From positions 736 to 64,735 of the forward strand of contig WJOT01000029.1 in NCBI GenBank assembly GCA_009619095.1: a stretch of 64,000 bases of DNA. The letters run 5' to 3'. Positions 1 through 64,000 of the stretch are shown here, piece after piece (the first letter of the stretch is position 1; every line of letters starts with the position of its first letter). The translations under genes were made by a program, and so were the position numbers. The DNA comes from Clostridia bacterium (GTDB lineage: Bacteria > UBA6262 > WVXT01). The notes beneath the pieces were generated by a model. The model saw only the letters and a program-made list of their open reading frames with translations. It did not search any database and was not told where the DNA came from.

Positions 1-782
1 ACAAGCCACCAGTTCACTCCTATCCTGCCCGAAAGGTAAGTTCTACCCCAGTACCCCACTCCTATAGGAATGCCAAGAACAAGGGCATACACTACTGCAA
101 ATATAGTTCCTCTGGTAATGGCCACATTGATGTCTAAAAGGCGGTACTGAATAATCGCCAAAACAGTAAAACCTACAAAGAAGAGAGAACTAGGACTATC
201 CAGAATACCATATTTTGCATAGCCAAATAGAGGCAGAAGAAAACTAACTACGAACGAGATAATGGCAAAGGTCGCCCCTCCAAGAAAAATATACTTTGCT
301 TGTTCTCTTTTAATGCCTGTGAATTTCCTAGAGCAAAGAAATATTCTATATAGTAAATATAAGAGAATCCCAGACATATAAATGGAATAAACGGGAAAAA
401 ATGGGCCATAGTTCTCTTTAAATCCGCTCACTTGGGGAATGATACCTGCAATAAAAATATTGTTAACATAGCATAGCGTGAAAAATAAAAACCCTATTCC
501 GTAGCCAATATAGGACAATGAAAGAGAGGGTTTCTTTCCGGTAGAAAAGCACAAAACCCAAATTAATGCGCTGGACGGAATTAAGGCTCCCAGGGCATAA
601 GCGGTTCTGAACCAAAAAGTAGAAGGAGATACCAGAAAAATAAAGTTACTAAATACCCAAAGAGAAGTAAGAAAGGCGAAAATAGTAAAAGGCTTTTTTA
701 AGGGGATAGGTGCGCCTTTTTTAAGAATAAGAAGCCCTAATAGAAAATTGGCTATGCCACCTACTAAAACAATCCATTTCAT
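1..782 (-). CDS. Multi-pass membrane sensor protein, N-terminal 7TM region (partial, runs off the left window edge)
   Basis: ATG at 782-780 follows an AAGGA Shine-Dalgarno, and the frame stays open to position 1. The translation MKWIVLVGGIANFLLGLLILKK... is a run of hydrophobic helices resembling the N-terminus of the HD-GYP protein at 21404-23416. It is missing from the ORF track because no stop codon lies inside the window. Confidence 0.6.
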   Translation of the reverse strand, partial: MKWIVLVGGIANFLLGLLILKKGAPIPLKKPFTIFAFLTSLWVFSNFIFLVSPSTFWFRTAYALGALIPSSALIWVLCFSTGKKPSLSLSYIGYGIGFLFFTLCYVNNIFIAGIIPQVSGFKENYGPFFPVYSIYMSGILLYLLYRIFLCSRKFTGIKREQAKYIFLGGATFAIISFVVSFLLPLFGYAKYGILDSPSSLFFVGFTVLAIIQYRLLDINVAITRGTIFAVVYALVLGIPIGVGYWGRTYLSGRIGVNWWL

Positions 783-794
783 ACCAAGTTTTCC

Positions 795-2423
795 TTAAAT
801 GAGGTCTAGTTTCCTTCCTGCTTTTTCAAAGATTTTAATTGCCTTTTGCAAATCATCCGGCGAATGAGTAGCCATAGGGGTAAGGCGAAGCCGGGATTCT
901 CTTTTCCTTACTGCGGGATAGACCATGGAGTCTACAAAAATTCCTAAATCTTCTAGCAATTTAGCCATCTGGCAGGTTTTTGTGTCGTCTCTTATGACGA
1001 CAGGAATAATGGCTGATTCTGAGTTACCTGTATTGTAGCCCAATCTTTGCAGATTTTCCCTTAAATATCTCACATTTCTCCATAATTTCTGTCTTAATTC
1101 CGGCTCTTCTTTGATTACTTCAAGTGCCGCAAGAAGACCGGCAACGATAGAAGGTGGTAAACTGAGGTTAAAAATGAACGGCCGACTGGCATATTTGAGA
1201 TAATCTATAATTTTCTTTCTGGCCACTATAAATCCGCCCAGACCAGGAAGGGCTTTGCTAAGGGTCCCCATAACTATGTCAATTTTGCCTATCAAATTAA
1301 AATATTCGCATGTTCCTGTGCCATTCTCACCCAGTACTCCAACGGCATGGGCGTCATCGACCATAACCGCTGCATTATGTTCTTGTGCCAATGTATAAAT
1401 CACGTCTAATCTGGCAATATCACCATCCATACTAAAAACGCCATCAGTAACAATTAATTTGTTGCTTTTCCACTTACATTTCTTTAGCTGTTTTTCTAGG
1501 TCTTGCATGTCGTTATGCTTATAGACCAACACAGTGCCACCCGAAAGAAAACAACCATCGATAATGCTAGCATGAGATTTAGCGTCGGTGATTACGAAAT
1601 CATTTTTTGTAACCAGTGCAGGTATACACCCTAGATTAGCAAGATATCCCATGTCATATGTAATGCAGTCTTCGCCTCCTTCAAATTCAGCAAGTTTTTG
1701 TTCAAGAAGATTGTGTAGTTTCATTGTCCCGCCTGCTATTCTTGAACTCGAAGTACTCATCCCATATTTCTCAAGGGCTTCCACTGCTACTTTCTTTACT
1801 TTCGGATGCGTGGCTAAACCAAGATAGTTACAGCAGCCGAACATAATCAATTCCCGACCTCTCAATATAATTTTTGGCTGAGCCACGGAAGAAACTTCTC
1901 TCAAGAAAACTCCCTGGGCCCTAAGGAAGTCGGCTCTAGGAGCCATAACGCATTTTCTAAAAATGCTAACCCTTAATCTTCGGTCGACTCTTCTTCTTTC
2001 CGGGAAATCAATTGGAGCTATTTTTTCCCTCCGCTGGCCTTTTCTGCGCTCACAGGATTTCCTTTTATCGATTATATCATTAATTACCCTGTACAATGTT
2101 GTGAGATTCTTATCATGTAGATCCAAAAACCGCACCCCACAATAACATTTTTTACCTTTAGTTAAAGGATTACTCCAAATTACCCGTGCTTTCGTTTGCA
2201 GTGATGGATAAGAAGGGCTCAATTCCAGGGAAAGTGCAATAGGCAAAGATAGAGGCAAAGGCTCATCTAAAATGAGCGACAAACCTTGTCTGCTCATATT
2301 AATAGTTCTTCCGCACACAATTGACGATTTACAATGCGGTTTTTTCACCTGTACTTTGACCGGAAAATTGGCTGTAAGGCGTGGAGAAGCCCTTCTATCA
2401 GAAGAAATATTATTTCCTTTCAT
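795..2423 (-). CDS. PilZ domain fused to a PLP-dependent alpha-oxoamine synthase (BioF/Kbl/serine-palmitoyltransferase class)
   Basis: The N-terminus carries the PilZ motifs RRASPR and NMSRQG. After a basic linker comes a class-II aminotransferase fold with GTLSKALPGLGG (PLP lysine) and DDAHAVG. Confidence 0.8.
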   Translation of the reverse strand: MKGNNISSDRRASPRLTANFPVKVQVKKPHCKSSIVCGRTINMSRQGLSLILDEPLPLSLPIALSLELSPSYPSLQTKARVIWSNPLTKGKKCYCGVRFLDLHDKNLTTLYRVINDIIDKRKSCERRKGQRREKIAPIDFPERRRVDRRLRVSIFRKCVMAPRADFLRAQGVFLREVSSVAQPKIILRGRELIMFGCCNYLGLATHPKVKKVAVEALEKYGMSTSSSRIAGGTMKLHNLLEQKLAEFEGGEDCITYDMGYLANLGCIPALVTKNDFVITDAKSHASIIDGCFLSGGTVLVYKHNDMQDLEKQLKKCKWKSNKLIVTDGVFSMDGDIARLDVIYTLAQEHNAAVMVDDAHAVGVLGENGTGTCEYFNLIGKIDIVMGTLSKALPGLGGFIVARKKIIDYLKYASRPFIFNLSLPPSIVAGLLAALEVIKEEPELRQKLWRNVRYLRENLQRLGYNTGNSESAIIPVVIRDDTKTCQMAKLLEDLGIFVDSMVYPAVRKRESRLRLTPMATHSPDDLQKAIKIFEKAGRKLDLI

Positions 2424-2508
2424 GCCTATCTCCTTATGAACAAACAGTTTTTATATCTTTGTTCTATACAAGTATTAAATCGAAGTTCCCACGGCTAAAG
2501 GTGAAGAG

Positions 2509-4281
2509 TCAGCTTCTCTTAAACCTTCTATCCAGCTCTTCCCTGGTCAATTTAATCATTGTCGGTCTGCCATGGGGACAGATATGAGGAGATTCACACC
2601 TATTGAGTCTCCTCAGGACTTCGTCCATCTCTCTATCGCTCAAGCTCTGCCCAGCCATAATTGCTGCCCGGCAAGCCATAATTTTAAATATATCAGAAGA
2701 AATTTCTATAGCCATTTTTTTACTCTCTTTTCTTTTCACTTCATCAGAAATCTCATCAATAAGGTCTAAGATAAATTGCTTTTTAATCTCTTTTCCCAGG
2801 ATATGTGGCGTGGCTTTGACCAGGAAAGAAGAGCGTCCAAACTGTTCCATTTCAAAGCCCAATTTGGAGAAAAGGTCTGTATTCGCTATTAATACCTGGA
2901 CATTATGAGGAGGTAGTTCAATCTGGATGGGGAATAGAAGGCGTTGCGACTCTATTTTCTGGTCTTTATAGTCATTTTCCAGCTGTTCATAGAGGATTCG
3001 TTCCCAGGCTGCATGCTGGTCCAGGATTACTATTCCATCTGCACTGCGAGCAACTATGTACAGGTTATCTAATTGTCCCAGCGCCACCATCGCTTCTTTC
3101 TTCACCTCTATTCTCTTTTCTGGCTCAGGAACGTGGAACTTCTTTGGCTGGAACAACTCCTCTGGAGAAATCGATCCCTGCCACTTTTGGCTTTTCACTA
3201 GATAGTCTTTCATTGCTTCTTCAATTCTTCTTTTCCGAAAAGATGAACCTTCAGGATAAGTAGTCTTCTCCTCTATTTCCACCATTGTGACTTCTTTATG
3301 TAGATTTTGCTTGATAGTCTGCATAACAATTGTGTGTATCGTCGGCTCGTTGACAAAGCGCACTTCCTTTTTTGTGGGATGAACGTTTACATCAACCAGA
3401 GATGGTCCAATCTCCATAGAAAGGAAAACACCTGCGTGGCGTGAGGGTGGCAGAAAATCCTTATATCCTTCCCAAGTAGCGTGGCTGATTAGTCGGCTAC
3501 TAATTGCGCGTTTATTTACGAATAAAAATTGGTGTTGACGATTAGTATAAGAAAGATTAGGTTTGGTAATGAAGCCGGAAATTCTCAAAAACTTATTTTC
3601 AAACTGCAGGGGAACGAGGTCCTCCACTATTTTAGTTCCGTATAGAGAAGCGATTCTTTCCAGTAAGGTCTGCTCCCGGGGAAGATTCTTTATGCTATGT
3701 CGACCGTCCTCTTTTAATTCAAAACTTACCTTAGGATGAGACAGGGCAAAATTCTGAACTGCTCTGGTTATCTGCCGACTCTCTGTGGAATCCGCCTTCA
3801 AAAACTTCAGGCGCGCGGGGACATTAGAAAAGAGGTCTTCAACTGTTACTGTAGTTCCCGGTGGACTTCCTGCTTCCAGGAGTTCAAAAGAATTACCCTT
3901 GACTTTTATCTGGCAACCTACAGGACTCTCCTCACCCCGGGTAAGTAAAGTTAAATTAGCTACAGCAGCAATCGAGGGTAGAGCCTCTCCGCGAAATCCT
4001 AAAGTTCTAATTGACTGAAGGTCTTCTAACTCCTTTATCTTATTGGTAGCGTGGCGCTGCAGAGCCAATTCAGCATCTTCTCTGGACATACCCCAGCCGT
4101 CATCAATTACCCGGATTAATTTCTTTCCCCCTCTTCCTATTTCTACGGTAATATGCTTTGCCCCGGCATCCAGAGAGTTTTCTACCAGTTCCTTAACAAT
4201 CGATGCTGGTCTCTCCACAACCTCTCCAGCAGCTATCTTGTTTATCACTTCTTCAGATAAAATTTCAATTTTACCTGCCAT
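2509..4281 (-). CDS. mutL: DNA mismatch repair protein MutL
   Basis: GHKL ATPase N-terminus (KIAAGEVVERPASIVKELVENSLDAG) plus a MutL C-terminal domain. I moved the start to MAGKIEIL because the upstream 38 ORF codons translate a hairpin-repeat array. Confidence 0.9.
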   Translation of the reverse strand: MAGKIEILSEEVINKIAAGEVVERPASIVKELVENSLDAGAKHITVEIGRGGKKLIRVIDDGWGMSREDAELALQRHATNKIKELEDLQSIRTLGFRGEALPSIAAVANLTLLTRGEESPVGCQIKVKGNSFELLEAGSPPGTTVTVEDLFSNVPARLKFLKADSTESRQITRAVQNFALSHPKVSFELKEDGRHSIKNLPREQTLLERIASLYGTKIVEDLVPLQFENKFLRISGFITKPNLSYTNRQHQFLFVNKRAISSRLISHATWEGYKDFLPPSRHAGVFLSMEIGPSLVDVNVHPTKKEVRFVNEPTIHTIVMQTIKQNLHKEVTMVEIEEKTTYPEGSSFRKRRIEEAMKDYLVKSQKWQGSISPEELFQPKKFHVPEPEKRIEVKKEAMVALGQLDNLYIVARSADGIVILDQHAAWERILYEQLENDYKDQKIESQRLLFPIQIELPPHNVQVLIANTDLFSKLGFEMEQFGRSSFLVKATPHILGKEIKKQFILDLIDEISDEVKRKESKKMAIEISSDIFKIMACRAAIMAGQSLSDREMDEVLRRLNRCESPHICPHGRPTMIKLTREELDRRFKRS

Positions 4282-4420
4282 TTTGCTCCACCTTCTCATA
4301 ACCTTATGCATCCCGATTTTCAATCGGGAAATTTGTGTCCCGATGAATCGGGACACGGTTTCAACCGTGCAGAAATTTTCTGGGCACGATTTCAAATCGT
4401 GCAGCTGACTGGGCGACCCT
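4282..4420. repeat. Array of four different short hairpins (REP-like) between the PilZ gene and mutL
   Basis: Palindromes tcccgatt-ttc-aatcggga, gtcccgat-ga-atcgggac, cacggtt-tc-aaccgtg and gcacgatt-tca-aatcgtgc lie in tandem. Confidence 0.6.
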
Positions 4421-4870
4421 TTAATTCTTATATCCGCTAATTTCCACTTTTATCGGCTTGGCGCACAGTTTATAGTAAGTACATTCTGCAGAACATATAT
4501 TTTCCTCGCCCATCATTCTTCTTGTTTCGCAAAGGTCGAAGGCATCTGCCATCATGTTGATGCGTTTCTTAACTTCCGCCCTTATTTTGGTGAAGGCAAT
4601 AACAACTAAATATGTCTTCTCTTTCCCTTCAACCCGCACTATTTTCCCCTCCACATCCTTCAATTTCAGACCATCCAGGTTGAAATTCAAATTGATAGAA
4701 GCATTTACAGGAAGGGATAGAAAAGTTATGAGCGCCATGCCCCCAGCACTTACATTGTAGATGATTGCCGGAACTTCTTTCTTCAGTTTCGTTTCCGGCG
4801 ATTCAACCAGAGCCTGCTTGGCAACCGTTACTGCGGGAATCCGTCTATGCTTTCTTCTTTCCTTTACCAT
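4421..4870 (-). CDS. PilZ domain protein with a Cys-rich C-terminal tail
   Basis: PilZ motifs RRKHRR and NVSAGG. The tail is CETRRMMGEENICSAECTYYKLC. ATG at 4870 lies 2 nt after the mutS stop, behind a G-rich Shine-Dalgarno; the ORF-track start at 4876 is TTG. Confidence 0.75.
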   Translation of the reverse strand: MVKERRKHRRIPAVTVAKQALVESPETKLKKEVPAIIYNVSAGGMALITFLSLPVNASINLNFNLDGLKLKDVEGKIVRVEGKEKTYLVVIAFTKIRAEVKKRINMMADAFDLCETRRMMGEENICSAECTYYKLCAKPIKVEISGYKN

Positions 4871-4872
4871 AC

Positions 4873-7503
4873 TCAATTCCCCCCTTTTTTTACCTTCTCC
4901 TTCAATTCCTGCAGCTTATTCAACGCCTCTACTGGCGTCATCTCTTCTACTTTTATCTCCTTCAATTCCTTAAGGAGACTCTGCTCTCTTTCAGCAAATA
5001 GAGAAAGCTGCTTCGCCTCTTTTTCCACTCTCGCTAATTTAGGCATTCCATCTTCCCGGTAAGCATTCTTCTCTAAATCGCAAAGTATCTCTTTTGCTCT
5101 TTCTAACACCTCCTTTGGCAGTCCTGCCAGTTGAGCTACGTGGATTCCATAGCTCTTATCCGCGCTCCCTTCTATCAATTTACGTAAGAATATGACCTTA
5201 TCTCCCCATTCCCGAACAGCAAAATTGTAGTTCTTCACTCCTGATAGAGTCTGTGCCAGCTCAGTCAGCTCAAAATAGTGGGTAGCAAATAGAGTCCTGG
5301 GACCCAAGGGTCTTTCAGATTCGCCTTTTGCCATACTGTTCAGGTATTCCACTGCTGCCCAGGCAATGCTGATGCCATCAAATGTAGATGTTCCCCGACC
5401 AATCTCATCCAGGATAAGAAGGCTCCTGGAAGTTGCATTGTTCAGGATATTGGCAGTCTCAATCATCTCCACCATAAACGTAGATTCGCCCCGGGAAATA
5501 GTATCTCTGGTGCTAATGCGGGTGAAGATACGGTCAACTATGCCAATTGTCGCCTCTTCAGCAGGAACAAAGCTACCCATCTGAGCCAGAAGAGCAATAA
5601 GCGCTACCTGGCGAATATAGGTAGATTTTCCCGCCATATTTGGACCGGTAATGATAAGAACTTGATTCTCACACTCATCCAGATATGTATCGTTGGGAAT
5701 GAATTTCTCGCCAATGAGTATCTTTTCCACAACAGGGTGGCGACCTGCTTTAATGGATATAACCTCTCCATCATTCAAAGTAGGCTTGGTATAGTTATTA
5801 TTTGCTGCCACTTCAGCCAGACAATTCAGAACATCTATCTCGCCAATCGTCCTCGCCACTTCCTGAATCTTTCTCGCCTCACCAATTACTCTCTTCCTTA
5901 TATCCTGGAATATCTCATATTCCAGTTCCACCTTTCTCTCTTCCGCCCCCAGGATAAGCACTTCCTTCTCTTTCAGTTCCGGGGTAACGAACCTTTCTGC
6001 ATTAACCAGCGTTTGTTTCCTGATATAGTCCTGGGGAACCTGTTTTAGATTGGATTTGGTAATTTCAATATAGTAACCAAAGACACTCGTATAGCCAACT
6101 TTTAACGAATTTATCCCTGTCCTCTTCCTTTCCTTTGCCTCAAGCTCAGCAACCCACTCTTTCCCTCCTGTGGCAGCCTGGTGGAGCTTATTCAACTCTT
6201 CATCATATTCCGGTCTAATAATACCGCCTTCCTTGATTGTGGGAGGTGGCTCAGGAACTATAGCCTTCTCAATCAAATCAACAATCTCCTTCAAATCATG
6301 CAGTTCCTCGATGAGTTCCAGAACCATCCTGCTTTTGAGTCCCTCTACCACTTCTTTTATCTTAGGAATCAGTTTAAGTGAATTCTTAATACTCACCAGG
6401 TCCCTGGCATTAGCCGTCCCGCAACACAGGCGACTTATCAATCTTTCTAAATCAAAAATATTTTTAAGAACTTCCCCAACCTTACCTCTGGTTATAGAAT
6501 TAGAAAAGAAGTCCTCAACTCCCTCCTGACGTCCTCTTATTCTCTCCACATCCGTAAGAGGCTCAAGAATATATTGTCTAAGTCTCCTGCCCCCCATTGC
6601 TGTCTGGGTTAAGTCCAGAACCCCAAGAAGGCTTCCCTGCTTAGTATTATCCTGAACATTAGCCAGCAACTCCAGATTTTTCCTCGTCGATTCATCCAAA
6701 ACCATAAACTCTTTTTTCAAATAGAACTTTAATCGTAAAAGATGAGAAAGCGCCATCTTCTGCGTAGCTTCTAAGTAACTTATAATCGCTCCTGAAGCAC
6801 TTATAGCCAATTCCCGATTCTCAAAACCAAGACCTTTCAGAGAATGGAGCTGGAACTGGCTCACCAATTTCTGGTAGGCATTCTCCTTCATAAAATTCCA
6901 ATCATCAACATAATTTACAGGAAGAGAGTAAGTTTTAAGTAGATTATTAAGTTTACCATTACTTTCTTCCTCTCTGGGCAAAATAACCTCTGCCACAGGA
7001 AGCCGGGTCAACTCCAGGGAGACCTCTTCCAGGAGATTCCCTCCCTCAAGTTCCGTAGCCAGAAACTCGCCAGTAGAAATATCCACCAGGGCAAGTCCGG
7101 CTCTTTTCCCATTTGGTCTTTCTAAATATATAGCCGCCAAGAAATTATTACTCTTCTCCGGAAGGAGATTCTCTTCCAGAACTGTCCCCGGAGTGATAAC
7201 CCTGATAACATCACGCTTAACTAAATCTTTTGCTACTTTAGCATCTTCCAGTTGTTCACAAATTGCCACTTTATGTCCTCCCTTAATCAGAGTGGCAATA
7301 TACTTACTGACAGAGTGGTAAGGCACCCCACACATAGGGATTTTATGGCGGGAAGTCAAGGCAATCTCCAGAACCTTTGAACCCAGTTTAGCATCGTCTC
7401 CAAACATCTCGTAGAAATCACCCAGCCTGAAAAAAAGGAGAGTGTCAGGATACTCCTTCTTAATCTTATGATACTGTTCCATTAAGGGAGTAAATTTACC
7501 CAA
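4873..7503 (-). CDS. mutS: DNA mismatch repair protein MutS
   Basis: Full-length MutS: mismatch-binding N-terminus (GDFYEMFGDDA), Walker A GPNMAGKST, and STFMVEM/DEIGRGTST motifs. Confidence 0.95.
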   Translation of the reverse strand: MGKFTPLMEQYHKIKKEYPDTLLFFRLGDFYEMFGDDAKLGSKVLEIALTSRHKIPMCGVPYHSVSKYIATLIKGGHKVAICEQLEDAKVAKDLVKRDVIRVITPGTVLEENLLPEKSNNFLAAIYLERPNGKRAGLALVDISTGEFLATELEGGNLLEEVSLELTRLPVAEVILPREEESNGKLNNLLKTYSLPVNYVDDWNFMKENAYQKLVSQFQLHSLKGLGFENRELAISASGAIISYLEATQKMALSHLLRLKFYLKKEFMVLDESTRKNLELLANVQDNTKQGSLLGVLDLTQTAMGGRRLRQYILEPLTDVERIRGRQEGVEDFFSNSITRGKVGEVLKNIFDLERLISRLCCGTANARDLVSIKNSLKLIPKIKEVVEGLKSRMVLELIEELHDLKEIVDLIEKAIVPEPPPTIKEGGIIRPEYDEELNKLHQAATGGKEWVAELEAKERKRTGINSLKVGYTSVFGYYIEITKSNLKQVPQDYIRKQTLVNAERFVTPELKEKEVLILGAEERKVELEYEIFQDIRKRVIGEARKIQEVARTIGEIDVLNCLAEVAANNNYTKPTLNDGEVISIKAGRHPVVEKILIGEKFIPNDTYLDECENQVLIITGPNMAGKSTYIRQVALIALLAQMGSFVPAEEATIGIVDRIFTRISTRDTISRGESTFMVEMIETANILNNATSRSLLILDEIGRGTSTFDGISIAWAAVEYLNSMAKGESERPLGPRTLFATHYFELTELAQTLSGVKNYNFAVREWGDKVIFLRKLIEGSADKSYGIHVAQLAGLPKEVLERAKEILCDLEKNAYREDGMPKLARVEKEAKQLSLFAEREQSLLKELKEIKVEEMTPVEALNKLQELKEKVKKGGN

Positions 7504-7576
7504 ACTTCTAACCCCTTATGTTGGTTGGGCACCCTTCAGGGTGCCATTCTGGTCGGGCACCGTTTACGGTGCCGTC
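7504..7576. repeat. Two tandem hairpins (REP-like)
   Basis: ggcaccc-ttc-agggtgcc and ggcaccg-ttta-cggtgcc. Confidence 0.45.
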
Positions 7577-7930
7577 CTATTCCTGCGGCTCTATCTCCAC
7601 AGACGGCTTCTTCTCTTCTTTTTTCACTTCTTCAGTTTTACCAGCAGCAAGTTGTAACTTGACAATCCTTTCTTCCAGTTCCTTCACCTCTTTCTCTTTC
7701 GTCGTAAGGTCCTTCTTGAATTTTAGTTGGGTTACCACTCCCAAAACAGTAGCAAATATCCCACCCAGAAGGATCGCAGCAAACACAAATACAATCAGGG
7801 ATACCTCAGGAGTCTTCCAGAGTAAAAGGTTCATCGATACTTGCGGCTGATTTACCACAGCCAGGAGAACCAAAAGGAAAGCAAAAATCAAAACTACCAC
7901 CAACTTCACTTGACTCATACCCACCTCCAT
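7577..7930 (-). CDS. LapA-domain (DUF1049-like) small membrane protein with a charged coiled-coil tail
   Basis: Two TM helices (VVVLIFAFLLVLLAVV, IVFVFAAILLGGIFATVLGVV) are followed by a KE-rich tail. The start may instead be the internal MSQVKL. Confidence 0.55.
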   Translation of the reverse strand: MEVGMSQVKLVVVLIFAFLLVLLAVVNQPQVSMNLLLWKTPEVSLIVFVFAAILLGGIFATVLGVVTQLKFKKDLTTKEKEVKELEERIVKLQLAAGKTEEVKKEEKKPSVEIEPQE

Positions 7931-7967
7931 TTATTTTATTCTATTTCTATTTTTATTCTTCTCTCCT

Positions 7968-8100
7968 CCTCTCCCCTTGCGGGAGAGGGTTAGGGTGAGG
8001 GGGAATTGTTTCCTCTCCCCTCAATTTTGTAGCCGCAAAGCGAAGCTTTGCCTTTTATTATCTCCTCTCCCCTTGCGGGAGAGGATAAAGGTGAGGGGGA
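7968..8100. repeat. Two direct copies of a 37-nt CCTCTCCCCTTGCGGGAGAGG..GGTGAGGGGGA repeat flanking a GTAG hairpin
   Basis: Copies lie at 7968-8004 and 8064-8100, with GTAGCCGCAAAGCGAAGCTTTGC at 8029-8051. Related copies occur at 21361-21397 (inverted), 54706-54745 and 62150-62181. Confidence 0.7.
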
Positions 8101-8106
8101 TAAACA

Positions 8107-9465
8107 CTACCTCACCCTCCCCAACAACGACCACGTATACGCCTTTTCTATCTCCACCGGCAACAATTCCCCAATATCCTTACCATCCCCCGAAAAAAAC
8201 ACCCTCTTATTACCCCGCGTCCTTCCCACCAACTTCTTCTCTTTCCGGGCAAACCTCTCCACCATAACTTCTTCCACTTTTCCCAGAAGTCTTCGGTTCT
8301 TCTCCAGCACCATCTTCTCACAGAGTTCATTAAGTTCAGCTAAACGCTCCTTTTTTGTTTCCAGAGGAACATCATCCTTCTCTTTAGCCGCTTGAGTCCC
8401 TGGACGAGCCGAATATTTGAAAGTAAAAGCAGCATCAAATTCAACATCTTCCACCAACCTTAAAGTATCCTCAAAATCCTCTTTCTTCTCCCCAGGAAAG
8501 CCAACCATAAGGTCAGTAGTAACACTTATTTTAGGAATCTCTCTTTTTATCTTATCAATCAATTCTAAATATTGTTGTCTGGTATAGCCCCTGTTCATTC
8601 CCTCCAATATTCTATTAGAGCCAGATTGAGCAGGAAGATGGAGATGCTCACAGATTTTACTCGAATCTCTTATAGTATTAATCAATTTCTCAGAGACATC
8701 CTTAGGATGAGAAGTCATAAAGCGAATCCGTTCCAATCCATTTACTTTTTCCACTTCCCTTAAAAGGTCAGCGAAGTCAGAACTATTGGATCTATAAGAA
8801 TTCACATTCTGTCCCAAAAGCATAATTTCCTTACATCCATCGGCCACCTTCTGCTCTACTTCTGAAACAATATCACTAACAGGTTTTGATTTTTCCCTGC
8901 CCCTGACATAAGGTACAATACAATAAGAACAGAAATTATCACAACCCCGCATAATTGTAACCTGCCCCATTAATTCAGAATTCTTGGCGCATCCATAAGA
9001 CAAAGAACTCCAGAACCCTTCTGCTAACTTGGGCAAATCTCCCTTTACTTCAGTAGCAAGAACTTTCTCATTCGGCTTCTGAAAAGCTTCTTCAATCAAC
9101 TTCGGCAATTCTAATATATTATCTGTTCCCAGAACAATATTCACAAAAGGAGTCTTTTCGAATATTTTACTCTTCAATCTCTGTGCTACACACCCCGCCA
9201 GGACAAAAACTGTAGATGGATTCTCCTTTCTAACTCTTTTCAAGGATGCCAGGTAACTCAGTGCCCTATCTTCAGCATGCTGCCTCACAGAACAAGTATT
9301 GAGAATTATAACATCCGCCCCTTCCGGAAAATCTACCTTCCCATATCCCTCCCTTTCCAGAAGCCTCCCCATAACCTCCGAATCCGCATCATTCATCTGA
9401 CATCCGAAAGTCCTGATATAGACTCTCGGAGGCGATTTTTCATAAGTCTTTGATTTTTCTGGCAT
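8107..9465 (-). CDS. miaB: tRNA-2-methylthio-N6-dimethylallyladenosine synthase (radical SAM methylthiotransferase)
   Basis: UPF0004 N-terminus (YIRTFGCQMNDADSE), radical SAM CDNFCSYCIVP and a TRAM C-terminus. Confidence 0.9.
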   Translation of the reverse strand: MPEKSKTYEKSPPRVYIRTFGCQMNDADSEVMGRLLEREGYGKVDFPEGADVIILNTCSVRQHAEDRALSYLASLKRVRKENPSTVFVLAGCVAQRLKSKIFEKTPFVNIVLGTDNILELPKLIEEAFQKPNEKVLATEVKGDLPKLAEGFWSSLSYGCAKNSELMGQVTIMRGCDNFCSYCIVPYVRGREKSKPVSDIVSEVEQKVADGCKEIMLLGQNVNSYRSNSSDFADLLREVEKVNGLERIRFMTSHPKDVSEKLINTIRDSSKICEHLHLPAQSGSNRILEGMNRGYTRQQYLELIDKIKREIPKISVTTDLMVGFPGEKKEDFEDTLRLVEDVEFDAAFTFKYSARPGTQAAKEKDDVPLETKKERLAELNELCEKMVLEKNRRLLGKVEEVMVERFARKEKKLVGRTRGNKRVFFSGDGKDIGELLPVEIEKAYTWSLLGRVR

Positions 9466-9713
9466 TGTATTTTTTGTTCCTTTTCAAAAAAGAAAAAATT
9501 AAAGGGGGCGAAAAAGGAAAAAGAAAAAATTTTCTTTTGGGCGATTTTGATGTTTTTAAAAAGCAGATTTAATATAAGTTTTTTAGTCTCTTTGTCCATC
9601 ACTTTCTTGTTCGGATCGTAGCCCTCCAAAAACTCCTCTACCCTGTCTAAATAGTCCCTTGAGCGCTCCTTCTCAATTTCTCTAACCTCTTGTAATGCAA
9701 TGAGTTTCATCAT
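9393..9713 (-). CDS. Doubtful small ORF reading out of the SIR2 cassette through the left inverted repeat
   Basis: Only the first ~55 codons (MMKLIALQEVREIEKERSRDYLDRVEEFLEGYDPNKK...) look protein-like. The rest translates the A/T-rich IR and overlaps the miaB start, and there is no clear Shine-Dalgarno. Confidence 0.25.
   Translation of the reverse strand: MMKLIALQEVREIEKERSRDYLDRVEEFLEGYDPNKKVMDKETKKLILNLLFKNIKIAQKKIFSFSFFAPFNFFFFEKEQKIQCQKNQRLMKNRLRESISGLSDVR
9493..9570. repeat. Left arm of a long inverted repeat bounding the SIR2 cassette
   Basis: AAAAAATTAAAGGGGGCGAAAAAGGAAAAAGAAAAAATTTTCTTTTGGGCGATTTTGATGTTTTT plus AAAAAGCAGATTT. Its reverse complement recurs at 11757-11875, with 2 mismatches in the 65-nt core. 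Confidence 0.8.
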
Positions 9714-9733
9714 TTATCTATTCAGAATCATAA

Positions 9734-10798
9734 CTAGAGGTTTTTGGAAAACTCTGCAAACGTTTTATGATCCGCGTATCCTCCTTTACTACAACCTCTC
9801 AAAAGCCTTTTTATTCGTTTTACTGTTTTTTTGCTTTTATCGACTATTATTATCTTTTTAAATTTTTTCTTTTTCCTCTCCTTCGTAACCCTAGATAATA
9901 TAGCTGATAGGTGATAATCGGTTGCAGTGAGAGAACAGCCTAGAAATATTAAACATTCAGCATCTTTTAAACTAAGATAACACCGTCGCCATAAGCCTTT
10001 CCAAAACTTATTATTAAAAAATTTTGTATAAAGGGGAGGAATAAAAAATCTGATCAACCTTTCTCTTTTAATGTTATAAGTTCTCGGAACCCGTGACATT
10101 ATTATTTTAGATGGTGGACGTCTCGATAAAACATCATCCAGTTTGGACATTTTCCCTTTTGCAAACCAATTTAATGATCCATGAGGTTTTAATAACCTCA
10201 CTTGATTCATATCCGCGAGTGGTTTTCGGTGAATATCATCGTACTTTATTTTACTTCTAGCCTCAAAACCATATCCTAACTCTGGAGTCCATCCAAAATT
10301 ACAAAGTTCGACATCAAGCAAAGTATCGTAATTCAACGTTATTAAAGTGTCTTTGCCAGAAAGCCTAGCGACCAATTTTTCATAATGATTAATGCTTTTC
10401 TTTTGATAATGGTTAGACTGAATATATATGAATAACTTGATCAATAAGGAGATAAAATCTTTGATTTCTATTCTATAACCAGGTTTTCTTGTTCTTCCTC
10501 TACTTTTTTTAAATATCTCTGGTATGTCTTTAGACATAAACAAGACATTAAATACATCCTCCATAGTGGGGTAATGTTGAGATGTAAGAAGGGTTTCGTT
10601 TATAAATGAAATTAGTCGTGAAAAAGAATTTTTATTAGCTTGTCCACCTTCGATTTTGACAAAGCGTGCAAGCATATCAAAATAATCTCTATTTAGAGGT
10701 AATCTAATATTGCCCGGCTTGATACTAGAAATAGCACCTCGTGAAGCACCCGCTCCTATAATTATCGTGGTTCTATATTCTTTTTTCTTAATTTTCAT
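9734..10798 (-). CDS. Stand-alone SIR2-like (SIR2_2 type) protein, putative NAD+-consuming defence effector
   Basis: Rossmann start IIIGAGASRGA, LITLNYDTLLD (Asn motif), LLKPHGSLNW (His motif) and FLGCSLTATDYH. This pattern resembles ThsA/DSR-type SIR2 domains. Confidence 0.7.
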   Translation of the reverse strand: MKIKKKEYRTTIIIGAGASRGAISSIKPGNIRLPLNRDYFDMLARFVKIEGGQANKNSFSRLISFINETLLTSQHYPTMEDVFNVLFMSKDIPEIFKKSRGRTRKPGYRIEIKDFISLLIKLFIYIQSNHYQKKSINHYEKLVARLSGKDTLITLNYDTLLDVELCNFGWTPELGYGFEARSKIKYDDIHRKPLADMNQVRLLKPHGSLNWFAKGKMSKLDDVLSRRPPSKIIMSRVPRTYNIKRERLIRFFIPPLYTKFFNNKFWKGLWRRCYLSLKDAECLIFLGCSLTATDYHLSAILSRVTKERKKKKFKKIIIVDKSKKTVKRIKRLLRGCSKGGYADHKTFAEFSKNL

Positions 10799-10802
10799 GA
10801 AA

Positions 10803-11021
10803 CTATTTCTTCTTGTACAGCGTTAATGTCACTCTGACAGAATTAGCCGACTTATTTAATAATTTTGCTATCTCTTTTGGTTTAAAACCAGCATTATAAA
10901 GAAGTCTCGTCTGATCTTTAAGTTCTTTACCATATGTAATCCCAGAGGCAATTAATTTAATCAAGGTATCAATCTTACTTTCTAAAACTTTGAAATCATA
11001 TTCTTTTCTTTTCTTCTTCAT
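10803..11021 (-). CDS. Small HTH protein, paralog 3 of 3
   Basis: Helical N-terminus plus KPKEIAKLLNKSANSVRVTL (HTH). I set the start at MKKKRKEY, 8 nt after the upstream stop. Confidence 0.5.
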   Translation of the reverse strand: MKKKRKEYDFKVLESKIDTLIKLIASGITYGKELKDQTRLLYNAGFKPKEIAKLLNKSANSVRVTLTLYKKK

Positions 11022-11029
11022 AATGCCTT

Positions 11030-11332
11030 CTATACCAGTTTTTTGGGATATTTTGTTCCCCATTTGCCTTTAATAAACTCTACAAGGCCTGTTTTCTGAC
11101 ATTCAATGCTAAATAGTCTTACGTTTTCATGTGATGTCTTCAATTTTTTTGCAATATCTTCAAGACTATTTTTACCATTAAACATTTTATACATTTGTTT
11201 CCTTTTACCTCTGACTTTGCTTAATTCTCCTAAAGCTTTATCCTTTTGAGCAGAGGCAATAATATTTATCCCTCGTTTTATATCTTTTAACGCTTCTAAG
11301 ATCTCTTTCAGCACTTTTAAATTTTCGTCCAT
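11030..11332 (-). CDS. Small HTH protein, paralog 2 of 3
   Basis: ATG at 11332 is preceded by AGGAGGTG. SLEDIAKKLKTSHENVRLF is the HTH, and the tail is YPKKLV. Confidence 0.55.
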   Translation of the reverse strand: MDENLKVLKEILEALKDIKRGINIIASAQKDKALGELSKVRGKRKQMYKMFNGKNSLEDIAKKLKTSHENVRLFSIECQKTGLVEFIKGKWGTKYPKKLV

Positions 11333-11352
11333 ATTTTCACCTCCTAACAAAT

Positions 11353-11658
11353 TTACAATTTTTTAGGAAATTTTGCTTTGCCGTAAGAAGCTTTTATTAA
11401 AGTAACAAAACTATAAGCAAGGAGCCCATCAACCACATATTGAATCGTGCGGCTTGTTTTACCAACTTTCTTAGCTATTTCTTTAATCTGTCTTTTCCCA
11501 TTGCATAAGTTTAAAACCTTCCTATTAACACCTGTATCCAAAAAATCATTTCTTTCTTTCTCAATATTACGTCTATTCGCTAAGACCAACAGTTTTATGC
11601 CTTTATTGATTTCCTGTAAAGTAATTTTTAATTCTTCATTTATGTCTTCCTGAGCCAT
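11353..11658 (-). CDS. Small HTH protein, paralog 1 of 3
   Basis: GGAGGTG Shine-Dalgarno. QIKEIAKKVGKTSRTIQYVV is the HTH, and the tail FPKKL is shared with paralog 2. Confidence 0.55.
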   Translation of the reverse strand: MAQEDINEELKITLQEINKGIKLLVLANRRNIEKERNDFLDTGVNRKVLNLCNGKRQIKEIAKKVGKTSRTIQYVVDGLLAYSFVTLIKASYGKAKFPKKL

Positions 11659-11756
11659 ATTCCACCTCCATGCATTTTATTGTTTCTCATTACCCACCAA
11701 GTCCTTTTTAAAGGGGAAGCAGTCACTGCGTGACTGCTGGGTGGGCGAGGTAATTC

Positions 11757-11875
11757 AAATCTGCTTTTTAAAGGCCATAAGGCCTGCGGATTGCCCGAAG
11801 GGCAAGACGCAAAAACATCAAAATCGCCCAAAAGAAAATTTTTTCTTTTTCTTTTTTCACCCCCTTTAATTTTTT
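11757..11875. repeat. Right arm of the inverted repeat (carries a ~40 nt hairpin insertion)
   Basis: Reverse complement of 9493-9570. About 40 nt (ggccataaggcc / ttgcccgaagggcaa hairpins) are inserted between the 13-nt inner part and the 65-nt core (11811-11875). Confidence 0.8.
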
Positions 11876-11934
11876 AAAAGGTGCTTTGTATCACATCAAG
11901 GCCTGACACCATCTTTCTTTTTACCTGTTTCACT

Positions 11935-14900
11935 CTACTCTAAAATTGTTATGAACTCCGCAATGATTTTAAGTTCTCCTTCTTCACATCGCGGTAAGAT
12001 TATAGGTTTGTATGCCTTATTCAAAGGCTCAAGGATTATTTTTTCATGTTGCCAAGTACCATCCCGCTTAAATCTCTTTTCACTATAATATTTCTTAACC
12101 GTATAGCTTCCGCCTGTATCAATATCACCTATATCATGATGTTGTGCAAGAACTATTTTCCCTTGACGGCTTCCAACAACATCTGCGCTAAATACACAAT
12201 AACTGTTGTTGGGAATCTTCGGTTCCATGGAATAGCCTACGACTTTTGCAACGAACATCCTTTTATCCAATTTCCGCCCAATATCCACCTTCATCCATCC
12301 TTCAGGCTCCACGGCTAATCCATCGCCAAATTTTCCCGCGGCCGTCTCTAAAGAATAAATTGGTAATACGCTAATAAATTTTTCGCTCTCTTCGATCTCA
12401 CCATCAGAAACGATGTCACTAACAAATAATTCTGACTTTGGAAGCCTCTCCTCAATTATTTTTGAACCAATGCCAGGAAAATAATCATCGCTTACTCCGA
12501 CTGCCTTTCCAGCCATTTCATAAATGCTCTGTCCACGGCCGAAATAAGAATCATAAACATGCTGATATACAACATCGCATTTACTGTTGAACAGCTCAGG
12601 TGTATACCGTTCGGGCAAACCCTCTAAGGTCTCCTCAATTGCCACCCGCACAACCGCTCGAGTCTGTTGCCTCTTACGCCAATCAAGGACAAGTTTCTCC
12701 CGCCTAAGTGCCTGCAGCAGTTCTCGCGCCACCTTCTTAACCCGCTGCTTTTCTTTCTCGGTTAAATCCATCTCCGGCTTAGTCAATAAATCAAACACCG
12801 CTAGCTCCTCTTCCGTCAGTCCCCCAGCAATCGCTCGCTTTTCCTCCTCACCGAGCTCTTTTGCAAACTCCGTTAACTTCTTAAAGAAAACCTCCAGATT
12901 ATAAGCACCGGCATTATATTCATCTAGCATCTTCTGGAATTTTTCCATAAAATCCATCCTGCTTCTGTTCAGCCAAACCATCAATTTTAATTTTCTACCT
13001 ATAGCGCTCTTGAACTTTTCTGCCTCCATGCGTTTATGGCCAATTTTAAACTTTTCCTTCAACGCCTCAAAGTCTATCTTGCTTAAATCTATAAGACGGT
13101 CCTTCCCTTCGGGAGGCTTAATGACATAATCCGCAATCCTCACAGAGTCATCAAGCAATCCTTCAACCCTGCCCATTACCTCATCTATAGCCTCAGGTGG
13201 CGAGGGTTCTGGGCTAAGCAATCTAATCTTATTTGCAAGCACGACTATCAGTTTCCGTATAGAACGAAACTCATTCGCCAAAGGGTCTGGCAGAATAGCT
13301 TTATAAAGTCTGTTCACGACAGCAGCCAATGATAAATACTTCCTCTTTGATTCCTCATCAACGATAATCGACTCAACAGCATCGTCCAACAACCGTACAC
13401 GGCTAAAGCCTTCCGCTGCTTGAAACTCTGCCTGGAGTTTCAACAAATCAACGCCTCTCTCAATGCAGAATTCCTTCGTCTCCTTTACCGCTTCCCTTAA
13501 TAACTCAACAAGCTCACCTTTAGGCCTGACTGGTGTCTCGCCGCCTTCAGCCCCGGTACCATATATCGCCAACGCTTTTTGTAAATCCCTAAATACGCCG
13601 ATATAATCAACAATTAAACCGTTATTCTTCTCCCCAAAAACCCTGTTTGCCCGGGCAATCGTCTGCATAAGCGTGTGATTACGCATAGGTTTATCAAGAT
13701 ACATTGTGGAACAGCACGGCACATCAAAACCTGTCATCCACATCGCGCACACAAACACAATCCGGAACGGATCCTCTGGCTTTTTAAACTTGGTATCCAG
13801 ATCTTCCCTCACCATCCGCCTGCGATGCGGCGTAATATCCACGCCCTTCCTTCTAAGCTCTTCAATTTCATTTTGGGACTGCGAGACAACGACAGCCAAA
13901 TCAGTTTCTTTCATATACTTAAGCTTTTCCTCTAATTCTTCTTTTTCGATACCGTAACTACGCCTGATTTTTGCTTCTAAGTCACTTTTATATTGTTCCC
14001 AGTACTTTTGCACCTTATCATACATCTTAACGGCTGTGGCCTTATCAATACTAACCACCATCGCCTTCCCCATAAATCCTCGGCCCATAAAATGATCAAC
14101 AATATCCTCAGCAATTCTTTCTAAACGGGTATCACGGGTAATCACCTGATATTCCCTGCTGAACTCCCGCTCAACCCTTCTCTCCTGCTCCTCATCTAAC
14201 GCCGCCTCATCAAGCAGCTGTTCCATTTCCGCGTTTAAGTCTCTGTTAGTCAGCTGCAGTTCCGGTATTCTATTCTCATAATAAAGTGGTACAGTCGCCC
14301 TATCATCCGCTGACTGCTTGAAGTTATAAATACTGACATAATCGCCAAAAACCTCTTTGGTCTTCTCCTCTCCTGCAATAAGCGGCGTTCCTGTAAACCC
14401 TATGAACGCCGCTTTAGGGAGGGCATTACGCATATTCAAGGCGAAGATGTCATATTGGGTACGGTGGGCCTCATCGGTAATGACAATAATATCTGACCGG
14501 TCTGAAAGCTTGGAGTAAATGGCTCCTTGTCTTGTGTGAAATTTCTGAATCAACGTAAATATGTACCTGTGATCCTCGCGTAATAATTGCTTCAAATGCT
14601 CGCCGCTGTCAGCCTGCACATATTGCTCGGTTATAGCCCCCGCATTAACAAAATTTTTATAAATCTGCCGGTCCAGGGACTGTCGGTCCGTCACGATTAC
14701 AAAAGTATAGTTGCCGGGGATCGTACGCAGGATCTTCTGAGAGAAAAATATCATTGAGTAGCTCTTGCCGCTACCTTGAGTATGCCAGAAGACGCCAAGC
14801 CTTCCCTTTTCTTCCTCTATCCGCTTAAATTTCTCAATGACGTTATTTACGCCAAGATACTGATGGTTCTTTGCCATCATCTTAACAAGACCGCCTCCAG

Positions 14901-15681
14901 CCTCACTAAACAGAATAAAATTCTCAACTATATCAAATAACCGCTCTGGCTCGCACGTGCCCCGGATCATTGTCTCTAAGGAAACAACTCCCTTTTCTCC
15001 TTCGCTATTAATCTTCTTCCATTCAACAAAATTCTCCCACTCGGATGTTATAGTGCCAACTCTGCTTTGACTGCCGTTTGACAATATGATGATTGCGTTG
15101 TACAGAAAAACCTGGGGGATTGTCTCTTTATAGTCCCTAAGGTTTCTCCTGTAAGCGTGTTCTAATCTCCTGTGCGATGCCTTAAGCTCAATAAAAACCA
15201 AAGGCAGGCCATTTACAAAACCGACTAAATCCGCCCGCCTTTTATACATCTCCCCCGAAATCCAAAGCTGGGATGCCAGTAAGAAGTCATTGTTAGCTGA
15301 CTCATTCCAATCAATAACTTTGACTTTTATGTAGGTCTCCTCCCGATCATCGGTTGCCCTTCTTGCCAGTACTGTAACGCCATCCCTTAACATTTTGTAA
15401 ATCTCGCAGTTGGCGTAAGTAGGATTCATGGCGCTGCGGTCTTTGATGAGCTCTTCTATGGCTAATTGGATAACTGTATCGGGAAGTTCGGGATTGAGTC
15501 TTCGAAGGGCTAGTTTGAGCCTTTTGATTAAAACAACCTCGGATGTTGTCTCTCTACCCAATATACCGCCAGGACCCAGCGTCTCATCAAAACAATTAAT
15601 CGTCTCCCATCCTAAACGGGAAAAGAGCTCTATTGCGGGCTGTTCAACAAGGGAACCTTCTGTAAAGTTATTGTTCCTCAT
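11935..15681 (-). CDS. hsdR: Type I restriction enzyme R subunit fused to a C-terminal LexA/S24-like peptidase domain
   Basis: HsdR N-terminus (EQPAIELFSRLGWE), SF2 helicase motifs (HTQGSGKS, TDEAHR, QTIARANR) and a C-terminal extension. The last ~145 aa carry LPIYSLETAAGKF...VVGYSMEP...GKIVLAQ...YTVKKY, matching the S24 Ser/Lys fold. Confidence 0.9.
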   Translation of the reverse strand: MRNNNFTEGSLVEQPAIELFSRLGWETINCFDETLGPGGILGRETTSEVVLIKRLKLALRRLNPELPDTVIQLAIEELIKDRSAMNPTYANCEIYKMLRDGVTVLARRATDDREETYIKVKVIDWNESANNDFLLASQLWISGEMYKRRADLVGFVNGLPLVFIELKASHRRLEHAYRRNLRDYKETIPQVFLYNAIIILSNGSQSRVGTITSEWENFVEWKKINSEGEKGVVSLETMIRGTCEPERLFDIVENFILFSEAGGGLVKMMAKNHQYLGVNNVIEKFKRIEEEKGRLGVFWHTQGSGKSYSMIFFSQKILRTIPGNYTFVIVTDRQSLDRQIYKNFVNAGAITEQYVQADSGEHLKQLLREDHRYIFTLIQKFHTRQGAIYSKLSDRSDIIVITDEAHRTQYDIFALNMRNALPKAAFIGFTGTPLIAGEEKTKEVFGDYVSIYNFKQSADDRATVPLYYENRIPELQLTNRDLNAEMEQLLDEAALDEEQERRVEREFSREYQVITRDTRLERIAEDIVDHFMGRGFMGKAMVVSIDKATAVKMYDKVQKYWEQYKSDLEAKIRRSYGIEKEELEEKLKYMKETDLAVVVSQSQNEIEELRRKGVDITPHRRRMVREDLDTKFKKPEDPFRIVFVCAMWMTGFDVPCCSTMYLDKPMRNHTLMQTIARANRVFGEKNNGLIVDYIGVFRDLQKALAIYGTGAEGGETPVRPKGELVELLREAVKETKEFCIERGVDLLKLQAEFQAAEGFSRVRLLDDAVESIIVDEESKRKYLSLAAVVNRLYKAILPDPLANEFRSIRKLIVVLANKIRLLSPEPSPPEAIDEVMGRVEGLLDDSVRIADYVIKPPEGKDRLIDLSKIDFEALKEKFKIGHKRMEAEKFKSAIGRKLKLMVWLNRSRMDFMEKFQKMLDEYNAGAYNLEVFFKKLTEFAKELGEEEKRAIAGGLTEEELAVFDLLTKPEMDLTEKEKQRVKKVARELLQALRREKLVLDWRKRQQTRAVVRVAIEETLEGLPERYTPELFNSKCDVVYQHVYDSYFGRGQSIYEMAGKAVGVSDDYFPGIGSKIIEERLPKSELFVSDIVSDGEIEESEKFISVLPIYSLETAAGKFGDGLAVEPEGWMKVDIGRKLDKRMFVAKVVGYSMEPKIPNNSYCVFSADVVGSRQGKIVLAQHHDIGDIDTGGSYTVKKYYSEKRFKRDGTWQHEKIILEPLNKAYKPIILPRCEEGELKIIAEFITILE

Positions 15682-16931
15682 TCGGCAAGTTCTCCAACAT
15701 CTATATCCAAATCTTCAACATCTATTTCGCCTGAGATAAGTTTAGGGAGCAAAAGGTCACGAGTTTGGCGCAGGTTTTTTTGTTCAAAATATCCAACAGT
15801 AATTCTTTTCAGCATTGGTTCAATTGATTCATTAAACCTTGTAACAATGTCTTTTGGTGGTAAAATGACGGACATTTCGGCCAATCCCTCATCCCAAACT
15901 GCATACGGCATCGTGCTTCCTTTTGAATGACTATTAGCATAATTTATCGTTGATTCTTGAAACAGAGTTAATACAGAATATGCATAATAGTTGGAATCAT
16001 TAGGTCTTAAAATAAAACAAGTTGTTCTTGTAGTTCCATTAAAAGGTGCTATTACTACTTTATGGAAATATGACCGCATTGCCCCAAATAATACATCGTA
16101 CTTTTTAAATCGTATTAAACTGCTTTTAGCCTCGGAACCAGGTTTGGAAGTATTAAGATACAATGATTTACGTGGTAGACAATCGATTGGGACATAAGGA
16201 ATTTTTAAAAGGTGATTGCCAGATTTTTCAGATTGTTTTATGTTTGATACAAGATTTTTTAACTTCTTCACCTCCCACCCCTCCGGAATCTTGCCCAAAG
16301 GGGAATCAACCATTCTCGCTTTTTCGTGGCCGGGGAATCTAAACTTAACAAACCACTCCTGATATATTGTCTGGGCCATCTCTTCCAAAATCTTGATCCG
16401 GCGGCTGTTGTTCTCGATCAGGTCATCGTAGACGGAGAGGATGGAGACGATTTTGCGTTGGGTGGGGAAAAGGGGGAGATCTACAGGAACACGAAAAAGC
16501 ACATTCACCGTGAGATAAGGGACTGATGTCCCAGTCGCCAAACCGGGAAGCCCAATTTGGCCGAGCAGATAGTAGAGGTAGCGCCGGTCTATCACATCAG
16601 CATTGGCGAGTGCCCCCATCATGTTGTTGTCAATGATGGTCGCGCGAGTAAGCAGTCGGACTCTGTTCTGTTTTAGTGCTTCCCCGATCTTGGCAAAAAC
16701 AGGTGTTCCGGCGGGTAAGGGTTTTGCCTTAAGCTCCCCAAGTTGGTCCGTCGATACCCAGTTGTTTGCTTCGTTGATGTGAACCTCGTTTCCTCCAAGG
16801 TTCATGTCGCTTACCTTGATGAAAGGGAAGTCCCCAGAAGTTGCGCCCTGGTATTCCTGAGGAAAAGCCGAGCCTGCTTGAAACCTGCAAAGGTCGCCAA
16901 GCGTTAACTTGCTATTGCCAGCGAAAGTCAT
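15678..16931 (-). CDS. hsdS: Type I restriction-modification specificity subunit
   Basis: Two target-recognition domains are separated by conserved helical spacers ([29 protein letters not shown]; [16 protein letters not shown]). 4-nt overlaps with hsdM and hsdR. Confidence 0.85.
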
Positions 16932-18472
16932 CGCTCCCCCTCCAGCAATTCCGAAATATTCTTTCCAATCCGCCCTTCCATTTTCCGTGCCTCGCTGTTC
17001 AATCCTTCCATTTCTTTATTTAATTCCTCAATCCGCTCAGTAAAATCAAAATCCTCTTCTTCTCTTTCAGCTACGCCAACATATCGCCCTGGATTAAGGC
17101 TCCATCCGTTCTTTTTAATCTCTTCTATTGTCGCTACCTTACAAAGGCCGGCTATATCAGCGTACTTTCCTTTGGGAAATTTCTCCTTCATCATCTTATC
17201 GCTACCATTAACGTTTTCTGGCTTCTCGCCACGATAGAGCCTTGCAATATTTGCCAAAAACTCAATCTGTGCTGGGGTAAATTCTCTATGGGCGCGGTCT
17301 ATCTGGTGATAAATATGGCGGGCATCAATAAAAAGAACCTTGTCCTTACACGGGGTTTTCTTTTTACCTTTATCCAAAAACCAAAGCGCACAAGGAAGAA
17401 CGACCGTAGAAAAGAAATTAGGACCAATCGACACCATCACATCCACTGCGCGGTCTTCAATCAGCCTTTTTCTAATTTCAAGCTCAGAAGCACGGGCATC
17501 AGCCGCAGCGTTAGCCATAACAAATCCTGCCCTGCCTTTGGAATTCAATGCACTATAGAATATCTGAATCCATAAATAGTTCGCGTTATCAGTCGAAGGC
17601 ATGCCAAAAGGAAAGCGCGGGTCATCCTTTATCTTATCTTTATCCACGCCGTCTACATTAAACGGGGGATTAGCCATTGCAAAATCAAACTTTCCTAAAC
17701 TATTATGCACGTCTTCATAATATGTGTTGCCCTGCCTAATATCCCCAGATAAGCCGTGGACCGCAAGGTTCATCTTGCTAAGCCGAATAGTATCAGCGAC
17801 CCTTTCTTCGCCATACGCCATGATCTCCGCGCTTGGATTCTTTTTGTGGTTTTCGACAAAGTGGGCGCTTTGCACAAACATACCGCCGGACCCGCAGGCA
17901 GGATCAAGGATGCGGCCGTGAAATGGCTCTATAATCCCAACAATAAGCTTAACAAGAGATGTAGGCGTAAAGAACTCACCACCCCTTTGGCCTTCGCCCA
18001 TAGCGAACTTGCCTAAAAAGTACTCATAAATCTTGCCGAAGACATCCCCCTCAATATCGTCTAACTTAAAGTTAAAGTTCCTCAGTAACACAAAGAGTAG
18101 ATCATTAGCGAAGCGGTTGTATGTCTTGGGCAGAACGCCTCTTAAATCCTCATTCTTCCTCTCAATAGCTTTCATTGCATTATTAACGGCTTGGCCGATA
18201 TTCGTCCCCTCAGGAAGATTCAACAGCCTGGAGAAGCGCGCTTCCCCTGGTAAATACATAACGCCCCTTGCCTGATAGTCTGCCTTGCCAATAGTCCTGC
18301 GCCCTGTTCTTCTGCCGGCTAGTTCTTTTTCTGCCTGGGTAAACTTAAAATCAGCGTACCGTAGAAATATCAAACCAAGCACCGGTTTTGAATATTCAGC
18401 GGAGGTTAAATGCGAATTAGCCCTCAGCTGATCCGCCGCACCCCACAACCTCTTCTCAATCTCTCCTGGCAT
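16928..18472 (-). CDS. hsdM: Type I restriction-modification N6-adenine DNA methyltransferase subunit
   Basis: HsdM N-terminal domain, the SAM motif [10 protein letters not shown] and the catalytic NPPF. Confidence 0.9.
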
Positions 18473-18584
18473 ATCTAATTCTCCTCGTATTCGCCCTGTT
18501 CTTCATCCACTCATCAATCTCTTCTCTCTTAAATCGCCAGAGATTGCCTATCTTAGACGCCGGCATTTCGCCTTTCTGAGCCAT
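18456..18584 (-). pseudogene. Short ORF or remnant of an excisionase-type (HTH_17) DNA-binding gene upstream of hsdM
   Basis: My own translation is [42 protein letters not shown]. It matches only the C-terminal half of Xis/MerR-like HTH_17 proteins (..P..KIG..WRF...EID.W.). It overlaps the hsdM start and is below the ORF-track size cutoff. Confidence 0.4.
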
Positions 18585-18626
18585 CGGCGGACGACTGCGA
18601 TTGCCGAAGGAGGGATAAAAAGCTGT

Positions 18627-20615
18627 TTATCCTTTCTGTAAATTGCAGTATCGGTGACTTATCTTACCATTCTTTATTTTCGTTTTACCACCCTCTGAAT
18701 ATCTTTCTAAATGATCAACATGTGCATCTTCTATAAACACAATTTCATTACCACAAAGATGACAAACTTTATTCGCATCGTGAAGAGCTTTTTTCTCTTC
18801 AAAGCTATAAAAGCGACGGTCATTCTCAGGGTACCCTACAACTTCCCTTAACTTCTGAAACCATTTCTCGGTGCGTAATTTTACCTTTTGAGTATCATAT
18901 GTGCCTTTCTCTATAGATTCGATAAACGCCATATTTTTAGTCATAAGCTCAATAAACGCATCTTTGATGAGCATGGCTTTTTTTATAATATCTCGTTTTT
19001 CGTATTGAGTAAAGCCATACATTTGCACATCAAATATACCTTCGTTTATTTTATCTTCGCGATATCCATTGGCATCATCTTCATCACCTAACTGCCAGCG
19101 CCTAAAGGATAAATCGCCAAATACGGTTTGGCACAACTCTACTGAATTCTTAAACATAGCTGTCTTTTCTTCTTTCTGCTTTTCAGATATTTCACGATTA
19201 CTTTCCATATAACTGTTAAGGAAGCTTGTTAGTGATCCTTTATATTTTCTTTCAGTTAAATCTGTAAAAGCAAAAAAGCGAAGAATTCTCTCCATATCAA
19301 TCATCCGTTTATGAACTCCTCTAAGGCCTTGAATTCTTTGAAAATCTTTATTTTCAGCTAATGTTTTCAGTAGGTTATTAAAGCTTCCTCTATAAATGCA
19401 ATTGCGGAGTTCCTGTTCATTAAGTTTGACCGATCCCCGATTTAACCTTTCGAAGATGTCGAATTTAATGTCCTTATGGGATTCCTTTAAAATTTTAATT
19501 ACTCTGATAGGATAGTCGGCTATCGAATCTTGTAATTCCTCAGATAGATCTGTATAAGTTTTTCCATTAAGCTCCTTTAAAACACGAAGCCCAGTAAGTT
19601 TAAAGCCGTCCTTCTTCATGAAATTATAAAAGGTCAGCATCCTCTGCTGCCCATCAACTACTAATTCCTTTCCAGCATTTTCTTCTGCCACATAAATAAC
19701 AGGAATGGGGACCCTGAGCAAAACCGATTCAATAAGCCTACTTTTCAACTTTGGTTTATTATCCCAAATATAATAACGCTGAAATTCTGCACGGGCAATT
19801 AACTTCCCCTTGTCAACTTTCTCACATAAAAGTTTTATAGGAGGATCTCCTGCCTCTGATATAATCTTCCTATCACTTACGGGAATATCAAAGAAACCTT
19901 CCTCTTCAAGCCGCTCATCAAAATCTACATCATCTGAAGAAATGACCTCTTTTTTACCCCATAGTTCTTTAACAGGGGCGAAATAAAAGAACCGAGATAG
20001 AGACCGAGTATTTTTAAATGTGAACTTCTCTCGGAAAGATATAACAGCATTCTTGGTAAGAACAATCTGCTCACCCCAGCTTTTCTGCTTAATCGAGGAT
20101 ACATTGCCTAGCTTAAAAGCATCAATAATCTTATACCTGTGAGACAAAGATAGAATGCTCAGATTTTCCATGGGGCTATATACAAACATTAGATCATTTA
20201 TCATATTGGCATTCTGGCCTGTTAGTCTATTTCTCTCGGTGTTAGCAGAATAGAGCTTATTAAGAAGCTCTACTTTTTCGTCATCAGAATCGCATTGCAG
20301 AATGGATGTTACTAGCTTATATAGCTTCTTATCTTGCTTAAATTCCTGCATAATCCTACGCCATGAGCCCTGAGGTATTAGGGATCTTGCAGATGGCTCT
20401 ATGTCGGAATCTGCGATACCCTTAGCATGGCTATCGAGAAAGCGAATATAGTAATCGATGTCTTCGGGGCTTAGTTTTTCGCCGGAAGGAAGGATTTCAT
20501 CCCAAAATTCCCTGAACTCCTGACTTTGCTGTTCCCATATTTGCCCTGCATCTTCTTCGTTGAACTCTGTAAGAAATTGGGCATGTAATGCTTTTAATTC
20601 CGCTGTCTTGCTCAT
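18627..20615 (-). CDS. DUF262 (ParB-like nuclease, GmrSD N-domain) protein with a C-terminal HNH motif and a ~270 aa unknown N-terminal domain
   Basis: FQRYYIWD and VVDGQQRMLTF are DUF262 motifs. The C-terminus CHLCGNEIVFIEDAHVDHLERYSEGGKT..NGKISHRYCN is HNH. Confidence 0.8.
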   Translation of the reverse strand: MSKTAELKALHAQFLTEFNEEDAGQIWEQQSQEFREFWDEILPSGEKLSPEDIDYYIRFLDSHAKGIADSDIEPSARSLIPQGSWRRIMQEFKQDKKLYKLVTSILQCDSDDEKVELLNKLYSANTERNRLTGQNANMINDLMFVYSPMENLSILSLSHRYKIIDAFKLGNVSSIKQKSWGEQIVLTKNAVISFREKFTFKNTRSLSRFFYFAPVKELWGKKEVISSDDVDFDERLEEEGFFDIPVSDRKIISEAGDPPIKLLCEKVDKGKLIARAEFQRYYIWDNKPKLKSRLIESVLLRVPIPVIYVAEENAGKELVVDGQQRMLTFYNFMKKDGFKLTGLRVLKELNGKTYTDLSEELQDSIADYPIRVIKILKESHKDIKFDIFERLNRGSVKLNEQELRNCIYRGSFNNLLKTLAENKDFQRIQGLRGVHKRMIDMERILRFFAFTDLTERKYKGSLTSFLNSYMESNREISEKQKEEKTAMFKNSVELCQTVFGDLSFRRWQLGDEDDANGYREDKINEGIFDVQMYGFTQYEKRDIIKKAMLIKDAFIELMTKNMAFIESIEKGTYDTQKVKLRTEKWFQKLREVVGYPENDRRFYSFEEKKALHDANKVCHLCGNEIVFIEDAHVDHLERYSEGGKTKIKNGKISHRYCNLQKG

Positions 20616-20713
20616 ATTATGACCTCCGCTTGTTTTATTTTCTATTTTTCAGTTCTTCAGGAAAACTCTCAAGCAATTTATTAGCTAACATCCAAATTAG
20701 AAATCAAAATCCC

Positions 20714-21103
20714 CTACACGACAAAATACCCCATAACCGTCAGAAAGACGCCAAGGGCTAGGATTATGACCAAATGAACCACTAATAGGGCCACATTTTT
20801 CTGGTATGCCTCTGTCAATTTGGCTACCGTATTCGGTAAAATGATTAACCAGGCGCCTTTAATGAACCCAAGCCAACCAAAAATTGTAATGATTACAACC
20901 CAGTTAGCCACCCATACATTGTGAAATAGCACTATAAGAAGACCAAAGAAAAGAGCCATTACTCCGCCTAAATAAATCAAAGCAGAATTTTTACAGAAAT
21001 CTCCCATAACCTTCTGATAGGTTCTCAGGTTAAAGAGAATTCCTACTGCGACAATGATACAATACGGACCAAGAAGTTTAGCGAGAAAAATCGAGTTTTC
21101 CAT
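20714..21103 (-). CDS. Small four-helix membrane protein of unknown function
   Basis: 129 aa with four hydrophobic segments. No recognisable motif. Confidence 0.5.
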   Translation of the reverse strand: MENSIFLAKLLGPYCIIVAVGILFNLRTYQKVMGDFCKNSALIYLGGVMALFFGLLIVLFHNVWVANWVVIITIFGWLGFIKGAWLIILPNTVAKLTEAYQKNVALLVVHLVIILALGVFLTVMGYFVV

Positions 21104-21403
21104 GTGAACCCCCTTTCATATTGTTATTTTACTGCACCCCCGGCAGGAGGCAACGAGAATGGCACGGATTATGCCTCTAGTGTATATGTTTTCCACTTAC
21201 GTACGGCTCTCCTCTTGCATTTTCTTTTATAAATGCCTATTTTTAAATAAGTTAACTGTTTATTATATACCTCCTTTTGAAAGCATTTTAGCTTTAAAGG
21301 TTTTATATTTTTTTATAGGTTGTTACTGATTACGGGCATAAAGGTCTTGGGCGACCACTTTCCCCCTCACCTTTATCCTCTCCCACCAGGGGAGAGGAGT
21401 CTC

Positions 21404-23416
21404 TTATATTTCTCCGGTATTATATAACTTCACCATAACATCTACAATTTGAGGGGCAAACTGGGTGCCTTTGTATTTTTTAAGTTCATTTATTGCATCC
21501 TCTTTTGTCAAAGCAGGTCTGTAAGGTCTATGTAGAGTCATAGCATCAAAAGCATCGGCAACTCTTATTATTTGAGCAAAGAGGTGAATTTCTTCTCCTT
21601 TTTGTTGGGAGGGATATCCTGAACCATCGAAGTTTTCATGATGATAGAGTATACCGGCGCAGATATCTTCACCGAGCCATTCCCGGACAGGGGTGATAAT
21701 CCTTATACCATTTATAGGGTGTTCTTTTATAACCTGCCATTCATCTTTATTCAAACGACCTTTTTTAAGAAGAATTGTATCAGAAATACCTATCTTTCCT
21801 ACATCATGAAGCTGAGCAGCCCATTTAAGGTCAGATAACCCATTAGGATAAAGCCGGAGTTGCTTCTCTAAACTCTTTCCCATGAGGGTACAATATTGAG
21901 CTACTCTATCAGTATGACCACGAGTATAGCGGTCCTTGGCTTCAATTGCTGAGATTAAAGTATTCTGGGAGGCTACAATAAGCTGGATTTTTTCCTCGTT
22001 GAGCATAAAACCATGAATTGCACGGGCGGTATGGTTAGATAAAGATGAGAATAACTCTAAGTCCTCAAGGGTAACGATATCATTGAGGTTTAATTTATGA
22101 CCTATGTTGATTAAGGCTAAAAGTTTATCTTCACAAAAACAGGGTATGGCTACCTCTGCACCCAGACGTTGCATCTGGGCAGTTATCTTAGAGAGAAACC
22201 CTCTTTCTTCAGATGGAGTTGTTTCTATATCGAGGGAGTATTTTAACTCACTATACACCACAGGCTTTCTTTTTCTTAAAAGTTCAACAATTAGGGGATT
22301 ATCCTGGGAAAGGGTTAAACCTGTAGGGATTTTCTCCTTATTTTTTGCATGGGTAAAGCTGCTGTGTAATACAAATTTTTTGGTATGATTGTCCCAAACA
22401 AGAACCCCTACATAGTCTAATCTAACCCAGTAGCTTAAATCACGAGTTAAATAGGTTAAGAGTTCGTGTATGTTTTTTGCTTTAGAAATTCTCTCAGCTT
22501 CTTTTTTAAGAATTGGGCGGTAAGCAAATTTTTTAGAGAGTTCACTCTCTTCCATATTCCTTACAAGGTTTATGAGGCGAAACAAACCGATACCAACTAA
22601 GAAGGCAAGAGAAATAGGAAAAAATATCCAGTTTTTACCCCAGAGTTTGTAGAAATAGGATTGCAGGTAGAAAGGAGCTATATAGATAATTACTGCTGCC
22701 ACAATTGATAAAAAAGTTATAATGGATATCTTCTTTAGAATAATCTCTACATCTAAGGCTTTATAGTATACACCAGCATAAGCGGTGATGGCGATAAAAA
22801 ACAGTATGAAAATAAAACCTATGGGATAAGGAATTTGCACTCCATAAGCGGGAAGATAATCTATACTTGCGAAACAGGCTACAAAAAAGCCTATTGATAT
22901 AAGACGTCTTCGTTGTCGTTCAAAGGGAGAAGTTGTTGACTTATACCCAGAATAGAAATTAAAAAAAGCTAAAATAAAAGGCAACGCCCAAAAGAATAGA
23001 AAAACATTATGACTTCTCCCAACTATATGGTGTCTGCCCCAAAGAGTTTCCTGAGTGCCAATTATAAAATCTTTACGGAATACCAAAGATAGAAGTAGAA
23101 AGCTAAGAAGATACATAAAAGGAATCCATCTTTTCTGTTTTTGTAAGTTATTGGTACTCACAGAAAAATGGTAAACTACAGCGGGAATAAAAGCTACTCC
23201 AATATAAACTAATCTTGTCCAAAATATAGCAATATCAGAAGTTTTAGAAGACCATGCTAAAACATTTCCAAACTTCCACAGCATTATGCTAAAACAAAGT
23301 ATGGAAAATCTACGGGCTACAGCAGAAGACTTACTTTTTAATAAAACGAATAGACCAAGAGCCAAAGTACATAAACCTGTCAATAATGGAGGTAGAGCAA
23401 AAATAGATATGTTCAT
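21404..23416 (-). CDS. 7TM sensor - GAF-like - HD-GYP domain protein (putative c-di-GMP phosphodiesterase)
   Basis: N-terminal multi-TM region. The C-terminal HD-GYP has HDVGKIGI and HHENFDGSGYP. I set the start at MNISIF (ATG 23416) because the 31 upstream ORF codons translate REP units. Confidence 0.85.
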   Translation of the reverse strand: MNISIFALPPLLTGLCTLALGLFVLLKSKSSAVARRFSILCFSIMLWKFGNVLAWSSKTSDIAIFWTRLVYIGVAFIPAVVYHFSVSTNNLQKQKRWIPFMYLLSFLLLSLVFRKDFIIGTQETLWGRHHIVGRSHNVFLFFWALPFILAFFNFYSGYKSTTSPFERQRRRLISIGFFVACFASIDYLPAYGVQIPYPIGFIFILFFIAITAYAGVYYKALDVEIILKKISIITFLSIVAAVIIYIAPFYLQSYFYKLWGKNWIFFPISLAFLVGIGLFRLINLVRNMEESELSKKFAYRPILKKEAERISKAKNIHELLTYLTRDLSYWVRLDYVGVLVWDNHTKKFVLHSSFTHAKNKEKIPTGLTLSQDNPLIVELLRKRKPVVYSELKYSLDIETTPSEERGFLSKITAQMQRLGAEVAIPCFCEDKLLALINIGHKLNLNDIVTLEDLELFSSLSNHTARAIHGFMLNEEKIQLIVASQNTLISAIEAKDRYTRGHTDRVAQYCTLMGKSLEKQLRLYPNGLSDLKWAAQLHDVGKIGISDTILLKKGRLNKDEWQVIKEHPINGIRIITPVREWLGEDICAGILYHHENFDGSGYPSQQKGEEIHLFAQIIRVADAFDAMTLHRPYRPALTKEDAINELKKYKGTQFAPQIVDVMVKLYNTGEI

Positions 23417-23427
23417 AAGATATACCT

Positions 23428-23530
23428 CGCGCTCCGATGAATCGGAGCTACTCCACGCAGACTGAAGTCTGCTACTCCAAACGCTCCGATGAATCGGAGC
23501 GGCTACCATTGGAGTTTTGGGGACACAATA
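23428..23530. repeat. REP array A (three ACGC-hairpin-GCTACTCC units plus a partial 21-mer)
   Basis: Units lie at 23428-23454, 23455-23478 and 23479-23507, with GGGGACACAATA at 23519-23530. Confidence 0.8.
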
Positions 23531-23549
23531 GGCCCCGCTTTAGCATAAG

Positions 23550-26270
23550 CTAATAGAGTAAGTTCTTTGGTTTCAAATATTTGTACAACTCACCTAACCA
23601 TAATACCGAAGACGATAAAAGGATTATAATGAGTATTTCTAATAAACCTAAGGGCGCAAATTGAAATACGCCCTGGAAAAATGGGACATAAAGTACCATG
23701 GCTAACAGAAAAACAGAAGCTATAAGAGATGCGACTATAAAATTATTGCTAAAAAGACCTATCTTGAAAACAGACCTTTTAAGTGAACGCATATTTAAAA
23801 CATTAAATAATTGAGTGAATGCCATAACAGTAAATGCCCCTGTCCTTGCCTTTTCTATTCCGCTTGGCAAATAGGTATTAAAAATAATTAATGTAAAAAT
23901 AACCATAATACCGGCCATGATGAGAATGAAAGGGATGATTTCTTTTGATAAAATATTTTCTTTTGCCTTTCGTGGAGGTTCTTCCAAAACGTCCTCATGA
24001 CTTGGTTCAGCGGCTAAGGCAACATCGCTAACCCCATCAGTAACCAAATTGAGCCATAACAGCTGAGTAGGTAGCAATGGCAATGGAAGGCCAAGAAGCA
24101 TTGTAGTTATAATACTTATACTTTCTGCAAAATTAGTAGTGATTAGAAAAGAACTTGCCTGTCTTGTATTCGTAAAAACAGTTCTTCCTTCTTCTATTGC
24201 ATTCATAATAGAAGAAAAATTATCATCAGCAAGCACAATTGCGCTTGATTCCCTTGCTACATCAGTACCAATTATACCCATGGCAATTCCGATATCCGCT
24301 CTTTTAAGTGCAGGTGCATCATTAACCCCGTCCCCTGTCATGGCAACAATATGGCCTTGTTTCTGTAAAGTCTCAACAATTCTTAATTTCATACCAGGAG
24401 TTAACCTGGCAAAAACAGAAATATGTTTTATTATTTCTTCAAACTCTTCTTCTGAAAGCTTTAGCAATTCTTGTTCAGTAAGAACCTCTGGACACTTACT
24501 TTTTGTCTTTTCGCCAATCATCCCTATCTCTTTAGCGACGGCAACAGCTGTGTCCTTATGGTCTCCTGTCTTCATAATAACTCTAATACCTGCTTTCCTG
24601 GCTTTAGCAATTGCCTCCTTTACCTGGGGCCTTGGAGGATCTAGCATACCAACAACGCCAACCAAAACAAGATCATTGACCAAATCTTCTGACAGGTTAT
24701 CTGTACTGACAGGGGTTATCTTGTAAGCTAAGCCAAGAACTCTCATTGCTTTCTTTGCCAAACCTTGTATTCCGGCGAGAATTTCCTGTTTCTCTTCCTG
24801 AGTTATCTTCTTCTCTCCTTTTTCCCAAAGAGTAAAAGAGGAATGGGCAAGAACAGCCTCGGGAGCTCCGATAACATAAATTTCTTTCTTCCTATCTTCT
24901 TTCACAAGTACTGAAAGTGATGCTCTATATTTCAATTCCGGATTAAATGGTAAATCATCTATTCTTTTCTCTTTTTCCAGCAACTCTTCTTTCTTTAATC
25001 CAGCCTTTTCTGCAAGAGCAACCAAAGCAGCCTCTGTGGGGTCACCAATAATTTTATATTTTTCGTCCTCTTCTTTTACTATCCTTGCATTATTACAAAC
25101 ACAAGCGATATGTAAAAGTTTTGATAAACGAGAATTTTCTAATGGAGCAATGATGTTATCTTTTTGAGAAAAATCCCCTGAAGGCTTCCAGCCTTCTCCT
25201 GAAACAGTGATTTCATCTTCACCCGGCAAAATTATCTTCTCAACATTCATGGTGTTTTGCGTTAATGTTCCTGTCTTGTCGGTTGCAATAACTGTTGCTA
25301 CCCCAAGAGTTTCAGTTGCCGGCAATGTTCTAATAATAGCATTTCTTTTTGCCATCCTGTGGGCACCAATAGCAAGTACTATTATCAGTACTGCGGGCAA
25401 TCCTTCCGGAATTCCAGCAACAAGAGAAGCTATTGTAAAAAGAAAAATTTCAGAGAATTCAAACCCTCGAGCAAAAAAACCGACCAGGAATACTATAAAT
25501 GCACAGACAACCGCAATAATACCCATTTGTCTTGCCAGAATAGCTGTCTTTTTTTCAAAATGACCCTTGACTTTTTTTATCTTTTCTATACTAGTAGCTA
25601 CTTTACCAATGGCTGTTTTAATACCCGTAAATACCACAACAGCCTTAGCCTGTCCGCCGGCAACAAATGTCCCCATCCATACCATATTCTTACGGTCAGC
25701 TAAACCTGTTTTTTCAGGTAGCACTTTAACGTCTTTGTCAATAGGAAGTGACTCGCCAGTTAAAGAAGCCTCTACTGTCCTGGTGTTTTTCACTTCAAGA
25801 AGCCTTGCGTCAGCAGGAATTCTGTCACCCTCTTCTAAGAAAATAATGTCTCCGGGCACTAATTCTTTCGCATGTACTTGCAGTAATTTTCCTCCTCGGA
25901 AAACCTTTGCATAAGGCACAATCATCCTTTTTAAAGCCTGAATTGATTTCTCTGCCTTATTCTCTTGAATGAAGCCTATTACGGCATTAATTAGAATTAC
26001 AGCTAAAATTACATAAACATCAACTGCATGGCCAACGAAAAATGAAATGGCAGCAGCGGCAATAAGGATATAAATTAGAATGCTATGAAATTGCTTAAGG
26101 AAAATCAGAACAGGATTTTTAGCTTTTTTCTCAGGTATTTCGTTAGGGCCAAAGTCCTGTAAGCGGGTCTTTGCTTCTTTATGCGAAAGTCCGCTTATCC
26201 CGGAAGATAATTTATTCAGCACTTTTTCAACAGGGTCTGAATGAAATGAATTATTTAACATCTGAATCAT
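23550..26270 (-). CDS. P-type cation-transporting ATPase (P2, Ca2+/SERCA-like)
   Basis: DKTGTLT phosphorylation site, TGES, MTGDGVNDAPAL and ten predicted TM helices. Confidence 0.9.
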   Translation of the reverse strand: MIQMLNNSFHSDPVEKVLNKLSSGISGLSHKEAKTRLQDFGPNEIPEKKAKNPVLIFLKQFHSILIYILIAAAAISFFVGHAVDVYVILAVILINAVIGFIQENKAEKSIQALKRMIVPYAKVFRGGKLLQVHAKELVPGDIIFLEEGDRIPADARLLEVKNTRTVEASLTGESLPIDKDVKVLPEKTGLADRKNMVWMGTFVAGGQAKAVVVFTGIKTAIGKVATSIEKIKKVKGHFEKKTAILARQMGIIAVVCAFIVFLVGFFARGFEFSEIFLFTIASLVAGIPEGLPAVLIIVLAIGAHRMAKRNAIIRTLPATETLGVATVIATDKTGTLTQNTMNVEKIILPGEDEITVSGEGWKPSGDFSQKDNIIAPLENSRLSKLLHIACVCNNARIVKEEDEKYKIIGDPTEAALVALAEKAGLKKEELLEKEKRIDDLPFNPELKYRASLSVLVKEDRKKEIYVIGAPEAVLAHSSFTLWEKGEKKITQEEKQEILAGIQGLAKKAMRVLGLAYKITPVSTDNLSEDLVNDLVLVGVVGMLDPPRPQVKEAIAKARKAGIRVIMKTGDHKDTAVAVAKEIGMIGEKTKSKCPEVLTEQELLKLSEEEFEEIIKHISVFARLTPGMKLRIVETLQKQGHIVAMTGDGVNDAPALKRADIGIAMGIIGTDVARESSAIVLADDNFSSIMNAIEEGRTVFTNTRQASSFLITTNFAESISIITTMLLGLPLPLLPTQLLWLNLVTDGVSDVALAAEPSHEDVLEEPPRKAKENILSKEIIPFILIMAGIMVIFTLIIFNTYLPSGIEKARTGAFTVMAFTQLFNVLNMRSLKRSVFKIGLFSNNFIVASLIASVFLLAMVLYVPFFQGVFQFAPLGLLEILIIILLSSSVLWLGELYKYLKPKNLLY

Positions 26271-26308
26271 TTAGCCTCTCTACTGGACTAACGTTACGGC
26301 CTAGTTCC

Positions 26309-26434
26309 GGGGACACAATACTTAATTATTCTTCTTTGGAACTATGGCATTTGTTCCTTTGTATAACACGCTCCGATGAATCGGAGCTACTCCACGCAGA
26401 CTGAAGTCTGCTACTCCTTTTCACACGCAGACTG
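26309..26434. repeat. REP array B (21-mer GGGGACACAATACTTAATTAT plus 2.5 hairpin units)
   Basis: 21-mer at 26309-26329; units at 26368-26393 and 26394-26417; partial unit at 26424-26434. Confidence 0.8.
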
Positions 26435-26587
26435 ATTCTATTTTCGCACCTTTTACCAATTAAGGAGTTAAAGTGTTTTATTAAGTTTTTGGGGAAACCA
26501 TAAGTTTTTCTGATAACTTTTCTTACCAAGGTCAGCTCTGCCCGTACTTCGTGGCCAAATTTTCTCATGACCGCATGTCGTGAATTA

Positions 26588-26974
26588 TCACTTCTTTTTT
26601 TTCAAAACCGCCTTTATTTTCGCAATTGCTTCTGATGAGTCAAAAGGTTTTATAAGAAACGTTTTGACCCCCACCGTATTCATACGTTTAGCGTGTTCTT
26701 TTTCCACATAGAAGCCAGTCATACCAATAATAGGAATATTTGCAGTTTTGCGAAAGCGTTTCAGTTCAGAAGCAACGTGAAACCCGCTCTTCTTTCCCAA
26801 CTTAAGGTCAAGCAATATGACATCCGGTTTTATCTTAGACACCATCTTTAGGGCAGATGTGCCATCGCTAAAGACCACAGTATCATACCCGGTCAAATTC
26901 AACATCTCCTGAAGTTCTTCTAAGAACTCTTTATTATCGTCAATAACCATTATCTTCTTTTTGGGCATCTTCAC
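26588..26974 (-). CDS. Single-domain response regulator (receiver only)
   Basis: CheY-like: IMVIDDN, DVILLDLKL, and the conserved Lys in FLIKPF. Confidence 0.85.
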   Translation of the reverse strand: MKMPKKKIMVIDDNKEFLEELQEMLNLTGYDTVVFSDGTSALKMVSKIKPDVILLDLKLGKKSGFHVASELKRFRKTANIPIIGMTGFYVEKEHAKRMNTVGVKTFLIKPFDSSEAIAKIKAVLKKKK

Positions 26975-27033
26975 ATCCTTGCTTTTTAACTTTTTTCAAA
27001 TTTCTGTTCCACAATCTGAAATAGCTGTTGCTG

Positions 27034-27432
27034 TTAGGCAGGGGCCTTGCCTGATAGTTCTTTAATCTTGTTAAGCAATACTTCTATATCGAAGGGTTTA
27101 CTAACAATCCCCTCTGCCAGCCTTAAAATGTTTTCCTCTTTATCTTTACAGATTATCCCTTCCTGCAACTCCTTGCTCAGAGGTCTTCCAGTTAAAATAA
27201 TAACTTTAAGCTCCTTATTTTGTCCTTTTATGCCCTCTAAAATATCAAGTCCACTTAAACCGGGCATCTTGACATCCAGAATGAGAATATCGTAATTGTA
27301 TTTTTCAACGAGCCTTTTCCCTGTTAAGCCATCAAATGCCGTAGTTACATGGTAGCCCTCATCTATCAGGATTTCTGCTATTTCTTCACACAGTTCTTCA
27401 TCATCATCAAGCACAAGGATTCTTTTTTTCAT
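27034..27432 (-). CDS. Single-domain response regulator (receiver only)
   Basis: CheY-like: ILVLDDD, DILILDVKMPG, VSKPF. 4-nt overlap with the kinase gene. Confidence 0.85.
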   Translation of the reverse strand: MKKRILVLDDDEELCEEIAEILIDEGYHVTTAFDGLTGKRLVEKYNYDILILDVKMPGLSGLDILEGIKGQNKELKVIILTGRPLSKELQEGIICKDKEENILRLAEGIVSKPFDIEVLLNKIKELSGKAPA

Positions 27433-29348
27433 TTTGCTTCTCTCTTGATTGGCAGACTTACGGTTACACTTGTTCCTTTGCCTTTTTTACTCTTAATGTC
27501 TATTTTTCCACCGTGTAGCTTGACTAATTCATTACAAATTGTAAGCCCCAGTCCTGTCCCCTTTGATTTCCTGGTAAAGAAAGGTTCAAATATTCTTTCC
27601 AAATCTTTTTTACCTATTCCTATTCCGTTATCCTTGAAGCTTATCTCAATGGAGCCCTTTCCGTCATCTCTCTCCGATATTTCTATTTTTCCCTTTTTGT
27701 TCGAGACAGATTGGTATGCATTAGTTAAAATATTATTGAATATCTCTCTAATATGCAAAGGGTCTGCCTCAATAAGCTTTTTTTCTGTCGATTTAAATTT
27801 TTTGACTATAGAAACATCCTGCTTATGAAATCTTCTTTTCATAAAAGCAATACATTCATTTAGAATATCGTAAATCTGTATCTTTTCATAACTGGGTGTT
27901 TTTATCCGTGAATAACTTAAAAGATTATTTATAATCTGGCCGCTTTCCGATACCTTTTTTTCTATATTGTCAAGATGTTTATCTAGTAAGGAATTTTTTC
28001 TCTTTTTCCTTATATTATATGCGGCTATCTTGATAACTCCTAATGGATTACGCAACTCGTGGGCGACAGTTGCGGCAAGAGTGCCGAGGTCGGAGAGGCG
28101 CTTTGCCTTATCTAATTCCGCTTGCGTTTTAAATAATTCGTGAGTTCTTTCGCTTACAAGCCTCTCAAAGGTCTCTTTGTCTCTTTTTAAAACTTCATCT
28201 GCGTGTTTGCGTTCGGTTATGTCCTTGACAATTCCGAGCATACGGATTGCCTTATTGTTTTTGTCACGGACGACATTGCCCGTTTCTAAAACCCAGCAGA
28301 CTGTGCCATCCGGCCAAATAATACGATGCTCGATATCGTAGTCCCTGCCCTTTTCTATGCAGGTATTTACTGAGTCGACAACGTGTTGTCGGTCCTCAGG
28401 ATGAACGCATTTAAGAAATGCCTCATAAGTTCCACCGAATTCTCCCCGACCAAACCCAAACATAGGCTCTATCTCTTCGGACCACTCCAGATTACCGGTT
28501 CGAATATCCCAATCCCAGCTACCGATATTTGCAGCCCGCTGGGCAAGCGCATAACGCTCTTCACTGAGCTTTAACGCGTCTTCCGTCCGCTTGCGCCTGG
28601 AAATGTCTACCACGCCAGCAATCGCTCCGGAATAATTTCCCTTACCATCAAAAATTGGCCCCGTCGCCAGTGTAGTATAGAGGCGTGTTCCATCTTTTCT
28701 CAGGAACTCAAAATCGTGTTGTTCTTTGACACCCTGTTTACGTCGATTCACAAGGCCCCGAGCAATTTCCACACCACGCTTATCCATAAATGAAAATAGA
28801 TGTTTTCCTATCATTTCATCTGTTGTGTATCCCAACATCTCAGCCATACGAGGATTAACAAACGTGGTATAAGAATCTTTATCGATAACCCAAATCCCTT
28901 CCCTTAAATTTTCAATGAGATGGCGATATTTCTCTTCGCTATACCTCAACGACTCCTCGGCTTTTTTGCGCTGGGTGATGTCTGTCCTTAATTCTTCATT
29001 TACCCTCAAAAGCTCTGCCGTTTGTCTGTTAACCTTGATTTCCAGCTCATCTCGATAGCTTTGCAATAACTTCTCCTTCTTCTTGTTCTCAGCAATGCTG
29101 CGGATAACTACTGATACCGTGAACAGCCCAACAATACTGATTAAGGCCATTTCCACTATTAACTCATGCCAGTTAATGGGAGTTCTTATCCCTCCTGTTA
29201 GAAAGTAAGGTAAATCCAGGATTTCATTTAGCCACGATAAGATACAAAGTATAACAAACCCGAGGGCTACAAGTAGCCACATTCTCTCGTTCACAATCGA
29301 TATTTTTGGTCTGCTGCGATTCTCTTTGATTATTTCTTTCTGTTCCAT
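27429..29348 (-). CDS. Membrane-anchored PAS-PAS sensor histidine kinase
   Basis: Two TM helices, two PAS domains, HisKA (AHELRNPL) and HATPase_c (GIGIGKKDLERIFEPFF, GTGLGL). I set the start at MEQKEII, 7 nt after GGAGG. Confidence 0.85.
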   Translation of the reverse strand: MEQKEIIKENRSRPKISIVNERMWLLVALGFVILCILSWLNEILDLPYFLTGGIRTPINWHELIVEMALISIVGLFTVSVVIRSIAENKKKEKLLQSYRDELEIKVNRQTAELLRVNEELRTDITQRKKAEESLRYSEEKYRHLIENLREGIWVIDKDSYTTFVNPRMAEMLGYTTDEMIGKHLFSFMDKRGVEIARGLVNRRKQGVKEQHDFEFLRKDGTRLYTTLATGPIFDGKGNYSGAIAGVVDISRRKRTEDALKLSEERYALAQRAANIGSWDWDIRTGNLEWSEEIEPMFGFGRGEFGGTYEAFLKCVHPEDRQHVVDSVNTCIEKGRDYDIEHRIIWPDGTVCWVLETGNVVRDKNNKAIRMLGIVKDITERKHADEVLKRDKETFERLVSERTHELFKTQAELDKAKRLSDLGTLAATVAHELRNPLGVIKIAAYNIRKKRKNSLLDKHLDNIEKKVSESGQIINNLLSYSRIKTPSYEKIQIYDILNECIAFMKRRFHKQDVSIVKKFKSTEKKLIEADPLHIREIFNNILTNAYQSVSNKKGKIEISERDDGKGSIEISFKDNGIGIGKKDLERIFEPFFTRKSKGTGLGLTICNELVKLHGGKIDIKSKKGKGTSVTVSLPIKREAK

Positions 29349-29365
29349 TTTAACCTCCGAATTCT

Positions 29366-29507
29366 GGGGACACAATACTTAATTATTCTTCTTTGGAACT
29401 ATGACATCTGCTCCTTCGTATAAAACGCAGACTGAAGTCTGCTACTCCTTTTCAAACGCAGACCAAGGTCTGCTACTCCAAACGCTCCGATGAATCGGAG
29501 CTACTCC
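29366..29507. repeat. REP array C (21-mer plus three hairpin units)
   Basis: 21-mer at 29366-29386; units at 29425-29448, 29456-29479 (variant stem agacc/ggtct) and 29480-29507. Confidence 0.85.
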
Positions 29508-29593
29508 TTCCTTTCCAGAAGCCTCACCATAACTTCCGAATCCACATCGTTCATCTGACAGCCAAGGGTCCTAATGAAAACTTTTTTACTCAC
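29508..29593 (-). pseudogene. 5' fragment of a miaB-like methylthiotransferase gene (about 28 codons)
   Basis: Translates as VSKKVFIRTLGCQMNDVDSEVMVRLLERKE. About 65 nt (about 29510-29575) are near-identical at nucleotide level to miaB positions ~9353-9420. The frame is cut off by REP array C. Confidence 0.6.
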
Positions 29594-29738
29594 GGTCAGA
29601 ATTTTGAACCAAAACTAAATTAAATTCCTTTTGTCAATCATCTTCAAGAAGTCTCATTGCACCCATGACGCCAGCCAGCTGGTAATTCGTAAAGTCTCTG
29701 GTTTTCCTTATTCATAAATTTCTCAGGGTTTTCTTGCT

Positions 29739-29855
29739 TCATTTTTCCATATCGTTCAGAACATTTTGAATCAAAGGTCTAATTTCTGGAAGATGGCGGG
29801 TTGCGGTCTCCCATACTACCTTTAAATCGACTCCAAAGTACTCGTGAGTGACGCT
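29739..29855 (-). pseudogene. C-terminal remnant of a HepT/DUF86 (HEPN) toxin gene
   Basis: My own translation is ..VTHEYFGVDLKVVWETATRHLPEIRPLIQNVLNDMEK*. It matches the HEY..D...VW tail of DUF86 proteins. The Arg of the R-x4-H motif and everything upstream are missing. Confidence 0.5.
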
Positions 29856-29882
29856 CCACAGGGCTTGCCCTGTGGCTTCTGC

Positions 29883-30761
29883 TTAGTTTACCAAGCATTC
29901 TTTTTCTTGTTTCATCATCGGAACTACCGTTCCAACTCCACAAGCGTTGATTCCCGCTCGTCCAGCGGTATTTAATCCTATATTCAGAATATTTATCGCG
30001 GCATTTAAATCCCTATCCATCGTCATCCCACAAACAGGACAAGAGTAGACCGTTTTTCTCAATGGCATTTCTTGAATATTGCCACAACAGCTACACTTCT
30101 TACTTGTAGGCTCTCTTGGCCCTATCGTGATGAAGAGTTTCCCATTCCACTTTGCCTTGTAATCCAGTTGCCTCCTGAACTCAAACCATCCTGCATCAGA
30201 AATTGCCTTTGATAGACAACGATTTTTCATCATGCCCTTGACATTCAAATCCTCTAAGACAACGGAGTGCTTGGCTATCACACTCGCGGATGTCTTGTGA
30301 AGAAAATCTAATCTTTGATTTCTGATTTTACGATATAGCTTTTGAACCTGCCTCTTTTGCTTCTTCCTGTTTTGACTGCCTTTTCCTTTCTTGCTCAACT
30401 TTCTTTGAGCATCTGCCAGTCGTTTCTCTGATTTTCTTAAGTGCTTTGGATTATCTATCACAGTCCCATCAGACAAAGTTGCAAAGGATTTTAAGCCTAC
30501 ATCAATGCCTACAAGGCTACTACTATCTTTTGGTCTATCTGGCAGTTCAAACTCACATAGAACAGAACAATACCAGTGATCTCCGTCCTGGATGATAGTA
30601 ATCTTTTTAGGTTCGCCTTGTAAGGGGCGATGTTTAATCCATTTCACCTCACCAACTTTGGGAACGAAAACATACCTTTTGCTTAATCTCCATTTTTGAG
30701 GAACGGTAAAACTATCTCGTTCGAGCCCTTTTCTTTTGAATCTAGGAAATCTTGATGTCTT
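29883..30761 (-). pseudogene. tnpB: IS200/IS605-family TnpB (OrfB), 5'-truncated
   Basis: RuvC-like residues in GIDVGLK, VLEDLN and DRDLNAAINI, plus a zinc ribbon CSCCG..CPVCG. The frame extends upstream without a start (..RFKRKGLERDSFTVPQKWR..) to an in-frame stop at 30762-30764 beside a REP 21-mer. Roughly the first quarter of a typical TnpB is absent. Confidence 0.8.
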
Positions 30762-30769
30762 CTAATTCG

Positions 30770-30962
30770 GGGGACACAATACTTAATTATCTTACTCGAT
30801 TTCCTTTCCCCTTTTCAATATTCTTCTTACTATTTCCTCAAGTTCGTTGAAAAAATTTTCAATATCCAATAGTCCAGTCGTGCTTGCCTATTGTTATATA
30901 GAAGATTTGGCAAAATTTTCAAAAGTCCAGCATTGGGTTCAATAATTAAGTATTGTGTCCCC
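30770..30962. mobile_element. Internally deleted RAYT element (both 21-mer ends retained, transposase gene lost)
   Basis: GGGGACACAATACTTAATTAT at 30770-30790 and its inverse at 30942-30962. The interior (ttttcaatattcttcttactatttcctcaagtt..) resembles the 3' end of the RAYT gene at 38831-38890. Confidence 0.6.
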
Positions 30963-30986
30963 GGAACTTTGTGAACATCATACTTG

Positions 30987-32267
30987 TTACCTCTTATAAG
31001 CATTTTTTTTATTGTGGGTATGATAACGACTCCCTAAATTTACTGAAGTGTATAATATTGGATGACGCTTATTAGCCCAGAATCTTTTTATTATTGAAGG
31101 AAAAGAGTCAAATTTGCATCTCGCCCAATGAAAACCTCCTAAAAGTTGGTCAGCAGTCATTCCTATGGGTTCAAAAACAAGTTTAACATTATCATATTTA
31201 CTCCAGTCATAACTAAGTATTCTACCCTCCTTTTGTAAATTATCGAAGATTTTTGTCCCCGGGTAAGGCGTAAGTAAAACGAGCTGCACAGAAGCCACTC
31301 TGGATTCAATAAGAAACTCAACTGTCTCTTCAAAAATAGATTGGTCATCATTATCAAAGCCAAAAATTAAACTTGCATAAACTAAAATACCTACATCCAA
31401 AAACATTTTCATGGCTTCTTTTATTTCCTTTTTACTTTTTAGATTTTTGTGATAACGATTTATCCCTTTAACGGACACAGATTCAATACCAACAAAGAAA
31501 CTACAGCAACCAGATTCAGAAGCTAATTTTAATAACTCCTTGTCTTTTACAATATTTATAGCTGATTGTCCTACCCATTTTTTACCCATATATTTTAATT
31601 CCTTGAAAAGTTCCCTTGCATATTGTTTACTTCCTGTAATGTTGTCGTCTAAAAATATAAGATTTTTTCCTTTAATGGTGGAAATATCTTTAATCACTTC
31701 TTTTATTGGTTTATGTCGAGGATGTGCACCAAAAAATTTTGTTACTGAACAAAAATCACAATTATAAGGGCATCCACGAGTTGTCTCTACTGGGGCAAGC
31801 TTAATAACCCCGGCTCTTCTTTTAATTAAATCTCTTCTGGGTATTACGGAATTATTTAAAAGAGGAAATTCGCCTTTATAAAATTTTCTCAGGTCATTTT
31901 TCTGCAGGTCTTTTATAACAATATCCCAGATATTTTCTGCCTCTCCAATTACAACAGAATCAGTATATTTTATGGATTCATCCGGTAAAGCTGTGGGATG
32001 AATACCCCCGAGAATGGTTTTTATACCCCTTTCTCTGAACATCGTCGATATTTCATAGGCTCTGGGAGCGGTTGCCGTCATGGTTGTTATGCCTACCAAA
32101 TCGTATTTCTTATCAAAATTAATTTTATCCCACGGTTCCTCTACTATTTCAATTTCATGTTCTGGAGGAGTTAATCCCGCTAGTATTGGCAAAGATAATT
32201 GAGGTATATGCAAATTTTTGTGGCGATGTTCATCTTTAGGACATGGTGAAATAAATAATATTTTCAT
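30987..32267 (-). CDS. B12-binding (class B) radical SAM protein
   Basis: N-terminal cobalamin-binding-like Rossmann domain (DLVGITTMTATAPRAYEI) and the radical SAM CPYNCDFC. Confidence 0.8.
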   Translation of the reverse strand: MKILFISPCPKDEHRHKNLHIPQLSLPILAGLTPPEHEIEIVEEPWDKINFDKKYDLVGITTMTATAPRAYEISTMFRERGIKTILGGIHPTALPDESIKYTDSVVIGEAENIWDIVIKDLQKNDLRKFYKGEFPLLNNSVIPRRDLIKRRAGVIKLAPVETTRGCPYNCDFCSVTKFFGAHPRHKPIKEVIKDISTIKGKNLIFLDDNITGSKQYARELFKELKYMGKKWVGQSAINIVKDKELLKLASESGCCSFFVGIESVSVKGINRYHKNLKSKKEIKEAMKMFLDVGILVYASLIFGFDNDDQSIFEETVEFLIESRVASVQLVLLTPYPGTKIFDNLQKEGRILSYDWSKYDNVKLVFEPIGMTADQLLGGFHWARCKFDSFPSIIKRFWANKRHPILYTSVNLGSRYHTHNKKNAYKR

Positions 32268-32292
32268 TATAAACTCCTACAAAAAAAATTAC

Positions 32293-32365
32293 GGGGACAC
32301 AATACTTAATTATGACGCAGACTAAAGTCTGCTACTCCAAACGCTCCGATGAATCGGAGCTACTC
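32293..32365. repeat. REP array D (21-mer plus two hairpin units)
   Basis: 21-mer at 32293-32313; units at 32314-32338 and 32339-32365. The last unit contains the stop codon of the gene at 32360-34027. Confidence 0.85.
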
Positions 32366-34027
32366 TTTCAGCGCTTTGGCGTTTTTTTCATAAAATGTAG
32401 AAGGCTCATAAACCCGACCGTTAGCAAGTTTTTTTGCCTCTCTTTTCATAGCAAAGTATAGCCCTCTGCCCAATAGTGAAGCCATTATCCTGGTTTTCCA
32501 ACCGAACTCCTTGTATAAATCTTGAAGAAGTGAGATGATTTTCTTCGACATAAGTTCGTCTTTCCTGTACCATTTTTTTATCGCCCAAGCTGCTCCCGTA
32601 TAATAATCGATGGATTTTTTAATCTCCCATTCAAAGCGATTACGAATACGTGGATCCGGATGGTTTTTGTATCTTTTCCATCCTATTAGCATGGTTCGAA
32701 TCATTCGGGCAATGCTGGGACCGTTTATCTCGAAGTCCCGACGAAAGGCTCTGAGAAGAAACTCGGTTTCCTGACCATTGTAAATGTGTTTATGGCGATA
32801 ATTAAAGCGGTATTGACCGTGTCTATCTGCGGTGGGACATTCTTCTTCAGACAAAAGACTTCCTTCCTTCAGGAGCTGTTCATAAAGAGGCGTGCCAGGA
32901 GCCGGGATGTACAGCATAAACTGGTGGAAGTCCGTATCATGACTAACTGCCCAATCTATAATCTGATCAATGTTTTCCGTAGTATGGTTTTCTAAACCGA
33001 TAATAGTTGACCCCATAACGCGAATGCCATGTGATTGCATATCTCGTACAAACGAGTGGGTATCGATCCCTTTAAGCTTTGCATACTGACTGTTCTCACC
33101 TTCCAGTCCTATCCATACCCAGGAAATTCCCAAACCCACCAGCTGTTTGACTGTATAAAATTTCAGAGCCTTGACAGAACTGAAAACGAACAAAGACCAA
33201 CTCTTATTGTGCTGTTCCATTAATTCTAACAACCTTAATGCTCTTTTATGATGTAGAAGAAAGTTTTCATCAAGGATGAAGAAGGACCGACTCTTGAGCT
33301 CTTTTTCAATCTGACACATAATGGAAAAAAGAGAATCTCCAGTTTCATAAAAGTTTATGAATTTCCCCTTACCACCAAATAGGGCAGAAGTGGAACAAAA
33401 ATTACAGCCCACCGGGCATCCTACTGATGGTATTAAAATTGCAGCGGTATTTCTTTTTGAAAGAGTTATACCAAAGATACGGCCACCAAATGCAGAAAGA
33501 ACTATTGGATGTCTTACTGGAACGTTTTCATCCTGTCCCAGGAACCTTCGAAACCAGCTGACACCGTCTCCTTTGACAATATAATCCGCATCAATGATGG
33601 TATAAAGATTGGGTATACTGGCAATATGCCCGCCCACAACAATCGTTGCCTTAGGTAAGTATTTGCGTATCACCTCACACATCTTTTTTGCCTTCCCGAT
33701 ATTGGGAATAATTGAACTAATTCCAACAATATCATAAGAATGACTTTGAATTTCATCAGTAAAACGAGTCAATGTAGGAAAATCTAAAAGCGTACATGGC
33801 GCATCAATGTTTGCCTGAAGCAGCATCAATCCAAATGAACGATGGAACAGGCGAAGAGAAAAAGGACCTTGCACCCGAGTAACCTGATTATGATAGAGCT
33901 CCATTGGGTTAATCTTTCGACTTCCATATTCATCGTCTTGTGCGTAGGGGCCAAATACGCTGGATAATAAAACTTTAGCTTGAGACTTAAGTGGATGTAC
34001 AGGATTACTTGTGTTCATAATATTCAT
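32360..34027 (-). CDS. B12-binding (class B) radical SAM protein, long form
   Basis: Cobalamin-binding-like domain (DIVGISSIIPNIGKAKKMCE), the radical SAM CPVGCNFC, and a large C-terminal extension. Confidence 0.8.
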   Translation of the reverse strand: MNIMNTSNPVHPLKSQAKVLLSSVFGPYAQDDEYGSRKINPMELYHNQVTRVQGPFSLRLFHRSFGLMLLQANIDAPCTLLDFPTLTRFTDEIQSHSYDIVGISSIIPNIGKAKKMCEVIRKYLPKATIVVGGHIASIPNLYTIIDADYIVKGDGVSWFRRFLGQDENVPVRHPIVLSAFGGRIFGITLSKRNTAAILIPSVGCPVGCNFCSTSALFGGKGKFINFYETGDSLFSIMCQIEKELKSRSFFILDENFLLHHKRALRLLELMEQHNKSWSLFVFSSVKALKFYTVKQLVGLGISWVWIGLEGENSQYAKLKGIDTHSFVRDMQSHGIRVMGSTIIGLENHTTENIDQIIDWAVSHDTDFHQFMLYIPAPGTPLYEQLLKEGSLLSEEECPTADRHGQYRFNYRHKHIYNGQETEFLLRAFRRDFEINGPSIARMIRTMLIGWKRYKNHPDPRIRNRFEWEIKKSIDYYTGAAWAIKKWYRKDELMSKKIISLLQDLYKEFGWKTRIMASLLGRGLYFAMKREAKKLANGRVYEPSTFYEKNAKALKE

Positions 34028-34164
34028 CTTTTTCTCCGATTATATTAGTAATAATAAAAATAAATTTTATTTACAATTTTTGCGAGGTTGAGGATGCAGA
34101 GTGTTTGGCCCCGAAGGTTCAGGATGCCAAACACAAAAAGCCGACTGGTCTCCTCGAACCCGGA

Positions 34165-35895
34165 TTAATACGAATACGCATCTAAAACATACTGCTGCAC
34201 CATTCGATGGGTGTTGAAAAAAGAAGCATTGATGGCAATTGAGTGCCGCATAATATCAACCCAGTTATCACGGTTGTTATAAAATAGAGGAATGATTACT
34301 TTTTGTAACTTTTCATAGAGAGAATGAGCATTCCTTTCATCAACACTTTCTATATCTGAAGCTGAGCCGATTGACCATCCAGTAAAACCTTCCATACATC
34401 CTTCAATCCACCATCCATCTAAAATGCTCAAACTGGGAATACCGTTGTGCGCTGCTTTCATACCAGATGTTCCTGAAGCTTCCCGGGGTTTTCGAGGGGT
34501 ATTAAGCCATAAATCAACTCCGGAAACAAGCATCTTACCCAGTTCCATATCGTAATTTTCAAGATAAACTATTTTAATACTGTCTTTTAGTTCTTTCGAC
34601 ACAGAAACAATTCTTTTTATCAGTTCTTTTCCAGGCCAATCTCTGGGGTGCGCCCTACCAGCAAAAACCAGTTGGATCTTACCAACGTTTTGAGAAATAT
34701 TGACTAACCTGTTCGTATCAAAGAAAACTAAATCCGCCCTTTTATACGCAGTAGCCCTTCGTGCAAACCCAATCGTAAGTGTGCCATAATCCATGCCTGC
34801 ATTCATCTTCTCATTAACATAGTCTAAAAGTTTCTTTTTTGCCTCCTGATGAGCATTCCATATTTCCTCTTTGGGAATACTTAAGGCATACCGAAGACTG
34901 AAAGGGTCGTTCATCCAACCGTGAATATACTTATCGTATAACCTTTTAAAACTTTCACAGACCCATGTAGTTGTATGGGTCCCATTAGTGATAGAATCAA
35001 TACGGTAACCGGGAAACATCTCCCGGGAAACTTTACCATGTTCTTTAGCAACACCATTTACATAATGGCTCAAATTCAATGCAAGAAGCGTCATATTTAA
35101 CCTATCTTCCCCTCCGATATTTTTTAAAAAATCGATGGGCATAGATTCGCCCAGAACTTGCCTGACTAAGTCATAAGAAAATTGGTCGTGCCCTGCTGGA
35201 ACAGGTGTATGCGTGGTAAACACACACATTCTTTTTACCCTATCAATATCCCATATTGGTTCATGATTTCTTTTTCTTTCATTTAAGAGTTCAAGGGTCA
35301 ATAAGCTTGCGTGTCCTTCATTCATATGATACCGACTAATTCGATGGTATCCTAATTCTTTAAGTATCCTTACTCCGCCAATACCCAGGATAATTTCCTG
35401 GGCGAGCCTATACTTTTCATCTCCACCGTATAGATAATCAGTAAGACTCCGGTCATAGTCACTATTCTGTGCAATATCCGTATCTAAGAAAATGACAGGC
35501 ACACAATATCCAGTGACACCAGTTGCCCTGTACTGCCATGCCTGGATAAAAACGGGTCTATTTTCTACGGTAACACTTACTTTTTTGGGTAAGAGTGTCA
35601 ATAAATCTTTGGGATTCCATTCACATGGTAACTCCTGTTGCTGACCCTGGTCATCCAGCTTCTGGTAAAAGTATCCCTTTTTGTACAACAGGGTAACTGC
35701 AACCAAAGGAACATTTAGGTCAGCACATGATTTGATTGTATCCCCAGCTAAAATTCCCAAACCACCGCTATAAGTAGGAATTTTAGAATCAATGCCTATC
35801 TCCATAGAAAAATAAGCAATTCTTTTCTTTTGCTTTCGTATTTTGGGAACAGCTACCTTTCCCGGGTTAGAATATTTTTTTTCTAAGGGTTCCAT
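34165..35895 (-). CDS. glgP: Alpha-glucan phosphorylase (GT35)
   Basis: [16 protein letters not shown]-terminus and the PLP site [14 protein letters not shown]. Confidence 0.85.
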
Positions 35896-36913
35896 TTTTC
35901 TTAAACGATGTTTCAGTAAATTTCAGTATCTGGTTCATCATCTTTACTACTTTAACGGGATGTTGACCTATAGCGGTTTCTGCCGAAAGCATAACAAAAT
36001 CAGAACCATCTAACACTGCGTTGGCAACATCTGTGACTTCAGCTCTGGCAGGCCTTAAATTTTCTACCATACTTTCAAGCATCTGTGTAGCCGTAATAAC
36101 GAACTTCTTTGCCTGGTTGCATTTTTTGATTATCAGTTTCTGGACAACAGGGATTTCGTAGATTGGAATTGATACTCCCATATCCCCCCGCGCTATCATA
36201 ATTCCATCCGAGACATCTATTATCTCATCAATGTTCCTAATACCCTGCCGATTTTCAATCTTGGCAACTATCTTGCAGTTCGGGAGGCTGGGTTTAACTA
36301 AATCTTTTATTTGAATAATATCGTTTTTATTTCTTACAAAAGATTGTGCAATATAATCTACTTTATTTTTTATACCGAATTGGATATCGATTCTATCTTT
36401 ATCAGTTAATCCTTTAAACCTTAAGGCTACATCGGGAATATTAATTCCTTTATTTTCCTTCAAAGACCCAGGAATAATCACCTCTGCCTTGAGATATTTT
36501 TTTGTCCTTGATTTTACAATTAGAGCAATGTTGCCGTCATCTATGTATATGTAATTCCCTGGCTTAATATTATCTAAAGAGCCTTCATAATCAAACGGTA
36601 TTATATTTTTTTCTCCTAATACATCCTGATTAGTCAGAAGGACCTGTTGTCTTTTTTTCAATTCGATACTCTTTTTATGTTTGAACCTGCCAACTCTTAT
36701 ACGATAACCCTCCAGGTCCTGTAATATTTTTATACGGCGTCTATATTTTTTATTTAACTCTCTAATCAAATTTATACAATATTTATGCCTAGTATGACTT
36801 CCATAGGAAAAATTAAGCCTGGCTACATCCATACCAGCGAGCATCATATTTCTCAATACCGTCACATTGCCGCTTGCAGTTCCTATTGTACAGATTATTT
36901 TTGTCTTAACCAT
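35867..36913 (-). CDS. pyk: Pyruvate kinase, short form lacking the usual C-terminal domain
   Basis: [36 protein letters not shown]. It is 348 aa versus the ~470 aa usual for bacterial enzymes, and it overlaps the glgP start by 29 nt. Confidence 0.8.
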
Positions 36914-37023
36914 TGTTTTTTGCCTTTTTGCACCATTAGATAATTAAACTCTTTCCTTACATGTAAATACGTAGTAACCTTTTGTATTTGTAAAGTCATC
37001 CATCATTTCATCAGAAATTTTAA

Positions 37024-37458
37024 CTATAAGTGATAATCTCCAGCAGCTTCGGGCTGATAGAGTACTTCTAAGACCTTCAACTTTCTCAATCTCGCTGGAA
37101 CTTTCCATTCGATAACATCGCCAACTTTATATCCCAGTAATGCAGTTCCAATTGGGGCCAAAATTGAAATTTTGTTTTGGTCAGGATCCGCACTATCAGG
37201 AAAGACTAAGCTATAAATCATTTCTTCCCGAGTAGCTAAATCTTTGAGACGAACTTTGGAATTCATTGTAATTACATCTTTAGGAATTCCCTTTGATTTA
37301 ACTACCTTACCTCGATTCAACTCTCCTTCTAATTTCTTTAGATATATTTCATGTTCACTGCCAAACACTCTGGCATCTCTGATTAATTGTTTTAATCGTT
37401 TCTTATCCGAATCAGTAATATAAATTACTTTCTCTGTCATTACACACCACTCGTTCAT
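37024..37458 (-). CDS. GreA/GreB-family protein, Rnk-like
   Basis: C-terminal GreA/B FKBP-like domain ([22 protein letters not shown]). ATGA overlap with the upstream gene. Confidence 0.7.
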
Positions 37459-37862
37459 TTCTTTTTGAAGAAGAGCCAGTTTTTGTCTTGGGGATTCTTG
37501 GGCTGTAACTTTATCAGGCAGTAGGTGCCTTTTAATTTTTTGCCTTTTAATTCAAAGATTAGTTCTTTATTAGCCTGGAACTTTACCGGGATATAATATC
37601 CTTTATCCCATATTTCTACAGTTCCTGCGCCATATAATCCTTCGGCTATCTCACCTTCAAAATCCTCATATCCTAACGAATGGTCTTCAACCTGAATGGC
37701 TAATCGTTTGATGCCTTCTTTTGTTGGCGGTTCTTTGGGAATGGCCCAGCTTTTTAATACATCATCTTTTTCCAGACGGAAATCGTAATGGAGACGTGTG
37801 GCTTGGTGTTTCTGGACTACAAAGATAAGATTTTTTGATTTTTTAGGCGTCTTTTTAGGCAT
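37455..37862 (-). CDS. Stand-alone LigD 3'-phosphoesterase-like domain protein
   Basis: [18 protein letters not shown]...[11 protein letters not shown]...[13 protein letters not shown] matches the LigD N-terminal PE domain. No ligase or polymerase domain is present. Confidence 0.7.
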
Positions 37863-38493
37863 AAAAATCCTTTCTAGAAGGGCAGAGTTTTTGTAAAATG
37901 CATTCTAAGCATTTTGGTTTTTTTGCATCACAAACCTTTCTGCCATGGTCAATTAGAAGATAGCTAAACTTTCCCCATTCCTTCTTATCTAATATTTTCA
38001 TTAAATCCTGTTCAATCTTCTGGGGGTCTTGATTCTTAGTAAGCCCTAACCTCTGGCTTAATCTCCGGACATGGGTATCGACTGTTATGCCGTCTACTTT
38101 TCCAAATCCATTGAGAAGCACTATGTTTGCTGTTTTTCTGGCTACTCCGGGTAGTTGCAGTAATTTATCCATTGAATCTGGTAATTTACTGTTAAAATCT
38201 TTTACAATCTTTTGAGCTGTTGATATTATGTTTTTTGCTTTATTACGATAGAATCCTGTTGAGCGGATTTCCTGCTCAAAAGTTTTCAAGTTAGCTTTTG
38301 CGTAATCCTGGACTTTCCTATACTTTTTGAAAAGAGACTTAGTCACTATATTTACTCTCTTATCAGTACATTGGGCAGAAAGAACTGTAGCTACTAAAAT
38401 CTCTAAAGGAGTGCTAAAATTTAAGGCAATTTTTGCTTTGGGATACTCTTTTTTTAGTAAGAGTAATATCTTATCCATATCTTTCGTTGACAT
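37855..38493 (-). CDS. nth: Endonuclease III
   Basis: HhH-GPD fold ([16 protein letters not shown]) and a 4Fe-4S cluster loop [17 protein letters not shown]. Confidence 0.9.
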
Positions 38494-38547
38494 TAGTCTC
38501 TCATCTCTTGGGAGCTTTTCGGCACCGGTTGGGACACCAAGACTAAA

Positions 38548-38745
38548 TCAAGCGCCTTTCTTTCCTGTCGCTATCTCCTTTAAGACTTTTTCCAGTTGCT
38601 TCTTCTCATAAAGCCTGTAATTATTCATAGGATGGCGCGTTGCCTTCAGCTTCTTCTCATTATCCCAGCGCCTTAAAGTCATAGGAGATACGCCAAGAAA
38701 GCTGGCTGCTTCTTTGACAGTCATATAGTGGTTTAGTTTAACCAT
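38548..38745 (-). CDS. Small MerR/excisionase-type HTH protein
   Basis: MTVKEAASFLGVSPMTLRRWDNEKKL..YRLY is a MerR-superfamily HTH. Confidence 0.6.
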   Translation of the reverse strand: MVKLNHYMTVKEAASFLGVSPMTLRRWDNEKKLKATRHPMNNYRLYEKKQLEKVLKEIATGKKGA

Positions 38746-38822
38746 TTTACTATACCTTTGCTAACATTATACAAGTTTATTCATAAAAGTAAAGAGAATT
38801 TTGAGTTCTGGGGACACAATAC

Positions 38823-39482
38823 TTAATTATTCTTCTGAGGCCCCGGCTTCTTCTTTTTCAATACTTTTCCGGTTATTTCCTCAAGTTTAGTAATAAATTT
38901 CTCATCACCTAAAGGTCGGCCGGTGTGAGCATGTTCTCTGAAGAGATTCCTATCTATGTCTCTATCGTCTTCAGCAAGATATGATGACCAGTCTTCTATT
39001 TCTGAAAGCATAAAGTTATCAGAAAGTAAAATATCCTTTTCTTTCAGAACATGAGCTTTCGCACTTGACCAAGGGTAATCTTCAGCCCTTTTCACTAACC
39101 CTGCTCTTACTGGATTGCGTTCAACATAACGCACAGCCGCATAAAGATACTGCTCGTTCAATGGATAAGACATAAATCGCCCCTGCCACAGATATCCTTT
39201 CCATCCTTCACGAAAATTAATCCTGCGGGTGTAGTATCTGTGTGCCCGGCCTATTCCTCTCGCTAAACTGTCTTCATTCTTGGGGACAGCTATTAAATGC
39301 ACATGATTATCCATTAAACAATATGCCCAAAAAATTACACCAGCTTCTATGGCATACTTACATAGAAGATTAATATAGGATTTCTTATCTTGGTCGTTGA
39401 AGAATACATTCTGAGAGCGATTGCCACGTTGGATAATATGATGAGGATAGTTAGGTATGACGATACGTGCTATTCGTGCCAT
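38823..39482 (-). CDS. REP-associated tyrosine transposase (RAYT, IS200-like Y1 transposase)
   Basis: HUH motif in NHVHLIAVP and the catalytic-Tyr region YAAVRYVERNPVRAGLV. PHHIIQRGN at the N-terminus is typical of RAYTs. Confidence 0.85.
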   Translation of the reverse strand: MARIARIVIPNYPHHIIQRGNRSQNVFFNDQDKKSYINLLCKYAIEAGVIFWAYCLMDNHVHLIAVPKNEDSLARGIGRAHRYYTRRINFREGWKGYLWQGRFMSYPLNEQYLYAAVRYVERNPVRAGLVKRAEDYPWSSAKAHVLKEKDILLSDNFMLSEIEDWSSYLAEDDRDIDRNLFREHAHTGRPLGDEKFITKLEEITGKVLKKKKPGPQKNN

Positions 39483-39537
39483 AGCATAATTCTAACAAAT
39501 CAAGTATCAGAAATCAATAATTAAGTATTGTATCCCA

Positions 39538-39605
39538 GGAACTGGTAGGACGGAACTGGTGGGACGGAACTGGTGGGACGAAACTGGTGGGACGAAACTG
39601 GTGGA
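39538..39605. repeat. Tandem repeat, 14-nt unit GGAACTGGTGGGAC x about 4.8
   Basis: Read directly: ggaactggtaggac ggaactggtgggac ggaactggtgggac gaaactggtgggac gaaactggtgg. It sits between the two right-end 21-mers. Confidence 0.9.
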
Positions 39606-39637
39606 TAATTAAGTATTGTGTCCCCGGAATTACGGAA

Positions 39638-40867
39638 TTAGGGTTCGGTGCGGGGAATGACTACAATTCCTTCAGGGGAGACGTGATACTTCTTACGGTC
39701 TTCTTCTAAATTATAACCAATGATTGTTCTTGGGGGAATTTTGACATTCTTGTCGATAATTGTGCGTTTGATCCGCGCATGCCTTCCGATGTCTACATTG
39801 TCCATAAGAATTGACTGGTTTACCTCGGAATAGCTGTGGATGAATACGTTTCTGCCTATTACAGAATCTCTTACTGTTCCACCACTAATGATGGTGCCTT
39901 CACAGACGATGGAGTTTAAAGACACTCCTTGTCGTCCGTGTTCATCGAATACAAACTTGGCTGGTGGAAGTTCAGTGTAACTGGTGGTCTTAATTGGCCA
40001 GCGAGGATTGTAGAGGTTAAAGGAAGGGGTGATGGCGCGAAGGTCCATATTTGCCTGATAATAATTATCGATTGTTCCTATATCGCGCCAGTAACTAGTC
40101 TCTTTTGAGTCTTCCTCACCGGGAATCTTATTTTCTTTAAAGTCGTAGGCAAAGACCTTCTTTTTCTGATAGAGGATAGGAATGATGTCCTTCCCGAAAT
40201 CGTGCTTGGTCTTTTTTCTTAGGGTGTCCTCTTCCAGTTCACTTATCAATATGTCGGTGTTGAAAAGGTAATTTCCCAGAGAGGCTAAAGCTTCATTAGG
40301 TCGACCAGGAATGGCGCGGGGCTTTTTGGGCTTTTCCTGAAAGCCAATGATGAGACCATCTTTCTCTACACTGATAATACCCAGTTGTGATGCATCTTTA
40401 ATAGGAACGGAAACAGCGGCTACAGTAACATCGGTATTATTTTTGATATGAAATTTCACCATCTGGCGAATATCCATCCTGTAAATGTGGTCTGCCCCAA
40501 AAACAGCTACAATATCTGGATTGACCCGTTTAATTAAGTTCAAATTCTGATAGATAGCATCAGCAGTTCCTTTGTACCAACTCTTTCCTAAACGCATCTG
40601 GGCAGGAACGGTAACAATAAAGTGGTCTCTCATAACCTGTCCCAGTTGCCAACCGTCCTGGAGATGCTCAATGAGAGACTGTGCTTTAAATTGTGTTAGC
40701 ACATAGACGGCATAAATACCTGAATTGAGAAAATTACTGAGGACGAAATCGATTAGTCGGTATTTGCCTCCAAAAGGCACTGCTGGTTTGGTTCTATCTT
40801 TGGTGAGGGGGTAAAGTCTCTCTCCTTTCCCACCTGCCATAATCATACCGAGAATTTTTGGTTTCAT
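39638..40867 (-). CDS. glgC: Glucose-1-phosphate adenylyltransferase
   Basis: GMIMAGGKGERLYPLTKDRTKPAVPFGGKYRLIDF N-terminus and a left-handed beta-helix C-terminus. Confidence 0.9.
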   Translation of the reverse strand: MKPKILGMIMAGGKGERLYPLTKDRTKPAVPFGGKYRLIDFVLSNFLNSGIYAVYVLTQFKAQSLIEHLQDGWQLGQVMRDHFIVTVPAQMRLGKSWYKGTADAIYQNLNLIKRVNPDIVAVFGADHIYRMDIRQMVKFHIKNNTDVTVAAVSVPIKDASQLGIISVEKDGLIIGFQEKPKKPRAIPGRPNEALASLGNYLFNTDILISELEEDTLRKKTKHDFGKDIIPILYQKKKVFAYDFKENKIPGEEDSKETSYWRDIGTIDNYYQANMDLRAITPSFNLYNPRWPIKTTSYTELPPAKFVFDEHGRQGVSLNSIVCEGTIISGGTVRDSVIGRNVFIHSYSEVNQSILMDNVDIGRHARIKRTIIDKNVKIPPRTIIGYNLEEDRKKYHVSPEGIVVIPRTEP

Positions 40868-40967
40868 TTTCTTATCTTTTCGATAGAATATAAGTTTAAA
40901 AAAAATAAAAAAGCAGGATTATTAACTTATAAATCCTGCTTCATAAGGTTTTTACCTTATAGATATT

Positions 40968-41348
40968 TTAAGCTGGTTTCTCCATTTTGGCTTTACATTT
41001 GATGCATAAGCGAGCATAGGGAACTACTTTCAGTCGCTTTTTGGTTATTATATTACCGCACTTTTCGCACATTCCAAAACGGCCTTGTTCAATCTTTTTT
41101 AAAGCACTTTCAATAGCTTCTAATCTTTGCCTTTCACCATGATTGAGTTCAAAAAGTAATTCCCGGGCAGAAGAATCGGCTGCTTGGTCGACACTATCTC
41201 CTACCTCGCTACTAGGATACTCTTTTTCGTTCTCTGTTGTTTTCTGGACCAAGTTGAGCAACTCTTCTTTTAAATGGACGAGTTGTTCTTTAAATTTCTT
41301 TATTTCTTTTGCACTTATTCTTTTTTTCGATGTGGTTGCTTTTTTCAT
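40968..41348 (-). CDS. DksA/TraR-family C4 zinc-finger protein
   Basis: Coiled-coil region plus CEKCGNIITKKRLKVVPYARLCIKC. Confidence 0.8.
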   Translation of the reverse strand: MKKATTSKKRISAKEIKKFKEQLVHLKEELLNLVQKTTENEKEYPSSEVGDSVDQAADSSARELLFELNHGERQRLEAIESALKKIEQGRFGMCEKCGNIITKKRLKVVPYARLCIKCKAKMEKPA

Positions 41349-41485
41349 AGATACTTTCTACAGCATGTCTTAGCCCCGATTCATCGGGGCCACGGTCTTT
41401 TCAGTCGCTGACAATATATTTATTAATATAAGAATAAATAATTTTTCATTAATTGTCAAGGGAAAAATTAAAATAATTTAGATAC

Positions 41486-43528
41486 TTATGAGCCGAATTT
41501 CCAGGAGATTCCTGCCATAATCGTTCTGCCGGGCATTGGATAACCTTGATCATCAAAGCTTGTTCCAAACTGTTCCTCATAGTCTGCGTCAAGGAGATTA
41601 TTCCCAGTAATAAAAATTTCTAAATTCTCAAGAATTCTCTGGCTGATTTTAGCATTGAGTGTAAAATGTTTTGCCAGTTCTTTAGTGTTCATGGTAACAT
41701 TAGGTGATTTGGAATAATCAGAATAGTAATTTACCATTTTATCAAGAAACTGTCCATTTATACTTACTTTTAAATCAAAATTGCTTTGGTAATTCAAATC
41801 AAAGTTTATTTTATTACAGGGAACAAATGCTGCCTTTCTCTCCTTCTCCTCAAGTCTGGTAGTAGTCTTACCTGTCATCCAATCATAAGAAGAATAAACT
41901 ACTTCTTTTTTTCTCTGCTTAGCATTAAGGAATGTATAACTTATTCTGGAGGTAATTTGCTTGGTAAGATTAGCGTTAAATTCAAGCTCAGCTCCCCAAG
42001 TAGAATGTTTAGCAACATTTGATGGTTTCCATGAGCCGGAGGCATCTGGCATCCAGGCAATCATATCTTTTATTTCCCGATTAAAAAGTGATGCTCTAAT
42101 AAAGAAATTATTTGATATTTCACTTTCTCCGCCAATCTCAGCCTGCCAGCCTGTCTCTGGTTTTAAATCAGGGTTTCCACCCTCTGGCCAATAAAGGTCG
42201 TTAAATGTAGGAGCACGGAAAGCTTTGCCTATAGAGCCACGGATTCTATTTTTTTTATTTATCTTATAAATAGCCCCAAAATTCGGACTGAGTTGTGCAC
42301 CATAAGTAGAATGGTGGTCATAACGAAGACCCAGAGTTGTTGTAATTGGTGCAAAAATATTCCATCTATTTTCTAACCATAACCCGTAGATATCAGTTTC
42401 AGGATTCCATTCCTTAAGAGTAACTTCTCCTGTATTAGTATTGGTAATATTCTCTTTAACATTGAACTTATCGTGGTGACCATCCATTCCTAAAAGAATA
42501 GTATTTTTGTCTGATAAATTATGTTTATATTCAATATATCCGCCTTTGATATTTGTTATATATTTGTCATCTTCTTCGAGTTTAACCCCGGTCCAGATGT
42601 CGTCGTAAACAGAATGATATTTCATTTTTCGGTTGTCTATATAACCTTTAATAAATAATTTTGAATTTTCCATCACTGGGAGTTCTAATGACATATCGCA
42701 CATAAAATTTTTATCTTTTTGACAGTCGTATAAAGATGTTACGTTTTGATCGCCATATTTCGTCGTTGTTCCTTTTTCCGGTTTCGGGCCAGGAAGCCCT
42801 AACTCACTGTCATGATAACGAAGTGACATAGTAGTTGTAATATCCTCTTTAAAATTATAAGTGAACTTACCGGTTATATCATTAGCATCATAATCATTGT
42901 TCCTTCTCAAACCATCAGATTTTTTCTTACCTGTTGTTATCAAATAACCAAGATTACCGAAACTTGACCCATTCTCAAATTTATATACATGGGTGTTAAA
43001 AGTTTCATAAGAAATTTCCACCCGATTGACTAATTTCTGCGGAGGCTCTTTAGTAATAATATTAACTACCCCTCCCAGGGCGTTGGCACCATAAAGATGT
43101 GATGTAGGTCCTCTTACTATCTCTATTCGTTGAACATCTTCAAGAGAAATTTGACTGAGGTTAGCCTCGCCAAAGGAAATAGAATTTATCGGTTTGCCGT
43201 CTATCAGTACGAGTACTCTATTTGCTAATGAACCCCGCAGACTGATGGATGCTGATGCTCCTAATGAGCCATAATTTTTTACTTCTGCTCCAGTAACGAT
43301 TTCGAGAATTTCCCCGACGGTCTTTGCATTTGACCTTTCAATTTCTTCTTCAGTGATGACACTCGTGGCGACAGGAACATCTCTTAATGGTTGCTCTAAC
43401 CTGCTTGGTGTAATTACGATGACTCCCAGGTCTCCCATATAGACTGCTTCTTCCTCTCCCAGGGCAAGACCAGCCACAAGTAGAAGGGCTGTTGAAATTA
43501 AAATCAAATTTTTCTTTCTTAAAAACAT
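41486..43528 (-). CDS. TonB-dependent outer-membrane receptor, probable cobalamin receptor by operon context
   Basis: Signal peptide, plug domain (DVPVATSVITEEEIERS, SLRG) and a beta-barrel. It is the last gene of the riboswitch-headed cob/btu gene string. Confidence 0.8.
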   Translation of the reverse strand: MFLRKKNLILISTALLLVAGLALGEEEAVYMGDLGVIVITPSRLEQPLRDVPVATSVITEEEIERSNAKTVGEILEIVTGAEVKNYGSLGASASISLRGSLANRVLVLIDGKPINSISFGEANLSQISLEDVQRIEIVRGPTSHLYGANALGGVVNIITKEPPQKLVNRVEISYETFNTHVYKFENGSSFGNLGYLITTGKKKSDGLRRNNDYDANDITGKFTYNFKEDITTTMSLRYHDSELGLPGPKPEKGTTTKYGDQNVTSLYDCQKDKNFMCDMSLELPVMENSKLFIKGYIDNRKMKYHSVYDDIWTGVKLEEDDKYITNIKGGYIEYKHNLSDKNTILLGMDGHHDKFNVKENITNTNTGEVTLKEWNPETDIYGLWLENRWNIFAPITTTLGLRYDHHSTYGAQLSPNFGAIYKINKKNRIRGSIGKAFRAPTFNDLYWPEGGNPDLKPETGWQAEIGGESEISNNFFIRASLFNREIKDMIAWMPDASGSWKPSNVAKHSTWGAELEFNANLTKQITSRISYTFLNAKQRKKEVVYSSYDWMTGKTTTRLEEKERKAAFVPCNKINFDLNYQSNFDLKVSINGQFLDKMVNYYSDYSKSPNVTMNTKELAKHFTLNAKISQRILENLEIFITGNNLLDADYEEQFGTSFDDQGYPMPGRTIMAGISWKFGS

Positions 43529-43554
43529 TTGATTCTACCTCCTTTTTAGTTTCC

Positions 43555-43637
43555 GTAGTCGCAACCTTCAGGTTGCGAAACGCTCCGATGAATCGGAGCT
43601 ACTCCTTTTCTAAACGCAGACTAAAGTCTGCTACTCC
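43555..43637. repeat. REP array E (three units in mixed orientation)
   Basis: GTAG plus gcaacc-ttc-aggttgc on the plus strand (43555-43576). Then ACGC..TACTCC units at 43578-43605 and 43614-43637. Confidence 0.8.
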
Positions 43638-43640
43638 TAA

Positions 43641-44186
43641 TTAATACTCAATGCCTCTTCTTTCTTTTACGCCTTGATGAAAGGGGTGTTTTATTTTCTT
43701 CATCTCGGTTACTAAATCTGCCCTTTCTATAATCTTTTTGGTCGCTCCCCTTCCAGTTAAAATAATTTCTAAGGACTCTGGCTTCTTCTCCAGAAGGTCT
43801 AAAATTTCTTCCTCCTTCAAAAACCCGTCCCGTATGGTAATCAATATCTCGTCTAAAATTAGCATATCATAGCCCTTCTGAAATATTTCCTTAATGGACT
43901 CTATTGCCTTCAGGCACTTTTCCCTTATCTGTTCGGCTGTAATATTCTTGTAGAAGTGGGGATGCTGAGGAACAAAATTAACAACTTCTATTCCCAGTCC
44001 CTTCAGGAGTTCTACCTCACCGTAAGGGAAATCTTTCGGGTTTTTGAAGAAGTAGACAAAGCATACTTTAAACTTATGGCCTTTTGCTCTTATTGCCTGA
44101 CCGATGCTCGCTGTAGTTTTGCCTTTTCCATCGCCCGTGTAAACCTGAATTAATCCTTTCTCTTCCAATTTGTGACACCTCCTCAA
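43641..44186 (-). CDS. cobO: Cob(I)yrinic acid a,c-diamide / cob(I)alamin adenosyltransferase
   Basis: GLIQVYTGDGKGKTTASIGQAIRA P-loop, then DEI...L.TGR. The true start is uncertain: the ORF begins at TTG, and an internal TTG at 44168 has better spacing from GGAGG. Confidence 0.8.
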   Translation of the reverse strand: MRRCHKLEEKGLIQVYTGDGKGKTTASIGQAIRAKGHKFKVCFVYFFKNPKDFPYGEVELLKGLGIEVVNFVPQHPHFYKNITAEQIREKCLKAIESIKEIFQKGYDMLILDEILITIRDGFLKEEEILDLLEKKPESLEIILTGRGATKKIIERADLVTEMKKIKHPFHQGVKERRGIEY

Positions 44187-44345
44187 GATAACCCCTTCGG
44201 GGTTACTTCCATAGGGGCTTCGCCCCTCTGGCGCTCCAAAATGCTCCTGCCCGTCGCATTTTTTCCGCTGTCACCCCTCGGGGGAAACCAGATTGTTTCC
44301 CCCAAACCCCCTAATCCGCATAGGAATTTTTCAAATTCCTATGCT
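44187..44345. repeat. Array of five unrelated short hairpins inside the cob/btu operon
   Basis: aacccc-ttc-ggggtt, agggg-cttcg-cccct, cccc-tc-gggg, ggaaac-cagatt-gtttcc, gcataggaat-ttttcaa-attcctatgc. Confidence 0.5.
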
Positions 44346-45206
44346 TCAAGATATTCTGTTACTTCTGGCGGTTAGTCTTTTCTCCCGGTACTTTTTGGAC
44401 ATCAATTTACTAAGCAAAGTTACCCGGGGCGCGCCAGTAACAGGATTCTCCTCCACAAGAACCTTGCTCTGGTATACCCTGGAAAGATTCTCTTCGGTTA
44501 TTACCTCTTTTGGGCTTCCCATTTTATAAATTCTGCCGGCATCAAGCAGAATCAAACGGTCGCAGTACTCACTGGCTAAATTCAAATCGTGAGCTACTAT
44601 AATTAGAGTTAGTCTCTTTTCAACATTCAATTTCTTGATGAGATCGTAAATCTCTATCTGGTATCCTATATCCAGATGCGCTGTGGGTTCATCGAGCAAC
44701 ATTACCTGTGACCTCTGGGCTAAAGCACGGGCAATTATTGCTCTCTGTCTTTCCCCTCCGGAAAGTTCGAAAATTAGACGATTGCTAAAACTGAGCGTGT
44801 TGGTTAGAGTCATTGCTTGAGAAGCAATTTGCAAATCTCTTTCTGATTCGAATCCAAAACCTGAAAGCCAGGGTGACCTTCCCATGAGAACGACCTCGCC
44901 AACTGTAAATGGGAAAGGGAAATAAGTATCTTGGGGGACGACTCCGATTATCTGGGCAATCTCTTTTTGGCTCAGTGCTAACAGATTTTTCCCATGGAGA
45001 TGGACTTCTCCTTCCTGAGGCATTAAAACCCTGGAGAGTATCCTCAGGATTGTTGTCTTGCCCGAGCCATTGGGTCCTATTATGCCCAGAATCTCTCCCT
45101 CTCTTACCTCAAATGAGAGACCATCAAGCACCCAGCTCTGGTCATACCTAAATCTCAAATCTTTAACTCTAAAAAAAGGGGTCAGAGTCATTTTTTCTCC
45201 ATCCAT
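44346..45206 (-). CDS. btuD: ABC transporter ATP-binding protein (FecE/BtuD type)
   Basis: Walker A GPNGSGKTT, signature LSGGERQR, Walker B MLLDEP. The symbol is inferred from the cobalamin operon context. Confidence 0.75.
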   Translation of the reverse strand: MDGEKMTLTPFFRVKDLRFRYDQSWVLDGLSFEVREGEILGIIGPNGSGKTTILRILSRVLMPQEGEVHLHGKNLLALSQKEIAQIIGVVPQDTYFPFPFTVGEVVLMGRSPWLSGFGFESERDLQIASQAMTLTNTLSFSNRLIFELSGGERQRAIIARALAQRSQVMLLDEPTAHLDIGYQIEIYDLIKKLNVEKRLTLIIVAHDLNLASEYCDRLILLDAGRIYKMGSPKEVITEENLSRVYQSKVLVEENPVTGAPRVTLLSKLMSKKYREKRLTARSNRIS

Positions 45207-45263
45207 TTTTCAACCATCTCGAGATTGCTTCACTTCGTTCGTCCCGATTTTCAATCGGGAACA

Positions 45264-46295
45264 TTAATGGAAAAAGATTGTCTTCTTTTTCCTGAGGAGG
45301 TAGATGAAAAAGGGACCTCCACATATGGCAGTTATCACTCCTACGGGAATTTCTGTGGGCGCCATGAGCGTCCTGGCAAGAGTATCGGCAAGTATAAGAT
45401 ATATACTTCCGAATAGTCCAGCTGCGGGCAAAAGTAGCCTGTGGTCTGAGCCGATAATCATTCTCATAAGATGAGGAATTAATATACCCACGAACCCTAT
45501 AAGACCACTGACTGAAACAGCAGCACCTGTAATTAGTGAAGCACCGATAAAAGCTATCTTTTTGGTGCGTTCTACTTCCAGACCAAGCTGGGTCGCTGAT
45601 TCCTCTCCTAAGACTAAAAGATTGAGACTGCGAGCATAATAGAGAAGTATGAGAATTCCCACTATCACATATAACGAAACTATCACCACCATAGGATACT
45701 CTTGTGAACTCAAGCTACCCATCAGCCAGAAAATTATTCCCTGCACCTTGTGGGGGCCGGCCATAGAGGTGATGAACATAATAATAGCTGCAAGTATGGC
45801 CCCGGTTACCACGCCCACTAAGAGCATTGTTTGAATCGATATTTTCCTGTGTATTTTCGAAATATGGTAAACAAAAAGGATGGTAAGTAATCCTCCGACA
45901 AAACCGAACAGGGGAATTAAGGGTAGGGCACCAATAGTAATGTTCAAACCAAGCAGAATAGCGATTATTGCTCCCAGGGCAGAACCACTGGAGACTCCCA
46001 GGATATAAGGGTCTGCCAAAGGATTCCTTAACAAGGCTTGCAAAACCACACCACTAACTGCAAGCGCTCCCCCTACCATACAGGCAAGTAGTATTCTGGG
46101 AAGTCGCACCTTTAACAGAATTATTGCTTTAGTATTCCACCAGGTTTGACTAGGAGAATTAGAAAATATCTCAAGTAAATCCTTAAGTTTGATGTCTGCT
46201 GAGCCTTGAAAAGAGCAAAATATTATGGTAACAATGAGGAGAATCGTTAAAAGGACTATGGTTATTAACCACTTTTTTAAACTTAAAACTTTCAT
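45264..46295 (-). CDS. btuC: FecCD-family ABC permease (BtuC type)
   Basis: About 10 TM helices, with the typical LRNPLADPYILGVSSGSALG motif. Confidence 0.75.
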   Translation of the reverse strand: MKVLSLKKWLITIVLLTILLIVTIIFCSFQGSADIKLKDLLEIFSNSPSQTWWNTKAIILLKVRLPRILLACMVGGALAVSGVVLQALLRNPLADPYILGVSSGSALGAIIAILLGLNITIGALPLIPLFGFVGGLLTILFVYHISKIHRKISIQTMLLVGVVTGAILAAIIMFITSMAGPHKVQGIIFWLMGSLSSQEYPMVVIVSLYVIVGILILLYYARSLNLLVLGEESATQLGLEVERTKKIAFIGASLITGAAVSVSGLIGFVGILIPHLMRMIIGSDHRLLLPAAGLFGSIYLILADTLARTLMAPTEIPVGVITAICGGPFFIYLLRKKKTIFFH

Positions 46296-47224
46296 CTTTC
46301 TTGCTCCAGAAATATTTCCGGATGTATTGCCTTAGCTATTTCCATAAGCCCCTCAATCATTCTCGGTCCGGGTCTGGTTAACAGATTAGCTTCAACTACA
46401 TAGATTCGACTATTACGCACTGCGGATATATTCGTCCACCTCTTCCACCATTTTTTTTGAGCGAGACAGGAGTCATCGGGAGCCATTGAACAGATGATAA
46501 TCACCTCAGGATCGGCTAAAAGGATCTCTTCCAGTGAGTATTTACGGTATCTAGAGGAGGAATGACCAACTACATTTCTCCCGCCAGCAATCCCGATCAA
46601 ATCGTGGGCAAAGCTCCCCGGACCCACGGATATGAGTGGGTCTTTTCCCATTCCCAGAAATACACCGGGACGAGAGATTTCAGCGACTTTTTTCCTAACT
46701 CCGTGCAGTCTTTCCTTCAAAGCTCCTAAAAGTTCTCCTGCTCTTTCTTCTCGATATGTTATCTTTGCTAATGAAGAGATGTTCTCAAAAATGTCTTCTA
46801 TTTTTTTAGGGTCTAAAACGAAAACTGTAATGCCAAAATCTTCCAGTTGTTGGATTAATCGGGGAGTATTGGTTTTCAGAGTGGTCACTACCAGGTCAGG
46901 TTCGAGTAATGCAATTGCCTCGATGTTGGGGTTTATGTACCCGCCCACTTTTGGCGTAGTTCTCGCTTGTTCAGGATAGTCACAATAGTCTGTTACTCCC
47001 ACCATTTCATTATTCAGTCCCAGGGCAAAGAGTATCTCCGTGATGCTGGGGTCGAGAGAGACTATTCTCTGTGGAGGATGGTTGAATCTCACTTCTCTTT
47101 CGAGGTCATCTATGACTACGACTCCGTATGGAGAATTCGATTTTAAGGGTGGTGCTTGACTGCTGCAAGAGGATACCAACAAAATGGAAATAATTAAGAA
47201 GATAAAATGATGTTTCATAGCCAT
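46292..47224 (-). CDS. btuF: Periplasmic binding lipoprotein (BtuF/FhuD class)
   Basis: Lipobox LLVSSC and RIVSLDPSITEILFALG, typical of cluster A-2 binding proteins. Confidence 0.75.
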   Translation of the reverse strand: MAMKHHFIFLIISILLVSSCSSQAPPLKSNSPYGVVVIDDLEREVRFNHPPQRIVSLDPSITEILFALGLNNEMVGVTDYCDYPEQARTTPKVGGYINPNIEAIALLEPDLVVTTLKTNTPRLIQQLEDFGITVFVLDPKKIEDIFENISSLAKITYREERAGELLGALKERLHGVRKKVAEISRPGVFLGMGKDPLISVGPGSFAHDLIGIAGGRNVVGHSSSRYRKYSLEEILLADPEVIIICSMAPDDSCLAQKKWWKRWTNISAVRNSRIYVVEANLLTRPGPRMIEGLMEIAKAIHPEIFLEQER

Positions 47225-47381
47225 ATTTCTCTTTTTGTAGCCGCAAAGCGTAAGCTTTGCCTCCCTGTAGGGGACGGACGCAGTTTATGCCGACCTTTCG
47301 GCATGCCGTCCCTTCCTTTGGGCGACCACAGAGTGTCGCCCCTACAATACAGAGCTATCGCTCTGCTGCTACATTAGAAAT
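47225..47381. repeat. BIME-like array: four GTAG-flanked hairpins, two per orientation
   Basis: Plus strand: GTAG at 47237 with gcaaagc-gta-agctttgc, and GTAG at 47267 with the gggacgg...ccgtccc compound hairpin. Minus strand: GTAG plus gggcgacactctgtggtcgccc, and GTAG plus cagcagagcgatagctctg. Confidence 0.65.
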
Positions 47382-48119
47382 CTAAGAACTAACAAGCGAG
47401 AAAATTAGGAGACTGAAGACTTCGGTTAATTCGTTTATTGCGCCGAAGGTATCTCCGGTCATACCTCCGATTTTCCTGATGATATACCTTGTTAAGATAA
47501 GGGTAAATAGAAATATACTCAAAATAAAGAGTGGCAATTGAGTTTTCAAAATCAGGAACGTTACTATTAATGTAAACAGTGTTGCCCCTAACCATTCTCT
47601 CAATCTTACCGGTTTACAGAAGAACTTTCCCAGACCTTCGGTCTTTGCACCTTTAGAAAGAGAACCGGAGACTACCATTGCCCATCTGCTGGATAGAGGC
47701 ATCAACAGCAAAACCTTGTATTTAATTCCTTCGGGAATTCCCTCAAGAAGAGCAAATTTCAAAAGAATCAGAATAATCAGTGCTATTACGCCCATTGTGC
47801 CAATATGACTATCTCCCATTATTTTTAGTATTTCTTGTTTATCCTTGCCTGCGTAGAATCCGTCTACTGTATCGGCGAAACCATCCAGATGGAGTGCGCC
47901 GGTGAGAATAACTAAAAGAAGAATAATAGATAGATTAACTACTGAATGGTTCAAATGTTTTGAAAGCACGAAGTTAAGCCCCACCAGACAACCACCAATC
48001 AAAAGACCAACAAAAGGGAAGTAGAATAAAGACCTGGATAGATAATTGCTGGTAACTTTACCTCTTTTGCCAGAGCTAAAGATAGTTAAAAACTGAATTG
48101 CTGCCACCATTGATTTCAT
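47382..48119 (-). CDS. cobS: Adenosylcobinamide-GDP ribazoletransferase (cobalamin synthase)
   Basis: Polytopic membrane protein with HLDGFADTVDG and GMTGDTFGA motifs. Confidence 0.85.
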   Translation of the reverse strand: MKSMVAAIQFLTIFSSGKRGKVTSNYLSRSLFYFPFVGLLIGGCLVGLNFVLSKHLNHSVVNLSIILLLVILTGALHLDGFADTVDGFYAGKDKQEILKIMGDSHIGTMGVIALIILILLKFALLEGIPEGIKYKVLLLMPLSSRWAMVVSGSLSKGAKTEGLGKFFCKPVRLREWLGATLFTLIVTFLILKTQLPLFILSIFLFTLILTRYIIRKIGGMTGDTFGAINELTEVFSLLIFSLVSS

Positions 48120-49171
48120 AATCCTTCGGAAACTCCTGCATCGGGAAAGGTTGCCATCTGAGTCAATATTTTTATACCTGCATCTACCATATTTATGCCC
48201 AGGGCTGCTCCAGTACCTTCACCAAGTCTGAGGTCTAAGTCGAGTAGGGGTTTTAAACCTAAAAAGCTCAACATTCGCTTATGGCCAGCTTCTGCTGAAC
48301 AATGTGAGGGAATCAAGTAACTCTTAACTTTCGGTTCTATCTCTACTGCCAGAAGAGCTGCTGTCCCGGAGATGAATCCGTCGATAACCACGGGAATCCT
48401 GTGAGAAGCACCGGCAAGCATAATTCCCAGTAGTCCCCCGATTTCAAACCCTCCCACTTTAGATAGAATATCGATCGGGTCATTGGGGTCTGGTCTATTG
48501 GTTTCTAATGCCTTCTCAATAACATCTATTTTACGCTTAAGTTTAAAGTCATCTATTCCTGTCCCCCTGCCGGTAATTTCTTCTACAGATGTCTTGGTTA
48601 TAGCTGCGATAATTGCACTGGAAGAGGAAGTATTCCCAATTCCCATATCTCCTGTGCCAATAATATCTATGCCTCTCTCCAATTCTTTTTCCACAATTTC
48701 GATTCCTTCATTAATTGACCTTATTGCCTCTTCCCGGCTCATCGCCGGTTCTTTTACTATGTTTTTAGTTCCATAATTTATTTTTCTGATTATAAGATTG
48801 GGGTGGGGTTTTAAGTCGCAGGCAACTCCCATATCGACTATTACCACTCTCGCACCTATGTGGCGAGCGAGAACATTAATTCCTGCTCCTCCCCGTAAAA
48901 AGTTGTAAACCATCTGGCTGGTGACTTCCTGAGGAAAGGCACTCACTCCTTCTCTTGCGATTCCATGGTCTCCGGCTAAAGTAAATATCACTTTATTCTT
49001 CAAATTGGGACTATCTTCTCTCTTGATTCCTACCACAATTTTTGCCAGCTCTTCCAGTCTTCCTAAACTCCCTCTGGGTTTGGTGAGAAGGTCTAATCTC
49101 TTTTGCGTTTTTTCCATCATTTGTTGGTCGATTGGCCCAATCTTTTCAATAACTTTTTGAATTCTTTCCAT
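48116..49171 (-). CDS. cobT: Nicotinate-nucleotide--dimethylbenzimidazole phosphoribosyltransferase
   Basis: LTKPRGSLGRLEELA, AGDHG, GDMGIGNTSS, LRLGEGTGA. Confidence 0.9.
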   Translation of the reverse strand: MERIQKVIEKIGPIDQQMMEKTQKRLDLLTKPRGSLGRLEELAKIVVGIKREDSPNLKNKVIFTLAGDHGIAREGVSAFPQEVTSQMVYNFLRGGAGINVLARHIGARVVIVDMGVACDLKPHPNLIIRKINYGTKNIVKEPAMSREEAIRSINEGIEIVEKELERGIDIIGTGDMGIGNTSSSSAIIAAITKTSVEEITGRGTGIDDFKLKRKIDVIEKALETNRPDPNDPIDILSKVGGFEIGGLLGIMLAGASHRIPVVIDGFISGTAALLAVEIEPKVKSYLIPSHCSAEAGHKRMLSFLGLKPLLDLDLRLGEGTGAALGINMVDAGIKILTQMATFPDAGVSEGL

Positions 49172-49173
49172 TT

Positions 49174-49701
49174 TTACCCCTTTATCTTAACGGGAATCCC
49201 TGCCTCCAGCAAGTATACTTCGTCTGCCAGCTTAGCAACTATCTGGTTGGTTTGCCCGGCGATATCCCTAAAATTGCGACCTAATCTATTTTCTGGAACA
49301 ATTCCCATCCCTACCTCGTTAGAAACTATTAAAGTGGTAAGGTTTCTTTTCTTGAGAGTCTTGAAGAACTCTTTAATTTTCTTCAAAGTTGCTGCTTCTT
49401 TTTCTCCGGAAAGGAGAAGATTTGAAATTAAGATAGTTAAACAATCGACTATTACTATACTGGCTTTTCCTAATTTAGCCAAAATTTTTGATATATCTTT
49501 TCTTTCTTCTATAGTTTTCCAGGAAGCGGGACGTCTTTTCTTGTGTCTCTCTATTCTTTTTCTCATCTCTTCATCGAGGGCAAAAGCAGTGGCGACATAA
49601 ACTACCCCAGATTGTCCAGATGATAACTTCTTGGCCTGGGTAACAGCGAAACTGCTCTTCCCACTGCGTGCTCCACCTAAGATAAGGATTAACCTGCCCA
49701 T
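49174..49701 (-). CDS. cobU: Bifunctional adenosylcobinamide kinase / adenosylcobinamide-phosphate guanylyltransferase
   Basis: P-loop GGARSGKS. I set the start at MGRLILILGG (ATG 49701) behind GGAG; the ORF-track start at 49731 is a TTG inside the terminator U-tract. Confidence 0.85.
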   Translation of the reverse strand: MGRLILILGGARSGKSSFAVTQAKKLSSGQSGVVYVATAFALDEEMRKRIERHKKRRPASWKTIEERKDISKILAKLGKASIVIVDCLTILISNLLLSGEKEAATLKKIKEFFKTLKKRNLTTLIVSNEVGMGIVPENRLGRNFRDIAGQTNQIVAKLADEVYLLEAGIPVKIKG

Positions 49702-49720
49702 ATATATTTCTCCATAAATT

Positions 49721-49750
49721 AAAAAACCCAACCTTCACTTGAAAGTTGGG
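49721..49750 (-). terminator. Intrinsic terminator forming the riboswitch expression platform
   Basis: Minus strand reads CCCAACTTT-CAAGTG-AAGGTTGGG followed by TTTTTTAATTT, directly upstream of the cobU start. Confidence 0.7.
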
Positions 49751-49754
49751 ACTG

Positions 49755-49885
49755 AAGCCTTATGAATTCGGCCAACCCTCCCGCGAAGGCACTATATTGC
49801 AAACAGGTTCTCGGACTTACTTCTGTTAAGAAGCTCACCGTTGCGGGGCAGTGTCCGGTTTTCACGGACTTCCCCTATTTACATA
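49755..49885 (-). promoter_or_regulatory. Cobalamin (AdoCbl) riboswitch aptamer
   Basis: Minus strand reads AGGGGAAGTCCGTGAAAACCGGACACTGCCCCGCAACGGTGAGC...AAGTCCGAGAACCTGTT. This matches the conserved GGGAA..GGTGAAA.TCC..CTGCCCCGCAAC.GT core and the B12 box, and it sits upstream of cobalamin salvage genes. Confidence 0.8.
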
Positions 49886-49906
49886 AAAAATCTTTGATTT
49901 ATTCTA

Positions 49907-50782
49907 CTATGTATGCCCTTCCTCTGTCAAGCACTTTCCTAATTTCGTCTTCCTATATTCTTTTAACTGTGATAGAACATCATAGGGAATTTTCTGATTT
50001 CCTATCAGAATTTCCTCATCCAATATCTCTCCGTGACAATCGGAGCCTCCAGTAATTAGAAGACCAAACGCCTTGGCCCAACTCCGAAATCTCTTTACAT
50101 CTTCAGAAGAATGCTTAGTATAGTAACCTTCAATTCCATCTAATCCAAAACCTTTGAGTTTTTGAATTATTTCCTTGCTGTTTCCTCCATATATAGGATG
50201 GGCGATAACAGAGATTCCTCCAAGCCGGGAGATCAGGTCAAGTGCTTCTTGAGAGGGCAATCTTAACTTAGGAACGTAGGCTGGTTTGCCATAAGCTAAA
50301 TAGCGGTCGAAAGCTTCCTGGAGATAGTTAACAAATCCTTCTTCTTTTAAAACTTTCGCCACATGCATTCTACCAACAGAACCTTTGCCAGCGAACTCAA
50401 ATAATTGTTGGGGATCAATCTTAACTCCCAGACGGTCCAGTTTTTCTAAAATCTTGTAGGCTCTCTTGCGGCGTGCTTCCCTGAAATGGCGGAGTTTCTC
50501 CTGAAAATTCTCATCTTGCCAATCGATATAGTATCCCAGAATGTGTATCTCTTCATCTCGAGGAGACTCCGGCTCGACGCTCAGTTCCACTCCAGGAACG
50601 ATTTCTACTCCCAATTTTTTTCCCGCCTTAATAGCCGAGGGGGTAGCATCAGTATTGTCGTGGTCAGTAATAGATATGGCAGCCAAACCCGCCTTGCTGG
50701 CATGCTTAACAATTTCTTCTGGAGTAAAAGCCCCGTCAGAAAATGTGCTATGTATATGCAAGTCTACGTATAGATTTTTCAA
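49907..50782 (-). CDS. PHP-domain metal-dependent phosphoesterase (TrpH/YciV-like)
   Basis: DLHIHSTFSDG, ITDHDN, VIAHP, GSDCHG metal-ligand motifs. Confidence 0.8.
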   Translation of the reverse strand: MKNLYVDLHIHSTFSDGAFTPEEIVKHASKAGLAAISITDHDNTDATPSAIKAGKKLGVEIVPGVELSVEPESPRDEEIHILGYYIDWQDENFQEKLRHFREARRKRAYKILEKLDRLGVKIDPQQLFEFAGKGSVGRMHVAKVLKEEGFVNYLQEAFDRYLAYGKPAYVPKLRLPSQEALDLISRLGGISVIAHPIYGGNSKEIIQKLKGFGLDGIEGYYTKHSSEDVKRFRSWAKAFGLLITGGSDCHGEILDEEILIGNQKIPYDVLSQLKEYRKTKLGKCLTEEGHT

Positions 50783-50799
50783 AATATTTCCTCAAAAAT

Positions 50800-50855
50800 G
50801 TAGCAGCAAAGCGTAAGCTTTGCATCCATTGGCAGAGCTATCGCTCTGCAGCTAC
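50800..50855. repeat. Pair of GTAG hairpins in opposite orientation
   Basis: GTAGCAGCAAAGCGTAAGCTTTGC plus the reverse-oriented CAGAGCTATCGCTCTGCAGCTAC. The same two hairpin types occur at 47237-47260 and 47350-47372. Confidence 0.65.
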
Positions 50856-50862
50856 AACTTAT

Positions 50863-50883
50863 GAGCGGGCGATGGGACTCGAA
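50863..50883 (-). other. Orphan copy of the 3' 21 nt of tRNA-Gly (T-loop to acceptor end)
   Basis: gagcgggcgatgggactcgaa is identical to 50898-50918. It lies 14 nt downstream (minus-strand sense) of the intact tRNA. Confidence 0.7.
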
Positions 50884-50898
50884 TTGAAGCTGGGTCAG

Positions 50899-50970
50899 AG
50901 CGGGCGATGGGACTCGAACCCACGACGTCAACCTTGGGAAGGTTGCATTCTACCGCTGAATTACGCCCGC
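50899..50970 (-). tRNA. tRNA-Gly (anticodon CCC), no encoded CCA
   Basis: I folded it by hand: acceptor GCGGGCG/CGCCCGC, D-stem ATTC/GAAT, anticodon stem CAACC/GGTTG with loop TTCCCAA, T-arm GTGGG-TTCGAGT-CCCAT. Length 72 nt. Confidence 0.9.
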
Positions 50971-51198
50971 TTCAATTCCCTGGGTGCTCACCATCTCGCA
51001 CCCGTGCCTTTTCCTCGCTTCGCTCGGTCGTCGCTCCTTATTCGTCGCGACCGGCACCCCACGACGTCAACCTTGGGAAGGTTGCATTCTACCACTGAAT
51101 TACGCCCGCTTCAATTCCCCGGGTGCTCACCATCTCGCACCCGTGTCTTTCCCTCGTTTCGCTCGCTGGTCATTCCTTATTCGTCGCTACCACTACTT
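50919..51198. repeat. Tandem duplication (2 x ~139 bp) of the tRNA-Gly 5' portion plus its upstream leader
   Basis: Unit 1 is 50919-51057 and unit 2 is 51058-~51198, roughly 85-90% identical by eye. Confidence 0.8.
51058..51109 (-). pseudogene. Truncated tRNA-Gly copy (positions 1-53 only)
   Basis: GCGGGCGTAATTCAGTGGTAGAATGCAACCTTCCCAAGGTTGACGTCGTGGG, then unrelated sequence. It lacks the T-loop and the 3' acceptor strand. Confidence 0.75.
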
Positions 51199-51255
51199 TA
51201 ATTAACAGAATTTTATTCCAAAAAGACCCTTTTGTCAAGTAAATGGTTAGAACCC

Positions 51256-51933
51256 TCATTTGCTGAATTTATATTTAAGTATAGTTAAAATGCCTAAAAG
51301 AGCATCTTTCCAGTTGATTTTCTTTCCTTCTCTTAATGTTCTGGGAGAATACGATATGGGGATTTCACGAATCTCGTAACCTCTCTTCAGCAACTTAACT
51401 GTAACTTCGGCTTCAAATTCAAACCTTTTTGCTTGCAATGTCAAATTTTTTAGAACGCTAGTTTCAAAAGCCTTATAGCAGGTATATGAATCAGTAATCC
51501 TGGAACGGTATAATATATTGATTAACCAGGTCAAAAACTTGTTGCCTAAAAGGTAACGCAAGTAAATAAGTTTGTTAAATTGTAGAAATCTGGAACCATA
51601 AATAATCTTGGCTTTTCCATCCAGAATTGGTCTCATCAATTTGTGGTACTCTTCGGGGTCATATTCTAAATCAGCATCCTGTATGATTGTTACCTCTCCC
51701 TCAAGGTAGGGAATCGCTGTCCTTATTGCACTTCCCTTTCCCTGGTTTTTCGTATGGTAAATTACTCTTATATTTTCATCCCTCAATTTTTCCAATATTT
51801 CTCTCGTCCTGTCAGTGGAACCGTCATCAACTATAACAATTTGCTTATCAATATTTACTTTTTTTACTCTGTCGATGATGTTTAGTATCGTACTTTCTTC
51901 ATTAAAAACTGGCATGATAACTGATAATTTCAC
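51256..51933 (-). CDS. Family 2 glycosyltransferase (polyprenol-phosphate glycosyltransferase-like)
   Basis: SVIMPVFNEE, VDDGSTD, IQDADLEYDP motifs. Confidence 0.8.
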   Translation of the reverse strand: MKLSVIMPVFNEESTILNIIDRVKKVNIDKQIVIVDDGSTDRTREILEKLRDENIRVIYHTKNQGKGSAIRTAIPYLEGEVTIIQDADLEYDPEEYHKLMRPILDGKAKIIYGSRFLQFNKLIYLRYLLGNKFLTWLINILYRSRITDSYTCYKAFETSVLKNLTLQAKRFEFEAEVTVKLLKRGYEIREIPISYSPRTLREGKKINWKDALLGILTILKYKFSK

Positions 51934-53432
51934 AACTTCTCCTCTTTTAATGTCTTCTTCAAAAACTGGAGAGCTTCCTCTTTATTTTTTAATTTTCCTC
52001 CCGCCTGGATTTCTGCTACTCTTTTCAATAACTTGCCAATCAAAGGACCTTGAGGAAGATTAAAACTTTTCATAATCTCATCTCCTCGAACAAGAGGTTT
52101 AGGCAAGATTCGTTCTTTATGGTAGTAGTACTTGTTTAACATTTTTCTAACAGTCTGTTCATGTTTCCTTATGGACTTTCGACTTATTTCTATGGCAAAC
52201 TTTTTATCTCGCTCAGGTAGAATCTTTCGATAAGAATAGCGGTCTGCCAGAGAGAGAAGAAGAGTGTCCACTCCTTCTTCAGAAAGGTCTCTAAAAAAGC
52301 GATGGATTGCTCTATCGGTCAACCGAGGAGCTTCATTCAAGTTACCGGGACGCATATGGTGCTTAACCGTTTTCTCTACAATTTTGATTGCTTTATTACT
52401 GAATTTAAGCCTCTGCATAATTTCCATAACCAGTGAGGCTCCCTTTTCCTCGTGACCAAAAAACCGAACTCTTCCCTCTTCCCTCCTTAGTGTTTTTGGC
52501 TTACCGATGTCGTGAAAAATTGCTGCCCACTTTAAAAGAGATTTTCTTTCTACTTCACCAAATATTTTCTCATCGAGATGGGTTATTATCTTGCTAGACA
52601 TCCGGGGAAAGAGCTTGACCAGGTCAGCAAAAATCTCTTCCAAGGATTTGAGAGTCTCCAGGGAATGTCCCCACAGCCCTTCCCGGTGGTAATAATTTCC
52701 AGGTTTCTCCTTCATTATTTTTATTTCAGGAATGATCCTGTTCAAAAGTCCTATTCTGTGCAGTCTTTGAAGATATCGATAACTTTGAGGTGCAAAGAGA
52801 ATCTTGAACAATTCGTCTCTTATTCTCTCTCTGGCTACGCTTTTAATTAAATCGACCTTCTTTTTAATTTCATCCTTTGTTTTTTTCTCTATAGCAAATT
52901 CCAAGGTCGCTGCCAGGCGATATCCGCGGAGTAATCTCAAGGGGTCATCGTCAAAAATTTTGCGAGAAGTTCTCCTTACTATTCTCTTTTTCAAATCTCC
53001 TATCCCGCCAGAAGGGTCTATAATTAACCTGGACAGGAGTTTCGCCCGTTTTAAGGTTCTGAGGCTTCCTTCTATTTGGTCTAATCTCACAGCCATTGCA
53101 TCGATGGTGAAATCTCTTAGTAAAAGGTCTTCTTTTATTTCTTTTCCGCGCATTTGAGAGAAGTCTAAATTGAATATCTGTTTATCTTTCTTCCTGGATA
53201 TTTTCTGTTTTACTACCCGATAAATCCTGTTTTTCTCATCCAGAAGAACAAAACTGCCTCTCACTTCACTGGCGAAATTCCTGGCGAACTTCTCAGCATC
53301 TCCTTCAGGAACAAAATCAAAATCCCCGGTCTCCCTTCCCAATAGTAAATCTCTTAGGGAACCACCCACCAGAAATATTTTTCTGTTAGATTTATTTGCA
53401 AAATTTAATATCAGTTTCAGCAATTTTTCCAT
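51930..53432 (-). CDS. CCA-adding enzyme / poly(A) polymerase family nucleotidyltransferase with HD domain
   Basis: FLVGGSLRDLLLGRETGDFDF, RDFTIDAM and the HD domain (FHDIGKP). Confidence 0.8.
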   Translation of the reverse strand: MEKLLKLILNFANKSNRKIFLVGGSLRDLLLGRETGDFDFVPEGDAEKFARNFASEVRGSFVLLDEKNRIYRVVKQKISRKKDKQIFNLDFSQMRGKEIKEDLLLRDFTIDAMAVRLDQIEGSLRTLKRAKLLSRLIIDPSGGIGDLKKRIVRRTSRKIFDDDPLRLLRGYRLAATLEFAIEKKTKDEIKKKVDLIKSVARERIRDELFKILFAPQSYRYLQRLHRIGLLNRIIPEIKIMKEKPGNYYHREGLWGHSLETLKSLEEIFADLVKLFPRMSSKIITHLDEKIFGEVERKSLLKWAAIFHDIGKPKTLRREEGRVRFFGHEEKGASLVMEIMQRLKFSNKAIKIVEKTVKHHMRPGNLNEAPRLTDRAIHRFFRDLSEEGVDTLLLSLADRYSYRKILPERDKKFAIEISRKSIRKHEQTVRKMLNKYYYHKERILPKPLVRGDEIMKSFNLPQGPLIGKLLKRVAEIQAGGKLKNKEEALQFLKKTLKEEKL

Positions 53433-53557
53433 TTCAGTGCATGCGTTAGAAGCTCTCTGAAAATTCTGGACTCCTTGCGAATCGCGTAGGGGCGACCCTT
53501 GTGGTCGCCCGAACCTCCCTTTCGGGAGGACTTCAAACTCCGATTTTGATAAGGCTT

Positions 53558-53857
53558 CTATTTCTTTGAGCCTTTCTCTAAATTCTCTTTGATTTCTTTT
53601 AAGGTGCGTCGTCTCTCCACAGATGGTTTTACGTGTCGAATAATTCTTATAGTCTCTTCCCTGTCGTAGAGCCTATAGCCACCCTTGGTATAGCTGGCTA
53701 CTCTTAATAAGCCAATGTCAGTGTAATACCTTATGAGAGAAGTAGTTACTCCTGCCAGATTGGCTATCTCACCAATCTTAAGTAACCCTCTTCCCAATCT
53801 CTCCTTACGGGATAATTTCTCAATCTTCTTCCTTCTATCATTTTCCTTTGGTGGCAT
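53558..53857 (-). CDS. MerR-family transcriptional regulator (short)
   Basis: LKIGEIANLAGVTTSLIRYYTDIGLL..GGYRLY. Confidence 0.75.
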   Translation of the reverse strand: MPPKENDRRKKIEKLSRKERLGRGLLKIGEIANLAGVTTSLIRYYTDIGLLRVASYTKGGYRLYDREETIRIIRHVKPSVERRRTLKEIKENLEKGSKK

Positions 53858-53873
53858 TTCTTATCCCACCTCC

Positions 53874-54674
53874 TTATTTTATGGTTTCAGTCTCCAGAGT
53901 GGGAATTGCTTCAAGCAACTTTTTTGTATAGGAATGACGGGGGTCTTCATATACATTCCTGATAGAACCCCTTTCTACAATTTTTCCCTGATACATTACC
54001 GCTACCCTGTCAGCTAAAAACCGCACGACGTTCAAATCATGAGCGATAAGAAGATAAGATAAATCCAGAGAATCCCTCAAATCGAGCAAAAGATTTAGAA
54101 TCTGAGCCTGAACAGAAATATCCAAAGAAGATACGGGCTCATCTGCGACAATCAATTCCGGTTGCATAGCCAGTGCCCTGGCAATGCCGATTCTCTGTCT
54201 TTGACCTCCACTGAACTGATGGGGATACTCATTTAAAATATTAACTGGCAATCCCACTCGATTTAAAAGTTCTCTTGTTTCCTTTTTTATTTTCTTGGTT
54301 TTTACTTTCTCGTCAGTAGCTTCTAATCTATGTTTAACTGCTTCTCCAACAATAGTTCCTATTGTGAGCCTGGGGTTGAGACTGGCAAAGGGATCCTGGA
54401 AGATTATCTGTATTTTTCGAGCTAGCTCTTTTCTTTTCAGTAAAGAGATATCTTTGCCGTGGAAAAAAATTTTTCCATCTGTGGGTTCAAATAGCCCCAC
54501 AATCAGCTTTGCTGTGGTGGTTTTGCCACAGCCGGATTCCCCTACCAGAGCAAAGACTTCTCCTTTTTTGATTTCAAAGGAGATACCATCAACAGCTCGT
54601 ACGTAATCGATAACTCTCCTGAACACTCCTCGCTCTACAGGGAAATACTTTTTCAGATTATCAACTTTTAACAT
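53874..54674 (-). CDS. Oligopeptide/dipeptide ABC transporter ATP-binding protein (OppF/DppF type)
   Basis: GESGCGKTT, FSGGQRQR, VADEPVSSLD. Confidence 0.85.
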   Translation of the reverse strand: MLKVDNLKKYFPVERGVFRRVIDYVRAVDGISFEIKKGEVFALVGESGCGKTTTAKLIVGLFEPTDGKIFFHGKDISLLKRKELARKIQIIFQDPFASLNPRLTIGTIVGEAVKHRLEATDEKVKTKKIKKETRELLNRVGLPVNILNEYPHQFSGGQRQRIGIARALAMQPELIVADEPVSSLDISVQAQILNLLLDLRDSLDLSYLLIAHDLNVVRFLADRVAVMYQGKIVERGSIRNVYEDPRHSYTKKLLEAIPTLETETIK

Positions 54675-54780
54675 AACTCCTTCACCCTAATCTTCTTCCC
54701 CCTCACCCTTCCCCTCTCCCCCAAGGGGAGAGGGGGTAAATATGTTACCGTCTCCCCCGAGGGGATAAATATGGTGCCGT

Positions 54781-55776
54781 CTAATAGACGGCACGAATAC
54801 ATCTTACCCAGTGATTTTTGACTATCTCCCTGAGTCTTGGCTCCTCGGGTTTGCAGTCTTCAATAACTTTTGGACATCTGGGATGAAATTTGCACCCTGA
54901 AGGTAAATTACTGGGGTCAGGGACTTGTCCGGGGATTGCTTTGAGTCTTCTCTTCTTACCCTGGGAAGAACTTGGCAGTTCTTCTCTTGAGGGAAGAGAC
55001 TCTAAAAGCCCTTTAGTGTAAGGATGTAGAGGATTATGAAAAATTTCAGAAGTTGACGCTTCCTCAACTATAATTCCCGCATACATAACTGAGACCCTCT
55101 GACAGGTCTGGGCAACTATGCCAAAATCGTGAGTAATCAAGACTACTGAAAGTCCCAGTTTCTTTTGTAGTTCAGTTAGAAGGTTTAGTATCTCTTTTTG
55201 AATAGTGACATCGAGCGCTGTGGTTGGTTCATCAGCAATTAAAATTTCTGGATTGGAAGAGAGAGATATGGCAATCATTACTCTCTGTTGCATTCCTCCA
55301 CTTAGCTGATGCGGATAGGACAACATCGTATCTTTTGGCTTGGGTAGCTTAACCAGCTCAAGGAGTTCGATTACCTCTTTTTCCATTTGCTGAGTAGACA
55401 AGTTCTCTTTCTTGTGAAGAACGAGAGATTCAGCAATCTGCTTACTTATTTTGAATACGGGATTTAGAGAAGTAAAGGGGTCTTGAAAAATGATAGAGAT
55501 TCTATCTCCTCTTATCTGGAGTAATTTCTCGTCGGATAACCTCAGGAGGTCTTCTCCCTTAAAAAGGATTTCGCCCGAGATAACCCTGCCCTCCTTTTCC
55601 GGAATTAATTTCAGTATGGACAGAGCAAGCGTGCTCTTTCCGCAGCCAGATTCACCAACTATACCTAAGACTTCGTTCCTTTTCAGAGTGAGCGAAGTAT
55701 CTCTCAGTGCCTGGATAACTTTTCCTCCTTTATAAAACTCGACGGAAAGATTTTTGACTTCTAAAATTTTTTCCAT
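54781..55776 (-). CDS. Oligopeptide/dipeptide ABC transporter ATP-binding protein (OppD/DppD type)
   Basis: GESGCGKST, LSGGMQQR, IADEPTTALD, and a C-terminal Cys motif CKFHPRCP. Confidence 0.85.
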   Translation of the reverse strand: MEKILEVKNLSVEFYKGGKVIQALRDTSLTLKRNEVLGIVGESGCGKSTLALSILKLIPEKEGRVISGEILFKGEDLLRLSDEKLLQIRGDRISIIFQDPFTSLNPVFKISKQIAESLVLHKKENLSTQQMEKEVIELLELVKLPKPKDTMLSYPHQLSGGMQQRVMIAISLSSNPEILIADEPTTALDVTIQKEILNLLTELQKKLGLSVVLITHDFGIVAQTCQRVSVMYAGIIVEEASTSEIFHNPLHPYTKGLLESLPSREELPSSSQGKKRRLKAIPGQVPDPSNLPSGCKFHPRCPKVIEDCKPEEPRLREIVKNHWVRCIRAVY

Positions 55777-55878
55777 TGCTATTTTTTCCTATTCACACAT
55801 CCTTCTGTTTAAGGGTCCCGACTTATCGGGACACTCCAAAAGACTAAATAATTTTGGAGTGTAAAGCGAAAGCTTTAC

Positions 55879-56715
55879 TTATTCTGCCATCATTCTGGGG
55901 TCGAGGACATCGCGCAATCCTTCGCCAAGGAGGTTATAAGCCAGAACGGTGATAAGAATTGCCAGGCCGGGGTAGAGAGAAAGCCACCACGCCACAGTAA
56001 TATAATCTTTGCCTGCAGTTAAAATATTACCCCAACTGGGAGTTGGCGGCTGGACGCCCAGACCAAGAAAGGACAAAGCCGATTCAGTCAAAATTGCTCC
56101 GCCAATCCCTAATGTGGCTGTAACCAGAATGGGGGCCATTACATTGGGCAATAGATGAACAAACATCACTCTTGTGTTTGACAAACCTAATACCTTGGCT
56201 GCCTGAACGAACCCTCTCTCCCTTATTGAAAGACATTCACCTCTGACGAGTCTGGTTAAACCAGGCCATCCTGTCAACCCGATAACTACCATTACAGTCC
56301 AGATATTAGGCTCAAGGAAGGCGATTACCATCAAGATTAAAAAGAATGTGGGAAAGCAGAGCATTATGTCTACAAATCTCATAATTACAGTATCGAGCCA
56401 GCCTCCAAAGTATCCGGAGAGAAGCCCGAGAATACTTCCGATTATAATGGCAATTCCTATTGCTACAAATCCCACAAGAAGTGAAATTCGAGTCCCGTAG
56501 ATTACTCTGGAGAGAAGGTCTCTTCCCAGATCATCGGTTCCTAAAGGATGTTTAGTAGAAGGTGGTTCTAACCTGTGGAGAATATCCTGATGGTGAGGAC
56601 TGAAAGGGGCAATGAGAGGAGCAATAACTGCTACCAGTGCTAAGGAGAAAATAATGAGAGCTCCCAACATAGCCAACTTATTCCTTCTAAATCTTTTCCA
56701 GAAAATCTTCCACAT
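55879..56715 (-). CDS. Oligopeptide/dipeptide ABC permease (OppC/DppC type)
   Basis: BPD_transp_1 fold with HPLGTDDLGRDLLSR at the N-terminus. Confidence 0.85.
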   Translation of the reverse strand: MWKIFWKRFRRNKLAMLGALIIFSLALVAVIAPLIAPFSPHHQDILHRLEPPSTKHPLGTDDLGRDLLSRVIYGTRISLLVGFVAIGIAIIIGSILGLLSGYFGGWLDTVIMRFVDIMLCFPTFFLILMVIAFLEPNIWTVMVVIGLTGWPGLTRLVRGECLSIRERGFVQAAKVLGLSNTRVMFVHLLPNVMAPILVTATLGIGGAILTESALSFLGLGVQPPTPSWGNILTAGKDYITVAWWLSLYPGLAILITVLAYNLLGEGLRDVLDPRMMAE

Positions 56716-56727
56716 CTATTTTCCTTC

Positions 56728-57699
56728 CTATCGATATCTAATGCGGGGGTCGATAAAAGCATAAGTTATATCGGCGATTAGATTGCCCAATAGAGTGAGA
56801 AGAGCAGCAATAACTCCCACACCCATAATTACCGGATAGTCTCTGGCCATAATCGCCTGATAACCGAGGCGTCCCATTCCCGGCCAGGCGAAAATGGTTT
56901 CAAAAATAAATCCGCCTCCAATTAAAGCGGGAAGTGATAGTCCTAAAAGAGTAACAATGGGAATTAGAGCATTACGTAGGGCATGTCTATATATCACCTT
57001 CTTCTCGGACAATCCTTTGGCGCGGGCGGTGCGGATATAATCCTGGCGGAGTACCTCTAGCATAGATGTTCTCGAATATCTGGATAAATATGCCAGTCCG
57101 CCAAAAGCAGAAACAAAAACAGGTAAGATTAAATGTTTAATGATGTCCCAAAGCTTTCCCCAGAAAGAAAAATAAGGGAAATTAACGGAATGCATACCTG
57201 AAATGGGAAGCCATCCCAGAACAACGCCAAAAAGTACCATTAGAAGCAAGGCGAGCCAGAAAGCAGGCACGGAGAAACCCAAGAAAACAAATACTGTCAT
57301 CCCCTTGTCAAAAAATGAATCTTGTCTCACTGCAGAGATAACCCCTATGGGCAGGGCAATAAAAAAGATGAGAAGTAAGGAAAGGACGTTTAATAATAAA
57401 GTTGCCGGAAGCCTCTCCAAAATTTTTATAATCACCAGGCGTCCGTCTTTAAAAGACCTTCCAAAATCGAAGCGCACTAACCGACTTAGCCAGAGCCAAT
57501 ACTGGACGTGGAGCGGTTTATCCAACCCGTATAAGGAGTGGAGACGGGCTTTAGCCTCAGCACTAACCTTGGGGCTGAGTCCAGTCAGCATATCGGCAGG
57601 TCCTCCGGGGGAGAGATGAACGATTACAAAAGTAATGATTGTAATTCCCAGGAGGAGCGGAATCATGAACAACAGTCTGCGAACAATGTACTGAAGCAT
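56728..57699 (-). CDS. Oligopeptide/dipeptide ABC permease (OppB/DppB type)
   Basis: [10 protein letters not shown] start and the EAA loop region [15 protein letters not shown]. Confidence 0.85.
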
Positions 57700-57710
57700 A
57701 GTTTCTTCCC

Positions 57711-58211
57711 TTAAAAAACTTTCGTTAAAATCAGGACGGTCATTATAATAGTGATGAATACTTTTACTGAAATTGCCGCCACTCTTCCCAGAAAAGCACC
57801 CAGTCCAGCAGTAATAGCTCTTTTGGAACCCTCTTTCTTGAACAGTTCAAAAAGGAAAGCTCCCACAAATGCACCTACTAATCCGCCCACCAAGGGACCG
57901 AGAATAGGCAGGAAAGAACTACCTATAAAAATACCGACAATGCCTCCTAAAAAAGCACCTATCAAACCCAATCTTGAGGCGCCATAATGCTTTGCCCCAA
58001 AAATATTGGAAAGGAATTCGAAAATTTCACCCACAACTGCCAATCCCAAGAGGAGAAGTAAGAACCAGACTGTTATTTTTTGAAAACGGGTAATTAATCC
58101 ATAAACCAGGGAGTCAGCAACAATAATGAAGGTTCCCGGCAGTCCGAAAAAGGGTGAGATAATCCCTAAAAGGAGAACGGCTATAAAAGCGATTATTCCC
58201 ACAATTTCCAT
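57711..58211 (-). CDS. DUF456-like glycine-rich membrane protein
   Basis: Four TM helices with [10 protein letters not shown] and GxxxG-rich segments. Confidence 0.5.
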
Positions 58212-58233
58212 TTTAACTACCTCCCCAATATGA

Positions 58234-59022
58234 TTAAGTGGTTCTTTTCTCTATGTAAATTTTACTGCCTTTATTTAAATTCAAACGCTGTGAGGCATCA
58301 TCTCCATAAAGCGAAATCTCCAAATTATCGAAACTGCCAAATATGGCAGTGGGTAGACCTTTTTTCTCTTCTTGATAGGAAGAACTAATTTTTGATATCT
58401 TTGCTTTCCCTATGACTATTTGGAACTTATTGCCCTCAATGAATCGGAGAAAAGCATCCTGGTTAATATTGGTAATCAAGTTTCCAAAATGGTCGACATA
58501 CATAACCTCACCCATTAGACGATTGTTTTTTATTTGAGGCTCAGAAAATTTTAGTTTTTTTATCTTTTTTATCGCTGTGCCAAATTTCTCTATTTTTTCT
58601 CCTCTGGAAAGATGTGCTGCTACCGGAGCAAAAATATCCCGGCCATGAAAAGTGCGAGACACTGGTTTCAGAAAATATTCTTCATTGGTTATCTGGATAA
58701 TTCTTTTTATGTCTCTTTCTGCGAGAAAAGATAGAACTCCGTTATCGGGTGCTACAAAGATATACTTTTCTGTTTCCACTATTACAGATTTCCGCTCACT
58801 TCCCACTCCGGGGTCGACCACTATGAGGAAGACCGTGCCTTCAGGGAAATATGGGTAGGAGCTTTTCAAAAGGAATGCTGCATCGTGGATATTGTGGGAT
58901 TCTATTTCGTGGCAGAGGTCAACAATTTTTGCCTGGGGATTAATACGATATATTACTCCCTTCATAACTCCCACGAAATTATCATTTAATCCAAAATCTG
59001 TTAATAAACCAATAACTCTCAT
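58234..59022 (-). CDS. SAM hydroxide adenosyltransferase / SAM hydrolase family protein (DUF62)
   Basis: LLTDFGLNDNFVGVMKGVI, VVDPGVGSER, FHGRDIFAP. Confidence 0.8.
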   Translation of the reverse strand: MRVIGLLTDFGLNDNFVGVMKGVIYRINPQAKIVDLCHEIESHNIHDAAFLLKSSYPYFPEGTVFLIVVDPGVGSERKSVIVETEKYIFVAPDNGVLSFLAERDIKRIIQITNEEYFLKPVSRTFHGRDIFAPVAAHLSRGEKIEKFGTAIKKIKKLKFSEPQIKNNRLMGEVMYVDHFGNLITNINQDAFLRFIEGNKFQIVIGKAKISKISSSYQEEKKGLPTAIFGSFDNLEISLYGDDASQRLNLNKGSKIYIEKRTT

Positions 59023-59034
59023 CTTTTAGTATTT

Positions 59035-59085
59035 GGTAGCTCCGATTCATCGGAGCGTCAAGGAGTAGCAGACTTTAGTCTGCGT
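59035..59085. repeat. REP array F (two units, opposite orientation to arrays A-E)
   Basis: GGTAGCTCCGATTCATCGGAGCGT at 59035-59058 and GGAGTAGCAGACTTTAGTCTGCGT at 59062-59085. The second unit contains the last five codons and the stop of the gene at 59075-59599. Confidence 0.8.
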
Positions 59086-59599
59086 CCAAGAGTTCCTTTT
59101 TCAACTCCTCTGGCAATATCTTTCGATTTTCTAAAGTTACCTCAATGAGTTCTACGTCTTCTCTTTTTCTAATGGCATCAATAAACTTATTGTGTCTTTC
59201 CTGGAGTGTGCCGATTACTCTTTTGGAGCTATCGAGTGCTTTAATTACTGCTTCCTGAAATTTAGGAGAATAGAGTTCCATCCTTCCAATCTCGTCGATG
59301 AGGATAATCTTTTTCTTATCATCATTTACAGCAAAAGAAATGCTCCTCCCGGCAATATTCTCTAAATCTTCAATATTAACTCCGTATTTCCCCACTCGAT
59401 AAGGGCTGTTTAAAGCTTTATGAGCTAAGATTCCCTTTTTACCCCTGAGAGTAATAATCCTGAATCCTTTCCTCTCCCCTTGCTGGCGAATCTCCTCAGT
59501 ATAGAATCCTCCCACTTCTTTCAACCCGCTAATCAATTTCATAATAACTGTGGTCTTTCCCACACCGGGTCTACCGGTGAAGAGAATGTTCTTCTTCAT
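59075..59599 (-). CDS. THEP1-type nucleoside-triphosphatase
   Basis: ILFTGRPGVGKTT P-loop, GFYTEE, DEIGRMEL. Confidence 0.75.
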   Translation of the reverse strand: MKKNILFTGRPGVGKTTVIMKLISGLKEVGGFYTEEIRQQGERKGFRIITLRGKKGILAHKALNSPYRVGKYGVNIEDLENIAGRSISFAVNDDKKKIILIDEIGRMELYSPKFQEAVIKALDSSKRVIGTLQERHNKFIDAIRKREDVELIEVTLENRKILPEELKKELLDAD

Positions 59600-59614
59600 C
59601 TCGTTCCTAAATTA

Positions 59615-59729
59615 CGCTCCGATGAATCCCGCCCCTGAGAGCAGGGGCTGGATGAATTAGAGCTACTCCTTATAATACGCAGACTAAAGTCTGCTACTCC
59701 TTGACGCTCCGATGGATCGGAGCTACTCC
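59615..59729. repeat. REP array G (three units, the first split by a nested hairpin insertion)
   Basis: Units at 59615-59669 (interrupted), 59677-59700 and 59704-59729. Confidence 0.8.
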
Positions 59730-59738
59730 ATAAAATTG

Positions 59739-59767
59739 TTGACAATTGAAAATATTTCCTATATCAT
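59739..59767 (+). promoter_or_regulatory. Candidate sigma70-type promoter for the only plus-strand gene
   Basis: TTGACA (59739-59744), a 17-nt spacer, then TATCAT (59762-59767), 16 nt upstream of the ATG at 59784. Confidence 0.4.
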
Positions 59768-59783
59768 ATCCCCGTGATATAAA

Positions 59784-60578
59784 ATGGCAAAAATAATATT
59801 TTTAGGTACTGCTGGGGCAGTAGCCTCAGCCCAAAGAGATAATACTTCCTTGCTTTTTATGGATGATTCCGGAGAGAAATTTCTTATAGACTGTCCCGGA
59901 AGTCCTGTGACAAAACTTGCTAAACTGGGTTTCGATTATCGCGAAATTTCTAACCTCATATTAACCCATACTCATGTTGACCATATCTATGGAGTACCTT
60001 CTCTCTTACATTCCCAGTACAGGTTAGGAAATAAAGTAAATATCTTTGCTACCCAGGAATGCCTCCTTCTTATCAGAGGACTTATCTCTTTTCACCGGCT
60101 TGAAGACCCTGAGAAGTTTCCTGAAGTTTCTTTCCAGACCATACCAGCTGATAAGGACAATTTTCTCTTTTTCCAAAGGGAAAAGACCCTCATCTCCTCT
60201 TTTCCAGTAAAGCATACTCCTGATTCTATAGGACTCAAAATCTGTCTTAAAAATCCCCCACTCACCTGTGTCTACTCAGGAGATACAGCTTTTAGCCGCA
60301 CAATTGTTGAGGAAGCAAAAGATGCCGATTATCTCATACACGACTGCGCCTGTCCATCACGCTTTGCCAAAGAGCTTGAAGAAATGCACACCTCAGCTCT
60401 GGCTTTAGGAGAAATTGCCGAGGAAGCTCAAGTTAAGACCCTCGTTCCTATTCATTTTCTTACTGAAATCGAATTTAAAATGGAAGAAATAGAAAACGAG
60501 ATAAAAAAGAATTTTTCAGGAAACCTTATAATTCCTTCTGACTTCGATTCTTTAGAATTAAAGCCTCAGCTTTCTTGA
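59784..60578 (+). CDS. MBL-fold metallo-hydrolase (RNase Z-like)
   Basis: HTHVDH motif; later DTAF and HDC..H ligands. Confidence 0.8.
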   Translation: MAKIIFLGTAGAVASAQRDNTSLLFMDDSGEKFLIDCPGSPVTKLAKLGFDYREISNLILTHTHVDHIYGVPSLLHSQYRLGNKVNIFATQECLLLIRGLISFHRLEDPEKFPEVSFQTIPADKDNFLFFQREKTLISSFPVKHTPDSIGLKICLKNPPLTCVYSGDTAFSRTIVEEAKDADYLIHDCACPSRFAKELEEMHTSALALGEIAEEAQVKTLVPIHFLTEIEFKMEEIENEIKKNFSGNLIIPSDFDSLELKPQLS

Positions 60579-61257
60579 TATCTTCAAGAGAGTTCACATT
60601 GACCCGCCAGGTATCAATCTTTCGGTAACGTACTTCAAATTTTTTATCTATTAAATACTGTAAGGCATCTCCAATGTAGTATTCTCCCACTGCTGACGGT
60701 TTGATATGTGGGATGGCTTTAAAGATATCGGGCTCAATAATTAATAGCCCACTTATTCCATAATCAGAAATTTTGTCCTTTGGCTTCTCCACTATCTTTT
60801 TGACCAAATCTCCTTCCCAAACCACCTGACCTGTGATCTCAGAATTCTCTTCTTTATTAATAAGGAGAGTCGCCAGAGGACGAAATTTTAGATGGGACTC
60901 GATGAGATTTGTGAAGTCATAAAAGGAAACAAGGTCACAATAAGCTAACAAGAAATTATCTTCACCGACAAACCCTTGAGCTTTTGCCACTGCATCTCCT
61001 GTGCCTAATGGTCTCTCCTGTTCTATATAGGTGAGCTTCATATTCCATTGGTGCCCATCACCCAATCTTTCAGAAATGGTTTTATAATCCTCCGGAGAGA
61101 CAACAATACCTACTTGACCAATTTTTGCCTTCCCGAAACCTCTAAGGCTGTACTCAATCATCGGTCTCCCTGCCACAGGGATTAAAGATTTAGGAAGAGA
61201 ATTAGTCAGTGGCCGAAGTCTTTTACCAATACCAGCAGTCAGAATTAAACCTTTCAT
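60526..61257 (-). CDS. Sugar-phosphate nucleotidyltransferase
   Basis: GLILTAGIGKRLRPLTNSLPKSLIPVAG signature. I set the start at MKGLIL; the ORF-track start is a TTG inside a repeat. Confidence 0.8.
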   Translation of the reverse strand: MKGLILTAGIGKRLRPLTNSLPKSLIPVAGRPMIEYSLRGFGKAKIGQVGIVVSPEDYKTISERLGDGHQWNMKLTYIEQERPLGTGDAVAKAQGFVGEDNFLLAYCDLVSFYDFTNLIESHLKFRPLATLLINKEENSEITGQVVWEGDLVKKIVEKPKDKISDYGISGLLIIEPDIFKAIPHIKPSAVGEYYIGDALQYLIDKKFEVRYRKIDTWRVNVNSLEDIKKAEALILKNRSQKEL

Positions 61258-61303
61258 AAAAAATGGGGTCAACTCTCTTTTTTGGAAATGGGGTCAAGAA
61301 AAT

Positions 61304-61349
61304 GGGGTCAACTCTCTTTTTTGAAGAAAGAGAAAAATAGAGTTGCCCC
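61304..61349 (-). terminator. Possible intrinsic terminator after sppA
   Basis: Minus strand reads GGGGCAACTCT-loop-AGAGTTGACCCC followed by ATTTTCTT. Confidence 0.4.
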
Positions 61350-61354
61350 CTTTT

Positions 61355-62116
61355 TTATCCAAATATTCTCTTCAGAAAGCTTAAAGGTCTCCTCATCTTT
61401 TTGGCGTAATCTACAATCCTGTATACTTCAATTCCTGTCTTTTTCATAATAAGTTCTATTGCTTTAGTCTTTCCCCCCAGAAAATCTATTAAACCAAGCT
61501 TTTTTGCCTCTTCCCCTAAGTAAATCTTTCCCGTGGATATTTCTTTTACTACTTCCTCGCTTAGTTTTCTGTTCTTGGTGACTTCTTCTATGAAATTTTT
61601 GTAAATGGTATCGAGTTCTTCTTTTAGCAACTCTTTCTCTTTCGGGGTCGACTTCTTATAAGGTATGCCAAATGTCTTGTAGACACCTGAGGCCATTGTC
61701 TCCACGTCTATCCCGAACTTTTTCATCAGCTCAGAGAAGTCGGGTCGAATGGACGCCACACCAATACTCCCCAGGGTACTTAAGCGGTCAGCTACAATAC
61801 TGTCGCAAGATGAGGCAATCCAGTAGCCACCAGAAGCAGCATATTCTTTTATCCAGGCTACCGTGGGTTTTCCCAGATTTTTGATACATTCTGCAATCTC
61901 TTTACAGGGGAAAGGTCTTCCTCCGGGAGAATTTATTTCCAGAATCAAACCTTTAATCCGGCGATTCTTCTTTACACTTTCAATTAGGGGGATTATTTCA
62001 GCTGAGGATACTGCTCTGGTCATAGCCAGGAGAGGAAAAGGCGAAGAAGGGCCTTCCTCAGAAATAACCATTCCCTTAATTGGAATAATTGCAATCTTTC
62101 CTTTTTTAGCCATCTT
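61355..62116 (-). CDS. sppA: Signal peptide peptidase SppA, 36K type (S49)
   Basis: INSPGG and AASGGYWIA (catalytic Ser region). The start at MAKKGKI is preferred. Confidence 0.8.
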   Translation of the reverse strand, partial: KMAKKGKIAIIPIKGMVISEEGPSSPFPLLAMTRAVSSAEIIPLIESVKKNRRIKGLILEINSPGGRPFPCKEIAECIKNLGKPTVAWIKEYAASGGYWIASSCDSIVADRLSTLGSIGVASIRPDFSELMKKFGIDVETMASGVYKTFGIPYKKSTPKEKELLKEELDTIYKNFIEEVTKNRKLSEEVVKEISTGKIYLGEEAKKLGLIDFLGGKTKAIELIMKKTGIEVYRIVDYAKKMRRPLSFLKRIFG

Positions 62117-62202
62117 ATTCTCCTTGTGACAAACAGTCACTCACTTTGTCCTCTCTCCCCTTAGGGTCAGGGTGAGGGGGTTCCTTCGATATATCCTCCC
62201 CT

Positions 62203-63057
62203 TTAGAAGAGAGGGGTGGGGGATACAAGACTTTCTATTTTCGACATATTTCTGATGTCGTCTTCTTCTCTCTTGTAGGGTGTCTCCATGATTCCGGGAA
62301 AATGGAATAACTTTGGATGGTTCACGATGTTTTTAAACCCTTCATTCCCTATGTATCCCTCGCCGACATGCCAATGCCTGTCTACCCGGGAACCGAGAGG
62401 AGTTTTGGAATCGTTGAGATGAAGAAGTTTCAATTTATCAAATCCAATGAGTCTTTCGAATTCTTCTAAAGTTTTCTCCAGACCATCTCTCTGGGAAAGG
62501 TCATATCCCGCCTGAAACGCATGTGCTGTATCCAGGCAGACCCCAATTCTTTCTCCATTTTCTATTCCAGCAATAACAGTTTTAATTTGTGAAAATTTAT
62601 ACCCAATCTGCTTTCCCTGTCCGGCAGTATTTTCAACAACTATAGTTACTTTGTTTCGGACTCTATCCAGAGAGTAGTTTATTGCTTTAATCAGTCTTTC
62701 TATGGACTCTGCTTCACTTGCTTCCCCGCGACTTCCTATATGGGTAATTAGAAATCGGGCGCCGAGTATTTCTGCTCTCTCCAATTCTATACTCAGTGCA
62801 TCGATTGATTTAAGATAAAAATCTTGCCTGGGAGAGGCTAAGTTGGGAAGATAAGGCATATGGAGAAATAAGGGCTTAATTCCCAGTGTTTCTACTCCTA
62901 CTTTAAATTTTTTGACTTCCTCTTCGGGGATAAGAGAAACCGCCCATGTTCTGGGGTTGCGAGAAAAGAATTGGATTGTCCTGGCTCTTCTCTTGCGTGC
63001 CAGTTCAGGCACCTTAGAGAATCCTTCACCGATCCAGATGTGAAATCCAAAACGCAT
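62203..63057 (-). CDS. nfo: Deoxyribonuclease IV (AP endonuclease, family 2)
   Basis: FLHMPYLPNLASP, ITHIGS, VVENTAGQG, CLDTAHAF, HLNDS. I set the start at MRFGFH, 1 nt after the upstream stop. Confidence 0.85.
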   Translation of the reverse strand: MRFGFHIWIGEGFSKVPELARKRRARTIQFFSRNPRTWAVSLIPEEEVKKFKVGVETLGIKPLFLHMPYLPNLASPRQDFYLKSIDALSIELERAEILGARFLITHIGSRGEASEAESIERLIKAINYSLDRVRNKVTIVVENTAGQGKQIGYKFSQIKTVIAGIENGERIGVCLDTAHAFQAGYDLSQRDGLEKTLEEFERLIGFDKLKLLHLNDSKTPLGSRVDRHWHVGEGYIGNEGFKNIVNHPKLFHFPGIMETPYKREEDDIRNMSKIESLVSPTPLF

Positions 63058-63058
63058 A

Positions 63059-63712
63059 CTATCTAACTCCACTATCCCCAATCTCTCTTAATCCTTCTAA
63101 AAGAACAAACCTTCCCAAAGGTTTAACCTTGCACTGAAAACTTTTGATAAATAGACTGTTGTTACATAACCCTCCACTTAAATAGAAAAATTCAGGTTCA
63201 TCTATGAATTTATAGACGTTCTCTGCTATTCCTTTGACAAAGCTTGCCAGAACATCATTTATCTCATACCCTTCTGAAATCTTATCGAAAATTTTAGCCA
63301 TACCTAAAACTCCACAAGTCACTCCCAGGGACTGAGAAGTTTTCTCTATCTCTGATGTCTTTACATTAAAATGGTTCTCCAGAAGCTCAATAGAAAATCC
63401 TAAAGTTGCTCCACAGAGAGCGTTCCAATCCATCTCCTCATATTTACTACTTTTCATTTTTACATATTTGATGTCCCTACTTCCCACATCCACCACCAGA
63501 AAATTCCCGTTTCCAATCAATCTCCTGCTACCCTTTTCCAGAGCAACCAATTCATTGGCTACTCTATCTGCTTTCAATTTCGCGTTATGCCCGCAGGCTA
63601 TATCGAATCTTAAGTCACTCTTAAGCAAGTCGAGAGTCTTCATAACTCTATACTCATCTTTTTCTACATCTAATATCTTGGTATAACTGGTTCCCACATC
63701 GCCTAAAAGCAT
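63059..63712 (-). CDS. BadF/BadG/BcrA/BcrD-type ATPase (short)
   Basis: GDVGTSYTK phosphate-1 motif, VVDVGSRDIKYV, LSGGLCNN. Confidence 0.55.
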   Translation of the reverse strand: MLLGDVGTSYTKILDVEKDEYRVMKTLDLLKSDLRFDIACGHNAKLKADRVANELVALEKGSRRLIGNGNFLVVDVGSRDIKYVKMKSSKYEEMDWNALCGATLGFSIELLENHFNVKTSEIEKTSQSLGVTCGVLGMAKIFDKISEGYEINDVLASFVKGIAENVYKFIDEPEFFYLSGGLCNNSLFIKSFQCKVKPLGRFVLLEGLREIGDSGVR

Positions 63713-63773
63713 ATCGCCTCACTCCATTCAGCAGGCCGCATAAATGCCACCCCCACAAAAAATGTCCCTTTTC

Positions 63774-63983
63774 TTACTTGTTTAATAAGAGATAGGCTTC
63801 GATTTTGCTTTTTACGGAATTATCGAGAACATCGTCAACTTCAACATAAAGTCCATTATGCTTTTTTGCCAGATATTTCGCTAAGGAGTTCTTGCTACAG
63901 AAAGCCTGTGCATAGAATACCGTAGGCAGGTCCTCCCTTACCATAGTTTCTAACTCCAGGTCTGCGGGAACTCTTGCTTCCAT
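63774..63983 (-). CDS. Hypothetical protein, possibly the C-terminal part of a longer gene continuing past the right edge
   Basis: The frame stays open upstream of the ATG at 63983 to the window end. No motif recognised. Confidence 0.3.
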   Translation of the reverse strand: MEARVPADLELETMVREDLPTVFYAQAFCSKNSLAKYLAKKHNGLYVEVDDVLDNSVKSKIEAYLLLNK

Positions 63984-64000
63984 ACACCTTGCCCAGCCGA

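What the first reader, a model, noticed from the sequence alone, without database searches (positions are those of the whole stretch)
9493..11875. Inverted-repeat-bounded cassette: three mini-HTH paralogs plus a stand-alone SIR2-like protein (candidate new defence system)
A 65-nt near-perfect inverted repeat (9493-9557 vs 11811-11875), extended by 13 nt on the inner side, brackets a tight operon. Gene spacings are 4-20 nt and strong GGAGG sites are present. The operon encodes three ~70-100 aa HTH proteins and then a 354-aa protein with SIR2_2-type motifs (GAGxS, NYD, HGS). Known SIR2 defence systems pair the NADase with TIR (Thoeris), HerA, pAgo or STAND modules, or use very large DSR proteins. 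A small SIR2 accompanied only by three paralogous DNA-binding mini-proteins does not match those layouts. No transposase or recombinase lies inside the repeats. The unit therefore looks like a non-autonomous mobile cargo cassette or an invertible segment. The left arm also forms the region immediately upstream of miaB.
Basis: partly seen in the sequence, partly recalled or inferred. Interest (0 to 1): 0.8.

Follow-up and report, generated by a model that had tools for sequence, protein, structure and literature searches.

The report
SIR2 defence operon in decayed recombinase cassette
The inverted repeats are the two ends of a worn-out mobile cassette, built around a serine recombinase, that plugs into the start of the tRNA-modification gene miaB and normally carries one anti-phage system; here it carries an undescribed pairing of small DNA-binding proteins with a minimal SIR2 NAD-degrading enzyme.

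Summary
There is a 65-nt inverted repeat (63/65) around a tight minus-strand operon of three small HTH genes and a 354-aa SIR2_2 protein with its catalytic Asn/Asp/His conserved.

- Correction: a recombinase is present. Positions 9558-9707 hold the C-terminal remnant of a large serine recombinase (LSR).
- The repeat arms are the hallmark of a widespread LSR unit. About 25 loci in several phyla (MAG labels) have 140-180-nt arms, 93-100% identical within a locus. The unit sits in front of miaB and supplies its 5' leader and first 21 codons.
- Between the distal arm and the LSR is a cargo slot. It is empty in 8 loci. Elsewhere it holds Gabija, PsyrT, Ppl, TIR, KAP NTPase and others. In the window it holds the HTH-SIR2 operon.
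- Extension: the operon is a conserved module in its own right. All 27 close SIR2 homologues examined have 1-5 small HTH genes (two unrelated families) abutting the SIR2 start; 0 of 24 distant homologues do.
- No PADLOC model matches the SIR2 beyond partial, generic hits (nor the HTH proteins), no NCBIfam model reaches its cut-off, and the searchable papers do not describe the pair.

Most likely it is a toxin-antitoxin-like, NAD-depleting abortive-infection system on a now immobile carrier. Function is untested.

The parts
9401..9557 (-). Proximal arm of the recombinase unit. It carries the read-through tail of the recombinase ORF, an A/T-rich leader and element-borne miaB codons 1-21 (ATG at 9465). 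It ends at ...TTCGGATG|. Only 9493-9557 is repeated in the window.
   Evidence: 92% identical over 157 nt to the L101 arm. The junction is conserved in more than 20 loci.
9558..9707 (-). C-terminal remnant of a large serine recombinase gene. 9558-9570 also forms the 13-nt inner extension of the repeat.
   Evidence: tblastn of the 565-aa L002 recombinase: residues 449-548 match window 9707-9402 at 86%. L002 has Resolvase, Recombinase and Zn_ribbon_recom domains. Homology to L001 breaks at about 9712.
9734..10798 (-). Stand-alone SIR2_2 protein, 354 aa; predicted NADase effector.
   Evidence: PF13289 E=1.6e-7. Invariant G15/G17/A18, N156-Y-D158, H206-G-S208. AF2 pLDDT 89. Foldseek top hits are the SIR2 of SIR2-HerA, Avs5, DSR2 and ThsA.
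10803..11021 (-). HTH3, 72 aa, type B small HTH (sigma-70 region 4-like) with a basic C-terminal tail. Its stop lies 4 nt before the SIR2 ATG.
   Evidence: Sigma70_r4_2 E=7.5e-4, HTH_23. jackhmmer groups it with the small genes abutting SIR2 in L003, L005, L007, L010, L012, L023, L026 and L027.
11030..11332 (-). HTH2, 100 aa, type A winged-helix protein; paralog of HTH1.
   Evidence: 25.5% identity to HTH1 over 94 aa, E=4e-9. AGGAGGTG lies 6 nt before the ATG.
11353..11658 (-). HTH1, 101 aa, type A winged-helix (MarR/Csa3-like) protein.
   Evidence: PADLOC CasR wHTH E=1.5e-5. NCBIfam cas_HTH E=2e-4. Family of at least 187 proteins, some named MarR by their sources.
11659..11756 (-). Conserved cargo leader of the recombinase unit: CGCCCACCC, then a hairpin (AGCAGTCAC-GCA-GTGACTGCT), then a C-run and the ribosome-binding site.
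   Evidence: The same leader precedes unrelated cargo in L101, L096, L094, L097, L098, L100, L102, L103, L104 and L111. Hairpin variants are compensatory: TTGC/GCAA, TTAC/GTAA, TCAC/GTGA.
11757..11875 (+). Truncated distal arm: 16-nt inner repeat (11757-11772), 38-nt two-hairpin insertion (11773-11810), 65-nt repeat (11811-11875). The outer ~90 nt of a full arm are missing.
   Evidence: only arm positions 1-65 match; the insertion is present in most relatives and absent in L103.
29505..29595 (-). Second, partial miaB 5' fragment (VSKKVFIRTLGCQMNDVDSEVMVRLLERK), probably the displaced original. 29510-29560 is a 51-nt direct repeat of 9352-9402.
   Evidence: blastn 92% over 51 nt. Sequence and alignment.

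Best explanation
Window 9401-11875 is a degenerate member of a family of large-serine-recombinase units.

Anatomy of an intact unit:
- Two long inverted arms, each carrying an A/T-rich leader and the first 21 codons of miaB.
- A conserved leader hairpin.
- One cargo slot.
- The recombinase gene, whose 3' end runs into the proximal arm.
- The unit sits at the conserved ..FG|CQMN.. codons of miaB, so miaB keeps a working 5' end.

State in the window:
- The recombinase is reduced to its last ~50 real codons.
- The distal arm is cut to 65 nt and has 2 mismatches.
- The unit is therefore immobile.

Cargo:
- The slot holds a four-gene operon that is itself a conserved module.
- Small HTH proteins are translationally coupled to a minimal SIR2 enzyme. 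There are two families: type A winged-helix and type B sigma-r4-like.

Inferred mechanism:
- The SIR2 protein is an NAD+ hydrolase that has no sensor domain of its own.
- The HTH proteins both repress the operon and hold SIR2 inactive, as a type II antitoxin does.
- Phage infection removes or titrates them. SIR2 then depletes NAD+ and the infection aborts.

Shown: the anatomy, the conservation, the intact catalytic motifs, and defence cargo in the same slot elsewhere.
Inferred: NADase activity, the defence role, and the direction of HTH control.
For: Carrier element:
- A recombinase remnant lies in the window. Full recombinases in the same position occur in L001, L002 and L101.
- The repeat recurs: 4 of 12 metagenome contigs hit by a 23-mer carry it twice in inverted orientation, with arms of 76-157 nt at 100%.
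- In 38 genome loci with the recombinase, about 25 have arms of 83-300 nt, mostly 93-100% identical. 30 have miaB directly downstream.
- Host MiaB bodies are only 37-50% identical to the window's. The first 21 codons lie inside the arm, which is 87-94% identical in DNA among the closest elements.
- Slot content: Gabija (GajA 1e-239, GajB 1e-122), PsyrT 3e-250, Ppl, HerA-like, TIR, KAP NTPase, Abi_alpha, DUF2971, RhuM. The slot is empty in 8 loci.
- The cassette is 32-34% GC against 42-45% in the flanks.

Operon:
- 27/27 close SIR2 loci have an HTH gene ending -21 to +31 nt from the SIR2 start; 0/24 distant ones do.
- The closest operons have 2A+2B, 1A+2B and 2A+1B arrangements.
- Three further type A proteins, picked independently, sit directly upstream of a gene on the same strand. 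In two cases it is a SIR2_2 gene. In the third it is an unannotated 275-aa product. One locus lies beside type I R-M and DarT-Macro.
- The catalytic residues are invariant.
- The structure matches defence SIR2 NADases best.
Against: - No experiment: NADase activity, toxicity and phage protection are all untested.
- Up to five tandem HTH genes is unusual for an antitoxin and fits a sensor or adaptor array at least as well.
- No sigma-70-like promoter was found in the leader, and promoter-like matches in the region do not exceed chance.
- The host lineage has no close genome available, so there is no empty site.
- The relation between the 2.4-kb unit and the ~20-kb stretch that ends at the second miaB fragment (29.5 kb) is unresolved. 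That stretch includes housekeeping-like genes.
Confidence: 0.6

Rival explanations
1. Sensor-array model. The small HTH proteins are not inhibitors. They are the sensors or activators: they recognise phage DNA or a phage protein and then assemble with, and switch on, an otherwise inert SIR2 NADase, as HerA or a tail-tube protein does for other SIR2 effectors. Extra paralogs widen the range of triggers.
For: - SIR2 has no sensor domain.
- HTH copy number varies from 1 to 5, and two unrelated families are interchangeable.
- The nearest structures are SIR2 enzymes that are activated by partner assembly.
- Weak similarity of HTH2 and HTH3 to terminase small-subunit HTH domains.
Against: - The terminase similarity is below every curated cut-off and is typical of generic HTH matches.
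- The 4-nt coupling of the last HTH gene to SIR2 and the basic tails do not discriminate between the models.
- No binding data exist.
Confidence: 0.25
2. Regulator-only or non-defence model. The HTH proteins are ordinary transcription factors. The SIR2 protein is a housekeeping or regulatory deacylase or ADP-ribosyltransferase that happens to sit in a mobile slot.
For: - SIR2-family enzymes include protein deacylases.
- Family members also occur between housekeeping genes (L003, L007, L155).
- The close family is small: 90 clusters at E<1e-30 among 1.84 billion representatives.
Against: - The genomic position differs in nearly every locus, as expected for mobile accessory genes.
- Several copies lie beside restriction, Mrr, DarTG or Hypoth_Ymh genes.
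- The slot it occupies here holds known defence systems in relatives.
- The best structural matches are defence NADases, with canonical sirtuins scoring lower.
Confidence: 0.1
3. Active invertible-segment model. The two arms in the window are still recombined, by a recombinase acting in trans or by RecA, so the segment flips and changes expression of miaB or of the operon.
For: - In related loci the recombinase-side arm is found next to either kind of flank: L002 vs L101, L106 vs L108, L123 vs L143.
- Arms are 93-100% identical within a locus but about 75-94% between loci, as expected if they recombine with each other.
Against: - In the window the distal arm is truncated to 65 nt and has lost the outer junction, with 2 mismatches. 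The recombinase is a fragment.
- No second recombinase of this family is in the window. The other large ORFs that were annotated are unrelated.
- Only one orientation is in the assembly, and no reads are available.
Confidence: 0.05

Closest known systems
SIR2-HerA (Nezha) anti-phage system
   Same: The SIR2_2-type effector is the closest solved structure and sequence (8sub_G E=1e-8, TMq 0.54; 8w9l profile E=3e-4). The same N-x-D and H-G-S catalytic motifs are present. NAD+ depletion is the presumed output.
   Different: There is no HerA ATPase in the operon or next to it. The partners are 70-100-aa HTH proteins. Sequence identity to the solved SIR2 is about 13-15%.
NAD-degrading toxin-antitoxin pairs with an HTH antitoxin (RES-Xre, NatT-NatR; aRES defence)
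   Same: A small DNA-binding protein is encoded immediately upstream of, and coupled to, an NAD+-degrading enzyme. The module is accessory and mobile. This resemblance is by gene layout and from my knowledge of those families and the abstracts listed.
   Different: The toxin fold is SIR2, not RES. There are up to five upstream HTH genes from two families rather than one Xre antitoxin. Neutralisation has not been shown.
DSR1/DSR2, Thoeris ThsA, SPARSA and Avs5 SIR2 effectors
   Same: They share the SIR2 NADase fold; all appear among the Foldseek hits.
   Different: Those effectors carry or pair with a sensor: large C-terminal domains, SLOG plus TIR ThsB, short pAgo/APAZ, or a STAND ATPase. None is present here.
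Large-serine-recombinase integrative elements (phage serine integrases; SCC-type cassette carriers; skin/SPbeta-type gene-interrupting elements)
   Same: The recombinase has the Resolvase-Recombinase-Zn ribbon architecture. It is 33-34% identical to Paenibacillus and Streptococcus phage serine integrases. It inserts site-specifically in a conserved gene and carries accessory cargo.
   Different: - The arms are 140-180-nt near-perfect inverted repeats, and each carries a leader plus the first 21 codons of the target gene.
- The target gene is repaired rather than interrupted.
- The minimal unit is about 2.1 kb with no other genes.
- The recombinase ORF has no stop of its own inside the arm.
- I found no paper that combines serine recombinase, miaB and inverted repeat.
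Serine-invertase switches (Hin/Gin/Pin)
   Same: A recombinase gene lies inside a segment bounded by inverted repeats. Both orientations relative to the flanks are seen among related loci.
   Different: The recombinase is a large serine recombinase, not a small invertase. The arms are six times longer than hix/gix sites. No expression difference between the two states has been demonstrated.

Membership tests
SIR2_2 (PF13289) NAD-dependent enzymes | Match to the family model above the curated cut-off | tested here: met
   32 bits vs 24.5, E=1.6e-7
SIR2_2 (PF13289) NAD-dependent enzymes | Rossmann GxG loop plus catalytic Asn/Asp and His | tested here: met
   G15-A-G17-A-S, N156-Y-D158 and H206-G-S208 are invariant in 31 sequences. 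These motifs align with those of a solved SIR2.
SIR2_2 (PF13289) NAD-dependent enzymes | NAD+ hydrolase or deacylase activity | not testable with these tools
   Needs an enzyme assay
Thoeris | ThsB TIR protein plus ThsA with a SLOG domain | tested here: not met
   No TIR or SLOG hit for any of the four operon proteins or the remnant ORF
SIR2-HerA | Adjacent HerA-type ATPase | tested here: not met
   The operon holds only HTH genes. The neighbours are the recombinase remnant and hsdR.
DSR1/DSR2 | Single large protein (about 1000 aa) with a C-terminal sensor region | tested here: not met
   354 aa, a single domain in the AF2 model
SPARSA / Avs5 | Short pAgo with APAZ, or a fused STAND NTPase | tested here: not met
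   No such domains
Type II toxin-antitoxin module | Small DNA-binding gene directly upstream of, and coupled to, the effector gene | tested here: met
   4-nt spacer here. Spacing is -21 to +31 nt in 27/27 loci.
Type II toxin-antitoxin module | Effector is toxic alone and is neutralised by the upstream protein | not testable with these tools
   Needs expression tests
Large-serine-recombinase mobile element | Intact recombinase with a catalytic Resolvase domain | tested here: not met
   Only the last ~100 codons of the ORF remain in the window. Relatives are intact.
Large-serine-recombinase mobile element | Conserved element/target junction | tested here: met
   The proximal junction ...TTCGGATG|TCAGATGAA is the same as in more than 20 loci. 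The distal junction is lost in the window.
Invertible segment | Both orientations present | tested here: inconclusive
   Seen between related loci. Not testable for the window without reads.
IS/MITE-type element | Terminal inverted repeats flanked by a target-site duplication | tested here: not met
   No direct repeat outside 9493 and 11875 (TTCAAAAAAG vs AAAAGGTGCT). No further copies in the window.

The most novel reading that the evidence does not exclude
Two linked novelties.
(1) Arrays of tiny HTH proteins act as the infection sensors or licensing factors of a minimal SIR2 NADase. That would be a new family of NAD-depleting immunity spread across many bacterial phyla and at least one archaeal lineage.
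(2) The carrier is a new class of serine-recombinase cassette shuttle. Its twin arms each donate a leader and a 21-codon first 'exon' to miaB-family genes, so the unit can sit in either orientation, or between two such genes as in L107. It swaps one defence system per slot.
Probability: 0.3. Interest if true: 0.8.

Novelty: new variant of a known kind. Interest (0 to 1): 0.62.

Why it matters
- The operon would add a compact SIR2 layout (about 2 kb), with only small DNA-binding partners, to the known NAD-depleting defences. It would also raise the question of how an enzyme with no sensor domain is licensed.
- The carrier offers a practical discovery handle. The slot between a conserved leader hairpin and the recombinase start holds known systems in several loci (Gabija, PsyrT, Ppl). 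The unannotated genes found there (for example L112, L113, L137, L101, L098) are therefore strong candidates for new defence genes in poorly studied phyla (Omnitrophota and Elusimicrobiota by MAG label).
- The unit also shows an unusual way for a recombinase element to use an essential-pathway gene as a landing site without breaking it.

Tried and rejected
- Rfam scan of 9000-12500 at E<=1: no hit. The arms and leader are not a described RNA.
- Promoter/terminator scan of 9300-12100: matches do not exceed shuffles. A TGGACA-16-TATATT match at 9598-9571 upstream of miaB is noted but is not evidence.
- Search for close relatives of the window's MiaB, to find an empty site: best hit 47% identity, so the test is not possible. 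An earlier attempt failed on the reading frame.
- Direct repeat of miaB sequence left of the distal arm in 15 related loci: none. The 51-nt repeat at 29.5 kb is particular to the window.
- Fused HTH-SIR2 proteins among more distant homologues: none found. The 400-450-aa relatives carry C-terminal coiled coils instead.
- Close SIR2 or recombinase relatives in viral contigs: none.
- NCBIfam: no model for the SIR2 protein.
- Attempts to read a dyad-symmetric att site from the junctions gave only a loose outward consensus, TG|N-C-N-N-W-T-G-G. I do not rely on it.
- MITE or common intergenic repeat: rejected. There are only two copies in 64 kb, and all external copies are tied to the recombinase.
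- Assembly artefact: rejected. The arms differ at 2 positions, and the same layout is seen in dozens of independent assemblies.
Full report
**1. The observation**

The repeat finder reports arms 9493-9557 and 11811-11875: 65 nt, 97% complementary, 2253 nt apart. It also reports a 16-nt perfect pair at 9555-9570 / 11757-11772. A 64-nt pattern from the left arm hits only these two places with at most 2 mismatches, and none of 100 shuffles gave a hit.

All genes between the arms are on the minus strand.
- HTH1: 11658..11353.
- HTH2: 11332..11030. I take the ATG behind AGGAGGTG rather than the upstream TTG.
- HTH3: 11021..10803.
- SIR2: 10798..9734.
- Spacers are 20, 8 and 4 nt.

Pfam places the 354-aa protein in SIR2_2 above the curated cut-off. 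The three small proteins get only weak HTH matches: Sigma70_r4_2, HTH_23, HTH_47, TrmB. PADLOC gives generic SIR2 models only, with the best match partial at E=8e-10. It also gives a CasR/Csa3 winged-helix match for HTH1.

**2. The left arm is recombinase-element DNA**

An exact 23-mer from the repeat found two genome contigs, L001 (an Omnitrophota MAG) and L002. In both, the sequence lies between miaB and a large serine recombinase gene that reads into it.

The L002 protein is 565 aa and has Resolvase, Recombinase and Zn_ribbon_recom domains. Its residues 449-548 match window 9707-9402 at 86%.

Homology to L001 breaks at about 9712, which is 22 nt from the SIR2 stop.

**3. The inverted repeat is a family trait**

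The same 23-mer in metagenomes gave 12 contigs. Four of them carry it twice in inverted orientation about 3 kb apart, with arms of 76-157 nt at 100% complementarity.

L101 shows the full plan:
- distal arm 1084-1240;
- a hairpin-rich leader 1241-1352;
- two cargo genes;
- a 541-aa recombinase;
- proximal arm 4232-4388;
- then miaB.

A search with the recombinase returned 47 genome loci. By MAG label they come from Omnitrophota, Elusimicrobiota, Auribacterota, Saganbacteria and others. I scanned 38 of them with a script.
- 30 have miaB directly downstream of the recombinase.
- About 25 have an inverted copy of the recombinase 3' region of 83-300 nt, mostly 93-100% identical.
- The more distant recombinase lineage (52-53% identity, including Velamenicoccus archaeovorus) lacks the repeat.

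The arm always ends at ...T(T/A)CGG(A/C/T)TG|, followed by (T/C)CA(G/A)ATGAA. This is the Cys codon of the conserved FGCQMN motif of MiaB.

Host MiaB proteins are only 37-50% identical to the window's. The first 21 codons lie inside the arm, which is 87-94% identical in DNA among the closest elements. The 21 residues read alike in the window, L101 and L105, and less so in L001 and L095. The element therefore supplies miaB's 5' leader and N-terminus.

Three further points:
- The unit also occurs with non-miaB DNA at one or both ends (L002, L099, L116, L119, L123).
- In L107 it sits between two miaB-like genes, each fed by an arm.
- Three pairs of loci show the recombinase-side arm against either kind of flank: L002/L101, L106/L108 and L123/L143. 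So both orientations exist in nature.

I cannot tell whether this reflects inversion or independent insertion.

**4. The right arm in the window is a truncated distal arm**

Only arm positions 1-65 are present.

The '38-nt gap' between the 65-nt block and the 16-nt block is a two-hairpin insertion. Most relatives have it at the same point, and L103 lacks it.

Inside it lies the conserved leader: CGCCCACCC, a hairpin with compensatory variants, then a C-run. In every relative this leader directly precedes the first cargo gene. In the window it precedes HTH1.

The window unit therefore has the standard order and orientation. It has lost most of the recombinase and the outer ~90 nt of the distal arm, which now abuts the 3' end of hsdR. 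It cannot move by itself.

**5. The slot carries defence genes**

The DNA between the distal arm and the recombinase start is 80-377 nt in 8 loci and 1.4-6.8 kb in 14 others. Its ORFs always run in the same direction as the recombinase.

| Locus | Slot content | Evidence |
|---|---|---|
| L118 | Gabija | GajA 1e-239, GajB 1e-122 |
| L116 | PsyrT plus a second gene | 3e-250 |
| L111, L117 | Ppl | 3e-43, 1e-33 |
| L120 | HerA-like | PADLOC HerA |
| L109 | TIR-effector-like | PADLOC |
| L103 | TIR_2 protein | Pfam |
| L100 | KAP NTPase | Pfam |
| L096 | Abi_alpha-like | Pfam |
| L097 | DUF2971 | Pfam |
| L119 | RhuM | Pfam |
| L114 | Hypoth_Ymh (one of five genes) | Pfam |

Several slot genes have no annotation.

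The window's operon sits in exactly this slot. It is 32-34% GC against 42-45% around it. This is strong guilt-by-position evidence for a defence role.

**6. The operon is a conserved module independent of the carrier**

The SIR2 protein has about 66 close homologues of roughly 350 aa, all at E<1e-46. In a library of 1.84 billion representatives there are 90 clusters at E<1e-30.

I examined 27 close-family loci and 24 distant ones with jackhmmer on upstream ORFs.
- Every close locus has at least one small HTH gene ending -21 to +31 nt from the SIR2 start.
- No distant locus has one.
- Type A (about 100 aa, winged helix) includes HTH1 and HTH2. It is the single partner in loci labelled Acidobacteriota, Planctomycetota and Verrucomicrobiota.
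- Type B (65-85 aa) includes HTH3. It occurs in loci labelled Omnitrophota, Aenigmatarchaeota, Anaerolineae and Terriglobia, and in unbinned metagenome contigs, in up to five copies.
- The window's own clade combines both types: 2A+2B in L238/L239, 1A+2B in L003, 2A+1B here.

HTH1 and HTH2 are paralogs (E=4e-9). HTH3 is not detectably related to them.

The type A family has at least 187 members. Three picked independently on long contigs each sit directly upstream of a gene on the same strand. In two cases it is a SIR2_2 gene, one of them beside type I R-M and DarT-Macro. In the third it is an unannotated 275-aa product.

DNA homology between the window operon and L003/L237-L239 stops at the ends of the coding block. 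None of those loci has arms or a recombinase. The repeats belong to the carrier, not to the operon.

**7. The enzyme**

The 31-sequence alignment keeps GAGA(S/T)RGA, PLNxD, LNYDT, K(P/L)HGSxNW and GCS..D.H invariant.

A profile search of PDB sequences finds only the SIR2 subunits of SIR2-HerA, aligned through the NYD and HGS motifs.

The AlphaFold model is confident (pLDDT 89, pTM 0.89). Its best Foldseek matches, in order, are SIR2-HerA SIR2 (E=1e-8), Avs5, DSR2, canonical sirtuins and ThsA.

There is no extra domain that could act as a sensor. More distant relatives of 400-450 aa add a C-terminal coiled coil, not an HTH.

**8. Mechanism**

Shown:
- a coupled HTH-SIR2 gene pair;
- intact catalytic motifs;
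- accessory, mobile distribution;
- a defence-type slot.

Inferred, in order of preference:
- (a) An antitoxin-like model. The HTH proteins repress the operon and hold SIR2 inactive until infection removes them.
- (b) A sensor model. The HTH proteins detect phage DNA or protein and switch SIR2 on.
- (c) Plain regulators of a non-defence enzyme.

Tight coupling, co-variation of partner family with SIR2 clade, and basic C-terminal tails fit (a) and (b) about equally. The variable copy number leans towards (b). I give (a) a modest edge because it matches known NAD-degrading toxin-antitoxin layouts. Expressing SIR2 alone would separate the two.

**9. Wider context**

A 51-nt direct repeat of miaB codons 22-38 lies at 29510-29560. 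It is attached to a different, shorter MiaB N-terminus. This suggests that everything from about 9403 to about 29505 was inserted into miaB.

That stretch holds:
- type I R-M, whose HsdR carries a C-terminal S24 peptidase domain;
- a GmrSD-HNH enzyme;
- also a 7TM-HD protein, a P-type ATPase and a PAS histidine kinase.

The history of this stretch is not simple and I leave it open.

**10. Comparison and novelty**

No PADLOC model matches the SIR2 beyond partial, generic hits, and the HTH proteins get only weak winged-helix (CasR/Csa3) matches. No NCBIfam model reaches its cut-off. Four full-text searches found no paper on a small-HTH plus roughly 350-aa SIR2 system, nor on a serine recombinase with long inverted arms at miaB.

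Both parts are variants of known kinds: SIR2 NADase immunity or a toxin-antitoxin-like module, and a serine-recombinase cargo element. Neither is a new category.

The finding is real and worth follow-up. It needs the correction that the repeats mark a decayed recombinase unit rather than a recombinase-free cassette.

Noticed in passing
window 11935-15681 (-): The type I restriction HsdR subunit carries a C-terminal Peptidase_S24 (LexA-like) domain, residues 1135-1242 (E=5.5e-9). This is an unusual fusion that might couple restriction to self-cleavage or DNA-damage signalling.
   Followed up: no
window 29395-29595: A second, shorter miaB 5' fragment (29505-29595, minus strand) lies next to tandem 31-nt hairpin units (29407-29479, 2.4 copies; GGAGTAGCAGACnnnnGTCTGCGTTT). 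A TnpB/OrfB_IS605 gene follows at 29883-30647.
   Followed up: partly
L107 5624-6954 and 11471-11959: Both arms of one recombinase unit run into two different miaB-like genes in divergent orientation. The distal gene is followed by miaA. The arms are about 99% identical up to the Cys codon and about 70% beyond it.
   Followed up: partly
L101 4232-4396; L002 345-560; L099 1915-2151: The recombinase ORFs have no stop codon inside the arm. They read through the leader and the miaB start, so their last 3-25 residues depend on what flanks the arm.
   Followed up: no
L002 about 840-900: A REP-like hairpin (GTCATTCCCGCGAAAGCGGGAATC) sits in frame inside the recombinase gene. Similar hairpins fill the flanks of L099 and L101.
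   Followed up: no
L143, L144, L126, L127, L128, L133, L147, L124: Minimal units: two 140-175-nt arms plus the recombinase, with only 80-377 nt in the slot. These are about 2.1-kb elements with no cargo.
   Followed up: partly
window 11690-11756; L101 1300-1340 and relatives: The leader hairpin before the cargo shows compensatory stem changes across loci (TTGC/GCAA, TTAC/GTAA, TCAC/GTGA). This suggests a conserved DNA or RNA structure at the cargo boundary. It has no Rfam match.
   Followed up: partly
L155 4891-5142; L005 7098-7793: Some HTH-SIR2 loci have extra conserved neighbours: an 83-aa sigma-70 r4-like gene overlapping the SIR2 stop (L155), and a Hypoth_Ymh gene downstream (L005/L006).
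   Followed up: no
window 18627-20615 (-): A GmrSD_N plus HNH protein (type IV restriction-like) lies directly after the type I R-M operon. Together they form a defence cluster next to the cassette.
   Followed up: no

What the first reader, a model, noticed from the sequence alone, without database searches (positions are those of the whole stretch)
11938..12370. HsdR carries a C-terminal LexA/UmuD-type S24 peptidase domain
After a normal-length type I R subunit, the last ~145 residues read LPIYSLETAAGKF...WMKV...FVAKVVGYSMEPKIP...GKIVLAQ...SYTVKKY. This is the S24 fold with the Ser (GYSMEP) and a candidate Lys (VKKY). S24 domains self-cleave on RecA-ssDNA or act as protein-interaction modules. 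Fused to a translocating restriction motor, one could couple restriction activity to DNA damage (restriction alleviation or self-inactivation), or it could process a partner.
Basis: partly seen in the sequence, partly recalled or inferred. Interest (0 to 1): 0.7.

Follow-up and report, generated by a model that had tools for sequence, protein, structure and literature searches.

The report
Restriction enzyme with built-in LexA-like self-cleaving tail
A complete type I restriction enzyme motor subunit (HsdR) carries at its end a LexA/UmuD-like self-cutting protease module, and the same module is attached to many other DNA-cutting defence enzymes, which suggests an undescribed switch tying bacterial immunity to DNA-damage sensing.

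Summary
ORF 11935..15681 (-) encodes a 1248-aa protein. Residues 1-1058 are a complete, motif-intact HsdR in an hsdM-hsdS-hsdR operon. A 47-aa acidic linker follows, then a complete S24 module (1106-1248): Pfam PF00717 at 42 bits (cut-off 23.3), AF2 pLDDT 91.5, and 39 top Foldseek hits that are all λ cI/LexA/UmuD.

By alignment the catalytic residues are Ser1151 and Lys1196, and 'LETAA|GKF' matches LexA's Ala84-Gly85 self-cleavage site.

The fusion is real. The identical ORF occurs in three assemblies, and other lineages carry comparable HsdR-S24 fusions. It is rare within its own subfamily: all 119 other proteins among the 120 best full-length hits lack S24. GC3 falls from 0.49 to 0.34 at the junction.

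The same S24 clade is found in at least 582 matched stretches in the species-representative genome collection and is almost absent from viral contigs. It is fused, nearly always C-terminally, to type I, ISP/IIG, III and IV restriction enzymes, Nhi/AbiO-like helicases and DrmA-like helicases. Across 143 representatives Ser and Lys are invariant and P1-P1' is Ala/Cys-Gly.

Best reading (inferred, confidence 0.45): a RecA*/DNA-damage-triggered autoproteolytic off-switch, a portable form of restriction alleviation. The direction of the switch and its trigger are untested. I found no prior description.

The parts
16928..18472 (-). hsdM (514 aa), first gene of the type I R-M operon
   Evidence: Pfam HsdM_N + N6_Mtase; TIGR00497 hsdM partial match
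15678..16931 (-). hsdS (417 aa), specificity subunit; overlaps hsdM and hsdR by 4 nt
   Evidence: Pfam Methylase_S, two stretches; ORF coordinates
11935..15681 (-). hsdR-S24 fusion ORF, 1248 aa, 143.7 kDa
12508..15681 (-). Canonical HsdR body, residues 1-1058. Nuclease motif D..ELK at 163-167, Walker A GSGKS at 303-307, DEAH at 403-406. Ends where close homologs end ('..YDSYFGRGQSIYEMAG').
12367..12507 (-). 47-aa acidic linker, residues 1059-1105 (11 D/E, 5 K/R); no counterpart in canonical HsdRs
11938..12366 (-). S24 (LexA/UmuD-like) module, residues 1106-1248, including the cleavage-site region and the catalytic core
   Evidence: Pfam PF00717 42 bits; profile hits only LexA/UmuD in the PDB; AF2 plus Foldseek
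12334..12339 (-). Codons of the predicted scissile bond Ala1115-Gly1116 ('LETAA|GKF'). Cleavage would give 128.6 kDa (1-1115) and 15.1 kDa (1116-1248) fragments.
   Evidence: Alignment to LexA Ala84-Gly85 and UmuD Cys24-Gly25. P1 is Ala 105 / Cys 33 and P1' is Gly 127 of 143 clade representatives. Masses.
12229..12231 (-). Codon of predicted nucleophile Ser1151 (GYSM)
   Evidence: Aligned with LexA Ser119; invariant 143/143
12094..12096 (-). Codon of predicted general base Lys1196 (TVK)
   Evidence: Aligned with LexA Lys156; invariant 143/143

Best explanation
The gene encodes an intact type I restriction motor/nuclease subunit (HsdR) that has acquired a complete LexA-type autoproteolytic module at its C-terminus, through a flexible acidic linker. 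The module comprises a cleavage-site loop (..LETAA|GKF..), Ser1151 and Lys1196.

Proposed mechanism, with shown and inferred steps marked:
(1) Shown: all sequence and fold elements needed for S24 self-cleavage are present and under strong conservation.
(2) Inferred: self-cleavage at Ala1115-Gly1116 is slow at rest and is stimulated by the canonical S24 co-protease, the RecA-ssDNA filament. That filament forms when DNA is broken, including when the restriction enzyme itself attacks unmethylated host sites after DNA damage and repair, or on entry of the R-M system into a naive host.
(3) Inferred: cleavage detaches the 15-kDa S24 core, which dimerises in LexA, cI and UmuD'. It leaves HsdR ending in ..LETAA-COOH, which resembles the ..VAA end of cleaved LexA and the ..LAA ssrA tag, both ClpXP degrons. 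HsdR would then be disabled and/or degraded while the M2S methyltransferase stays active.

The net effect would be a self-contained, host-independent form of restriction alleviation: negative feedback against autoimmunity. The same logic would apply to the other DNA-cutting defence enzymes that carry this S24 clade.
For: - S24 identity: Pfam 42 bits vs 23.3; the clade profile hits only LexA/UmuD in the PDB; AF2 pLDDT 91.5 and 39 top Foldseek hits all λ cI/LexA/UmuD, the best being cI with its cleavage-site region.
- Catalytic competence: Ser and Lys are invariant in 143/143 representatives. P1 is Ala (105) or Cys (33) and P1' is Gly (127/143). These are the P1-P1' pairs of LexA/cI (Ala-Gly) and UmuD (Cys-Gly).
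- HsdR is intact and sits in an hsdM-hsdS-hsdR operon.
- The fusion is an add-on to a finished enzyme. All 119 other proteins among the 120 best full-length hits (64-69% identical, 1041-1198 aa) lack S24. The seven canonical close homologs aligned end 2-5 residues after '..SIY', i.e. at window residues ~1056-1059. GC3 falls from 0.489 to 0.342 at the junction.
- Placement: the module is almost always C-terminal (137 of 145 representatives), so cleavage always separates the S24 core from the enzyme body, as in LexA and cI.
- Repeated, independent fusion to DNA-targeting defence enzymes: HsdR in at least 4 separate S24 lineages, type ISP/IIG, type III-like, type IV helicase-nucleases, Nhi/AbiO-like DUF2075, DEAD+MZB, NERD+UvrD.
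- Same-clade S24 also occurs as a separate gene at the 3' end of type I loci in L047 and L072.
- Proteolytic removal of HsdR after DNA damage, or on entering a naive host, is an established need of type I systems (ClpXP restriction alleviation: PMC4231737; PMC12707154). The LexA ..VAA ClpX degron is established knowledge (Neher et al. 2003, listed as ref 37 in PMC4231737).
Against: - No experiment: cleavage, its trigger and its consequence are all inferred.
- The direction of the switch (off vs on) cannot be read from sequence.
- Neither recA/lexA motifs (scanned) nor clpX (not scanned for) were identified in the 64-kb window, so the co-protease and the degradation pathway in this uncultured host are assumed.
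- AF2 assigns a short helix (model residues 15-23) over the AAG motif, rather than the loop seen in LexA. Coordinates could not be inspected.
- In single-polypeptide R+M enzymes (type ISP/IIG) carrying the same module, destroying the protein would also remove methylation. The restriction-alleviation logic is less tidy there.
- HTH-S24 members of the clade lie in housekeeping contexts and give no clue to direction.
Confidence: 0.45

Rival explanations
1. Activation switch. The S24 tail keeps HsdR (and the other carriers) auto-inhibited or unassembled. RecA* filaments formed during phage infection trigger self-cleavage and license the nuclease, so the module senses infection rather than acting as a safety device.
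For: The structural evidence is the same as for the best explanation. Many carriers (Nhi/AbiO-like DUF2075, NERD+UvrD, DEAD+MZB) have no obvious methylation-based self/non-self discrimination and would benefit from being off until infection. The tail is attached next to the HsdR C-terminal region, which Pfam assigns to T1RH-like_C. In EcoR124I (from my own knowledge) that region mediates assembly with the methyltransferase, so a bulky tail could block assembly.
Against: A classical R-M system must cut incoming DNA immediately, before replication. Waiting for RecA* would be slow. It would also switch restriction on precisely when unmethylated host sites arise, after damage repair, which is the opposite of known restriction alleviation. 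All 119 closest HsdR relatives work without any such licence.
Confidence: 0.2
2. Non-proteolytic module. The S24 domain serves as a dimerisation or tethering domain, as LexA/cI/UmuD' C-terminal domains dimerise, or as a RecA-filament or DNA-end targeting domain. It would bring two motors together or recruit the enzyme, and self-cleavage would be irrelevant.
For: S24 cores are dimerisation domains in known members (established knowledge). Type I, ISP and III enzymes cut when translocating motors converge. The clade has its own conserved insertions (a long hairpin around Lys1196; conserved W, D and Y positions) that could form a binding surface.
Against: Pure scaffolds normally lose catalytic residues. 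Here Ser and Lys are 143/143 and the Ala/Cys-Gly site is kept in about 89% of representatives.
Confidence: 0.12
3. Constitutive maturation, or trans-protease. The tail cleaves itself soon after folding without any signal, giving two chains. Alternatively it cleaves another protein: a second HsdR in the R2M2S complex, a neighbour-encoded protein, or a phage protein.
For: UmuD is cleaved intermolecularly within dimers (established knowledge). Same-clade S24 proteins also exist as separate genes next to hsdR (L047, L072), which shows the module can act without covalent linkage.
Against: The cleavage-site loop is conserved in cis in nearly all fusions. No conserved second partner was found: the small HTH and SIR2 neighbours of the window are absent from the other 80 loci.
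Confidence: 0.13
4. Artefact: a frameshift, lost stop codon or chimeric assembly has merged hsdR with a downstream S24 gene.
For: All 119 closest HsdR homologs stop at the junction, and composition changes there.
Against: The identical ORF occurs on three separately assembled contigs from ENA and Logan. There is an uninterrupted frame with a 47-aa linker. HsdR-S24 fusions are also found in Omnitrophota, Elusimicrobia, Fibrobacterota, Deltaproteobacteria, Acidimicrobiales, Planctomycetes and other MAGs, and the same C-terminal placement holds on many other enzymes.
Confidence: 0.02

Closest known systems
LexA / λ cI / UmuD (MEROPS family S24, Pfam PF00717): RecA*-stimulated self-cleaving Ser-Lys peptidases
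   Same: Same fold. Ser-Lys dyad at aligned positions, and an Ala-Gly scissile bond in a cleavage-site region about 35 residues upstream of the Ser. The catalytic core is C-terminal to the functional 'cargo', so cleavage separates the two, as in LexA and cI.
   Different: The cargo is a 122-kDa ATP-dependent restriction motor/nuclease rather than a DNA-binding HTH. Sequence is only ~20-23% identical to LexA/UmuD, and NCBIfam lexA and umuD models score 14-16 bits against cut-offs of ~110. There are clade-specific insertions flanking the Lys strand. The clade is nearly absent from viral contigs. No umuC gene is adjacent.
ClpXP-dependent restriction alleviation of type IA/IB enzymes (EcoKI HsdR degradation)
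   Same: The proposed outcome is the same: selective proteolytic removal of HsdR when host DNA is at risk, after DNA damage or on establishment in a new host (PMC4231737, PMC12707154).
   Different: In EcoKI the protease is a host factor acting in trans on translocating HsdR, and it is not a general SOS function. Here the protease would be built into HsdR and presumably triggered by RecA*. A ClpXP follow-up through the new ..TAA C-terminus is only an inference.
Canonical HsdR of the same subfamily (e.g. P0230-P0348; Nitrolancea hollandica and Methanoperedens HsdR); nearest solved structure is EcoR124I HsdR (2W00)
   Same: 64-69% identity over residues 1-1058 and the same domain order. The motor region matches EcoR124I at 104-105 bits.
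   Different: All 119 lack the 190-residue linker plus S24 extension.
YgjP-like metallopeptidase genes (PF01863) adjacent to hsdR
   Same: A second, unrelated peptidase genetically linked to hsdR. In L047 and L072 it lies between hsdR and a same-clade S24 gene.
   Different: Different fold and catalytic type, a separate gene, and of unknown function as far as I know. It is not present in the window.

Membership tests
Peptidase S24 (LexA/UmuD/cI type; PF00717) | Sequence match above the curated Pfam gathering score | tested here: met
   36.2 bits (whole protein) and 42.0 bits (tail) against 23.3; 53 of 55 long clade members also match
Peptidase S24 (LexA/UmuD/cI type; PF00717) | Ser nucleophile and Lys general base at the aligned positions | tested here: met
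   Ser1151 and Lys1196 align with LexA Ser119/Lys156 and UmuD Ser60/Lys97; invariant 143/143
Peptidase S24 (LexA/UmuD/cI type; PF00717) | Internal Ala/Cys-Gly scissile bond in a cleavage-site region N-terminal to the core | tested here: met
   LETAA1115|G1116KF aligns with LexA VAA84|G85EP, allowing a one-residue shift. Clade P1 is Ala 105 / Cys 33; P1' is Gly 127 of 143.
Peptidase S24 (LexA/UmuD/cI type; PF00717) | LexA C-terminal-domain β fold | tested here: met
   AF2 pLDDT 91.5. Foldseek top 39 hits are all λ cI/LexA/UmuD, probability 1.00, TM up to 0.67-0.72. Signal peptidases (S26) appear only at E > 0.05.
Peptidase S24 (LexA/UmuD/cI type; PF00717) | Actual autoproteolysis, stimulated by RecA-ssDNA or alkaline pH | not testable with these tools
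   Requires biochemistry
LexA proper (SOS repressor, TIGR00498) | N-terminal winged-HTH DNA-binding domain and an equivalog-level score | tested here: not met
   The N-terminal part is HsdR. TIGR00498 scores 13.9 bits against a cut-off of 110.95.
UmuD (NF007621) | Family-level score (subfamily model NF007621) and an adjacent umuC | tested here: not met
   15.9 bits against 110; the neighbours are hsdS upstream and small HTH ORFs downstream
Type I restriction enzyme R subunit (HsdR, TIGR00348) | Family score; PD-(D/E)xK nuclease motif; SF2 motor motifs | tested here: met
   510.9 bits against 284.55; PADLOC REase_I 619 bits; D..ELK 163-167, GSGKS 303-307, DEAH 403-406
Type I restriction enzyme R subunit (HsdR, TIGR00348) | Encoded with hsdM and hsdS | tested here: met
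   hsdM 16928..18472 and hsdS 15678..16931, overlapping and co-oriented
Type I restriction enzyme R subunit (HsdR, TIGR00348) | ATP-dependent translocation and DNA cleavage with M2S | not testable with these tools
   Requires biochemistry

The most novel reading that the evidence does not exclude
A distinct, widespread and so far undescribed clade of LexA-like S24 autoproteases acts as a portable regulatory cassette. Evolution has repeatedly attached it to the C-termini of DNA-targeting immune enzymes: type I, ISP/IIG, III and IV restriction enzymes, Nhi/AbiO-like helicase-nucleases and DISARM-like helicases. This wires innate immunity post-translationally to RecA*/DNA-damage sensing. It could serve as a built-in autoimmunity fuse (host-independent restriction alleviation) or as an infection-triggered licence.
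Probability: 0.5. Interest if true: 0.85.

Novelty: new variant of a known kind. Interest (0 to 1): 0.72.

Why it matters
How restriction and other DNA-cutting defence systems avoid killing their own host is a long-standing question. The risk is highest after DNA damage, or when a system arrives in a new, unmethylated genome. The only well-understood answer is ClpXP degradation of HsdR in E. coli type IA/IB systems. Other families are known to differ, and the 2025 RM review consulted here describes only that proteolytic mechanism and an assembly-based one for type IC.

A self-cleaving, presumably RecA*-responsive module built into the enzyme would be a host-independent solution that travels with the mobile system. 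Its recurrence on at least seven classes of defence enzyme, in at least 582 matched stretches in the species-representative genome collection, suggests a general principle.

It is directly testable with three point mutants (S1151A, K1196A, G1116D). It could also give a compact, damage-responsive protein off-switch for engineering. If the switch runs the other way (activation), it would be a new type of infection sensor.

Tried and rejected
- Single-sequence phmmer of the tail against the PDB gave only noise. A clade profile was needed to reach LexA/UmuD.
- PADLOC has no model for the tail.
- The search for related loci with the 81-sequence full-length alignment failed for lack of a conserved block. 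It worked with a trimmed 14-sequence alignment.
- Literature searches and targeted reading of Millman 2022, Makarova 2013, the 2025 EcoSal RM review and the Bacteroidetes LexA paper found no description of S24 fused to restriction or defence enzymes.
- I looked at HTH-S24 members of the clade (L035, L053) hoping for defence-gene neighbours that would show the direction of regulation. The neighbours are housekeeping-type and uninformative.
- Motif scans for recA/lexA in the window were negative.
- Promoter/terminator and Rfam scans around the 3' end of the gene found nothing.
- The small HTH and SIR2 genes downstream were considered as possible S24 partners or substrates. I rejected them as conserved partners because none of the 80 related loci has them.
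- The frameshift artefact was considered and rejected.
Full report
**1. Observation**

The window has a 1248-aa ORF at 11935..15681 on the minus strand. It is the last gene of an overlapping hsdM (16928..18472), hsdS (15678..16931), hsdR operon.

Pfam places HSDR_N, SWI2_SNF2/ResIII, T1R_D3-like and T1RH-like_C on residues 6-1041, and Peptidase_S24 (PF00717) on residues 1135-1242. The S24 match scores 36.2 bits in the whole protein and 42.0 bits (E 8.5e-11) for the tail alone, against a gathering cut-off of 23.3. NCBIfam gives TIGR00348 hsdR at 510.9 bits against 284.55, and PADLOC gives REase_I at 619 bits. The nuclease motif (D..ELK, 163-167), Walker A (GSGKS, 303-307) and DEAH (403-406) are intact.

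**2. Is the tail really an S24 autoprotease module?**

The tail is divergent. Single-sequence search of the PDB finds nothing meaningful, and NCBIfam lexA and umuD models score only 14-16 bits.

A profile of 81 homologs retrieves only LexA and UmuD chains (E about 2e-3). An AlphaFold2 model built on that alignment is confident (pLDDT 91.5, pTM 0.85). Its 39 best Foldseek hits are all λ cI, LexA or UmuD, and the top hit is the λ cI fragment that contains the cleavage-site region. S26 signal peptidases appear only at E > 0.05.

- GYS1151M aligns with LexA GMS119M.
- TVK1196 aligns with LexA TVK156.
- 'LPIYSLETAA|GKF' aligns, with a one-residue shift, with LexA 'LPLVGRVAA84|G85EP'.

In 143 clade representatives (clusters at 50% identity) that contain the whole module:
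- Ser, Lys and the G.SM Gly and Met are invariant (143/143).
- P1 is Ala (105) or Cys (33).
- P1' is Gly (127).

Ala-Gly and Cys-Gly are the scissile pairs of LexA/cI and UmuD. The module therefore retains everything known to be required for S24 self-cleavage. The predicted bond is Ala1115-Gly1116 (nt 12334-12339), giving fragments of 128.6 and 15.1 kDa.

One caveat: DSSP on the model assigns a short helix over the AAG motif, not the loop seen in LexA. I could not inspect the coordinates.

**3. Is the fusion real?**

The identical 1248-aa product is called on three separately assembled contigs: ENA ERZ3612385, Logan SRR2426729 and Logan SRR2426730.

Independent HsdR-S24 fusions exist elsewhere:
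- Fragments with T1RH-like_C plus S24: P0002, P0017, P0019.
- Full or near-full ORFs in MAGs of Omnitrophota (L016), Elusimicrobia (L017, with hsdM and hsdS upstream), Fibrobacterota (L029), Deltaproteobacteria (L073), Acidimicrobiales (L034), Planctomycetaceae (L060), Acidobacteriota (L039) and Spirochaetota (L081).

A frameshift artefact is therefore very unlikely.

**4. Anatomy of the junction**

The seven canonical close homologs aligned end 2-5 residues after '..YDSYFGxGxS[IV]Y'. The window protein reads '..YDSYFGRGQSIYEMAG1058' and then continues with a 47-residue acidic linker (1059-1105; 11 D/E, 5 K/R) and the S24 module (1106-1248).

Among the 120 best full-length hits, the other 119 (64-69% identical, 1041-1198 aa) all lack PF00717. 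Only the window's own protein has it.

GC3 falls from 0.489 in the HsdR body to 0.342 in the extension. That is intermediate towards the low-GC genes downstream. The extension looks like a comparatively recent add-on to a finished enzyme.

**5. The wider picture**

An exhaustive HMMER search with the 171-aa tail finds 1,704 cluster representatives at E <= 1e-3 and 146 at E <= 1e-30.

In the top 150, 55 proteins are at least 400 aa and 11 are at least 1000 aa. The module lies at the extreme C-terminus in 137 of the 145 in which the motif pair could be located.

The N-terminal partners are almost all DNA-targeting defence enzymes:
- Type III Res-like proteins.
- Type ISP and type IIG (Type_ISP_C, Eco57I, MmeI).
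- AlwI and LlaJI restriction enzymes.
- mREase_IV-type helicase-nucleases, one with a HIT domain.
- DUF2075/SLFN-g3 helicases that match PADLOC AbiO/Nhi/PDC-S41 models.
- DEAD+MZB giants of 1,878-1,979 aa.
- NERD+UvrD and PLD proteins.
- Even Methylase_S.
- Smaller HTH-S24, DUF3037-S24 and stand-alone forms.

They span Elusimicrobiota, Omnitrophota, Nitrospirota, Planctomycetota, Acidobacteriota, Bacteroidota (including cultured Parabacteroides faecalis and Bacteroides ilei), cyanobacteria and a Methanosarcinales archaeon. By contrast, 2.9 million viral contigs give one distant hit, so this is not the phage-repressor branch of S24.

Of the 80 best genomic loci, about 34 carriers are DUF2075-type, about 10 are HsdR, about 12 are ResIII-type and 6 are ISP/IIG.

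A rough neighbour-joining tree of the S24 domains places HsdR-linked domains in at least four separate groups, interleaved with domains linked to other partners. The window's S24 is as close to DUF2075-linked domains (65-67%) as to HsdR-linked ones (70%). This argues for repeated, independent fusions.

In two loci of one gammaproteobacterial MAG (L047, L072), a same-clade S24 protein is a separate gene at the end of a type I locus: hsdR, then a YgjP-like metallopeptidase, then S24.

**6. Mechanism**

What is shown: an intact HsdR, a flexible linker, a complete and strongly conserved autoproteolytic S24 module, C-terminal placement, and promiscuous fusion to DNA-cutting defence enzymes.

What is inferred, from established knowledge of S24 proteins:
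- Self-cleavage is latent and is stimulated by RecA-ssDNA filaments.
- Cleavage separates the cargo from a dimerising core.
- In LexA, cleavage exposes a C-terminal ..VAA ClpX degron (Neher et al. 2003, cited in PMC4231737).

Type I enzymes are known to need proteolytic restriction alleviation after DNA damage and on entering a naive host. In EcoKI this is done in trans by ClpXP, and other families use other, partly unknown routes (PMC4231737; PMC12707154).

The most economical reading is that the S24 tail is a built-in, host-independent restriction-alleviation device. Breaks caused by self-restriction or DNA damage load RecA. RecA* triggers cleavage at Ala1115-Gly1116. HsdR, now ending ..LETAA, is disabled and/or degraded, while M2S keeps methylating. 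I give this 0.45.

The main rivals are:
- The opposite polarity, an infection-triggered licence (0.20).
- A non-proteolytic dimerisation or targeting role (0.12).
- Constitutive or trans cleavage (0.13).
- Artefact (0.02).

The sequence cannot settle the direction. HTH-S24 clade members lie in housekeeping contexts and do not help. No recA or lexA motif lies in the window.

**7. Comparison with the known, and novelty**

The tail meets every sequence- and structure-level criterion of family S24. It is not LexA, having no wHTH and scoring far below the equivalog cut-off. It is not UmuD, having no umuC neighbour and scoring below cut-off. The body is a bona fide HsdR.

Eight literature searches and four targeted readings, including a 2025 comprehensive R-M review, found no description of S24 domains fused to restriction or defence enzymes. 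Databases label such proteins only generically ('S24 family peptidase', 'type I restriction enzyme R subunit').

I therefore rate it a new variant of known kinds: a known autoprotease fold and a known restriction enzyme in an undescribed and apparently general regulatory combination.

**8. Host and context**

The window's MutS is at most 53% identical to any species-representative genome, with the best hits being Nitrospirota MAGs. The host is an uncultured lineage.

The operon sits in a defence island with a GmrSD_N+HNH type IV enzyme upstream (18627..20615). Downstream is a low-GC block of three small paralogous wHTH ORFs plus a SIR2_2 protein.

Noticed in passing
window 9734..11658 (-): Three small winged-HTH-like ORFs that look paralogous by eye (101, 106 and 86 aa; the first has weak CasR/Csa3-like PADLOC hits), followed by a 354-aa SIR2_2 protein (PADLOC SIR2 E 8e-10). 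GC is 0.31-0.33, against 0.44 for hsdMSR. This looks like a separate, horizontally acquired candidate defence module. It is not found next to any of the 80 related S24 loci.
   Followed up: partly
window 18627..20615 (-): A GmrSD_N + HNH protein (662 aa), a type IV (modification-dependent) restriction enzyme candidate, lies immediately upstream of hsdM. The locus is therefore a defence island.
   Followed up: no
window 7966-8004, 8062-8100, 21377-21396 (-), 54713-54732 (-): A REP-like palindromic intergenic element (core CTCTCCCCTTGCGGGAGAGG) occurs four times in the window, against 0 expected by chance. Two copies lie in tandem, 96 nt apart, downstream of miaB. One lies near the far edge of the defence island.
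   Followed up: partly
L047 3857..8444 and L072 3469..8447 (same Gammaproteobacteria MAG, OZ241870.1): Two type I loci in one genome have the order hsdR, YgjP-like metallopeptidase (PF01863), then a separate same-clade S24 gene. This is a split version of the HsdR-S24 association, and it links two different peptidases to hsdR.
   Followed up: partly
P0321 (close HsdR homolog, 1198 aa): A close homolog of the window's HsdR carries a DUF559/PF04480 (Vsr-like endonuclease) domain inserted inside the motor domain. The insert is flanked by Pro/Gly-rich segments.
   Followed up: no
L006 (P0009), L020 (P0021), L038: Several short S24 proteins on long contigs carry only the C-terminal stub of a DUF2075 helicase or of a type III/RE_endonuc nuclease before the S24 module. 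They may be decayed or split versions of the fusions.
   Followed up: no
P0054, P0060, P0061, P0071, P0074, P0075, P0077 (mostly the DUF3037-linked basal subgroup): This subgroup has Ala-Thr instead of Ala-Gly at the predicted scissile bond, while keeping Ser and Lys. It may cleave differently or not at all.
   Followed up: no
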